Of a stretch of DNA of 32,000 nucleotides, positions 1 through 32,000 are shown one piece after another (position 1 is the first letter of the stretch; every line of letters starts with the position of its first letter). Source of the DNA: Methanocaldococcus jannaschii DSM 2661 (GTDB lineage Archaea; AGJL01; Methanococci; Methanococcales; Methanocaldococcaceae). A program made the position numbers and the translations under genes. Location: positions 820,712 to 852,711 of the forward strand of contig NC_000909.1 of NCBI RefSeq assembly GCF_000091665.1, written 5' to 3'. The notes beneath the pieces are model-generated. The model ran no database searches, was not told the origin of the DNA, and saw nothing but the letters and a program-made list of their open reading frames with translations.

Positions 1-291
1 AAGTTTCAAGTGGGTGAAATTTCAAAAGATATAAAGAAATTGCCAATCTCTATAATGTTCCCAGAACAAGGATATTACTATATCTCAATAAAATCAGAAA
101 ATAGTAACTTAAAACTGATTGATGTAGAGAATGGAGAGGTTGTATATAAAAACACTACCTTAATTGAACTGTTTGAAAAAATTGATGGAAAAGAAAAAAC
201 CTACAACTTAATAGTTGAGTATAACGGTTCTGAGATACCTTCAGAAAAGGGGATTAATATTTCAATCTTTGAAATAAAGATAATAAAGTAA
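1..291 (+). CDS. 3' end of a hypothetical protein (5' truncated by the window edge)
   Basis: Frame 1 is open from nt 1 (AAG TTT CAA GTG...) to the TAA at 289-291. The listed start at 10 is only the first GTG in the window. No recognisable motif. Confidence 0.4.
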   Translation, partial: KFQVGEISKDIKKLPISIMFPEQGYYYISIKSENSNLKLIDVENGEVVYKNTTLIELFEKIDGKEKTYNLIVEYNGSEIPSEKGINISIFEIKIIK

Positions 292-303
292 AGTAGTTAA
301 TTA

Positions 304-717
304 TTATTCAATCTTCTTTTTGAGTTTGATTAATACATAAATAGCCTCTGCTATCTCCCGTATTCTACTAACTTCATCCTCTTCTTTTAGTTTCATTACT
401 AAATAGTTTATTTTATCCATTACTACCTTGTTTAAATCCAATATCTCATTAATTTCAGATTTTTTCCTCTCAATTTCATTTTTAATTTCTTTTTCATTTT
501 CACCTTTTTCAATTGTCTCTTTATTTTTCAATTTTTCACATATGGGGCAATATATCTTTCCATCCTTTTCAAATAATGGACATCCACACTTTGAACAGTG
601 AGTAGAAAGCATCTTTGCTCCTTTTAACAATTCATTAGATAAAACTTTTATTGCATCATCATTTTTCATGTTTTCACCAAAATTATAACATAAGTTGTCA
701 ATAACAGTTTTTATCAT
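304..717 (-). CDS. Small Zn-ribbon protein, UPF0148 / autoantigen-p27-like family
   Basis: 137-aa ORF with CSKCGCPLF...CPICE (CxxC-x13-CxxC) followed by a K/E-rich coiled-coil tail. Family assignment is from memory. Confidence 0.65.
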   Translation of the reverse strand: MIKTVIDNLCYNFGENMKNDDAIKVLSNELLKGAKMLSTHCSKCGCPLFEKDGKIYCPICEKLKNKETIEKGENEKEIKNEIERKKSEINEILDLNKVVMDKINYLVMKLKEEDEVSRIREIAEAIYVLIKLKKKIE

Positions 718-814
718 GTTTATCCATTAGTTTATATAAATTTGGATTTGTTTAAATTTATTTGGCATAATCATTACGTTAATTTGCTATTTAAGATTCG
801 ACTATCGTTTTACC

Positions 815-868
815 TACACAAACCTCTACATAAACACCGATAAAATTGACTACGCAATAAATTACGCA
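815..868 (+). promoter_or_regulatory. Four TACNNA hexamers upstream of the fla promoter (candidate activator-binding array)
   Basis: TACACA 815-820, TACATA 827-832, TACGCA 851-856, TACGCA 863-868. Start-to-start spacing is 12/24/12 nt. The array lies directly 5' of a BRE/TATA-like element. Confidence 0.35.
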
Positions 869-873
869 AAAAG

Positions 874-884
874 AATATATTTTA
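874..884 (+). promoter_or_regulatory. TATA-like box (with an A-rich BRE-like AAAAAG just 5') for the fla operon
   Basis: gcaAAAAAGAATATATTTTAag. It sits about 110 nt upstream of the flaB1 ATG. A TSS would be expected near 905, giving a roughly 90-nt leader. Confidence 0.35.
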
Positions 885-921
885 AGAAAATTACAGTTTA
901 TAGTGAGGTGGATTGAGGAAA

Positions 922-944
922 GTGTGGGGGAATTGTGTGGGGGA
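922..944 (+). repeat. Tandem G-rich 10-mer GTGTGGGGGA x2 (13-nt period) in the presumed flaB1 leader
   Basis: Copies at 922-931 and 935-944. They are flanked by further SD-like motifs: GAGGTGG 905-911, TGAGG 914-918, TGAGGG 964-969. Confidence 0.9.
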
Positions 945-979
945 GGAAAATACTACAAGCAATTGAGGGATTAATATAC

Positions 980-1175
980 TCAGGTGATATGAGATGAAGG
1001 TCTTTGAGTTTTTAAAGGGTAAGAGGGGGGCCATGGGTATAGGAACTTTGATAATCTTCATAGCCATGGTCTTAGTCGCTGCAGTAGCAGCAGCAGTCTT
1101 AATTAACACAAGTGGATTCCTCCAACAAAAAGCAATGGCTACAGGTAAAGAAAGCACCGAACAAGTTGCAAGTGG
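980..1175 (+). repeat. 196-bp block, copy A, 100% identical to 1716-1911
   Basis: Read base by base. It covers 14 nt upstream of the ATG (including the SD AGGTGA) plus the first 182 coding nt of flaB1. The identical antisense ORF translations in the ORF track corroborate this. Confidence 0.95.
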
Positions 1176-1647
1176 TTTAATGTGTATTGGAGTTACAGGA
1201 CACTATGACAAAACTTTAGGAGGTATTGACAAATTAGCTATCTATATAACTCCAAATGCAGGAAGTGCTCCAATTGACTTAAAGAATGCTAAGTTGTTCT
1301 TGATATATGATGGGGAATCACATGTTTTAAACTACAGTACAGTTACAACTGCAACTTTAGGGGCTGATGATATATTTAACTCATCAGCAATAACTGACTG
1401 GTCATTAGCAGATAGCTCATCATATGTTGTGGGGGTTATCCAAGATGCTGATGGTTCATTATCAAATGGCGTTATTAACAAAGGAGATATTGCAGTTTTA
1501 TTAGTTAATGCAAATGCAGTATTTAATAAGGCAATACCTACAAGATCAGAAGTCTCAGGACAGTTCCAGCCAGAATTTGGTGCTCCAGCAGTTATCCAAT
1601 TTACAACACCAGCTGCATATACACAAACTGTAATTGAGTTACAATAA
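994..1647 (+). CDS. flaB1: Archaellin FlaB1 (class III signal peptide)
   Basis: [12 protein letters not shown]|[35 protein letters not shown] is the canonical archaellin N-terminus with a KRG|A processing site. SD AGGTGA lies 6 nt upstream. N-x-S/T sequons are present. Confidence 0.95.
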
Positions 1648-1715
1648 ATTCCTAATCAAAATTGACTCCACATCCTAAAAAGTGTAATTAACTTAAATAT
1701 CTTAAATAACAACTT

Positions 1716-1911
1716 TCAGGTGATATGAGATGAAGGTCTTTGAGTTTTTAAAGGGTAAGAGGGGGGCCATGGGTATAGGAACTTTGATAATCTTCATAGC
1801 CATGGTCTTAGTCGCTGCAGTAGCAGCAGCAGTCTTAATTAACACAAGTGGATTCCTCCAACAAAAAGCAATGGCTACAGGTAAAGAAAGCACCGAACAA
1901 GTTGCAAGTGG
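1716..1911 (+). repeat. 196-bp block, copy B, 100% identical to 980-1175
   Basis: Same sequence at an offset of 736 nt. Identity ends abruptly at 1911/1912. Confidence 0.95.
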
Positions 1912-2383
1912 GCTTTCAACACTTCAAGTAATTGGAATACATGATAACAAAGCTATCAATTATTTAGCTATCTATATAACTCCAAATGCAGGAAGTGCAG
2001 CAATAGACTTAAATCAAACTAAGATATTAATTACTGACGGTGAAAAGAAAGCTGTATTAAGATATAATTCAAATGCATATGCAGATTTAACAACTGGAGG
2101 AGAAGTTACTAATACTTCTCTTGCTGCATGGAATTTAAGTGGTGGAGAATTTGGAATAATTGTCTTGCAAGATGCTGATGGTTCATGTAAGAGTACAACC
2201 CCAGTAATTAACAAAGGAGATATAGTTGCTTTAACAATAAATGCTTCAGCAGTTGGACTTAACTTAGTCCCAAGAACAACAGTAACTGGTTCAGTAATTC
2301 CAGAATTTGGTGCTCCAGCAGTTATTGAATTCACAACACCAGCTGCATACTTAAGCACACAAGAAGTAATACAATTACAATAA
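1730..2383 (+). CDS. flaB2: Archaellin FlaB2
   Basis: 217 aa. The first 62 aa are identical to FlaB1. Conserved archaellin C-terminal block [18 protein letters not shown]. Confidence 0.95.
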
Positions 2384-2396
2384 GCCCCTAATTTAA

Positions 2397-2404
2397 TTTT
2401 TTTT
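2397..2404 (+). terminator. T8 tract after flaB2 (possible archaeal oligo-T pause/termination signal)
   Basis: A run of 8 T begins 14 nt after the flaB2 stop. It is followed by the TATA-like ATTATATAA at 2431-2439, ahead of flaB3. Confidence 0.3.
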
Positions 2405-2485
2405 ATTGGATGTTTGGATTGTGAAATTCCATTATATAATTTAGTGATATAATATAAATATTTTTTGAGATTGAGGTGGCCAAAT

Positions 2486-3136
2486 ATGTTGTTAGACTAT
2501 ATTAAAAGTCGCCGAGGGGCAATTGGTATAGGTACGCTTATCATTTTCATCGCTTTAGTATTAGTCGCTGCAGTAGCAGCGGCAGTTATAATAAACACGG
2601 CAGCCAACCTTCAGCACAAAGCTGCGAGGGTTGGTGAGGAAAGTACAAGACAGGTAGCGAGTGGAATACAAGTATTAAAGATTACTGGTTATGCGGTAAA
2701 TACAAAAAATATAACAAAGCTTGCAATACTTGTGTCCCCAAATGTTGGGGATGAAATTGATTTATCATCTACAATAGTTACCATATCAAATGGGGATTAT
2801 AAAGCTTCATTAGTTTATGGAGGACAAATTACTTATGTAAATACTAATGGAACTAGGGACATATTTAATGAATCTTGGCCAAATATTGCCAATCCAACAA
2901 CAGAATTTGGAGTAATTGTCTTACAAGATGCTGATGGTTCTATGAACAATACCGAGCATCCAACAATGAACTTTGGAGATAAAGCCATAATTGCTATAAA
3001 TGTTGGAGATGTGTTTGGAGGTATTATGCCAAGAGAGAGAATATATGGAGAAGTTATTCCAGAATTTGGAGCTTCTGGAATTATCGAGTTTAGAGCACCA
3101 TCAACATTTAGTGAGCATGTAGTTACACTTCAATAA
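2486..3136 (+). CDS. flaB3: Archaellin FlaB3 (divergent third paralog)
   Basis: MLLDYIKSRRG|[30 protein letters not shown] 2486 is preceded by SD GAGGTGG (2473-2479). The TTG at 2465 in the ORF track would overlap the SD, so I reject it. Confidence 0.9.
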   Translation: MLLDYIKSRRGAIGIGTLIIFIALVLVAAVAAAVIINTAANLQHKAARVGEESTRQVASGIQVLKITGYAVNTKNITKLAILVSPNVGDEIDLSSTIVTISNGDYKASLVYGGQITYVNTNGTRDIFNESWPNIANPTTEFGVIVLQDADGSMNNTEHPTMNFGDKAIIAINVGDVFGGIMPRERIYGEVIPEFGASGIIEFRAPSTFSEHVVTLQ

Positions 3137-3148
3137 ATTCTATTTAAT

Positions 3149-3174
3149 TTAAGTGTTTTACACTTAAACTTTTT
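3149..3174 (+). terminator. Hairpin TTAAGTG-TTTTA-CACTTAA followed by T5 (candidate attenuator after the archaellin genes)
   Basis: Perfect 7-bp stem (3149-3155 / 3161-3167) with a T run at 3170-3174. It sits between the flaB3 stop (3136) and the flaC SD. Confidence 0.35.
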
Positions 3175-3187
3175 AAGGTGAATCCTT

Positions 3188-3777
3188 ATGGGGTTAAAAG
3201 ATATAATCGCCTCAATAAAAAATAAGATTCCAAAATTAAAAAAAAAGAAAAAAAATTAGATGAAGGACCTCCTGAAGAGGAGGAAAATTTACTGGAAGAC
3301 CCATTAGAAACTGAAAAATACGAGGAACTTGAACAAACAGTTAAAGACTTAATGGAAACCACAGAAGGTTTGTTAGCGAAAGTTAATGATATTGAATCCA
3401 AACTACCAAAGTTAGAATCTTCAATAAACAACTTAAGAAAAGAAAATGAAATGCTAAGAGTTGAACTTAATAAGATTAATGAAAATTTGCAGGATATAAT
3501 GGCTCTCTATGAAGTTGTATCAAATCAAATAAATCCCTTTATTGGGGTCTCAAAAATTACTGCAACAAGCTTAGAAAAACTTGAGAGATTAGAAACAGAA
3601 TATAAAAGACTTAAAAAAACTGTTGAAGAGCTTACAAATGATTTAATAATTCTTGGTTCTCTCTATTTGCACCAACTTGATATTAATCTTGATGAAATTA
3701 TTGAAGAGGTTTTGGAGGAGGAGATTATAAAGTCAATGTCCGGGGAGGATACTCATGATACAAAAGACAATAAGTGA
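3188..3777 (+). CDS. flaC: Archaellum accessory protein FlaC (ArlC). Needs a -1 frame change near 3241-3247. The uninterrupted ORF is only 3352-3777.
   Basis: SD AAGGTGA (3175-3181) lies 6 nt before ATG 3188. That frame reads MGLKDIIASIKNKIPKLKKKKKN* and stops at 3257. The -1 frame is open from 3226 with no ATG/GTG/TTG until 3352 and encodes the coiled-coil body. Position between flaB3 and flaD fits flaC. ATG 3352 has no SD. Confidence 0.75.
3238..3256 (+). other. A9-G-A8 slippery tract (A_AAA_AAG in phase at 3241-3247) at the flaC frame junction
   Basis: Zero-frame codons are TTA AAA AAA AAG AAA AAA AAT TAG. The -1 frame resumes at GAA 3247. A GC-rich hairpin CCTCCT-GAAG-AGGAGG follows at 3268-3283. 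Confidence 0.6.
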
Positions 3778-4783
3778 AACATCACCCCCTCCTATGTTCT
3801 CTGATGAGGAGATTCTTACAGAGGATGAAATTGAGGAATATTTGGATAATTTAAAATCAAAATTGCCATCTTTTGTTATCATCCTATTAAAAAACAATTT
3901 AAGAGGTAAGAGGGTTACAAAAAAACAGCTGGATAAGATTGTTGAGAGGATTACAGAGGTTCTATCAAAAGGAAGAAGGGATGATAAAACAGAAGAGCTC
4001 AATAAAAAGCTTCAAACTCTTGAACAGAAGCTTGATGCTATAATGAAACTTACTACAATGGCTGTTTCAACAAAAACTTCAGAAGAAATTGAAAAAATTA
4101 AAACTAATGAGAAAATAGAAATAGAAAATGCTCCTATTAAAATTAAAAGTGAAGAAAAACCTGAAAAGCCGGTAGAAATTGAAGTAAGTAAGAAAAAAGA
4201 GACTATGGATACTGGTAAAAAAACTGAAACTGAAGAGAAAGTTAAAGAGATTGAGGTTCCTAAACCTGTAGAAAAAACCCATGAAAAAGTTGAAGAAACT
4301 AAGACTAAGGGGGAGATTAAGAAAGAAGTCAAAAAAGAAGTTAAATTAAAAAAATATGAGCTACCTAAAGAATCACCTATGGGGGGAAGCTTTATGACAC
4401 CTATTGAAGAAGAGAAAGAATATAGATTGAATGACATTCCTGAAGATGCTGTTTCCATGACACTGGTATTTAAATGGCTGGAATTTTTGATTAGTAGGGG
4501 CGGTATGACATATTTACCAGACATTTTAGACTATTACAATAAGATTGGATGGATATCCAACAGAGTTATATTAAAGCTATTAAGATTTGCTAAGAATATG
4601 AAAATAACATTTGATGAGGAAGAATTAAGACCAAGGGATAAGCTATCACCAAGCGACCATATAGTGTCTCTCCTATATATAGAAAAGCTTGCAGGAAGAC
4701 CAATAGATTCCGAGATTCTTGAGATGTTGGAGATAGAAATTAGGAGAATAAAAAAATGGGCTATAGAATTACAATCAATCTAA
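3755..4783 (+). CDS. flaD: Archaellum accessory protein FlaD (ArlD) with a K/E-rich spacer and a C-terminal FlaD/E domain
   Basis: SD GGGGAGG (3742-3748) lies 6 nt before the ATG. The gene overlaps the flaC end by 23 nt. The C-terminal ~125 aa are paralogous to FlaE (LVFKWLEFL...DILDYYNKIGW...DHIVSLLYIEKL). Confidence 0.9.
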   Translation: MIQKTISETSPPPMFSDEEILTEDEIEEYLDNLKSKLPSFVIILLKNNLRGKRVTKKQLDKIVERITEVLSKGRRDDKTEELNKKLQTLEQKLDAIMKLTTMAVSTKTSEEIEKIKTNEKIEIENAPIKIKSEEKPEKPVEIEVSKKKETMDTGKKTETEEKVKEIEVPKPVEKTHEKVEETKTKGEIKKEVKKEVKLKKYELPKESPMGGSFMTPIEEEKEYRLNDIPEDAVSMTLVFKWLEFLISRGGMTYLPDILDYYNKIGWISNRVILKLLRFAKNMKITFDEEELRPRDKLSPSDHIVSLLYIEKLAGRPIDSEILEMLEIEIRRIKKWAIELQSI

Positions 4784-4839
4784 AAATATGCTATTAAGAT
4801 TATAAGCTTATCTAAAAAATTGTGGGGGAGGTGTTTAAA

Positions 4840-5244
4840 ATGGATGGATTAGCTTCAACAATATTGGAAGTTCATAAACCTGCTAAATTAGAGGACATTC
4901 CTGATGAGGACCCAATTGCGATTATATTAGCATTAAAATGGTTGGAGTATTTATGTGAGAGAGCAGGCGTTGAAAATGTGTCTGATATATTAGATTTCTA
5001 CTACATGTTAGGATGGCTGGGAGATAAAGCATTAGCAAAACTATTAAAATTCTTAAAGGGAATAAAAGTTGATGAAGAAAATGTAGTGGAAGGGTCAGGG
5101 AAATTAAATATTACTGACCATATAATATCACTTCTATTCATTGAAAGATTAAATGGAAAAAAGATATCTGCTGAACTATTAGATAAAATTGAATGGGAAT
5201 TAAGAAAAATAAAGAAGGGGGCTGAACAGTTCTATGGGATTTAG
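4840..5244 (+). CDS. flaE: Archaellum accessory protein FlaE (ArlE)
   Basis: ATG 4840 lies 6 nt after SD GGGGAGGTG (4825-4833). The product is 134 aa and paralogous to the FlaD C-terminus. The GTG at 4822 in the ORF track is rejected. Confidence 0.9.
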   Translation: MDGLASTILEVHKPAKLEDIPDEDPIAIILALKWLEYLCERAGVENVSDILDFYYMLGWLGDKALAKLLKFLKGIKVDEENVVEGSGKLNITDHIISLLFIERLNGKKISAELLDKIEWELRKIKKGAEQFYGI

Positions 5245-5653
5245 TTCAGTAGTAGGGGCAACAGTAATGATTATTGCATTGCTTGTATGTGGAGCATATC
5301 TTTATGTGACAATGGACAGTTATTATGAAAATGTTGATGAGGCTTATACAACGTATTACAGCCATGTACATGCCAAATTAAATGAAAAGTTAGTAATTAC
5401 TGATGTTAAAAGCAGTACATCCCAAACAAATATAACCATCTATAATAACGGTTCAGTTGTAGTAGAACCGGACAAATTTACCATACTGTTTGATGGCACT
5501 GTAGTGCCAGAAGAAAATATTTCTTATTATCCTAAACTGAAAAAGTATCTCGTCCCATTGGATAGTATAACGATTGTAGTAAATTGGACACAGCCGAGTA
5601 GGATATGTATAGTTTCAGATAATGGTAATAAGTATTTCTATTCATTAACATAA
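5234..5653 (+). CDS. flaF: Archaellum stator/S-layer-binding protein FlaF (ArlF)
   Basis: MGFSSVVGATVMIIALLV is an archaellin-like hydrophobic N-terminus followed by a beta-rich domain. Overlaps flaE by 11 nt. Operon position fits flaF. Confidence 0.85.
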   Translation: MGFSSVVGATVMIIALLVCGAYLYVTMDSYYENVDEAYTTYYSHVHAKLNEKLVITDVKSSTSQTNITIYNNGSVVVEPDKFTILFDGTVVPEENISYYPKLKKYLVPLDSITIVVNWTQPSRICIVSDNGNKYFYSLT

Positions 5654-5758
5654 ACTTGGCGACCCCTGCATGATTTATTATTATTTCATATTAATTACTT
5701 CATCACATTTACTTCTTTATTAAAAAATTAAAGATAAATCTGACTTGGTGGGTTTAGG

Positions 5759-6223
5759 GTGATTTATTTGGCATCAAGTGCAATGTCTGAAATAGTTATG
5801 TTCGTTGCTGTGTTGTTAATCGCTGCATTTGTAGCAGGGATTTTAACGACCTCTACCTATAAGATTTCTTTAAATATTAATAAAAAGGGTGATGCATTAG
5901 CTACAAAGCTATCTCAAGATTTTGAGATTATAAATGATCCAGGAGATATTGTTAGAAATTCTTCAGCAGGTACTATTGCCCTTTACATTAAAAATACTGG
6001 TAAAGACCCAATTATATTTACGAATGATTCATTTACAGTAATTATTGATGGAAGTATTGTAGAAATAAATACTACTAATCAGTTAACATCTCCTGGGAGT
6101 AATATATTATCTCCTGGAGATGTGGGGGAGATTGTTGTAAATTATAACGAAACTGGATACCATAGGATAAAAGTTATTTCTGAATGTGGGATTTCAAGGA
6201 TAATTAGGGGTTATATTTCCTAA
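5759..6223 (+). CDS. flaG: Archaellum protein FlaG (ArlG)
   Basis: Hydrophobic N-terminus SEIVMFVAVLLIAAFVAGILT. The start is ambiguous: GTG 5759, TTG 5768 (5 nt after SD GGGTGA 5757-5762) or ATG 5783. Confidence 0.85.
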   Translation: MIYLASSAMSEIVMFVAVLLIAAFVAGILTTSTYKISLNINKKGDALATKLSQDFEIINDPGDIVRNSSAGTIALYIKNTGKDPIIFTNDSFTVIIDGSIVEINTTNQLTSPGSNILSPGDVGEIVVNYNETGYHRIKVISECGISRIIRGYIS

Positions 6224-6241
6224 ATTCTTTAGGTGGGGATT

Positions 6242-6934
6242 ATGGAATTAGCAAGAATTGATTTAAGTAGAGATGATTTGGATAAAAGAATTGGGGGTGG
6301 TATTCCACATGGTAGCTTGATAATAATTGAGGGAGAGGAGAGTACAGGTAAATCTGTCTTATGCCAGAGGTTGGCATATGGATTTTTACAGAATAGATAC
6401 TCAGTAACATACGTTTCTACTCAACTCACAACTTTAGAATTTATAAAACAGATGAATTCTTTGAATTATTCAATCAATAAAAAGTTGTTATCAGGAGCTT
6501 TATTATATATTCCAGTTTATCCGCTAATTGCTGATAATAAAAAAAAGGATGGATTTTTAAAAAAAGTTATGGAAACAAGAGCATTTTATGAAAAAGATGT
6601 TATCATATTTGATTCAATATCTGCATTAATTGCAAACGATGCCAGTGAAGTTAATGTTGATGATTTAATGGCTTTTTTTAAGAGAATTACAGCTTTAAAG
6701 AAAATAATAATTTGCACAGTAAATCCAAAAGAATTGCCAGAATCGGTTTTAACTATTATAAGAACATCAGCAACAATGTTAATAAGAACTGAGTTATTTA
6801 CATTTGGGGGGGATTTAAAGAACTTAGCCAAGATATTAAAATACAATATGGCTCCTGGGTCATATCAGAAAAATATTGTGTTTAGAGTTGAGCCTAAGAT
6901 TGGTATCGCTGTTGAAATTGCATCTGTTGCATAA
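6242..6934 (+). CDS. flaH: RecA/KaiC-like ATP-binding protein FlaH (ArlH)
   Basis: Walker A GEESTGKS. ATG 6242 lies 5 nt after SD AGGTGG (6231-6236). Confidence 0.9.
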   Translation: MELARIDLSRDDLDKRIGGGIPHGSLIIIEGEESTGKSVLCQRLAYGFLQNRYSVTYVSTQLTTLEFIKQMNSLNYSINKKLLSGALLYIPVYPLIADNKKKDGFLKKVMETRAFYEKDVIIFDSISALIANDASEVNVDDLMAFFKRITALKKIIICTVNPKELPESVLTIIRTSATMLIRTELFTFGGDLKNLAKILKYNMAPGSYQKNIVFRVEPKIGIAVEIASVA

Positions 6935-6955
6935 TTGTAGATTTTGGTGATAATA

Positions 6956-8599
6956 ATGAGTGAAGCGGAATTAAAAGAAGCAATGAAACGAAATCCGCAT
7001 TTACGAAGATACATCGAGAACTTTAAAAGAACCTATATGCGAATCCCAGACTTTATGGTCTCACTCTCAAGAGAATTAAAGGAGCTAAAATATCCAAATA
7101 TTATCTATCCCGTTGGAGACCCAATCTTTATTCATATATTTGGAACTCCAGAAACAAAGACAAAATATATCGTTATTGAACCAACATTAGAAACTGCCGA
7201 AGAAAAATTAAAGTATAAAATGATATTAAACAAAATTTTAGAGCTCGCCCCTTATGAAGAAACTCCTAAGAGTGTAGAAGAGTTTGAAGAGGTTTTAACG
7301 AGATTATTTAATGCCTGTACAAAGGTTACTGAGGCAGTTGGGGAGGAGGGGTTTTTTCAAAGAATATTTAGGTTTGCAGACAATAAAATTAAAATCACAC
7401 CAGAGGAGAGAGATAAATTCCTTTACATATTAAAGAGGGATTTAATAGGTTTAGGTAATCTTGAGCCCATTGGTAGAGACCCATACTTAGAGGATATTCA
7501 CGTTATCGGTCCAAAAAATTGTCATGTTGTTCACAAAATTTTTGGAATGTTACCTACAAATATTACATGGGAAGATGAGATTGAACTTGCAGATTATTTA
7601 AAAAATTTAGGAGAACGAATGGGTAGGCCAGTTTCAGATGCTAACCCAATAGTTGATGGAACACTACCAGATGGTTCAAGGATTAACATTATCTACTCTA
7701 CAGATGTCTCTCCAAAGGGTCCATCATTTACAATTAGGAAATTCACAGATGTTCCTATCAGTGTTACACAACTTATTAGCTGGGGGACATTCTCAACTGA
7801 AGTTGCAGCATATTTATGGCTATGTTTAGAGTATGGTATGAGTATCTTTATTTGTGGGGAGACAGCATCAGGTAAAACAACAACATTAAACGCAATCTTA
7901 CCATTTATAAAACCAAATTCAAAGATATTCTCTTGTGAAGACACTCCAGAAGTTAAACCACCTCATCCAGTATGGCAGCAGTTAGTTACAAGAGAGAGAG
8001 GGCCAGAGGAGAGTAGAGTTACACTCTTTGATTTGTTGAGGGCTGCATTGAGGTCAAGACCTAACTATATTATTGTTGGAGAGATTAGAAGTGTCGAGGC
8101 AGCAGTTGCTTTCCAGGCTATGCAGACTGGACACCCTGTTCTCTCAACTTTCCACGCAGCTAATGTTAGAAAGATGATACAGAGGTTGAATGGAGACCCA
8201 ATCAATGTCCCATTAACATTTATGGATAACTTAAACGTTGCACTCTTCCAGCTTGCCGTCTATCAGAGAGGTAAGGTTTTGAGAAGAGTAGTTTCTATTG
8301 AAGAAATTGAGGGGTATTATAAAGAGGTAGATGGAGTCGTTACAAGGGCGGTGTTCCAATGGGAGCCAGATAAAGACAGGCATGTATTTACTGGAAGAAA
8401 TAACAGTTATGTCTTAGAGGAGAAGATAGCTAAGGCAGCGGGATATGAAGACCCAAGAGATATTTACAATGAGTTAGAATTAAGAGCAAGAATCTTAGAG
8501 GAAATGATTGCAAGAGAAATTTTCGATTACTACCAAGTTAGAGATATAATATGGGCATTTTACGAAAAAGGATTGGAGGGACTTCCATTCCCAATCTGA
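6956..8599 (+). CDS. flaI: Archaellum motor ATPase FlaI (ArlI), type II/IV secretion ATPase family
   Basis: Walker A GETASGKTT. The block IIVGEIRSVEAAVAFQAMQTGH is typical of VirB11/PilB-like ATPases. ATG 6956 follows SD GGTGA (6946-6950). Confidence 0.95.
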   Translation: MSEAELKEAMKRNPHLRRYIENFKRTYMRIPDFMVSLSRELKELKYPNIIYPVGDPIFIHIFGTPETKTKYIVIEPTLETAEEKLKYKMILNKILELAPYEETPKSVEEFEEVLTRLFNACTKVTEAVGEEGFFQRIFRFADNKIKITPEERDKFLYILKRDLIGLGNLEPIGRDPYLEDIHVIGPKNCHVVHKIFGMLPTNITWEDEIELADYLKNLGERMGRPVSDANPIVDGTLPDGSRINIIYSTDVSPKGPSFTIRKFTDVPISVTQLISWGTFSTEVAAYLWLCLEYGMSIFICGETASGKTTTLNAILPFIKPNSKIFSCEDTPEVKPPHPVWQQLVTRERGPEESRVTLFDLLRAALRSRPNYIIVGEIRSVEAAVAFQAMQTGHPVLSTFHAANVRKMIQRLNGDPINVPLTFMDNLNVALFQLAVYQRGKVLRRVVSIEEIEGYYKEVDGVVTRAVFQWEPDKDRHVFTGRNNSYVLEEKIAKAAGYEDPRDIYNELELRARILEEMIAREIFDYYQVRDIIWAFYEKGLEGLPFPI

Positions 8600-8609
8600 G
8601 GTGGTTATT

Positions 8610-10289
8610 GTGGTATTTGATTTACTGCCAAGAGTTGGGCTTAAGCCCAGAGATTATTTATTAAGAATTGTATTGCCCGCACTTATAACTTCCATTGTTT
8701 TAATCCTATTGGGTTTTATGTTATTTAGTGGCATTATTTTGTATATATATTTACTTTTACCAATTATAATACTTGTTAGTGCAATTGGTTACCCATATAT
8801 TGCTTTAGATTCTCAAAAAAACAAGATAAATGAGAGGTTACACATTTTTATTACAAAATTTGGAACATTATCTATAACTGACTTAAATAGAAAAGATTTA
8901 TTAAAGATACTTTCAGAAGAAAGAGAAGAACTTGGAGAATTAGCAAAAGAATCTGAAAAATTGTATGTTTTGACAGATAAGTGGGGGCGTTCATTAGCTG
9001 AAGCTTGTAGATTTTTAGCTCAGAGAACACCAAGTAGTGAATTTGCAGATTTTTTGGATAGATTGGCTTATGCATTGGACAGTGGGGAGGAGCTTAAAGA
9101 GTTTTTAATAAAAGAACAGGATATTGTTATGGATGACTATGCTGCATTTTACAAAAGAATGTTATATTCGCTTGATATGTATAAGGAATTATATGTTAGT
9201 GCAATGACTTCAATAGCATTTTTCTTAGCTTTTTCAATTTTAGTTCCATTCTTATTGCCTTATAATTTTGTCTTTATGGCTACTATAGCGTTATTTGCAT
9301 TTTTTGCTGTTGAGTTACTTATCGTTGTTGTGATAAGAAATAGACTCCCATTTGATAGGTTATGGCATACAGGGGAGAAACCTACTGAAACTGATATAAA
9401 ACTTAGAAAATGGTTAATAATATCCGTTATATTGGTTGTAATACTTTTACCATTTCTTTTATGGGCTAAGTATATAGTGGGGTTATCTCCATTTTCCCAA
9501 ATGCCTTATATGATATTGGTAGCTTTGGGATTTACACCATTAGCTATTGGAGGGTTTGTTGCATTAAAAGAGGAAGAAAAAGTAAAAAGAAAGGAATTTG
9601 TATTTCCTGACTTTTTGAGGTCTTTAGGAGATTCAGTAAGTGCTAAGGGAGGAGGAATGGTTAGTTCTTTAGAATATCTCTCAAACCATGATTTTGGACC
9701 ATTAACTCATGATATCAAGAGATTATATAAAAGATTAGCTTTGGGTATTGATTCAAATAAATCTTGGAGGTTGTTTGGTTTTGACTCTTGTAGTTATTTA
9801 ATACAGCTATTTTCTGACATATTTTCACGATGTATATACTTTGGAGGTGACCCAAAAACAGCTGCTGAGATAATTAGTAAGAATTTCCGTAAAATAGTGC
9901 AATTAAGAAAATCTAAATATCAAAATATACAGCAATTTGTTGGGGTTGTTTATGGTCTTGGAGGAGGTTTAGCTTTAGCATTATTTGCTTCATTAGGAGT
10001 AGCTAAGATGATTAATGATTTGTATTCATCATTAAGTATTCCTGAAACTGTCATTCATATTCTTAATATTGCTCCAATATCTAATGTTGATGTAGTAGAA
10101 TACATTATTTTTGGCTCTCTTATTGTTTATTCTATAATTTCGGCTATATTAATCAAAATTATGGATGGAGGGCATAAGTTTGTCTCCCTACTACACTTTG
10201 TTGCTATACTTTGGATATGTGCTATAGTAGCTTATATAACAAAGCTAATAGTTTCACAGGTTTTAGGAGTTTCAGTTCCTCTCTATTAA
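8610..10289 (+). CDS. flaJ: Polytopic membrane platform protein FlaJ (ArlJ), TadC/PilC-like
   Basis: Multiple TM segments and two cytoplasmic domains. The start is probably GTG 8610, 5 nt after GAGGTGG (8598-8604). The ORF-track start at 8601 lies inside the SD. Confidence 0.88.
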   Translation: MVFDLLPRVGLKPRDYLLRIVLPALITSIVLILLGFMLFSGIILYIYLLLPIIILVSAIGYPYIALDSQKNKINERLHIFITKFGTLSITDLNRKDLLKILSEEREELGELAKESEKLYVLTDKWGRSLAEACRFLAQRTPSSEFADFLDRLAYALDSGEELKEFLIKEQDIVMDDYAAFYKRMLYSLDMYKELYVSAMTSIAFFLAFSILVPFLLPYNFVFMATIALFAFFAVELLIVVVIRNRLPFDRLWHTGEKPTETDIKLRKWLIISVILVVILLPFLLWAKYIVGLSPFSQMPYMILVALGFTPLAIGGFVALKEEEKVKRKEFVFPDFLRSLGDSVSAKGGGMVSSLEYLSNHDFGPLTHDIKRLYKRLALGIDSNKSWRLFGFDSCSYLIQLFSDIFSRCIYFGGDPKTAAEIISKNFRKIVQLRKSKYQNIQQFVGVVYGLGGGLALALFASLGVAKMINDLYSSLSIPETVIHILNIAPISNVDVVEYIIFGSLIVYSIISAILIKIMDGGHKFVSLLHFVAILWICAIVAYITKLIVSQVLGVSVPLY

Positions 10290-10315
10290 AAAATTATTAA
10301 AATTTGGGGGAAAAA

Positions 10316-11020
10316 ATGATAAATTTTATTGTTGGGGCAATAGGGCTGTTAATAGCTTCAATCTACGATTTAAAAAGTAGGGAAATTGAAGATTATGTTT
10401 GGGTATCGATGGTTATTTTTGGATTGATATATAATGGCTATTTATCATTCATTTCACATGATATGTTATATGTCATTCAATCGATTGTTGGATTTATAGT
10501 CTGTTTCTTCTTAGGGTTTTTTATGTTCTTATTGGGTGTTGGAGGAGGTGATGGAAAACTGATAATGGGACTTGGAGCTTTAATTCCAAAATATAACATG
10601 CCAATACACACTCCATTAGGGGCAATATTAAATTATCTTTATCTTCCTTCCTTTCCAATAATGGTAGTAATTAACGCAATGTTTTTCTCAATAACACTTC
10701 CGATAATTATATTTTTAAGAAATGTAATTAGAGGAGTAAAACCAAAGACAAAAAAAGAGGTCTTATGTATGTTTCTTGGTGAAAAAATGAAAGTTTCTGA
10801 AGCTATAAAAAAAGAAAGGTTAATCCTTGGAAATCATGAAAATTTAAAATTACTACCAAGTGCTGAGAAAGATTGTGATTTTTCAAAGTTTGATAAAAAT
10901 GAAGAAATTTGGGTAACTCCTGCTATACCATTTGTTGTTCCGATATTTCTATCTTATTTGCTAACATCAATTATAGGTGATAAAATCATAGGTATCTTTT
11001 TATCAGTCTTTGGATTGTAA
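10316..11020 (+). CDS. flaK: Prearchaellin (class III signal) peptidase FlaK, GxGD aspartyl protease
   Basis: With ATG 10316 the first catalytic Asp falls in IYD18LKS, and the second in the GVGGGDGKL (GxGD) motif. The protein is polytopic. Confidence 0.88.
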   Translation: MINFIVGAIGLLIASIYDLKSREIEDYVWVSMVIFGLIYNGYLSFISHDMLYVIQSIVGFIVCFFLGFFMFLLGVGGGDGKLIMGLGALIPKYNMPIHTPLGAILNYLYLPSFPIMVVINAMFFSITLPIIIFLRNVIRGVKPKTKKEVLCMFLGEKMKVSEAIKKERLILGNHENLKLLPSAEKDCDFSKFDKNEEIWVTPAIPFVVPIFLSYLLTSIIGDKIIGIFLSVFGL

Positions 11021-11190
11021 TTTGGAGCATATTTAGCCATATTTAACAATAACTAAGTATTCAGGTTTCGATAAATGTAGAAATTGATTTGTGCTAAATG
11101 ATTTATATGGTGTTAATCAAAGTTTATTGTTATAGTTCTATAAAAATGAAAAAATGAAAATACAAATTATAATGAATTTAGTGTCAATTA

Positions 11191-11214
11191 AAATAGTCTT
11201 AGAAAATAGTCTTA
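11191..11214 (+). repeat. Tandem 11-mer AAATAGTCTTA x2 (13-nt period) directly 5' of the SD of the secreted-protein gene
   Basis: Copies at 11191-11201 and 11204-11214. The SD GGGGGGAGGGGG and ATG 11230 follow. Confidence 0.9.
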
Positions 11215-11229
11215 TTGGGGGGAGGGGGT

Positions 11230-13146
11230 ATGAAAAAAATAGTATTGGCTCTTTTATTATTGTTATTGCCAGTAGTTTGTGGGGATGTTAGTGTATATAA
11301 GGTATGGTCACCGTATGACCCACCAAATTCACCAATATTGCATGTAGATATTAGTGAGCAAGTTCTATATTTGGGTGTTGTAAATAAGGATGAATATGAG
11401 CATGATGTTATAGTTAAAGTGGAGTGTAATGGAAAGACATGGGGATCTGGTTTAATACCTTTGCCACCAAATAGTCATATAGAAAAAATTGTGGAGGTTA
11501 GAGTTCCGATTAGTGATGACAAAGAACATGATGCTAAAATATCGTTAATTGAAAATGGAAAAACTATAGCTTCAACAACAGTTAAAGTGAGACCGTATTT
11601 TCCAGTGGATGTTAAGAATGTAACATGTGAGGACTCATACAAAATTGGAAATACTGAAGTTTGCTATTCTAACTGGTTTGATATAACTCTAAAAAGTAAT
11701 CCTACAGCAAAGAGCGATTATATTGCTAAAGTTTGGATAAATGTAAAAGATGGAGATAATATAATTTATAATGGTAAAAACGATTTTAAGACAGTATATA
11801 TTCCTCTTGGAGAGGAAGTAACGGTATCTTTTAAAGTTCCTAAGATTGTTCTTGATAAAGAGAAATTTACAGTTGAAACAAATGTAGAGATAATGAATGT
11901 TACCCATACCATTGATGGTGTTGAAGAAACTATTCAGAGGAGGGATGATTCTGGAATATACTATGACTATAAGAGTGTAACAAAATATTATTACTTTCCA
12001 GTTGTTATAAAGAATGTAGAACTTTATAGAAAGATTGATGAAAACACTTCAGAGTTTGTAAAGAATTTTTATGACTCTGCAAATATATTAGATGATGAAA
12101 TAAGAGACATATTGTCAGATAAGTATTTACAGAAGGATGATGTATTACCAAGATATTATGTTATAGATGACCCAACACTGGCTATTTTAAAAATTACTGT
12201 GGAAAATAAATATGATAGGGATGTTAAGGCCAAACTGACTGTTAAATATGATAATGTAATATTTACCAAGATAATTAATATTGATAAAAAAGAGAAGAAG
12301 GATGTATTTATTCCAATATATACAAAGAAAGGCAGTAAGAATATAGTGGTAACAATAAACCCCATAGATGCAGATACTTTAATCTTTAATAGGTCATACA
12401 GTATTAACATAGACCCAAAACCTATACCACCAGTAATTATTGAAAAGATTATTTTGCCAAAAGATGAAGAAATAGGTGAGGAAACAAATATTAGTGGATA
12501 TGTAATAATTGGAAAAAGATATAATATGACGATATTTATAAAAAATATTTATAATAAAACGTTATCAGGAAAGATTACCATAGATGATAATTTTAAAGAT
12601 GGAATAGCAAATTATTCTAAGGAAATTCCATTTACTATAGAACCTCATCAAATTAAAGAGATAAATGTTCCAATAATCTTTTACAAGGAAGTAAATGGTG
12701 ACTTAAAAATCACAGTTTCAGTTAAGGGAGGGGCTAAAGATTATACATCCCTTGCTCATTTCTATGCAATATCTCCAATAGGTATTGTTAGAATATATTA
12801 CAATAACACACTATTATTGGGAAAAATAAATGTAATAAAGGAAAATAGTGGAATATACTCAGCCAAACCTATTGCAGGATTTAACAACACATGTGTAGTT
12901 ATATTAAGAAATAATTTGAACTCTAAAGTTGATTGTGACGTTTGGATTGAAGTTATTGACAAAGATGGAAAGGTTAGAGCAAAAAGTGGTATTAAAACAG
13001 TTAAATTAGATAACTATTCAGAAGCTAAAGTGGCATTTCCAATATTTTTCGAGGAAGGATTTGAAGGATATACTGTAGCTCATATAATTCCAAAATCTGT
13101 AGAGAATGTTGATATTATATATACCGAAGTTATGGAATCCACTTAG
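11230..13146 (+). CDS. Large secreted beta-rich repeat protein (signal peptide, no C-terminal anchor of its own)
   Basis: MKKIVLALLLLLLPVVCGDV is a signal peptide. A very strong SD precedes the ATG. The body is repetitive with Ig/CARDB-like sequence texture and many N-x-S/T sequons. Confidence 0.7.
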   Translation: MKKIVLALLLLLLPVVCGDVSVYKVWSPYDPPNSPILHVDISEQVLYLGVVNKDEYEHDVIVKVECNGKTWGSGLIPLPPNSHIEKIVEVRVPISDDKEHDAKISLIENGKTIASTTVKVRPYFPVDVKNVTCEDSYKIGNTEVCYSNWFDITLKSNPTAKSDYIAKVWINVKDGDNIIYNGKNDFKTVYIPLGEEVTVSFKVPKIVLDKEKFTVETNVEIMNVTHTIDGVEETIQRRDDSGIYYDYKSVTKYYYFPVVIKNVELYRKIDENTSEFVKNFYDSANILDDEIRDILSDKYLQKDDVLPRYYVIDDPTLAILKITVENKYDRDVKAKLTVKYDNVIFTKIINIDKKEKKDVFIPIYTKKGSKNIVVTINPIDADTLIFNRSYSINIDPKPIPPVIIEKIILPKDEEIGEETNISGYVIIGKRYNMTIFIKNIYNKTLSGKITIDDNFKDGIANYSKEIPFTIEPHQIKEINVPIIFYKEVNGDLKITVSVKGGAKDYTSLAHFYAISPIGIVRIYYNNTLLLGKINVIKENSGIYSAKPIAGFNNTCVVILRNNLNSKVDCDVWIEVIDKDGKVRAKSGIKTVKLDNYSEAKVAFPIFFEEGFEGYTVAHIIPKSVENVDIIYTEVMEST

Positions 13147-13250
13147 TTAAAATATCAGATTATTACAGGGTTGGGAGATATTCAGCAGTTGATGTATTAG
13201 GAAATAAAATACCTACAGGAACACATGTAGTTACAGAGGTTATTTCCCCA

Positions 13251-13838
13251 GTGAATATTGAGAATTTAGCGTACAACAGTAGTAGTGATGTATTAAAAGC
13301 AAAAATTAAAAATGATAAGTTCCCAGTGAATTTAACAGTTCAGTATTGGGTTGATGTTAGTAGAGGTTCAAATATCTACTATAAAAGCTCCATTTTCCAA
13401 ACAGAGATTTATCCAAAATCTGAGAAGGAATTGATAGTTCCTTTGACGTTGGGGGATTTAGAGAGTGGGATTTATAATATAACTCTATATGTGAGGGTTA
13501 ATAACTTTGCACTCTTTAATTATCAAAAAGTTCCGGTAATCTTAAAAAAATCAATATCTATAGAAATAAATGGAAGTAAAGGGGTGATGCAACAGAAATC
13601 CAACAAGGAGAGTGATGAAATAATAAATGAAACATCAGAAACCCACAAAAACATGACAATAGATATTAAAAATCTCTCCAATAATAAAGATAACAAATCA
13701 AATATTGAGGAATCCACTGCCAAAAATGTTAAAAGTAACATAGAAACTAAAAAAAGCGCTGATAATAACTCAATATTAGGTAAAATATCTGGGTTTTTTG
13801 GAAGTATTGTTTCTACGATTTTTAGTCTGTTCGGATAA
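13251..13838 (+). CDS. Surface-protein C-terminal module (beta domain, S/N/K-rich stalk, hydrophobic tail). Probably the 3' part of the preceding gene.
   Basis: The first candidate start is only a GTG. The frame is stop-free for 46 further codons upstream (from 13113) and overlaps the preceding ORF's end. The C-terminus ILGKISGFFGSIVSTIFSLFG is a membrane-anchor-like tail. Confidence 0.55.
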   Translation: MNIENLAYNSSSDVLKAKIKNDKFPVNLTVQYWVDVSRGSNIYYKSSIFQTEIYPKSEKELIVPLTLGDLESGIYNITLYVRVNNFALFNYQKVPVILKKSISIEINGSKGVMQQKSNKESDEIINETSETHKNMTIDIKNLSNNKDNKSNIEESTAKNVKSNIETKKSADNNSILGKISGFFGSIVSTIFSLFG

Positions 13839-13909
13839 AGTATAATGCAAGTCTCTACAACACTAAAAAAGTTTTTATAAAATAATACTACAGTGGGGGA
13901 GGGAGTAAT

Positions 13910-14245
13910 ATGAGCTTGGCGTTTATTGACCCAATGATTATTAGGTCGCTAAATAAAAGTAAATTAAGAAAGAAGATATTGTATTTGCTGTATAAAATGT
14001 ATCCTCATGGCATTTATCTATCTGAAATCTCGAGAAGGGTAAGGTCAGACCCAAGTAATGTGCTTGGATGTCTAAAAGGTATGAATGGAAGGTATAACGG
14101 CCATTTCTCGCTTATAGAATTAGGATTAGTTGAATGTGTGGAGAGAGGGGGAGTAAAAATATATAAACTAACCGATTATGGAAAGAAAATAGTTGAGGTA
14201 TTAAAAGACCAGGATAGTGACTTTATAGAATCTTTAAGGTGGTAA
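13910..14245 (+). CDS. Small winged-helix-turn-helix DNA-binding protein (ArsR/MarR-like)
   Basis: 111 aa. The stretch GIYLSEISRRVRSDPSNVLGCLKGM looks like an HTH followed by a wing (VKIYKLTDYG). SD GGGGGAGGG lies upstream. Confidence 0.65.
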   Translation: MSLAFIDPMIIRSLNKSKLRKKILYLLYKMYPHGIYLSEISRRVRSDPSNVLGCLKGMNGRYNGHFSLIELGLVECVERGGVKIYKLTDYGKKIVEVLKDQDSDFIESLRW

Positions 14246-14246
14246 T

Positions 14247-15347
14247 ATGAAATTTGATTCAGCAAAAATTGAGAATGTGGTTGGGGGAGGGTCATTTGAG
14301 ATAGGAGATGATGACTCAAAAATATTGGATGAGATTATTAGTGAAGTTATAAACGATATAATGCCATCTGAAATAAAACTAAAAAAGAAAATAGAAATGA
14401 TTGATAACACTATAGAGTATTTAAGTTATGAATTGCTCGTTACATTTATAAAGCATGGTGTTGAGTTTGGGATTTTCCCAATTATTGCTAAATATTCACC
14501 AAAAATAGATGATATTCCATTATTGGTGAAATATCCAAATAAGCAGTTTATCCTTGACTATATAAAAACAGCTTTGAAATTGGAAATTTTAAAATATGAA
14601 GATGAAAAAATTAAGATAAACGAAGATTTTGAACTAAATATAAAAATGCCAAAATTTGATAAGATTATTAGTGATTATGTGATGAAATATAACTTTATAA
14701 CGCATGTATCAAGATACGCTCTAATAAGTTATAGCCATCCAAAGATTGCTATAAGCTTTAAGAAAGACCCTGACATCTGGGATATGATATTAAGTAGTCC
14801 ATACTATTCATTATGCAGAGAGATTGCCAGTGACTATCTAAAGATTGATAAAGGAGATTATATATTAGATGTTGGTTGTGGTTCAAGGTCTCCAAAATAC
14901 TTTATAGATATGATATATCCAGAAGGACATTACATGGGAGTGGATATATCTAAGGGACTTTTACAGATTGCAGAATGTAGGATTAAAAGATTGTATTGTG
15001 ACTCCTATGAACTTAAAAATATAGATTTTACTAAAATAATTCCTAAAGAAAAGTATGATTATATTATATGCTCACATACAATGATATATGCTCCATCATT
15101 AAAGCAGTTTCTAAATAAGATGATGTCTTCTATACATAGTGGGGGAAAAATATTCATTTCAGAAGAATTTATACTGGATAAGAATGAAAATATCTGCAAA
15201 GAAGTATTTGAGTTCTATAATAGGTTGAATAAAAGGTTTAGGGGGTATTATTCAGAAAAGGATATAGTCGATATTCTTGAATCATTAGGATATGATTTCA
15301 AAATTGAAAGCTTAGGAAATGGAATTTTAGTTATTGAAAAGATTTAA
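14247..15347 (+). CDS. Class I SAM-dependent methyltransferase with an N-terminal ~190-aa extra domain
   Basis: Motif I ILDVGCGSRSP and post-I GVDIS. The ATG lies 1 nt after the wHTH gene's stop, which suggests translational coupling. Confidence 0.8.
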   Translation: MKFDSAKIENVVGGGSFEIGDDDSKILDEIISEVINDIMPSEIKLKKKIEMIDNTIEYLSYELLVTFIKHGVEFGIFPIIAKYSPKIDDIPLLVKYPNKQFILDYIKTALKLEILKYEDEKIKINEDFELNIKMPKFDKIISDYVMKYNFITHVSRYALISYSHPKIAISFKKDPDIWDMILSSPYYSLCREIASDYLKIDKGDYILDVGCGSRSPKYFIDMIYPEGHYMGVDISKGLLQIAECRIKRLYCDSYELKNIDFTKIIPKEKYDYIICSHTMIYAPSLKQFLNKMMSSIHSGGKIFISEEFILDKNENICKEVFEFYNRLNKRFRGYYSEKDIVDILESLGYDFKIESLGNGILVIEKI

Positions 15348-15356
15348 ATAACTTCA

Positions 15357-16205
15357 TTATTTTTTAAATGTTTTTATCAAGAACTCTCTCGCATAACATC
15401 CTTTACTTTTTACCTTTGGTAATTTTATTTTATTTTTATCGTTTATATTTCCTAAACAGGAAAGTCCTTCCAATGTAGGGCATAAATAAATATCCCCAAA
15501 TTCATTAACAAATAGTAAATCCCCAGAGTTTAAATAGCAATATTTATCTTTTGGCCTTTTTTGTAGATTCTTTATGTAGATGGGATATCTTCCCAATTTA
15601 TTTAACAATTTATTAAATTCTTCAATATTTGGCATTAATGTTAAATGTTCTTTTTTCTTTGGTTTCAATAAATCAAAACTTATGCTCTTTACACCAAAGG
15701 CAATTAGATATTTAACAAATTCTTCTAAATAAGGAAGATTTTTATTTGTAACAACAGTTGTTATTCCAAAAGGGATATTATAAGATTTTAAGATATACAT
15801 ACCCTTTAAAGTATCTAATGTTGATGGCTTTCCATTTTTATAAGGTCTTAGGATATCATTTATTTCCAATCCATCTATGCTAATACCAACTTTTATGTCA
15901 AGTTCTTTAATTTTTTCAGCTATTTTTTCGTTTATAAGGGTTGCATTAGTTTGTATGGCATATTGAATATTGCAGTTGCTATAATTATCATTACAGTAAT
16001 CAACAATCTTTTCAATTAAATTAAAATTTAAAAGTGGTTCTCCACCTGTGAATTGTATTTTTATCTGATTATCTAAGTTTAGTAAATAATCTATAGCATT
16101 TTTAGCTGTTTTAAAATCCATATCTTTATTATTTTTGTTGTTTGCATAGCAGTAAATACAATTTAGATTGCATCTGTTTGTTACCTTTAATATTAAATGT
16201 TTCAT
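15357..16205 (-). CDS. Radical SAM enzyme with a Cys-rich (SPASM/twitch-like) C-terminus
   Basis: CNLNCIYCY (CxxxCxxC). C-terminal cysteines in CYLN...LCPT...SCLG...GCY. ATG 16205 lies 6 nt after SD GGTGG. The TTG at 16217 is rejected. Confidence 0.85.
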   Translation of the reverse strand: MKHLILKVTNRCNLNCIYCYANNKNNKDMDFKTAKNAIDYLLNLDNQIKIQFTGGEPLLNFNLIEKIVDYCNDNYSNCNIQYAIQTNATLINEKIAEKIKELDIKVGISIDGLEINDILRPYKNGKPSTLDTLKGMYILKSYNIPFGITTVVTNKNLPYLEEFVKYLIAFGVKSISFDLLKPKKKEHLTLMPNIEEFNKLLNKLGRYPIYIKNLQKRPKDKYCYLNSGDLLFVNEFGDIYLCPTLEGLSCLGNINDKNKIKLPKVKSKGCYAREFLIKTFKK

Positions 16206-16318
16206 ACCATCCACCAAATTTTTATTATAAAAAGTGATAAAAAGATGATAAATTAAATAATAAACTAAAGATATTGTTAAGTTAATTAAGATTTTATTTA
16301 ATATAATTGGTGATACTT

Positions 16319-19300
16319 ATGATAAAGATTGGCTTTGTTTCAACAATAGATAGTGATGATTTAGTTTTTGAAGAAGCATATAAAGAGATTAAAAAATATG
16401 GCATTGAATTTAAAATATTGGATTATAAATGTAGCAGAAAGGAGTTTGAAGAATTTTTAGAGTTTATTAAAGAAGCTAATATTGTTTTTACAAAACTCAT
16501 GGGAGGGAAAAATGCCTTCAAGTATTACGATGAATTGGCTGAGTTTTGTAAAAGGCATAACATCCCATTTCTCCCTCTACCAACAATCTCAGAAATTCAT
16601 CCAGATTTAGAGAAGGATAGGACAGTAGATGATGACGTAAAGAATAAAGTTGTCAAATATTTGGGATATGAAGGGGTTTATAATTACAAAAATCTTCTTT
16701 TATATTTGGCAAATAGGTTTGGAAATTTAAATGTTGAGTATGAAGAACCAAGACCAATGCCATGGCAAGGAATTTACTATAAAGGAAAATACTTTGAAAC
16801 ATTAGATGATTATCTAAACTATCTAAAAGAATTGGGCAGAGATTTAGATAAACCAATTATAGGAGTTTTATTTTATAGAAATTGGTTTGTAGCTAATAAC
16901 ATTGATTATGTTAATGATTTGATTGATATTATTGAGAATAAAGGAGCTATTCCAATAGCTGTTTTTAGCTCTCATTTAAAGAACGAACTCGGCTCTATAG
17001 GAACTTTAGAAACATTCAAAAGATTTTTCTACAAAGATGGGAAGCCAATAGTTCATGCCTTAATTAACACTACCATGTTCACTCTTTCAATGGGTGTTAA
17101 GGCAGAGTTGTTAAAAGATGAGCCGGAGTTTTTGAAAGAGCTTAATGTTCCAATACTGCAGGGGATTATATCAACTGGATTTATTGAGGATTGGAAAAAG
17201 TCAGTATCTGGATTAAATCCAATTGATTTAATTATAGGAATGGCAATGCCAGAGTTTGATGGGGCAATAATACATTTCCCAATTGGTGGGAAGGAGAAGA
17301 TAAAAGATGGAGAAGTTGGAGTTCCAATTATTAAGTATAGAGCTATAAGAGATAGAGCTGAGAAGATAGTTGATTTAGCCCTAAGATATGCAAATTTAAA
17401 ATTAAAGTCAAATAAAGATAAAAAAATAGCCATAATTTTCCACAATTATCCACCAAGGAATGACAAGATAGCAAGTGCCTTTGGTTTAGATAGCCCAGAG
17501 AGTGTTGTTAATATTTTGAAGGAGATGAAGAAAAGAGGATTTATAGTTGATGAGATTCCAAAGAATGGAACTGAGTTAATAAAAAAGATGTTAAACTATG
17601 CCACAAATGATAAGAGATTTCTAACTGAAGAGATGATAAAAAAAGCAGTTGGAAAAGTAAAAAAAGAAGATTACGAGAAGTGGTTTAACTCTCTGTCTGA
17701 AAAGGTTAAGCAAGAGCTAATAAAAAATTGGGGAGCCATTCCTGGAGATGTTATGAACTTCGATGGAGAGCTAATAATCCCAGGAATAATTAATGGAAAT
17801 GTCTTTATCTCAGTTCAGCCACCAAGAGGATTTGGAGAGAATCCCTCTGCCATATACCACTCTCCAGATTTGCCACCAACTCATTACTATATAGCATTTT
17901 ATAAATGGATTAAGGATGTTTTCAAAGCAGATGCAATTATGCATATAGGAAAGCATGGAAACTTAGAATGGCTTCCTGGGAAGTGTGTTGGCTTATCTAA
18001 TGAATGCTATCCAGACATCTGCATGGAATTGCCAAATATTTATCCATTTATTGTAAATAATCCTGGAGAAGGAACTCAAGCAAAGAGGAGGAGTTATGCA
18101 ACAATTATAAGCCATTTAATCCCACCAATGACAATATCTGATTTGTATGGTGATTTAGTAGAGTTAGAAAAGAGTATTGATGACTATTATGAAACAGAGA
18201 ATAAAGAGAAAAAAGAATTTTTAAAGAAAGAGATTTTAAAGAAGATTAAAGAGCTAAAATTAGATGAAGATTTGTTGGATGGAAAAGTTATAGATGAAGA
18301 GATAAATGATGAGAATTTTGAAAAACTCCTAAATAAAATCCACGATTACTTAGAAACTTTAAAGAATAGGCAGATAAATGATGGATTGCATATAATGGGA
18401 GTCCCATTGGAAGGAGATAAGTTAGTTAATATGTTATTCATGATTATTAGGTATCAATTCAACTATTTGGAGATTTTGGCAGAGATTTTAGATTACAGTT
18501 GGGAAGAGTTAAATGAAAATAAAGGAAAGTATCACAAAATCTTAGATGAAATAAATGAAATAGGATTAAATCTACTAAAAGAGTATATGCAATACAACTT
18601 CGATGAAAATAAGATTGATGAGCTAAAAACAGTTAAAATAAACTCTAAATTAAGGGATGTCTTAAAAACCGTCTCGACAATCTATAAAAATCTAATGAAA
18701 GTTGATGAAGAGATTATAAATGCAGTAAATGCCTTAGAGGGTTTTTACATCCCTCCAAGAGTTGCAGGAGCTCCTACGAAAGATATAAACTGCCTTCCAA
18801 CTGGAAGGAACTTTTATTCATGTAATCCGCAAGAGATTCCAACAAAATCTGCATATGAGATGGGTAAAAAATTGGCTGAGGACTTAATTAACAAGTATCT
18901 AAAAGAAGAAGGGAAATATCCTGAATATATAGGCGTTATCGTCTGGGGATCTCCAACTATGAGAACAAAAGGAGATGATATTGGAGAGATTTTATATTTA
19001 TTGGGAGTTAAGCCAGTTTGGAATAAGATGGGAAGAGTTGTTGGTTTAGAAGTTATCCCATTGGAAGAGTTAGGGAGACCAAGGATCGATGTAACTTTGA
19101 GAATCTCTGGGTTGTTTAGAGACACTTTTCCAAACGTTGTTGAGCTTATAGATGAAGCAATAAAAATGGTTGCTAATTTAGATGAGCCAGACGAGATGAA
19201 CTATGTAAAGAAGCATTATAGGGAGGAGGTTGAAGAGAAGATAAAGAAGGGTATTGATGAAAAAACAGCCAAAGAAACCTCATTATATAGGATATTCAGT

Positions 19301-20005
19301 GATAAACCGGGTTGTTATGGAGCTGGTGTCTCTCATTTAATAGATGAGAAAAACTGGGAATCAATAGAGGACTTTGCAAAGGTTTATGTTGAATGGGGAG
19401 GCTATGCTTATGGAAAGGGCTATTATGGAGTAGAGGCAAAAGAAGAGTTTATAAATCGTCTATCAAAGATTGAATTAACAGTTAAAAATGAAGATAGCCA
19501 AGAATGGGATATATTTGAGGGGGATGACTTCAACAGCTATCATGGTGGTTTAATTGCCTCTGTAACCTATTACTCTGGCAAAAAGCCAGTGAGTTATGTT
19601 GGAGATACATCAAATCCAAATGATATAAGAACAAAACATCTAAAAGAAGAAGGAAAAGAAATATTCAGAACAAAAATCATGAATCCAAAGTGGATTGAGG
19701 GAATGAAGAGGCATGGATATAAAGGAGCCGCTGACTTTTCAAAGTATGTTGATCATATGTTTGCATGGGATGCAACCTCTGGCATAATAGACGATTGGAT
19801 GTATGAGAAGATTGCTGAGAAGTATGTGTTTGATAAAGATATGGAAGAGTTTTTTAAAGAAAATAATCCTTATGCTCTGCTAAATATAACTGAAAGGTTG
19901 TTGGAGGCAATAGAGAGAGGAATGTGGAAGGCAGATGAGGAGATGAAAGAGAAGTTAAGGAAGAAGTATTTAGAAATAGAGGGAATGATTGAGGAAAAAC
20001 TATAA
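16319..20005 (+). CDS. cobN: Class I chelatase large subunit, CobN/ChlH/BchH family
   Basis: About 1228 aa. The blocks HIGKHGNLEWLPGK, NNPGEGTQAKRR and YYIPPRVAGAPT are characteristic of CobN/BchH. ATG 16319 follows SD GGTGA. Confidence 0.9.
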   Translation: MIKIGFVSTIDSDDLVFEEAYKEIKKYGIEFKILDYKCSRKEFEEFLEFIKEANIVFTKLMGGKNAFKYYDELAEFCKRHNIPFLPLPTISEIHPDLEKDRTVDDDVKNKVVKYLGYEGVYNYKNLLLYLANRFGNLNVEYEEPRPMPWQGIYYKGKYFETLDDYLNYLKELGRDLDKPIIGVLFYRNWFVANNIDYVNDLIDIIENKGAIPIAVFSSHLKNELGSIGTLETFKRFFYKDGKPIVHALINTTMFTLSMGVKAELLKDEPEFLKELNVPILQGIISTGFIEDWKKSVSGLNPIDLIIGMAMPEFDGAIIHFPIGGKEKIKDGEVGVPIIKYRAIRDRAEKIVDLALRYANLKLKSNKDKKIAIIFHNYPPRNDKIASAFGLDSPESVVNILKEMKKRGFIVDEIPKNGTELIKKMLNYATNDKRFLTEEMIKKAVGKVKKEDYEKWFNSLSEKVKQELIKNWGAIPGDVMNFDGELIIPGIINGNVFISVQPPRGFGENPSAIYHSPDLPPTHYYIAFYKWIKDVFKADAIMHIGKHGNLEWLPGKCVGLSNECYPDICMELPNIYPFIVNNPGEGTQAKRRSYATIISHLIPPMTISDLYGDLVELEKSIDDYYETENKEKKEFLKKEILKKIKELKLDEDLLDGKVIDEEINDENFEKLLNKIHDYLETLKNRQINDGLHIMGVPLEGDKLVNMLFMIIRYQFNYLEILAEILDYSWEELNENKGKYHKILDEINEIGLNLLKEYMQYNFDENKIDELKTVKINSKLRDVLKTVSTIYKNLMKVDEEIINAVNALEGFYIPPRVAGAPTKDINCLPTGRNFYSCNPQEIPTKSAYEMGKKLAEDLINKYLKEEGKYPEYIGVIVWGSPTMRTKGDDIGEILYLLGVKPVWNKMGRVVGLEVIPLEELGRPRIDVTLRISGLFRDTFPNVVELIDEAIKMVANLDEPDEMNYVKKHYREEVEEKIKKGIDEKTAKETSLYRIFSDKPGCYGAGVSHLIDEKNWESIEDFAKVYVEWGGYAYGKGYYGVEAKEEFINRLSKIELTVKNEDSQEWDIFEGDDFNSYHGGLIASVTYYSGKKPVSYVGDTSNPNDIRTKHLKEEGKEIFRTKIMNPKWIEGMKRHGYKGAADFSKYVDHMFAWDATSGIIDDWMYEKIAEKYVFDKDMEEFFKENNPYALLNITERLLEAIERGMWKADEEMKEKLRKKYLEIEGMIEEKL

Positions 20006-20053
20006 AACTTTTTATATCTTAAAAGTTACAAAAAGTAATTTGGGCGATTTTAA

Positions 20054-20239
20054 ATGAGCATCGTTCAATCTTATATTACTGATGAAAAAGGAAATATCAA
20101 AGGAGTTATTTTAGATTATAAGACATTTAAGAAAATTGAAGAGTTGTTATTGGATTATGGGCTTTTAAAGGCTATGGAGGAAGTTGAGAATGAGGAAGAA
20201 ATTGATTTAGAAACTGCTAAAAAGTTGTTAGAGCAGTGA
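20054..20239 (+). CDS. relB: Antitoxin of a RelBE-type module
   Basis: 61-aa acidic protein. Its stop overlaps the toxin start (GTGA at 20236-20239). Confidence 0.6.
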
Positions 20240-20511
20240 AACAATGGAAGTATCTTTTAAAAAAATCTTTTATTAAAGATTTAAAGGAGTTACCTAAAAA
20301 TATTCAAGAAAAGATTAAAAAATTAGTTTTTGAAGAGATTCCAAATAAAAATAATCCACCTGAAATTCCCAATGTAAAAAAGCTAAAAGGTGCAGATAGT
20401 TATTATCGAATTAGAGTTGGAGATTATAGAATTGGTTTTAAATATGAAAATGGAAAAATTGTGTTTTATAGAGTTCTACATAGAAAACAAATTTATAAAA
20501 GATTTCCATAA
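20236..20511 (+). CDS. relE: RelE/ParE-family mRNA interferase toxin
   Basis: 91 aa. [32 protein letters not shown] matches the RelE core (R-x-G-D-Y-R ... R..H.R). Confidence 0.8.
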
Positions 20512-20532
20512 ATGAAATTTTTGGTGGTTTAA

Positions 20533-20655
20533 ATGTCAGAGATTATTGAGGTTATTTATGAGGATGGTGTTTTAAAGCCATTAAAACCATTAAAAATAAA
20601 GGATAAAAAGAGATTAAAAATTAAAATTGTTGATGATGATGTTGAAGAATTTTAA
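20533..20655 (+). CDS. DUF104/UPF0165-type small protein (VapB-like putative antitoxin), orphan. Not in the ORF track (40 aa).
   Basis: MSEIIEVIYEDGVLKPLKPLKIKDKKRLKIKIVDDDVEEF. SD GGTGG (20523-20527) lies 5 nt upstream. The IEAIYE-GV-KPL pattern of this family is from memory. Confidence 0.65.
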   Translation: MSEIIEVIYEDGVLKPLKPLKIKDKKRLKIKIVDDDVEEF

Positions 20656-20717
20656 AATCCATGATAATAAAAAAGTGTAAGGGTATTGATATAAAAAATC
20701 AAAAGAGGCATGCTACA

Positions 20718-21698
20718 TTAGAAGTTAATTTCTAAACTCTTACAAATATCTAAGATTTTATCTTTGCTTAACTCTTCTATTTTGTAATACTTAAATCCAA
20801 ATCTATTAGCGATCTCCTTTCCAATCCCAATCTTTATAAATGATTGTGGTTCTGTATCAATTAATATAACGTTAATGCCCTTTTCAGCTATCTTCTCACA
20901 TGCATCAAAAACCTCTTTAACATAATCCTCCTTAACAGCTACATTTGGTTTGAAATCGCTAATTACAATCATTATTGGGATAATATTTGGATTTTTTCTA
21001 ATCTCTCTATCAAAGACCTCATAACTCTTAATAAAGGCATCAGCTAAAGGTGTTTTTCCTCCAGTTGGTAAATCTTTTAATAGTTTCTCTCCCAACTCTA
21101 CTGAAGATGTGAATGGCAAGATTAACTCAGCTTTATCCTTTCTAAATGCAATCATTCCAATTTTATTCCTCTTTTGATATGCATCTAAAAGTAGAGAGAT
21201 TATAGCCCCCTTAGCAGCTTCCATTCTTCTCATTGCTCCCATTGAGCCACTTGCATCAACAACAAATAATATATGGGAGGATATCTTCCTCTGTCTAACT
21301 TTCTCAACAATATCCTCTTTTTCTAAGTAGATGGCTAATTTTTTGTTGGCTTTTTCTCTTCTCTTTTTTTGATGTATTGCCGCTCTTCTAAATGTTGCAT
21401 CGAAGGCAATATCTATAATTTTATCATTAGCAAGTTTAAATTTAATATACCTCCCTCTTCTGCTGTAGCTTTTAATATGCCTTCCAGAACCATATCTATG
21501 GATATTATCTTTAAGTTTGAATTGTATAAGCTTAGGATTTACCTTAACACTCTCATCTATGCCAAAGGTTTGTTCAAAATCTCCAGTAGTATCTTCATTT
21601 TGGTTATTTTGATTATTAGAGTTGTCATTATTATCTCTTTCATCGTTACTGGTTTCTTCCTCAAACTCATTCTTTATTTCATCATGTTTTTTTTTACG
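20718..21698 (-). CDS. chlD: ChlD/BchD-type acidic linker plus vWA (MIDAS) domain. No start codon of its own before 21242. Reached from chlI by a -1 shift.
   Basis: The frame is open for 152 codons upstream of the first ATG (21242) with no ATG/GTG/TTG. That ATG lies inside the MIDAS motif [10 protein letters not shown]. Upstream it encodes the linker [32 protein letters not shown]. The ATG-limited ORF is 20718-21242. Confidence 0.75.
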
Positions 21699-22771
21699 TC
21701 ATCATCTTTATGCTCTTCTTTCTCTTCATTATCTTTATTATTTTGCTGTTTAAATTCATTAATCATCTGCTCCAACTTCTCTTTATTTAGTTGTGGAGGT
21801 TCAAATGGCTTTCTTCTCATTCTATGTGGTAGAGCCAACTCCATAGCCTCTTTAACATCATCTATAGTTACATAAGTTCGTCCATTGTAAGCAGCTAACG
21901 CCTTAGCTGTTCTAACAACGGTTATATCTGCTCTATTTGTCTGAATTCCTAACTCAATACAAACTTTAGATATAAATTCTAAGAGGTCATCACTTATCTC
22001 AACTTTATTTAAAAGCTCTCTTGCTTTAATTATCCTCTCTCTTAATTTGTTCTGCTCTTCCTCAAATTTCTTATAAAATGCCTCTGGATTTTCGTTGAAT
22101 TCCTCAACTCTCTTTATAACCTCTACCCTATCTTTAACATCATTTAATCCTTCAACATCAACCATTAAACCAAATCTATCTAAGATTTGAGGTCTCAACT
22201 CTCCCTCCTCTGGGTTCATAGTCCCTACTAATATAAATCTTGAAGGATGCTTTATCTTAACTCCTTCTCTCTCAATGATATTCCAACCCATTGCTGCAGC
22301 ATCCAACAAAACATCAATTATATGGTCATCCAGTAAATTAACTTCATCAATGTATAGGATATTTCTATTTGCCTCTGCTAAAATTCCTGGCTCTAATGCT
22401 TTAATTCCTTCTTTTATTGCCTTCTCTATATCCAATGTTCCGATAACCCTATCTTCAGTAGCTCCAATTGGGAGATTAACTACTTTCATCTTCTTTTTTG
22501 TAGTTTTTAACTCTCCTCTCTTTTTCTTTTCTTTGCAAATATCACATAGGTTTCCATTTGGGTCGCAGTTGAATGGACATCCTTCAACAATTTCAATCTC
22601 TGGGAGTAAATCAGCCAAAGCCCTAACTGCTGTAGATTTCGCTGTCCCTTTCTCTCCTCTAATTAAGACACCACCAATCTTTGGATTTATTGCATTTAAG
22701 ATCAATGCTTTTTTCATCTTTTCCTGTCCAACTATTGCTGTAAATGGGTAAATATACTGCATAATCATCAC
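21674..22771 (-). CDS. chlI: AAA+ chelatase subunit ChlI/BchI homolog
   Basis: [16 protein letters not shown], Walker [10 protein letters not shown], Walker [10 protein letters not shown], and the arginine-finger region. Start is GTG 22771 or ATG 22768/22762. Confidence 0.9.
21687..21695 (-). other. A9 tract (coding strand) at the chlI / chlD frame junction
   Basis: The minus strand reads GAC GTA AAA AAA AAC ATG ATG AAA TAA in the chlI frame. The -1 frame reads (TGA) CGT AAA AAA AAA CAT GAT GAA... Confidence 0.6.
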
Positions 22772-22987
22772 ACTTTTAATGGTTTTAATAGAAGATTTTA
22801 ATAATATTTAATATTAATTTTTTATTTTTATGAGTATTATAATACTTTTTACGTTATTTTAGGTAGGCATTAACTTATATTTAAACGTTAATGTTGCTGA
22901 GATAAAATTAATTTTAATAATGGCTGAGATGGAAAGATAAAAAAAGTTTGTTAATAAAATTAATATGTCAATTTTATGGTGAAATCA

Positions 22988-23707
22988 ATGATTGCTGTAA
23001 TTAGTGATATACATTCAAATTTAGAGGCATTAAATGCAGTTTTGAATGATATAAAAAATAGAGGTATTAAAAAAATCTTTTGTTTGGGAGATATTGTTGG
23101 TTATGGAGCTAATCCAAACGAATGCGTAGAATTAATAAGAGACCTCAACTGTTTAAGTGTAGTTGGAAATCATGATTATGGAGTTTTAGGAAAGGAGAGC
23201 TTAGATTACTTTAATAAATATGGGGCTATAGCAATACTATGGACTAAGAAGGTAATAAAAAATGAAAATCTAAAATTCTTGGATTCTCTACCTTTAATTA
23301 TTGAAGAGAATATAAAGGGCAAAAAAGTTATCTTCTCACATGCAAATCCTAAGCATCCAGAGATTTGGGAATATCTATTTCCTGATTATGTTGATGATGT
23401 ATTTAATTATGGAGATTTGATATTTGTTGGACATTCCCACATACCATTTGTAAATTCTGAAGAAGGCAATTTATTGCTTCATGAAGGAAAAATATACTTA
23501 GATGAGGATAAAAAGTATCTGATAAATCCGGGTAGTGTAGGACAGCCAAGGGATGGGATAAATAAGGCAAGCTACTGTATATTTGATGAAAAAGATTTCA
23601 AAATAGAGATTGTTAGGGTAGAATATGACATTAAAAAAGCTTATGAGAAGATTGTTAAAAATAGATTACCTGAATGGCTTGGTGAGAGGTTATTTTTAGG
23701 AAGATAA
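22988..23707 (+). CDS. Calcineurin-like metallophosphoesterase (YfcE/MJ0936-like fold family)
   Basis: The DIHSN, GDIVGYG, GNHD and GHSH motifs occur in the canonical order. ATG 22988 follows SD GGTGA (22977-22981). Confidence 0.85.
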   Translation: MIAVISDIHSNLEALNAVLNDIKNRGIKKIFCLGDIVGYGANPNECVELIRDLNCLSVVGNHDYGVLGKESLDYFNKYGAIAILWTKKVIKNENLKFLDSLPLIIEENIKGKKVIFSHANPKHPEIWEYLFPDYVDDVFNYGDLIFVGHSHIPFVNSEEGNLLLHEGKIYLDEDKKYLINPGSVGQPRDGINKASYCIFDEKDFKIEIVRVEYDIKKAYEKIVKNRLPEWLGERLFLGR

Positions 23708-23708
23708 T

Positions 23709-23870
23709 TTAAAGAAATCTTCCGTATGTTAAAATTGCTTCAATAATAACAAACGCCACAGTAACTCCAATTACATGTTCTGGCTTAACTCTAATTTTTG
23801 AAAATGTCTCATCCATGTATCTTATTAGCCCAGCACTTGTTGCTAATCCAGTTTCTTCTCTTTTGCTCAT
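23709..23870 (-). CDS. secG: Preprotein translocase subunit SecG (archaeal Sec61-beta), 53 aa. Not in the ORF track.
   Basis: Hand translation gives [53 protein letters not shown], a tail-anchored TM protein. The ATG overlaps the coaBC stop (ATGA). Confidence 0.85.
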
Positions 23871-25078
23871 GATTTCACCAATTTTTTAACTTTTTCAACA
23901 ATTCTTTCGGAAATTTCCTTTTTAGATCCAGAGATTTTCTCAACTTCATATTTTGTTATAATATAAACCTCGATATAATCATCTCCAAAATAGTGCTTAC
24001 TTAAATCATTGGCTATAATCATATTTAAATTGTATTTATTTAGTCGCTCCTTAGCCCTATTTATAAGTTCCTTTTCATCTAAATTGTATTCTGCTTTAAA
24101 TCCAATAATTACCTTATCCTTATAAATCCTTCTTAACTCTTCTAAAACTTTAGGATTTCTCTTTAACTTTAATATTAGCTCTTCTTCAGAACTTAGCTTA
24201 CCTTCAAAACTCTCAACAGTAAAATCAGATATTGCTGCCGATGAAATAATTATATCAAAGTCCTTAGCCAACTCAATAGCTTTATTTAACATCTCCTTAG
24301 CTGTTAAAACCTTATGATTTTTTATATAATAAGGTGGCTCTAAACCCATAGCGGTTATAACCTCAACATAAAATCCTTCTTTGCAAAAAGCTTCAGCTAA
24401 AGCAACACCCATTTTTCCAGATGATAAATTAGATATAACTCTAACTTTGTCTATAAACTCAACAGTCCCTCCGTTTAATATTAAAACTCTATTTCCTTCT
24501 TTTTTTAAGTTATTTCCGATTTTTTCAATAACTGCTTTAACAACATCCTCAATATTTGCTACTTTTGCCTTCCCTTCTTCAAACTTTGGAGATATGATAT
24601 AAATTTTATCTTTCTCTTTAAGCTTATCTATATGTCTTTTAATTGCATTGAACATATTTTCATGCATTGCTGGGACAATAAATATCGGTTTATTTCCAAA
24701 AAACATTAAGGCAGTTGTATTTACAATATTATCTGCAATTCCTAAATTTATTTTTGAGATTATATTGGCTGTTGCTGGATATATTAAAAGGCAATCACAT
24801 TCATTGTATAAAAGGATATGCTCAATATCTCCAGTTATCTCTTCATAAACCTCATTTCCACAACCAAATTTTAATGCCTCTTTGCCTATAATCTTCTTTG
24901 TCTCTTCTGTAATGATGCAATAAACCTCTGCTCCATGCCTTATCAATTCTCTCATTAACTTTGGTGTTTCAATAGCCGCTATTGATGAAGTTACAGCAAC
25001 TAAGATTTTTTTATTCTCTAAGAGCTTTGATTTAGTTCCTTTTAATAATTTAGTTGGGTGCATGATTTCACTTATCAT
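23867..25078 (-). CDS. coaBC: Bifunctional phosphopantothenoylcysteine decarboxylase/synthetase (CoaBC, Dfp)
   Basis: N-terminal flavoprotein domain ([19 protein letters not shown]) and a C-terminal CoaB domain ([10 protein letters not shown]). An alternative start is ATG 25063. Confidence 0.9.
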
Positions 25079-25478
25079 ATATTTTTAAACCAAATTCTTT
25101 TAATCTCTCAAAATGTTTTTTGTTTTTAGTCCATAATGGATAATTTTTGATTATTGCGGTGCATGCAATATATAAGTCAGCATCGTCTATTAGCATACCT
25201 CTCTTTTTTAATTGTCGGTAAATTTTTGAAAATGGTATAATTATCTCTTCATCAATATAAACAATCTCAAACAACTCTTTAAAAATATTTAGAACTTGTT
25301 CTTGTTTGTGTTCTGAAATACCTCTAATAAATTCGACTGCTGTTATTATTGAAATCGCTTCTCCTCCGAGTTCTTCCAATCTTCTTTTTTTAAAATAATC
25401 AATTAAAACTGAAGTATCGACCAATATTTTACTCTCTTCTTTTTCTAATTTCTTCTTCAATTTCTTCAATATTTTCAC
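25068..25478 (-). CDS. vapC: PIN-domain ribonuclease toxin VapC
   Basis: ILVDTSVLIDYF, AVEFIRG and DDADLYIACTA provide the conserved acidic residues. The ATG start overlaps the antitoxin by 50 nt. TTG 25424 gives the more usual 4-nt gap. Confidence 0.8.
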   Translation of the reverse strand: MKILKKLKKKLEKEESKILVDTSVLIDYFKKRRLEELGGEAISIITAVEFIRGISEHKQEQVLNIFKELFEIVYIDEEIIIPFSKIYRQLKKRGMLIDDADLYIACTAIIKNYPLWTKNKKHFERLKEFGLKIYDK

Positions 25479-25623
25479 CTTCTAATAATTCATAGAGTTT
25501 GTTAGCAAGTAATTTATATCTAACATATCTTTTAACATCATCTTTGAATTTTTTAGCATCAATATCTTCTGGAATTTCAAAAGTTATAGTAATCCTTTTT
25601 GTTTTAGATTTTGCAGAAATCAT
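25429..25623 (-). CDS. vapB: Putative VapB-type antitoxin partner of the PIN toxin
   Basis: 64-aa charged ORF immediately upstream of, and overlapping, vapC. The call rests on context only. Confidence 0.5.
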   Translation of the reverse strand: MISAKSKTKRITITFEIPEDIDAKKFKDDVKRYVRYKLLANKLYELLEGENIEEIEEEIRKRRE

Positions 25624-25811
25624 TCTAAATCACCTTATTTCTATAATTATATGTTTGTTTATTTAAATTTTTCTTATTTCATTTTCAATTCTTTCAATTT
25701 CTTTCTCTTTATCTTTCCACCAGTTTTTGCTCTAAATTCTTATTATTTTCCATCCTTTCATTTCCAAAAACTTATTTATCAATATTTTATATAATTAATT
25801 ATATAAAAATT

Positions 25812-25970
25812 TTATTGAAATTTTAAATTTATAATTATTTTACATTTTGGACAGATAAACCTATCTCCAACACATTTAAATTCATAAGAACAGTTTGGAC
25901 ATCTAACTACTTTTATAAAATTATCTAAGCTATCCAAATCAATAACTGTAAATTTTTCTATCTCTTCCAT
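25812..25970 (-). CDS. Small Zn-ribbon protein, 52 aa. Not in the ORF track.
   Basis: Hand translation gives MEEIEKFTVIDLDSLDNFIKVVRCPNCSYEFKCVGDRFICPKCKIIINLKFQ, with CPxC...CPxC. A GGAG lies 3 nt upstream. The ORF begins 21 nt downstream of the nadX stop. Confidence 0.45.
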   Translation of the reverse strand: MEEIEKFTVIDLDSLDNFIKVVRCPNCSYEFKCVGDRFICPKCKIIINLKFQ

Positions 25971-25991
25971 ATTCTCCACGAATTAAAGCTT

Positions 25992-26795
25992 TTAAGTTCC
26001 AACTTTTACTGGCTCAGCTAAATCTCTAATCAACCTAACAGCTGAATAGGCAGCCAATGCAGAGGTTCTTGGATTTTCTTCAAATGGAACATTTTCAATA
26101 CAAACTCTCAATGTTCCTATAGAGCTTTTAACAAATAGTTCATGTTTGTTCAATTTAGCATTTGGGTCTGCAACAATAACAACCTTTGCTGGAAACTCTG
26201 CGGCTATCGATAAAGTAACTGAAACATTTATATTTGCTGGAAATTCTTTTATAGCTTTAAAAACATCCCCTTCAAAAACAATTACTGGATTTTTTATATC
26301 TTCTGGTTTATAACCAAGGTTTTTCAACGCATCCTCTAAGGCAGCAACTGGTTTTGTAGTTTTTAAAACAACCTCCTCTATCTCTCCCAATCTCAGAGCT
26401 TTTATGGCATCTAAGCCACCAATAGCTCCAGAGGGCAGATAAATCTTTCTTCCAACAGTTTTAGCTAAATCTCTAAGTTTTAAAAACAGCTTTTTATCTG
26501 CCAATGCACCAACACTCATTATTAAAACATCCTTATTATTTATTAAAGATTTTTCTGCAATCTCTTCAACTGCCTTTATTGAAGCTGCCTCAACAACTAA
26601 ATCTAAATCTTCTTTAACTAAATCATCAATACTACTACATATCTTAGCCCCAGTTCTTTCTGAAAGTGTTTTTGCCTTGTCAAAATTTCTATCATAGACA
26701 GCGGAGATTTTGGCATTTTTTATAGTTCCATCTAAAACTTTTTTTGTTATAAAATTGCCAATAGCTCCACAACCAACAATACCAATTTTAAGCAT
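25992..26795 (-). CDS. nadX: L-aspartate dehydrogenase (NAD biosynthesis)
   Basis: Rossmann motif [13 protein letters not shown] plus [13 protein letters not shown] and the NadX-type C-terminal domain. 267 aa. Confidence 0.85.
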
Positions 26796-26893
26796 TAGTT
26801 ATCCCTCCTAAAAACAATAAAATAAAATTTTTTAGAAAAATAAATAATAAGCCTAATTTATTATAAAAGACAGAATATATTATTGTTTTTTTA

Positions 26894-27163
26894 TTACTTC
26901 TTTAAGAACCCATAACCAGAATCTGCAGGAGGTTTAACCAATATTATATTTCCAATTGCAGTTATTAAGTTGAATGGCAAAACAACCTTCTTAGAAGGGT
27001 CGGTAACATAGTCTTTTAAACATCCATTTTGAATGTCTGAAACAATTAAACCACTAATAACTCCCTTATTTAAATCAAGCATTACATCATAGACCTTCCC
27101 AACGTATATGGCTGTCGTTGTGTATATTGGTTTATCTAAAATATCACTAACTCTAATTGCCAT
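26894..27163 (-). CDS. PRC-barrel domain protein
   Basis: 89 aa. [21 protein letters not shown] is typical PRC-barrel texture. Confidence 0.65.
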
Positions 27164-27237
27164 TGCTATCCCCCTAATTTTTATACTCCTTTAACTTAAA
27201 AAATTACTATTTATTTATGTTTATTTAAATCTTTTGT

Positions 27238-28962
27238 GTGGTAATTATGGAAGGATTCAAAATTGCAATGAAGGTTATTGATGAGATTGATAAAAAGATA
27301 AAACCTTTAATTGGCTGGGAAAAAGCAGATGAAGTGGTTAAAATAGGTGCAGATGGGACTCCAACGAAAAGAATTGATGTAATTGCTGAAAATATGGCAA
27401 TAAATATTTTAGAGAAGTTTAGTGGAGGGATTTTAATAAGTGAAGAAATTGGATTGAAAGTTGTTGGCGATGAGTTAGAGTATATTTTTATCTTGGACCC
27501 CATAGATGGAACATACAACGCTTTAAAATCTATCCCCATATATTCAACTTCAATAGCTGTAGCAAAAATTAAAGGGGAGGATAAAAAACTAATTAGAGAA
27601 AATATTAATAACATAGATTGGATTAAAAGTTTTATAGCTAATAAATATACAATAAATGATTTATATGTTGGAATTGTGAAAAATTTAGCTACTGGAGATT
27701 TGTATTATGCTATCAAAGGAGAAGGAAGCTTTTTAGAGAAAGATGGGGAAAAAATTAAAATAGAAACAAAAAATATAAAAGATTTAAAAGAAGCATCTGT
27801 TGGATTGTTTGTTTATGGGTTATCTAATGATTTGTTAGAATTTTTAAAGGAAAGGAAGGTTAGGAGGGTCAGATTATTTGGTTCTATGGCTTTGGAGATG
27901 TGTTATGTTGTTAGTGGGGCTTTAGACGCTTATATAAACGTAAATGAAAATTCTCGTCTCTGCGATATAGCTGGGGCTTATGTTATCTGCAGAGAGGGAA
28001 ATGCAATTGTAACAAACAAAAATGGGAAACCATTAAATATGAAATTACATTTAATGGAGAGAACATCTTTAATTGTTAGCAATAAATATTTACATAAAAA
28101 GCTTATAGCTTTATTTGGCAACAGATGGATAATAAAGCCAGTGAAATTTGGAATAGTTGTTAGGGAGGATAAGGAAGAGGCAATTAACTTGGCTATAGAG
28201 ATTTGTAAATATCTAAAAGATAAAAACATCCCCTTCTGCGTTGAGGACTTTTTAAGAGAGAGAGTTGGTGGCGATAAGTTTGATATTTCAGCAATCTCTC
28301 ATATTATTGCTATTGGTGGGGATGGAACAATACTTAGGGCTTCAAGATTGGTTAATGGAGAGACAATACCTATAATAGCTGTAAATATGGGAAAAGTTGG
28401 ATTTTTAGCTGAGTTTTGTAAAGATGAAGTTTTTGAAATAATTGATAAGGTAATATATGGAGAGTATGAGATAGAAAAAAGAAGTAAATTATCTTGCAAA
28501 ATAATAAAAGATAATAGAGTTATAAAAACACCCTCTGCCTTAAATGAGATGGTTGTTATTACAAAAAACCCTGCAAAGATTTTAGAATTTGATGTATATG
28601 TTAATGATACGCTTGTTGAAAATGTTAGGGCGGATGGAATAATTGTCTCAACACCAACTGGTTCAACAGCCTATTCTCTAAGTGCTGGAGGGCCTATCGT
28701 TGAACCAAACGTTGATTGCTTTATAATATCACCAATATGTCCATTTAAGTTATCTTCGAGACCTTTAGTGATTTCCGCGTCAAATAGAATTAAACTAAAG
28801 CTTAAATTGGAAAAACCTGCTTTATTGGTTATTGATGGAAGTGTTGAATATGAAATAAATAAAGATGATGAGTTAATCTTTGAAAAATCCGACAGCTATG
28901 CTTATTTTGTAAAGGGGCAGAGTTTTTATAATAAGTTGAGCAGATGCCTTGGAATTAAATAA
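27238..28962 (+). CDS. nadK: Bifunctional IMPase-family NADP phosphatase / NAD kinase
   Basis: The N-terminal half has LDPIDGTYNA (IMPase). The C-terminal half has GGDGTILRA, NEMVV and TPTGSTAYSLSAGGPIV (NAD kinase). ATG 27247 is an alternative start. Confidence 0.9.
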   Translation: MVIMEGFKIAMKVIDEIDKKIKPLIGWEKADEVVKIGADGTPTKRIDVIAENMAINILEKFSGGILISEEIGLKVVGDELEYIFILDPIDGTYNALKSIPIYSTSIAVAKIKGEDKKLIRENINNIDWIKSFIANKYTINDLYVGIVKNLATGDLYYAIKGEGSFLEKDGEKIKIETKNIKDLKEASVGLFVYGLSNDLLEFLKERKVRRVRLFGSMALEMCYVVSGALDAYINVNENSRLCDIAGAYVICREGNAIVTNKNGKPLNMKLHLMERTSLIVSNKYLHKKLIALFGNRWIIKPVKFGIVVREDKEEAINLAIEICKYLKDKNIPFCVEDFLRERVGGDKFDISAISHIIAIGGDGTILRASRLVNGETIPIIAVNMGKVGFLAEFCKDEVFEIIDKVIYGEYEIEKRSKLSCKIIKDNRVIKTPSALNEMVVITKNPAKILEFDVYVNDTLVENVRADGIIVSTPTGSTAYSLSAGGPIVEPNVDCFIISPICPFKLSSRPLVISASNRIKLKLKLEKPALLVIDGSVEYEINKDDELIFEKSDSYAYFVKGQSFYNKLSRCLGIK

Positions 28963-28963
28963 A

Positions 28964-29764
28964 TTACTTTATCACGAACTCCCTAACTTTCTCTCTTATA
29001 TTTTCACTCTCCATTATTGATGAGCCAATTAAAGCAGCGTCAGTGAATTTTAAAACATAATTTAACTGCTCCTTTGTATATATACCACTCTCTCCAACCT
29101 TTATTTTATTTTTTGGGATTAATGGGGCCAATTTTTCAGTTGTAGATAAATCAATCTTTAGGGTTTTTAAATCTCTGTTATTTATGCCTATAATTTTAGC
29201 TCCAGCATCTAAAGCTATATCTATTTCATCTTCACTGTGCGTCTCAACTAAACATTCCAAATCATTTTCTTTTGCATAATCTAAAAACTCTCCAATGTCT
29301 TCTTTTAATGATGAAACAATTAATAACACTGCATTAGCTCCAATCTCACTTGCTACATCAATCTGATAAAAATCAACAATAAAATCTTTCATCAATATGG
29401 GAATATCAAATTCTCTTGCAACAATTAAATTTTTATAACTTCCATTGAAGTATTTTGGTTCAGTTAAAATAGATAAAGCTGTTGCTCCTCCTTCCACCAT
29501 TTCATTGGCAATATTTTTTACATCTTCGAGATTTATTTCTCTTATGCTACCTTTTGATGGAGAAGATGGCTTAATCTCTGTAATTATTGGGTTTTTTATT
29601 TCTTTAGCTTTTTTTATGGCTTTTGATAATCTTAACTTTCTCTTTTTTTCTACATCTATATCTAATTCATCGATAAAACTCCTTAAGTTTTTGATTATGT
29701 CTTTTCTCTTTTCTATCTCAACCATTTTTTTTCTATTTGCTACAATTTCATCTAAGACTTTCAT
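28964..29764 (-). CDS. trpC: Indole-3-glycerol-phosphate synthase
   Basis: ITEIKPSSPSKGSIR, ALSILTEPKYFNGS, IGINNRDLKT and ESGI are IGPS TIM-barrel motifs. Confidence 0.9.
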   Translation of the reverse strand: MKVLDEIVANRKKMVEIEKRKDIIKNLRSFIDELDIDVEKKRKLRLSKAIKKAKEIKNPIITEIKPSSPSKGSIREINLEDVKNIANEMVEGGATALSILTEPKYFNGSYKNLIVAREFDIPILMKDFIVDFYQIDVASEIGANAVLLIVSSLKEDIGEFLDYAKENDLECLVETHSEDEIDIALDAGAKIIGINNRDLKTLKIDLSTTEKLAPLIPKNKIKVGESGIYTKEQLNYVLKFTDAALIGSSIMESENIREKVREFVIK

Positions 29765-29834
29765 ATTATCACATTTAATAAAAAGAATTGCTATTTAAAA
29801 AAGGTAGGATAAAATAAAATAATAGTATAAGCTC

Positions 29835-30284
29835 TTATTCACTATTTTCTTCTTTTTCTTCTTTTATTTCTATGTTTTCTTTTGTAACATTACTTTCTTC
29901 CTTTTTTTCTTTAATAAGTTTTTCTATAACGACATTTCTTGGGGTTATTAGCAAATGTTCATCTCCTAAAGCCAATAACATTCCTCCAAATTTTGCAACT
30001 TCATTTCTCATCTTTCTGATGATTTCGATAAATTCATCATCAATCTCCTTCTCTAAGTTGGGAGTTTTTGCTATAACGATATATCCCGCTTCAGCCATCA
30101 CTATAGCATTTACAGCATCTTTTTCATCTTCAATACTGCAAACCTTTATAATTACTTTCTCTTCTTCAACTGGAGTTAGTGGGATTTCCTCAATTTCTTC
30201 TAAGTAGTCATCTACAGATACTGGTGCGGGGGTTGAGAAATTATCTCCTTTTTTACTCAAAAGTTTCTTTAGCTTTTCTAACAT
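29835..30284 (-). CDS. sepF: SepF-like cell-division protein (FtsZ membrane anchor)
   Basis: N-terminal amphipathic MLEKLKKLLSKK. The C-terminal core aligns by eye with bacterial SepF (GGMLLALGDEHLLITPRNVVI versus [21 protein letters not shown], recalled from memory). Confidence 0.7.
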   Translation of the reverse strand: MLEKLKKLLSKKGDNFSTPAPVSVDDYLEEIEEIPLTPVEEEKVIIKVCSIEDEKDAVNAIVMAEAGYIVIAKTPNLEKEIDDEFIEIIRKMRNEVAKFGGMLLALGDEHLLITPRNVVIEKLIKEKKEESNVTKENIEIKEEKEENSE

Positions 30285-30288
30285 TGCA

Positions 30289-30846
30289 TCACCTTTTCAA
30301 ATACTTAATAATTATATCCAACAATTCAGGGATTCCTTCAAAAGTTTTTGCTGATACAAATATTGGAGTATTTTTTATTCTTCTTTCAACATAATTCTTT
30401 AAATGTTCTTTATCACTATCATTTAATAAATCACATTTATTGATTACCACTATAATAGGTTTTTGGTATCTGAATTTTAACAAGTGGTGGAGTCTCTCAA
30501 AGCTCCTTAATAATCCAACACTGCCATCAATTACATGTATAATCATATCTGAATCATTAATCTCCTCAAACGTCTTTTCTAAAACTTTTGGTGTCATAAT
30601 TGGGGATTGTTTGTCAGTTGTTGTATATAATCCTCCCAAATCAACAAACACTAAATTCACAAATTCTGGCTCCTCCTTAATTCTCCCAATCTTCAACTTT
30701 CCCCAGTATCTTTTTATGGGCATTTTTGTAGTTCCACCTACCTCAGACACTAATGAAACATATTTTCCAAACAATGCGTTCATTATTGATGACTTTCCAG
30801 CATTTTCTGGGCCAATAATGGCTATTTTAAACTCTTTATCTTGCAT
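30289..30846 (-). CDS. Small GTP-binding protein (TRAFAC, Era/EngB-like)
   Basis: G1 GPENAGKS, G3 DLGG, G4 NKCD, G5 SAK. Confidence 0.85.
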   Translation of the reverse strand: MQDKEFKIAIIGPENAGKSSIMNALFGKYVSLVSEVGGTTKMPIKRYWGKLKIGRIKEEPEFVNLVFVDLGGLYTTTDKQSPIMTPKVLEKTFEEINDSDMIIHVIDGSVGLLRSFERLHHLLKFRYQKPIIVVINKCDLLNDSDKEHLKNYVERRIKNTPIFVSAKTFEGIPELLDIIIKYLKR

Positions 30847-30855
30847 AGTCTCACA

Positions 30856-31758
30856 TTATAGCTTAATGTCTTCACACAACTTTGGAGCTAATGAGTGATG
30901 CTCAGCCAAACCTAAAGCAGCAACAGCCCCTATTATCCCTCCTTCTCCATTAATTGGAATTATTTTTATGTTATTTCTTAAAGCTATAGATTTTGCTTCC
31001 TCTATTTTAACCATTTCTTTTTTAGCTTTTAATGCAAAGAGCTTCATACTTTTTGATGGGAAAAGGCCATAATAAACAGCCATTGCTGTTTCATCTGATA
31101 AACTTCTTTCTTTTAATAATTTTTTAATGAATTTATCCAATTTGTATTTATATTCTGGATAGACCGCAAAACTTAAAGCGATGGAGACACAGTTTTGAGT
31201 TTTATTTGGATTTCCAGGATAAAGTTGAACAATTGTATGGTCTAAATAATAACCAAGCCCTTCTTTCTCAACTTCTAAACCAATCTCATGTGCTAAAACC
31301 CATGTAGCTCCTTCTTCTTTTGTATCTGTGTCATCAATTCCAATAATAACCTTTTCCATTTTTGGAGTTATAACCTCTGCCTTTCCAAGCCTTGAACCAC
31401 CTCCCTTTTCTAAAATATTTACTTCAAGGACATTTTTGGCTCCCTTCCTTAACTCAGCTCCTACGCCTCCTCCAGCTAATCCCGCATAGACAATATGAAC
31501 TCTATTATTTTCTATATAAACTTCTTCAATTCCTGCTGCCGATAATGAAGGGACTAAATTTAATTTTTCTTTACCAATTTTTGTTACAAAGTGGTGTTTG
31601 TTTCCTTCTCTCCATGCTGATAAGATTAGAGGAGAGGTTCTTTGATATTGATAGATAACCCATTCACTACCGTTTGGACAAGGATGTTCTTCAACTATCT
31701 CAACAAGGTTTAAGGCATCATCTACCATTGCAATGACACTTTTATAATTTACTGACAT
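30856..31758 (-). CDS. Conserved hypothetical protein with a TiaS-like IGIDDTDT motif in its second half
   Basis: 300-aa ORF with SD AGGTGA upstream. It is the first gene of the GTPase-sepF operon. Its function is not assignable from the sequence. Confidence 0.6.
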   Translation of the reverse strand: MSVNYKSVIAMVDDALNLVEIVEEHPCPNGSEWVIYQYQRTSPLILSAWREGNKHHFVTKIGKEKLNLVPSLSAAGIEEVYIENNRVHIVYAGLAGGGVGAELRKGAKNVLEVNILEKGGGSRLGKAEVITPKMEKVIIGIDDTDTKEEGATWVLAHEIGLEVEKEGLGYYLDHTIVQLYPGNPNKTQNCVSIALSFAVYPEYKYKLDKFIKKLLKERSLSDETAMAVYYGLFPSKSMKLFALKAKKEMVKIEEAKSIALRNNIKIIPINGEGGIIGAVAALGLAEHHSLAPKLCEDIKL

Positions 31759-31773
31759 AGAATCACCTGTGAT

Positions 31774-31790
31774 ATTTAAATAGGACTTTC
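31774..31790. repeat. Left arm of a 17-nt inverted repeat (ATTTAAATAGGACTTTC)
   Basis: The reverse complement of 31978-31994 is ATTCAAATAGGACTTTC (16/17 match). The left arm lies 16 nt upstream of the minus-strand ATG at 31758. Confidence 0.85.
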
Positions 31791-31977
31791 GCAGAGGTAA
31801 ATTTTATTATTTTTTATTATCATTATTGTATAGGACGTAATTGTATATGGATGTACAAAGGTGTTAAAGTTCCAAATAGAACTTTTTTGTAGTTTAAAAC
31901 ATTAGGTCACTTTTTTGTGCAATGATAAATTTTAGTCTACGAACGTTCTATCAAAGATGATATTATAAAAAACTACA

Positions 31978-31994
31978 GAAAGTCCTATTTGAAT
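31978..31994. repeat. Right arm of the 17-nt inverted repeat (GAAAGTCCTATTTGAAT)
   Basis: See the left arm. It lies 3 nt before an ATG at 31998 at the window edge. Confidence 0.85.
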
Positions 31995-32000
31995 TTTATG

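Follow-up and report, generated by a model that had tools for sequence, protein, structure and literature searches.

The flaC gene of Methanocaldococcus jannaschii appears to be a single gene written in two reading frames, which overlap at an A9-G-A8 tract near its 5′ end, and some form of programmed −1 recoding at the A run very probably yields a FlaC protein of 196 amino acids. The present annotation, MJ0894, corresponds to the 141-residue open reading frame (ORF) that starts at ATG 3352. Comparison of the genome sequences shows that the split is real and that the thermophilic Methanococcales (in the lineages examined) conserve it, and it is best read as a programmed feature. The fuller proposal, in which slippage of RNA polymerase is the main mechanism of the recoding, has in our estimate a slightly better than even chance of being correct; the slipping machine, its efficiency and its regulatory purpose are what we infer. 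The whole stretch of DNA that was analysed (32,000 nt, hereafter the window) contains the fla operon of M. jannaschii in the order flaB1-B2-B3, flaC, flaD, flaE onward, which is also the order at all related loci looked at. The gene is located between the archaellins and flaD/E, as required of FlaC/ArlC.

The zero frame, which opens at ATG 3188 behind a Shine-Dalgarno (SD) sequence, encodes MGLKDIIASIKNKIPKLKKKKKN and terminates shortly after the tract. The tract consists of nine A residues, a single G (position 3247) and eight further A residues, the latter being a possible additional slip site. Because the zero-frame codons read TTA AAA AAA AAG, the heptamer A_AAA_AAG lies in phase. The −1 frame, which carries the FlaC body, is open from position 3226, and its earliest ATG, GTG or TTG is the annotated start codon, so the acidic linker is left out of the current annotation. 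A −1 shift, or the addition of one A, gives the 196-residue product, in which the fusion junction falls between MGLKDIIASIKNKIPKLKKK and EKKLDEGPP.... All of these elements had been called in the original prediction (the SD sequence with its 6-nt spacing, ATG and stop, the open −1 frame with no start until an ATG that lacks an SD sequence, the in-phase heptamer, the tract and the 196-residue product), and each was recovered at the same place. The coordinates are listed in Table 1.

Table 1. Sequence features of the flaC locus of M. jannaschii (positions are those of the window).
Feature	Position	Strand	Remarks
Shine-Dalgarno AAGGTGA	3175–3181	+	6-nt anti-SD match (AGGTGA); 6-nt spacer, then ATG 3188
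Zero-frame N-terminal coding segment, codons 1–20, MGLKDIIASIKNKIPKLKKK	3188–3247	+	Homologous to MPNISEIIEEIKQKIKLGRK of in-frame Methanococcus FlaC
A9 tract, putative slip site and predicted frame change point	3238–3246	+	Contains in-phase A_AAA_AAG (3241–3247)
Second A run (A8), M. jannaschii-specific	3248–3255	+	Shorter or missing in other species
TAG closing the zero frame	3257–3259	+	23-residue product if decoding is unshifted
FlaC body in the −1 frame, EKKLDEGPPEEEE...DNK	3247–3777	+	Stop 3775–3777; includes acidic linker 3247–3351
GC-rich hairpin CCTCCT-GAAG-AGGAGG	3268–3283	+	−11.9 kcal/mol, z = −3.0 versus shuffles
Predicted tryptic peptides LDEGPPEEEENLLEDPLETEK and YEELEQTVK			−1 frame, upstream of Met 3352
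Annotated start ATG	3352–3354	+	MJ0894, 141 residues; no SD sequence
Overlap of flaC 3′ end and flaD start	3755–3777	+	flaD ATG 3755, SD-like GGGGAGGA upstream

Over its whole length, the fused product can be aligned with the in-frame FlaC proteins of Methanococcus and with more distant FlaC proteins. The in-frame proteins consist of 186 (M. maripaludis), 188 (M. voltae) and 187 (M. vannielii) residues, in agreement with the approximately 190 residues given in the original prediction. Alignments of fused products with M. maripaludis FlaC required no indel at the junction (EIKKKIAFGK on the fused side and EIKQKIKLGR in the in-frame protein), and the SD sequence of the in-frame M. maripaludis gene is GGTGAT. 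The Pfam family FlaC_arch (PF05377) matches residues 65–119 of the fused protein with a score of 79.5 bits, compared with a gathering score of 27.8. The architecture of a basic N-terminal peptide, an acidic linker and a coiled-coil core is complete only when the −1 shift is applied. A literature search for FlaC data of M. jannaschii found none.

Patterns of substitution among Methanocaldococcus point to purifying selection on both halves of flaC. The median dN/dS value was 0.30 for the zero-frame N-terminal segment upstream of the run, and 0.59 and 0.09 for the linker and the body, respectively, in the −1 frame downstream of it. In the 36 codons after the run, the −1 frame contains no stop codon in any of the 10 lineages, compared with 2–4 in the zero frame and 2–12 in the +1 frame. 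The body frame opens 3–36 nt ahead of the run and is devoid of ATG, GTG and TTG for 59–161 nt after it (13/13 lineages). The zero-frame stop lies 0–46 nt after the run at a position that differs by lineage, and the zero-frame tail is unconserved. Because the body frame opens just before the run, the zero frame stops just after it and there is no body-frame start nearby, the run is always confined to a narrow overlap of the two open frames, and the predicted frame shift must occur within it.

The loci of relatives, most of which were gathered by exact-protein look-ups, are split in the same manner. All 12 distinct Methanocaldococcus sequences, including those of M. infernus, M. villosus (three assemblies), M. 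lauensis, M. indicus, sp. 16A and metagenome contigs, have an SD sequence with ATG, the conserved N-terminal peptide, a run of exactly nine A residues and the body in the −1 frame. The run occupies codons 17–20 in the phase [NNA][AAA][AAA][AAN] in all 12, and its flanks vary synonymously. Four other lineages (two Methanothermococcus, Methanofervidicoccus abyssi and one unassigned metagenome contig) have ten A residues at codons 11–14, six codons earlier, with TAG directly after the run and the body again in the −1 frame. The SD sequence before the N-terminal ATG is the same in most lineages. The frame disruption is common to 16 distinct lineages in three genera, and mesophilic Methanococcus encode the same protein in frame (186–188 residues). 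The base after the run is G, C or T depending on the lineage, and the heptamer of the relatives is A_AAA_AAC or A_AAA_AAA, with an in-phase X_XXY_YYZ in every lineage. One metagenome contig (L024) has only seven A residues and the same frame state. For M. fervens, M. vulcanius, FS406-22 and M. bathoardescens the comparison used the annotated products (134–163 residues, consistent with the split); the DNA-level comparison covered the other loci, except two in-frame singletons (P0012 and P0029). The comparison of 5′ regions that had been suggested for the Methanocaldococcus relatives uncovered a conserved A9 run and no continuous ORF. The window contains two homopolymer runs of at least 9, both at −1 junctions of split genes; because of this, and because each of the related genomes that we examined has this layout, the arrangement of flaC is beyond chance.

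The original prediction had left a choice among a sequencing error, phase variation and recoding; the last, with a split conserved in three genera, is strongly supported by what we found. It is extremely improbable that the 1996 reference genome miscounted the homopolymer and that the real flaC is continuous. Two public contigs, P0001 (L002; SRR6983783) and P0046 (L027), do contain an unbroken 196-residue ORF, but both are error-prone: L002 (A10-G-A8) has a second homopolymer insertion, from A6 to A7, which breaks flaB3, and L027 (A9-G-A9) miscounts a T8 run as well. The Ion Proton platform is prone to homopolymer errors. Both L027 and the third M. jannaschii contig with a variant tract, L031 (A8-G-A8), trace back to mock-community DNA that was read on this platform (PMC9652401, Table 4). 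The in-frame M. jannaschii contigs are unreliable. The window, A9-G-A8 tract included, is matched at 100% identity by L028 and L029, and the independent assemblies with this tract comprise a Logan read-set assembly and a metagenome-derived one from NCBI; the contig index lists the 141-residue call in 42 blocks, and we inspected 23 contigs with this ORF. We reject a sequencing error because the tract recurs in independent assemblies and because the same out-of-frame run is present in every orthologue, the orthologues being drawn from many separate assemblies. Phase variation at the DNA level, in which replication slippage between A9 (OFF) and A10 (ON) would switch archaellation in subpopulations, is very unlikely as well. 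Long homopolymers are hypermutable, bacterial motility genes are classic phase-variable loci (PMC3711429), and three M. jannaschii contigs differ in tract length. However, these are the contigs L002, L027 and L031, marked by the flaB3-breaking insertion, the T8 miscount and the Ion Proton origin described above, and 16 of 16 distinct lineages are in the state that requires a −1 shift, with no ON allele in any isolate genome. Phase variation is disfavoured because it predicts a mixture of states and one state is seen: no credible in-frame allele was found, and the −1 shift is needed in every isolate genome and in nearly every metagenome contig.

A different reading would make the N-terminal part a remnant in decay or a leader peptide of its own, with the 141-residue protein from ATG 3352 as the functional FlaC. 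This ORF holds the whole FlaC_arch domain, so that a truncated protein could function, and every database annotates flaC in this way. We nevertheless consider this unlikely, because the annotated ATG is not preceded by an SD sequence, the 35–40 codons from the run to this Met share the motif ELE.TV..L and, read in the −1 frame, are free of stop codons in every lineage, and the 17–20 codons upstream of the run, with their median dN/dS of 0.30, match the N-terminus of in-frame Methanococcus FlaC. Met 3352 is probably an internal residue in place of a start: its alignment column is occupied by Gly in M. lauensis, and the annotated starts of the orthologues are scattered (115–163 residues, ATG or TTG). 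An early concern, that the orthologues might begin at the equivalent of this Met, was not borne out, and they show homology to the region encoded by 3188–3351. Internal initiation or re-initiation was rejected on the same grounds (no SD sequence, no conserved start codon and no start-type codon for 59–161 nt after the run).

In the recoding mechanism that we propose, translation would begin at ATG 3188 behind the SD sequence, and the frame would move by −1 within the A9 run to give a FlaC collinear with the 186–188-residue Methanococcus proteins. Archaeal RNA polymerase would re-align on the A9/T9 hybrid and add one A in a fraction of the transcripts. Only these transcripts would encode full-length FlaC, and the unshifted messages would yield the 23-residue peptide. 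The ribosome may contribute as well, by −1 slippage on the in-phase A_AAA_AAG. FlaC would then likely be produced in a fixed proportion of the initiations that take place in the polycistronic fla operon. Slippage of the polymerase and −1 programmed ribosomal frameshifting (PRF) give an identical protein, so the genome sequence cannot separate them. The polymerase is favoured by the variable base after the run, by the lack of a conserved downstream structure and an upstream SD-like element, and by the length of the run, which is always 9–10 A in the 16 lineages when seven would be enough for a ribosome. Because this length exceeds the need of the ribosome, RNA-polymerase slippage is at least as much indicated. 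The A9 and A10 runs of the 16 lineages reach the slippage threshold of about 8–9 A/T (PMC1088944, PMC3711429). Against the polymerase, the codon phase is fixed with an in-phase X_XXY_YYZ in every lineage, which is needed by PRF only (although coding for Lys-Lys-Lys would fix the phase as well), and the seven A residues of L024 are short for slippage. We know of no slippage by an archaeal RNA polymerase on an A9 run.

It is possible, but in our view doubtful, that PRF is the main mechanism, with a tandem tRNA-Lys slip on A_AAA_AAG of the kind known for E. coli dnaX and Saccharolobus fucA1. In its favour, every lineage has the heptamer in phase, and the codon phase [NNA][AAA][AAA][AAN] does not change. 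Frameshifting is known to be stimulated by a stop codon beside the slip site, and TAG directly follows the run in the A10 lineages. In addition, significant hairpins are located about 20 nt downstream of the slip site in M. jannaschii, where the structure would help a ribosomal shift, and in M. infernus, which has a different one (z = −3.5). However, this spacing exceeds the usual distance of 5–9 nt between slip site and structure in PRF, and significant downstream structure is absent in six of the eight lineages tested (z from −0.16 to +1.23). An Rfam search of positions 3050–3450 returned nothing meaningful. Inspection of the 12 nt upstream of the run in 13 lineages found A/T-rich sequence and no SD-like stimulator (GGAGG/GGTGA), and the run itself is kept two or three A residues longer than PRF needs. 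Of the hallmarks of dnaX-type PRF, the heptamer is present at flaC, and a conserved stem-loop or pseudoknot at 5–9 nt and an upstream SD sequence are absent. The dnaX-like shift envisaged in the original prediction is thus retained in its in-phase heptamer and weakened by the unconserved hairpin and the excess length of the runs. The M. jannaschii hairpin exists as predicted, but its lack of conservation led us to reject it as a frameshift stimulator; it probably arises incidentally from the codons for Pro-Pro-Glu-Glu-Glu-Glu (PPEEEE). In support of PRF, an archaeal −1 event on A_AAA_AAT is documented for fucA1 (PMC1616953).

On present sequence data, flaC/arlC is best regarded as a further case of programmed −1 recoding that current annotations have missed. 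According to two reviews (PMC8211752 and PMC5009743), the archaeal genes with demonstrated chromosomal recoding are very few. The gene is not mentioned in Antonov et al. 2013 (PMC3711429), two of its supplementary files or later reviews, and its recoding is absent from an archaellum history review, an archaeal recoding review and the Atkins 2016 review. No earlier description of a flaC frameshift, of MJ0894 in this respect or of archaellum slippage was found in the literature, the GeneTack database being outside the scope of the search. In the thermophilic Methanococcales that we examined, among them the first archaeon to be sequenced, FlaC/ArlC is annotated in truncated form (115–163 residues), and the starts chosen are arbitrary. 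The actual product in these organisms probably consists of 183–199 residues and includes an acidic linker and a basic N-terminal peptide that is conserved; the correction bears on work on the structure and interactions of the ArlCDE motor/switch complex. The arrangement suggests a simple way of gene dosage, by which less of the accessory FlaC is made than of the archaellins upstream in the same operon. More tentatively, the out-of-frame flaC might be an actively selected regulatory device, tuned by polymerase slippage, which has arisen or moved at least twice (codons 11–14 in Methanothermococcus and Methanofervidicoccus, codons 17–20 in Methanocaldococcus and none in mesophilic Methanococcus). 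Slippage that depends on temperature or NTP level would set or tune the amount of the ArlC motor/switch protein relative to the archaellins. If true, flaC would provide the first chromosomal example of an archaeal (Pol II-like) RNA polymerase in programmed transcriptional slippage. A genetic system and a recombinant RNA polymerase exist for M. jannaschii, and therefore slippage versus ribosomal frameshifting is directly testable in Archaea.

The other run of at least 9 in the window (21687–21695, minus strand, GTA AAA AAA AAC) is located at the −1 junction of a split Mg-chelatase gene, the Methanocaldococcus case described by Antonov et al. (2013, NAR; PMC3711429), and flaC, conserved across genera, lies near this predicted case. 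The two genes share the genome and window, the A9 run in the phase [NNA][AAA][AAA][AAN] and the −1 direction, and in each of them the shift connects a pair of ORFs which occur elsewhere in fused form. They belong to different families (ChlI/ChlD-like for the chelatase), and the flaC site is near the 5′ end, whereas that of the chelatase lies between two large domains. The 9-A cassette from the chelatase cluster gave 40% frameshifting in E. coli (PMC3711429); this frameshift is known from E. coli reporters only. Thermus thermophilus dnaX uses A9 for transcriptional slippage, and Shigella mxiE needs slippage for its longer, functional product (PMC1088944). The former resembles flaC as a homopolymer of nine in a thermophile and the latter in the product that depends on the shift. 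Both employ a bacterial RNA polymerase, whereas flaC would employ the archaeal Pol II-like enzyme, and in T. thermophilus dnaX the standard product is the long one. Phase variation of the Campylobacter flhA type also involves a homopolymer in a motility gene, but the flaC tract is fixed in length across lineages and no ON alleles were found. E. coli dnaX has the identical in-phase heptamer A_AAA_AAG together with an upstream SD sequence and a downstream stem-loop, whereas flaC has neither an SD-like element nor a conserved stem-loop; moreover, the shift in dnaX produces a truncated protein and that in flaC would produce the full-length one. To our knowledge, the fucA1 gene of Saccharolobus solfataricus is a single-species case with a 7-nt site, whereas the flaC split is kept across three genera with 9–10 A residues. 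Like flaC, fucA1 is an archaeal chromosomal gene of two ORFs, with a −1 rescue at the A-rich A_AAA_AAT (PMC1616953; PMC8037382).

The window covers the Methanocaldococcus jannaschii fla (arl) operon, in which the flaC (arlC) gene is divided between two reading frames. The annotated flaC ORF (141 aa) exactly matches MJ0894 (AAB98897.1, Q58304, WP_010870408.1). The elements listed in the original prediction, namely the Shine-Dalgarno (SD) sequence, ATG 3188, TAG 3257, the A9-G-A8 tract, the heptamer, the -1 frame and the hairpin, are all present where they had been placed. Translation from ATG 3188 (zero frame) gives MGLKDIIASIKNKIPKLKKKKKN and terminates at TAG 3257. Its codons TTA AAA AAA AAG put the heptamer A_AAA_AAG (3241-3247) in phase, and the -1 frame, which encodes the FlaC body, is open from 3226 with ATG 3352 as its first ATG, GTG or TTG. 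A -1 shift or one added A results in a 196-aa protein.

Coordinates of the fla genes, the flaC recoding elements and the split Mg-chelatase-like gene in the window
Feature	Position	Strand	Remark
flaB1	994-1647		
flaB2	1730-2383		
flaB3	2465-3136		
Shine-Dalgarno AAGGTGA	3175-3181	+	6-nt spacer, then ATG 3188
A9-G-A8 tract	A9 3238-3246, G 3247, A8 3248-3255	+	
flaC	3352-3777 (annotated ORF)		gene between flaB3 and flaD
flaD	3755-4783		
flaE, F, G, H			between flaD and flaI
flaI	6944-8599		
flaJ			after flaI
Split Mg-chelatase-like gene	20718-22771	minus	slip run 21687-21695

flaC and flaD overlap by 23 nt (3755-3777), and the flaD start is preceded by an SD-like GGGGAGGA; thus, FlaD translation could be partly coupled to ribosomes shifted into the body frame. 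A T8 run (2397-2404) directly 3′ of flaB2, within the flaB2-flaB3 spacer, is possibly an archaeal oligo-T terminator, which would reduce read-through into flaB3 and flaC onwards. The N-terminal ~62 residues of FlaB1 and FlaB2 are identical and the DNA nearly so (994-1180 and 1730-1916), the product of recent duplication or of gene conversion; this repeat also yields duplicated spurious minus-strand ORFs.

The flaB3-flaC region was compared across every relative reachable. Twelve distinct Methanocaldococcus sequences were obtained: M. jannaschii, a metagenome contig (L033, 89% identical), sp. 16A, M. infernus, M. indicus, five other metagenome or Logan variants, M. villosus (two assemblies and one Logan contig) and M. 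lauensis (three). All 12 share one flaC anatomy, in which an SD and ATG are followed by an N-peptide, M(G/N)(I/L)KD(I/L)I..IK.K(L/I), an A9 run and the body in the -1 frame. The run is fixed at nine A's and its phase is [NNA][AAA][AAA][AAN] (N = G or C). Its columns are invariant in the DNA alignment, save for an alignment artefact in one row; of the other 48 third codon positions, only ~6 do not vary. Four more lineages (Methanothermococcus sp. Ax23-like, a second Methanothermococcus represented by GCA_000376965.1 and relatives, Methanofervidicoccus abyssi and the metagenome lineage L039) are split six codons earlier, where MPNISEII.EIKKK* is encoded, with an A10 run followed at once by TAG, and the body (KKKIAFGK...) continues in the -1 frame. 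In mesophilic Methanococcus (maripaludis, voltae, vannielii), flaC is in frame (186-188 aa), and the equivalent site of M. maripaludis reads GAG ATA AAA CAG AAG ATC AAA TTA GGC, without a long run. The poly-A -1 recoding of flaC is conserved, at two different codon positions, in at least three genera of thermophilic Methanococcales. This recoding implies that FlaC/ArlC database entries from these organisms are N-terminally truncated.

Both halves of the gene are coding. Adding one A per run gives fused products of 183-199 aa that can be aligned with M. maripaludis FlaC over their full length, and the junction aligns without an indel (EIKKKIAFGK versus EIKQKIKLGR of M. maripaludis). More distant in-frame FlaC proteins likewise have a basic N-peptide followed by an acidic linker and a coiled coil. 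Among seven Methanocaldococcus lineages, the median dN/dS is 0.30 from the ATG to the run (zero frame), 0.59 from the run to the internal Met (-1 frame) and 0.09 in the body. Within 36 codons past the run, the -1 frame has no stop in 10 of 10 lineages, compared with 2-4 stops in the zero frame and 2-12 in the +1 frame. Because the body frame becomes open just 3-36 nt before the run and the zero frame ends 0-46 nt after it, the run is the sole segment common to all frame-overlap windows, and the shift must occur in it. These observations argue against a gene decaying as a pseudogene. Internal initiation, or a leader peptide with re-initiation, is also a poor explanation for the body, since the -1 frame lacks ATG, GTG and TTG for 59-161 nt past the run (13 of 13 lineages) and the annotated internal starts have no SD, occur at different positions, use either ATG or TTG, and yield products of 115-163 aa. 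The SDs at the upstream ATG are of the AGGTGA type (GGTGAT in M. maripaludis). Orthologues do not begin at the equivalent of Met 3352; this column is Gly in M. lauensis, and the region upstream is homologous.

The original prediction had offered a sequencing error, recoding or phase variation, and of these, recoding is strongly supported by the conserved split, run and -1 direction. The fused 196-aa query found two exact or near-exact full-length matches, P0001 and P0046, both from Logan assemblies. P0001 (contig L002, SRR6983783) has A10-G-A8, and L002 differs from the window over 4136 bp by one substitution and by an additional single A (A6 to A7) that disrupts flaB3. P0046 (L027, ERR9765774) has A9-G-A9, with T7 in place of T8 at 2397-2404; in a third variant contig (L031, ERR9765750), which stops at the tract, the sequence is A8-G-A8. 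The Ion Proton platform is prone to homopolymer miscounts. Both ERR9765774 and ERR9765750 were sequenced on Ion Proton P1 from mock-community DNA (PRJEB52977, PMC9652401 Table 4). The out-of-frame 141-aa call of M. jannaschii is listed in 42 contig-index blocks, and was read in 23 contigs; across 1626 bp the window shows 100% identity to L028 and to L029, a contig from a metagenome-derived assembly. The genomic state of the tract is A9-G-A8, and a homopolymer sequencing error is rejected given this identity and the error signs in L002 and L027. A switch of tract length by replication slippage would give a mixture of ON and OFF alleles, whereas each of the 16 distinct lineages requires a -1 shift. 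Of the three variant M. jannaschii contigs, two trace to Ion Proton reads and the third carries the extra A in flaB3; therefore, phase variation is unlikely. The A10 site differs in length in two Methanothermococcus metagenome contigs: in L024 it is A7 (1333-1339), equivalent in frame to A10, and in L026 it is A9 (1332-1340) and a second run is shortened from A8 to A7, so that the start and distal body are in one frame, yet a stop between them still interrupts the gene. They may be natural variants, intermediates in a migration of the site, or errors of assembly.

The in-frame full-length FlaC proteins P0012 (182 aa; Methanothermococcus type, which would match an A8 run) and P0029 (203 aa) are singletons from short Logan contigs and could reflect sequencing errors or lineages that are truly in frame. 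In flaD of M. villosus, one source has A6 (L009, ~2032), giving an intact 298-aa FlaD, and two have A5 (L010, ~2025; L011, ~733), splitting it into 46 + 252 aa; these contigs are the two assemblies and the Logan contig, and the difference could be either a true polymorphism or a miscounted homopolymer.

Because the protein (...KLKKK|EKKLDEG...) is the same whether the ribosome slips by -1 or the transcript gains one A, the two are inseparable by sequence alone; what is inferred is the machine that slips, the frequency, and a regulatory role as opposed to simple tolerance. Programmed ribosomal frameshifting (PRF) is a serious rival or a contributor, as the heptamer is in phase in every lineage and a stop codon abuts the run in A10 lineages. 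This part of the predicted dnaX-like mechanism holds, but the hairpin (3268-3283; -11.9 kcal/mol) is not conserved: the downstream structure z is -3.0 in M. jannaschii, -3.5 in M. infernus (a different hairpin) and -0.16 to +1.23 in six other lineages. The M. jannaschii hairpin lies 20 nt from the run and is explained by its Pro-Pro-Glu-Glu-Glu-Glu codons. By inspection, the 12 nt that precede the run contain no SD-like sequence in any lineage, and Rfam gave no match. We favour programmed transcriptional realignment, in which RNA polymerase would realign on the run and add one A to transcripts, joining the body frame to the N-terminus. This preference draws on these points against PRF as the sole mechanism, a run length kept at 9-10 A where seven is enough for a ribosome, and a variable base 3′ of the run (G, C or T). 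Selection against slippage-prone runs becomes evident at length nine in many bacterial genomes, which is also the length of the T. thermophilus dnaX slip run (PMC1088944, PMC3711429). In the other 29 ORFs of the window, Lys is AAA in 67% of cases, and none of seven Lys-Lys-Lys triplets (a small sample) is spelled AAAAAAAAA, consistent with avoidance of such runs. The arrangement might also be tolerated without selection where the cell's polymerase already stutters on long A runs.

Only two runs of at least nine occur in the 32 kb, the flaC A9 and the T9 at 21687-21695. The latter is A9 on the minus strand (GTA AAA AAA AAC), just before the end of a 365-aa Mg-chelatase AAA+/ChlI ORF whose -1 frame runs on into a VWA domain. 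This gene corresponds to the Methanocaldococcus Mg-chelatase -1 frameshift cluster published in Antonov et al. 2013 (PMC3711429), and an E. coli assay of a 9-A cassette from that cluster gave 40% frameshifting; later reviews list it as a likely archaeal case. Recoding of flaC/arlC is not mentioned in Antonov 2013 or in two of its supplementary files and was not found in later reviews, an archaellum history review or full-text searches. The Mg-chelatase and flaC sites are identical in motif, phase and direction, and flaC is an added case of the already known poly-A -1 recoding.

What the first reader, a model, noticed from the sequence alone, without database searches (positions are those of the whole stretch)
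20718..22771. chlI ends on an A9 tract whose -1 frame runs, start-less, through an acidic linker into a vWA domain: ChlI and ChlD possibly from one gene
On the minus strand the AAA+ ChlI ORF ends ...GAC GTA AAA AAA AAC ATG ATG AAA TAA (stop at 21676-21674). The downstream vWA ORF has its first ATG at 21242, in the middle of the MIDAS motif ([10 protein letters not shown]). Its frame stays stop-free for 152 more codons up to 21698 and contains no ATG, GTG or TTG. That stretch encodes an acidic, N/Q-rich linker. AAA+ module, acidic linker and vWA domain is the BchD/ChlD architecture. The two frames overlap by 25 nt centred on the A9 run (21695-21687). Standard decoding gives the 365-aa ChlI. A -1 ribosomal slip on A_AAA_AAA, or one extra A added by polymerase slippage, gives a ChlD-like protein of about 684 aa whose N-terminal module is ChlI itself. 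I recall comparative-genomics work proposing that chlD genes next to cobN can make both the small and medium chelatase subunits by programmed frameshifting. I cannot verify whether this locus was part of that work. The alternative is a homopolymer sequencing error or a genuine pseudogene.
Basis: partly seen in the sequence, partly recalled or inferred. Interest (0 to 1): 0.75.

Follow-up and report, generated by a model that had tools for sequence, protein, structure and literature searches.

The report
Known frameshifted chelatase gene chlI/chlD
In Methanocaldococcus jannaschii, two genes annotated separately (MJ0911 and MJ0910) are really one cobalt-chelatase gene that makes a short and a long subunit by slipping one base back on a run of nine A's, but this recoding family was already described in 2013 and 2020.

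Summary
The window is M. jannaschii DSM 2661. The ChlI-type ORF MJ0911 ends 25 nt after a -1 frame opens. That frame runs 152 codons without ATG, GTG or TTG into the vWA domain annotated as MJ0910. An A9 tract sits in the overlap.

It is not a sequencing error: four independent assemblies are identical. It is not a pseudogene: the start-less stretch has dN/dS 0.07-0.25. All 11 Methanococcales loci examined keep the two-frame layout and an in-phase A-rich slip site: A9 in 8, A10 and A11 in one each, and A_AAA_AAC in M. voltae.

Only the conceptual -1 product passes the curated cut-off of NCBIfam TIGR02442, putative cobaltochelatase, and it matches the profile end to end. cobN (MJ0908) lies next door.

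Antonov et al. 2013 listed Methanocaldococcus and Methanococcus in this frameshift cluster. They measured 40% frameshifting in E. coli with a cassette whose core is identical to this one. Antonov 2020 proposed the two-subunits-from-one-gene model.

Still open are in-vivo proof in an archaeon and whether the ribosome or RNA polymerase slips. I found no downstream RNA structure. A8, A10 and A11 versions of the tract occur in public read assemblies.

The parts
21674..22771 (-). Zero-frame ORF, MJ0911 (Q58321): the ChlI-type AAA+ small chelatase subunit. It is 365 aa from the GTG at 22771, 364 aa from the ATG at 22768, or 362 aa from the ATG at 22762. The stop TAA is at 21676-21674.
   Evidence: AAA_lid_2, Mg_chelatase, AAA_5; identity to MJ0911; TIGR02030 at 453 bits; PDB ChlI 8osf, E = 9e-116.
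21687..21695 (-). A9 slippery tract, read in the zero frame as GU[A AAA AAA AA]C. It contains the in-phase heptamers A_AAA_AAA (21695-21689) and A_AAA_AAC (21692-21686). It is the proposed site of the -1 event, whether ribosomal slip or addition of one A to the mRNA.
   Evidence: The same in-phase motif is present in 11 of 11 Methanococcales loci and in bacterial fs-chlD loci. A cassette from strain FS406-22 with an identical core gave 40% frameshifting in E. coli.
21674..21698 (-). 25-nt overlap of the two frames, from the opening of the -1 frame (21698) to the end of the ChlI stop codon (21674). The zero-frame stop lies 3 codons after the last tract codon (AAC).
21243..21698 (-). Start-less part of the -1 frame: 152 codons with no ATG, GTG or TTG. 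It encodes an acidic, Asn/Gln-rich linker followed by a conserved pre-vWA segment (…[11 protein letters not shown]…[15 protein letters not shown]…). This segment corresponds to the precomputed Pfam PF26791 'AAPxQ' hit in orthologues.
   Evidence: dN/dS is 0.07-0.25 against other Methanocaldococcus species. PF26791 hits are listed.
20718..21242 (-). The ORF as annotated, MJ0910 (Q58320, 'Uncharacterized protein', 174 aa). It is the C-terminal two-thirds of a vWA / integrin-I domain. Its annotated ATG is the M of the MIDAS motif DASGSM (21257-21240).
   Evidence: VWA_2; invariant D148, S150, S152, T212/T216, D248; BchD 2x31_A, E = 3e-12.
20718..22768 (-). The whole recoded gene. On the minus strand the product is join(22768..21689, 21689..20718), with base 21689 read twice. 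This gives a 683-aa ChlD-type medium subunit whose AAA+ module is identical to ChlI.
   Evidence: TIGR02442 match end to end, above cut-off; collinear with 56 uninterrupted ChlD ORFs.
16307..20005 (+). cobN (MJ0908), the large chelatase subunit of 1232 aa. It is convergent with the chlI/D gene.
   Evidence: CobN-Mg_chel, 1364 bits; TIGR02257 cobalto_cobN, 1045.5 bits against a cut-off of 822. cobN is also adjacent in M. fervens, M. vulcanius, FS406-22, M. aeolicus and L093.

Best explanation
MJ0911 and MJ0910 are one gene, an 'fs-chlD' gene, that yields two subunits of a class I (ATP-dependent) chelatase working with CobN (MJ0908).

Standard decoding stops at 21674 and gives the roughly 41-kDa ChlI-type AAA+ motor subunit. 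A fraction of expression events shifts to the -1 frame on the tract GU-A AAA AAA AAC. This gives a roughly 78-kDa protein with the same AAA+ module, an acidic linker and a vWA/MIDAS domain, which is the ChlD-type adaptor subunit. One mRNA region therefore sets the ratio of the two subunits.

Shown here:
- the anatomy of the two frames;
- its conservation across Methanococcales;
- purifying selection on the start-less stretch;
- full-length family membership of the fused product only.

Shown by others, in E. coli only: 40% shifting on a cassette with an identical core.

Inferred:
- that the shift happens in the archaeon;
- that the enzyme is a cobalt chelatase;
- the level at which the shift occurs.

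My commitment on the level: tandem ribosomal -1 slippage on A_AAA_AAA / A_AAA_AAC is the conserved core (about 55%). RNA-polymerase slippage (A9 to A10) adds to it, or dominates, in the species with A9-A11 (about 35% that it is the main source). The slippage needs no downstream RNA structure.
For: Anatomy.

Not an error: four independent assemblies (ENA, JGI and two Logan runs) are 100% identical over 20600-22900, or the 2165 bases of it that L082 covers, including the A9 tract.

Conservation: 11 of 11 Methanococcales loci have ChlI in frame 0 and vWA in frame -1, with a 16-34 nt overlap and an in-phase A tract. The tract is A9 in 8, A10 in 1, A11 in 1 and A_AAA_AAC in 1. The preceding codon varies (GTA, TTA, CTA, TCA) but its third base is always A.

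No usable start codon:
- M. jannaschii has none in 147 codons up to the MIDAS Asp, M. vulcanius none in 145, and M. aeolicus none in 170.
- Annotators chose inconsistent starts giving 174 to 317 aa. At least two are non-canonical: Ile (ATA) annotated as M in P0130, and an Ile start in P0133.

The start-less region is translated: dN/dS is 0.07-0.25 and the residues are conserved.

The fusion is the real protein:
- TIGR02442 scores 814.5 bits, above the 779.45 cut-off, over positions 1-641 of 641. The halves score 541.5 and 264.9.
- 56 of 80 homologous loci elsewhere encode the same architecture as one uninterrupted ORF.

cobN is adjacent.

Literature:
- PMC3711429 describes a cluster of 23 -1 fs-genes that includes Methanocaldococcus and Methanococcus. 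Frameshifting was 63%, 40% and 10% for A11, A9 and A7.
- The A9 cassette is an exact match to strain FS406-22. It is identical to this window over GATGATGACGTAAAAAAAAACATGATGAAATAA.
- PMC9227772 lists M. fervens fs-chlD as the source of the small and medium Co-chelatase subunits.
- Reviews PMC5009743 and PMC8211752 repeat the claim.
Against: - No in-vivo or in-vitro archaeal evidence for the 78-kDa product was found. Reviews still say 'presumably', and the only assays were done in E. coli at mesophilic temperature.
- No stimulatory RNA structure lies downstream. Z-scores range from -1.6 to +1.3 at 37 C, nothing folds at 85 C, and nothing is conserved. High-efficiency ribosomal -1 frameshifting usually has such a stimulator.
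- M. voltae has only A6, and its -1 frame has a TTG at codon 30 that annotators use as a start. Independent initiation may therefore have replaced or supplemented slippage there.
- The substrate and metal of a CobN/ChlID enzyme in a strict anaerobe that has CfbA/CbiX-type chelatases are not established (PMC8179277).
- I could not check whether a separate chlI gene exists elsewhere in the genome, because only 32 kb were available.
Confidence: 0.9

Rival explanations
1. The same two-products-from-one-gene logic applies, but the shift is made mainly or only by the archaeal RNA polymerase. It stutters on the A9 template and adds one A. Ordinary translation of the A10 mRNA then gives the fusion, as with Thermus thermophilus dnaX.
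For: - Tracts are at least 9 A's in 10 of 11 Methanococcales. Nine is the length at which slippage-prone runs start to be selected against in many genomes (PMC1088944).
- Efficiency in E. coli rises with tract length: A7 10%, A9 40%, A11 63%.
- No downstream stimulatory structure is present.
- A9 runs are depleted in the window.
- Exact products of A8 (4 contigs), A10 (3 contigs, the 683-aa fusion) and A11 (1 contig) versions exist in Logan read assemblies. All are on contigs of at most 2.4 kb. NCBI, JGI and ENA genome-type records were seen only for the A9 forms.
Against: - M. voltae (A6) and the Pseudomonas-type genes (A7) keep only an in-phase X_XXY_YYZ heptamer. That is too short for efficient transcriptional slippage but canonical for ribosomal slippage.
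- The base after the tract is C in 10 of 11 loci, giving A_AAA_AAC, although AAT would be synonymous.
- The origin of the variant contigs (RNA or DNA, or an RT/PCR artefact) is unknown.
- I know of no report of programmed transcriptional slippage by an archaeal RNA polymerase.
Confidence: 0.35
2. MJ0910 is a separate gene. Its protein starts at a non-canonical codon (for example ATA or ATT) or by termination-reinitiation after the ChlI stop. No frameshift occurs.
For: - Databases annotate it this way. RefSeq and GenBank entries range from 174 to 317 aa. Some use Ile codons as starts, such as P0130 and P0133.
- An ATA in the -1 frame overlaps the ChlI stop codon in M. jannaschii and in FS406-22.
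Against: - No candidate start is conserved in position or codon among the 11 loci. M. aeolicus has no ATA in the -1 frame at the stop.
- The annotated 174-aa protein begins inside the MIDAS motif and lacks the first beta-strand of the vWA fold.
- The conserved element in the overlap is the A tract, not a start codon.
- Homologues elsewhere are single ORFs.
- The E. coli reporter assays included a control for internal initiation.
Confidence: 0.05
3. It is a decaying pseudogene. An ancestral chlD suffered a 1-nt deletion in a homopolymer. Only ChlI is still made and the vWA part is dead.
For: Homopolymers are hot spots for mutation. A single missing base separates the two frames.
Against: - The -1 frame stays open for 308-354 codons in all 11 genomes, which span four genera.
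- dN/dS is 0.07-0.25 at dS of 0.55-2.0.
- The MIDAS residues are invariant.
- The same arrangement occurs in Chloroflexota, Bacteroidales and Deltaproteobacteria.
Confidence: 0.02
4. It is a homopolymer sequencing error. The true genome has A10 and carries a plain fused chlD gene.
For: Three Logan contigs encode exactly the A10 fusion.
Against: - Four independent assemblies and 28 contigs carry A9.
- A8 and A11 variants also occur, so the variants scatter around A9.
- The out-of-frame layout is conserved in all 11 Methanococcales loci examined; the seven named isolate genomes came from different projects.
- A plain fusion would leave the cell with no means of making the small subunit from this locus.
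Confidence: 0.01

Closest known systems
Frameshifted chlD (fs-chlD) genes of cobalt chelatase: Antonov et al. 2013 NAR (PMC3711429), Antonov 2020 Mol Biol Evol (doi 10.1093/molbev/msaa081, not held, known from citations), Kuznetsov et al. 2022 (PMC9227772)
   Same: - It shares the ORF layout, the -1 direction, the A_AAA_AAR-type tract and the neighbouring cobN.
- It shares the proposed logic of small and medium subunits from one gene.
- The genus is named in the 2013 cluster.
- The tested cassettes are the M. fervens orthologue (A11, 63%) and the FS406-22 orthologue (A9, 40%). The latter has a core identical to this locus.
   Different: - Nothing essential differs.
- I could not confirm from the held texts that M. 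jannaschii itself is on the published lists.
- These papers describe the signal as 'usually' a slippery site plus a downstream RNA structure. In Methanococcales I find no such structure.
Bacterial dnaX (tau and gamma subunits of DNA polymerase III)
   Same: - Two products share an N-terminal AAA+ module, and the long one carries extra C-terminal domains.
- The shift site is an A-rich tract: A_AAA_AAG ribosomal -1 frameshifting in E. coli, and A9 transcriptional slippage in Thermus.
- Both gene polarities exist, with either the long or the short product in frame 0 (PMC5009743; PMC1088944).
- The chelatase family also shows both polarities. L062, L041, L053 and L005 have the long form in frame 0 and a stop 1-3 codons after a -1 shift.
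   Different: - The protein family and function are unrelated apart from the AAA+ module.
- E. coli dnaX uses an upstream SD-like element and a downstream hairpin as stimulators. No downstream hairpin is evident here, and upstream SD-like elements were not formally tested.
Saccharolobus solfataricus fucA1 (alpha-L-fucosidase), the only -1 programmed frameshift reported as demonstrated in an archaeon (PMC8211752)
   Same: - The host is an archaeon.
- The shift is -1 on an A-rich heptamer (A_AAA_AAT there) within a short ORF overlap.
   Different: - fucA1 makes one functional product, at low efficiency (about 5-10%). It has a putative stem-loop and rare codons, and most orthologues are unshifted.
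- The chelatase locus has both products functional, a longer tract and no downstream structure. The shift is conserved across a whole order.
Canonical BchD/ChlD (TIGR02031) and CobT medium subunits encoded as ordinary ORFs
   Same: The architecture is the same: AAA+ module, acidic linker and a vWA/integrin-I domain with MIDAS. It pairs with an I/S-type motor subunit and an H/N-type large subunit.
   Different: - The score against TIGR02031 (474.4) is below its cut-off (499.55). The protein belongs to the sister family TIGR02442.
- Its AAA+ module is the ChlI sequence itself, with intact motifs: Walker A is GEKGTAKS, a variant shared by 83 of 91 family members. It is not the degenerate module I recall for BchD, which is my own knowledge and was not tested.

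Membership tests
fs-chlD (programmed -1 frameshift chelatase gene) | An upstream ChlI-like AAA+ ORF and a downstream vWA ORF in the -1 frame that overlap by a few tens of nucleotides | tested here: met
   The overlap is 25 nt and the vWA frame is -1 relative to ChlI.
fs-chlD (programmed -1 frameshift chelatase gene) | An in-phase A-rich slippery site (A_AAA_AAR-type) in the overlap, conserved among orthologues | tested here: met
   The site GU-A AAA AAA AAC is present in phase in 11 of 11 Methanococcales loci. It is also present in 6 bacterial fs-chlD loci.
fs-chlD (programmed -1 frameshift chelatase gene) | The conceptual fusion is collinear with uninterrupted ChlD proteins | tested here: met
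   TIGR02442 matches positions 1-641 of 641 at 814.5 bits, above the 779.45 cut-off. 56 uninterrupted homologues were found.
fs-chlD (programmed -1 frameshift chelatase gene) | cobN is present and no separate small-subunit (chlI or cobS) gene exists in the genome | tested here: inconclusive
   cobN is adjacent. Absence of a second chlI cannot be checked from a 32-kb window. PMC9227772 Table 1 reports this genotype for M. fervens.
fs-chlD (programmed -1 frameshift chelatase gene) | The frameshift product has been observed experimentally | not testable with these tools
   Published E. coli reporter data give 40% for the FS406-22 cassette, whose core is identical. No archaeal data were found.
fs-chlD (programmed -1 frameshift chelatase gene) | A downstream stimulatory RNA structure (described as usual, not obligatory) | tested here: not met
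   The 70 nt downstream of the tract were folded in 11 orthologues. Z-scores were -1.6 to +1.3 at 37 C, all were unfolded at 85 C, and no helix was conserved.
TIGR02442 putative cobaltochelatase (ChlI/ChlD-type fused medium subunit) | A score above the curated cut-off with full-length coverage | tested here: met
   The fused product scores 814.5 against 779.45. ChlI alone scores 541.5 and the vWA part alone 264.9.
BchD/ChlD magnesium chelatase subunit D (TIGR02031) | A score above the curated equivalog cut-off | tested here: not met
   The score is 474.4 against 499.55. The protein is therefore related, but it is not filed as a Mg-chelatase D subunit.
BchD/ChlD-type architecture | A C-terminal vWA/integrin-I domain with the MIDAS motif DxSxS...T...D | tested here: met
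   D148, S150, S152, T212/T216 and D248 are invariant in 14 sequences. Pfam VWA_2 matches. PDB 2x31_A (BchD) matches at E = 3e-12.
Programmed transcriptional slippage sites (Thermus dnaX type) | A homopolymer of at least 9 A/T and length heterogeneity of the tract in RNA | tested here: inconclusive
   The tract is at least 9 in 10 of 11 loci. A8, A10 and A11 variants exist in Logan assemblies. I could not establish whether those runs are RNA.

The most novel reading that the evidence does not exclude
In Methanococcales the shift is made mainly by the archaeal RNA polymerase stuttering on the A9-A11 template, not by the ribosome. This would be the first programmed transcriptional slippage documented in Archaea, operating at 85 C where no mRNA structure can help. 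The A8, A10 and A11 versions of the tract seen only in short Logan contigs would then be its footprint in public RNA-seq data.
Probability: 0.3. Interest if true: 0.55.

Novelty: already known. Interest (0 to 1): 0.25.

Why it matters
For genome annotation:
- MJ0910 is still listed as 'Uncharacterized protein' (174 aa) and MJ0911 as a separate ChlI homologue.
- Orthologues carry vWA 'genes' with at least nine different invented starts.
- These entries should be merged as one recoded gene.

For biology:
- The case is already in the recoding literature, so confirming it here adds no new principle.
- It remains one of very few candidate cellular -1 recoding events in Archaea, and it has never been verified in an archaeon.
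- I recall that M. jannaschii is now genetically tractable (my own knowledge). If so, this locus is a practical place to ask two questions. Can a bare A tract drive high-level recoding at 85 C? Is the ribosome or the RNA polymerase responsible?
- It also bears on the unresolved role of CobN-type class I chelatases in strictly anaerobic methanogens.

Tried and rejected
I used them instead to classify architectures. The Methanococcales loci came one by one from the look-up of encoding contigs. P0014 was not on record.
The Logan contigs that carry the A8, A10 and A11 variants could therefore not be fetched.
- Two metagenome-contig scans for the junction sequence found nothing.
- Antonov 2020 is not held. 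The supplement of PMC9227772 has no species list.
- Full-text searches for MJ0910, MJ0911 and MJ0908 gave no proteomic or transcriptomic evidence. A search combining M. jannaschii, frameshift and chelatase gave only an unrelated paper.
- Rfam and tRNA scans of the window found nothing.
- A downstream stimulatory hairpin or pseudoknot was looked for and rejected.
- I glanced at an upstream SD-like stimulator (recurrent GAT codons before the tract). I did not pursue it, because this is simply an acidic linker.
- The Walker A variant GxxGTAKS looked odd but is the family norm, in 83 of 91 members.
- I did not run structure prediction. The sequence-family evidence was already decisive.
Full report
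OBSERVATION

On the minus strand the ORF 22771..21674 (365 aa from a GTG; ATGs at 22768 and 22762) ends ...GAC GTA AAA AAA AAC ATG ATG AAA TAA. The A9 tract is 21695-21687.

The frame one base back opens at 21698 and stays open to the stop at 20718, a total of 326 codons. Its first ATG/GTG/TTG is the ATG at 21242, which is the M of the MIDAS motif VVDASGSM. This leaves 152 start-less codons and a 25-nt overlap with the upstream ORF.

This is far from chance.
- Among the 31 open frames of at least 150 codons in the window, the start-less lead is 152 codons here. The next largest is 46 and the median is 4.
- Base composition gives about 4e-6 for 152 stop-free codons.
- A9 runs are depleted in the window, with 2 found against 10.4 expected from shuffles. 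One of the two lies exactly in the overlap.

IDENTITY

Exact protein look-ups show that the window is Methanocaldococcus jannaschii DSM 2661.
- The upstream ORF is MJ0911 (Q58321, 'Magnesium-chelatase subunit ChlI homolog').
- The 174-aa ATG-initiated ORF is MJ0910 (Q58320, 'Uncharacterized protein').
- The 1232-aa ORF at 16307-20005 on the plus strand is cobN, MJ0908. It scores 1364 bits against Pfam CobN-Mg_chel and 1045.5 bits against TIGR02257, whose cut-off is 822. The locus tag MJ0908 comes from PMC8179277.

Pfam finds AAA_lid_2, Mg_chelatase and AAA_5 in MJ0911, and VWA_2 at residues 143-249 of the -1 frame.

NEITHER AN ERROR NOR A PSEUDOGENE

Four independent assemblies (one ENA, one JGI, two Logan) are 100% identical to the window over 20600-22900, or the 2165 bases of it that L082 covers. 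All four include the A9 tract.

I collected orthologous loci from ten other Methanococcales genomes:
- Methanocaldococcus fervens, M. vulcanius, strain FS406-22 and M. villosus;
- Methanococcus aeolicus and M. voltae;
- a Methanothermococcus;
- three genomes or metagenome contigs without species names (L092, L093, L094).

In every one, the ChlI frame ends 16-34 nt after the -1 vWA frame opens.

The start-less stretch is under purifying selection in the -1 frame. dN/dS is 0.07-0.25 against other Methanocaldococcus species and M. aeolicus, at dS of 0.55-2.0. It contains a strongly conserved block (RYSSGRHVKS...DIAFDAT.RA...Q) upstream of the M. jannaschii ATG. It is therefore translated.

No conserved start exists. 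M. jannaschii, M. vulcanius and M. aeolicus have no ATG, GTG or TTG between the frame opening and MIDAS. Annotators have given the orthologues products of 174, 202, 246, 264, 266, 267, 269, 280 and 317 aa. At least two start at Ile codons.

THE FUSED PRODUCT IS THE REAL PROTEIN

The conceptual -1 product (683 aa) matches NCBIfam TIGR02442, 'putative cobaltochelatase', over profile positions 1-641 of 641. It scores 814.5 bits, above the curated cut-off of 779.45. MJ0911 alone scores 541.5 and the vWA part alone 264.9, so both fail.

It scores below the cut-off of the true Mg-chelatase D family TIGR02031 (474.4 against 499.55). I therefore file it with the cobaltochelatase-type family, not with BchD/ChlD proper.

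The MIDAS residues are invariant. PDB matches are ChlI (8osf, E = 9e-116) and the BchD integrin-I domain (2x31_A, E = 3e-12).

Of 80 homologous loci from other archaea and bacteria:
- 56 encode the same AAA+/linker/vWA architecture as one uninterrupted ORF;
- 6 are -1 fs-genes with a short ORF overlap;
- the rest are mainly separate chlI plus full-length chlD pairs.

THE SLIP SITE

All 11 Methanococcales loci carry an A tract in the same phase, xxA AAA AAA AAC.
- A9 occurs in eight.
- A11 occurs in M. fervens (GTA AAA AAA AAA ACA).
- A10 occurs in L092.
- M. voltae has only the heptamer A_AAA_AAC (TCA AAA AAC TAG).

The preceding codon changes identity (GTA, TTA, CTA, TCA) but always ends in A. 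The base after the tract is C in 10 of 11. The zero-frame stop follows within 0-4 codons, and the zero-frame tail is not conserved.

Bacterial fs-chlD loci in my sample have almost the same site. Chloroflexota have GTA AAA AAA AAG, a Bacteroidales MAG has GTA AAA AAA AAA CTG, and a Deltaproteobacterium has GAT AAA AAA AAA GCC.

Some 'uninterrupted' genes keep the tract in the opposite polarity. In L062 (GTA AAA AAA AAC), L041, L053 and L005, the long form is in frame 0 and a -1 shift meets a stop after 1-3 codons. This is the same pair of polarities that is known for dnaX.

WHAT IS ALREADY KNOWN

Antonov et al. 2013 (PMC3711429) described a 'magnesium chelatase' cluster of 23 -1 fs-genes from six genera, including Methanocaldococcus and Methanococcus. 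The genes were annotated as two adjacent genes. The authors measured 63%, 40% and 10% frameshifting in an E. coli GST-MBP reporter for A11, A9 and A7.

Their Table S2 gives the inserts.
- The 63% cassette is an exact match to M. fervens (L089).
- The 40% cassette is an exact match to strain FS406-22 (L091).
- The FS406-22 cassette is identical to this window over GATGATGACGTAAAAAAAAACATGATGAAATAA, and matches at 60 of 77 positions overall.

[quoted passage not shown] The 2022 paper lists M. fervens under exactly this genotype.

Two reviews repeat the case. One of them notes that only one -1 PRF, Saccharolobus fucA1, has actually been demonstrated in Archaea.

MECHANISM

Shown: the two-frame anatomy, its conservation, translation of the start-less stretch, and family membership of the fusion only.

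Shown by others, in E. coli only: high-level shifting on this sequence.

Inferred: that it happens in the archaeon, and at what level.

I tested for a downstream stimulator. The 70 nt after the tract in the 11 orthologues give z-scores between -1.6 and +1.3 at 37 C. Nothing folds at 85 C and no helix is shared. The signal in this order is the bare tract, perhaps helped by the nearby zero-frame stop.

Points for a ribosomal slip:
- M. voltae and the Pseudomonas-type genes keep only an in-phase X_XXY_YYZ heptamer.
- The conserved 3' C gives A_AAA_AAC.

Points for RNA-polymerase slippage:
- The tract is at least 9 A's in 10 of 11 loci.
- Efficiency depends on tract length in E. coli.
- No downstream structure is present.
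- There is also an unexpected database observation, described next.

The exact 683-aa A10 fusion is present in the protein collection from three Logan contigs, the longest 2386 nt. The A8 product (...VKKT*) comes from four contigs, the longest 2396 nt. The A11 product (...VKKKT*) comes from one contig. Products of A6, A7, A12 and A13 are absent.

The A9 form is on 28 contigs, and NCBI, JGI and ENA records were seen only for the A9 forms. About 8 of 36 contigs are therefore off-length, in both directions, and all are short. This would fit heterogeneous transcripts. Two metagenome scans were empty.

I put the ribosome at about 55% and the polymerase at about 35% as the main source. Both mechanisms give the same protein...[12 protein letters not shown]....

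FUNCTION AND CONTEXT

cobN is adjacent in M. jannaschii, M. fervens, M. vulcanius, FS406-22, M. aeolicus and L093, and lies within 4 kb in L092.

In M. voltae and L094 the neighbours are instead CbiZ (both loci) and, in M. voltae, an FecCD/periplasmic-binding-protein transporter. These neighbours also point to corrinoid metabolism.

What a late-insertion-type, ATP-driven chelatase does in a strict anaerobe that has CfbA is not settled. The cobalt assignment rests on family names and gene context, not on any assay.

VERDICT

The feature is real and correctly interpreted, but it is already known. Interest is low to moderate. It lies in the missing in-vivo archaeal proof, in the unresolved ribosome-versus-polymerase question, and in the database annotation that is still split.

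Noticed in passing
Protein collection entries P0136, P0137, P0123 and P0121 (the tract at window 21687-21695): Exact products of A8 (361 aa, 4 contigs), A10 (the 683-aa fusion, 3 contigs) and A11 (362 aa, 1 contig) versions of the M. jannaschii tract exist, from Logan read assemblies only. All are on contigs of at most 2.4 kb. The A9 form is on 28 contigs from JGI, ENA and Logan. This could be transcript heterogeneity or an artefact.
   Followed up: partly
L062:997-1005, L041:6890-6897, L053:477-486, L005:6954-6961: Some 'uninterrupted' chlD genes keep the same slippery tract, for example GTA AAA AAA AAC in an Anaerolineae MAG. Here the long form is in frame 0 and a stop lies 1-3 codons into the -1 frame. 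This is the reverse polarity, in which slippage would make the short ChlI-like product.
   Followed up: partly
window 20054-20655 (+): A RelB-like antitoxin (20054-20239), a ParE toxin (20236-20511) and a 40-aa AF2212-like ORF (about 20533-20655) lie between cobN and the end of the chlI/D gene. In M. fervens the vWA ORF abuts cobN directly, and M. vulcanius has only the AF2212-like ORF. The toxin-antitoxin pair therefore looks like an insertion specific to M. jannaschii.
   Followed up: partly
L086 (Methanococcus voltae) 4838-6966 and L094 4640-6804: In these two genomes no cobN is seen within 6 kb of the chlI/D pair. L086 has CbiZ, an FecCD / periplasmic-binding-protein ABC transporter and Nitro_FeMo-Co/CbiA-ParA genes nearby, and L094 has CbiZ. 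M. voltae also has the shortest slip site (A_AAA_AAC) and a TTG at codon 30 of the -1 frame.
   Followed up: no
window 3238-3246 (+): This is the only other A9 run in the 32-kb window. It lies between the ORFs 2465-3136 and 3352-3777 and is therefore probably intergenic. A9 runs as a class are about five-fold depleted relative to dinucleotide shuffles.
   Followed up: no
window 22654-22631 (-), Walker A of MJ0911: The P-loop reads GEKGTAKS, with Ala where the canonical GxxxxGK[ST] motif has Gly. The variant GxxGTAKS is the norm for this family, in 83 of 91 sequences across archaea and bacteria. It is therefore a family trait and not a defect.
   Followed up: yes
Literature: PMC8179277: That paper lists the M. 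jannaschii 'CobNST' as MJ0908, MJ1438 and MJ1598, and so omits MJ0911/MJ0910. From my own knowledge of cob nomenclature, this probably confuses the Salmonella-type CobS/CobT names with the chelatase subunits. I did not verify this.
   Followed up: no
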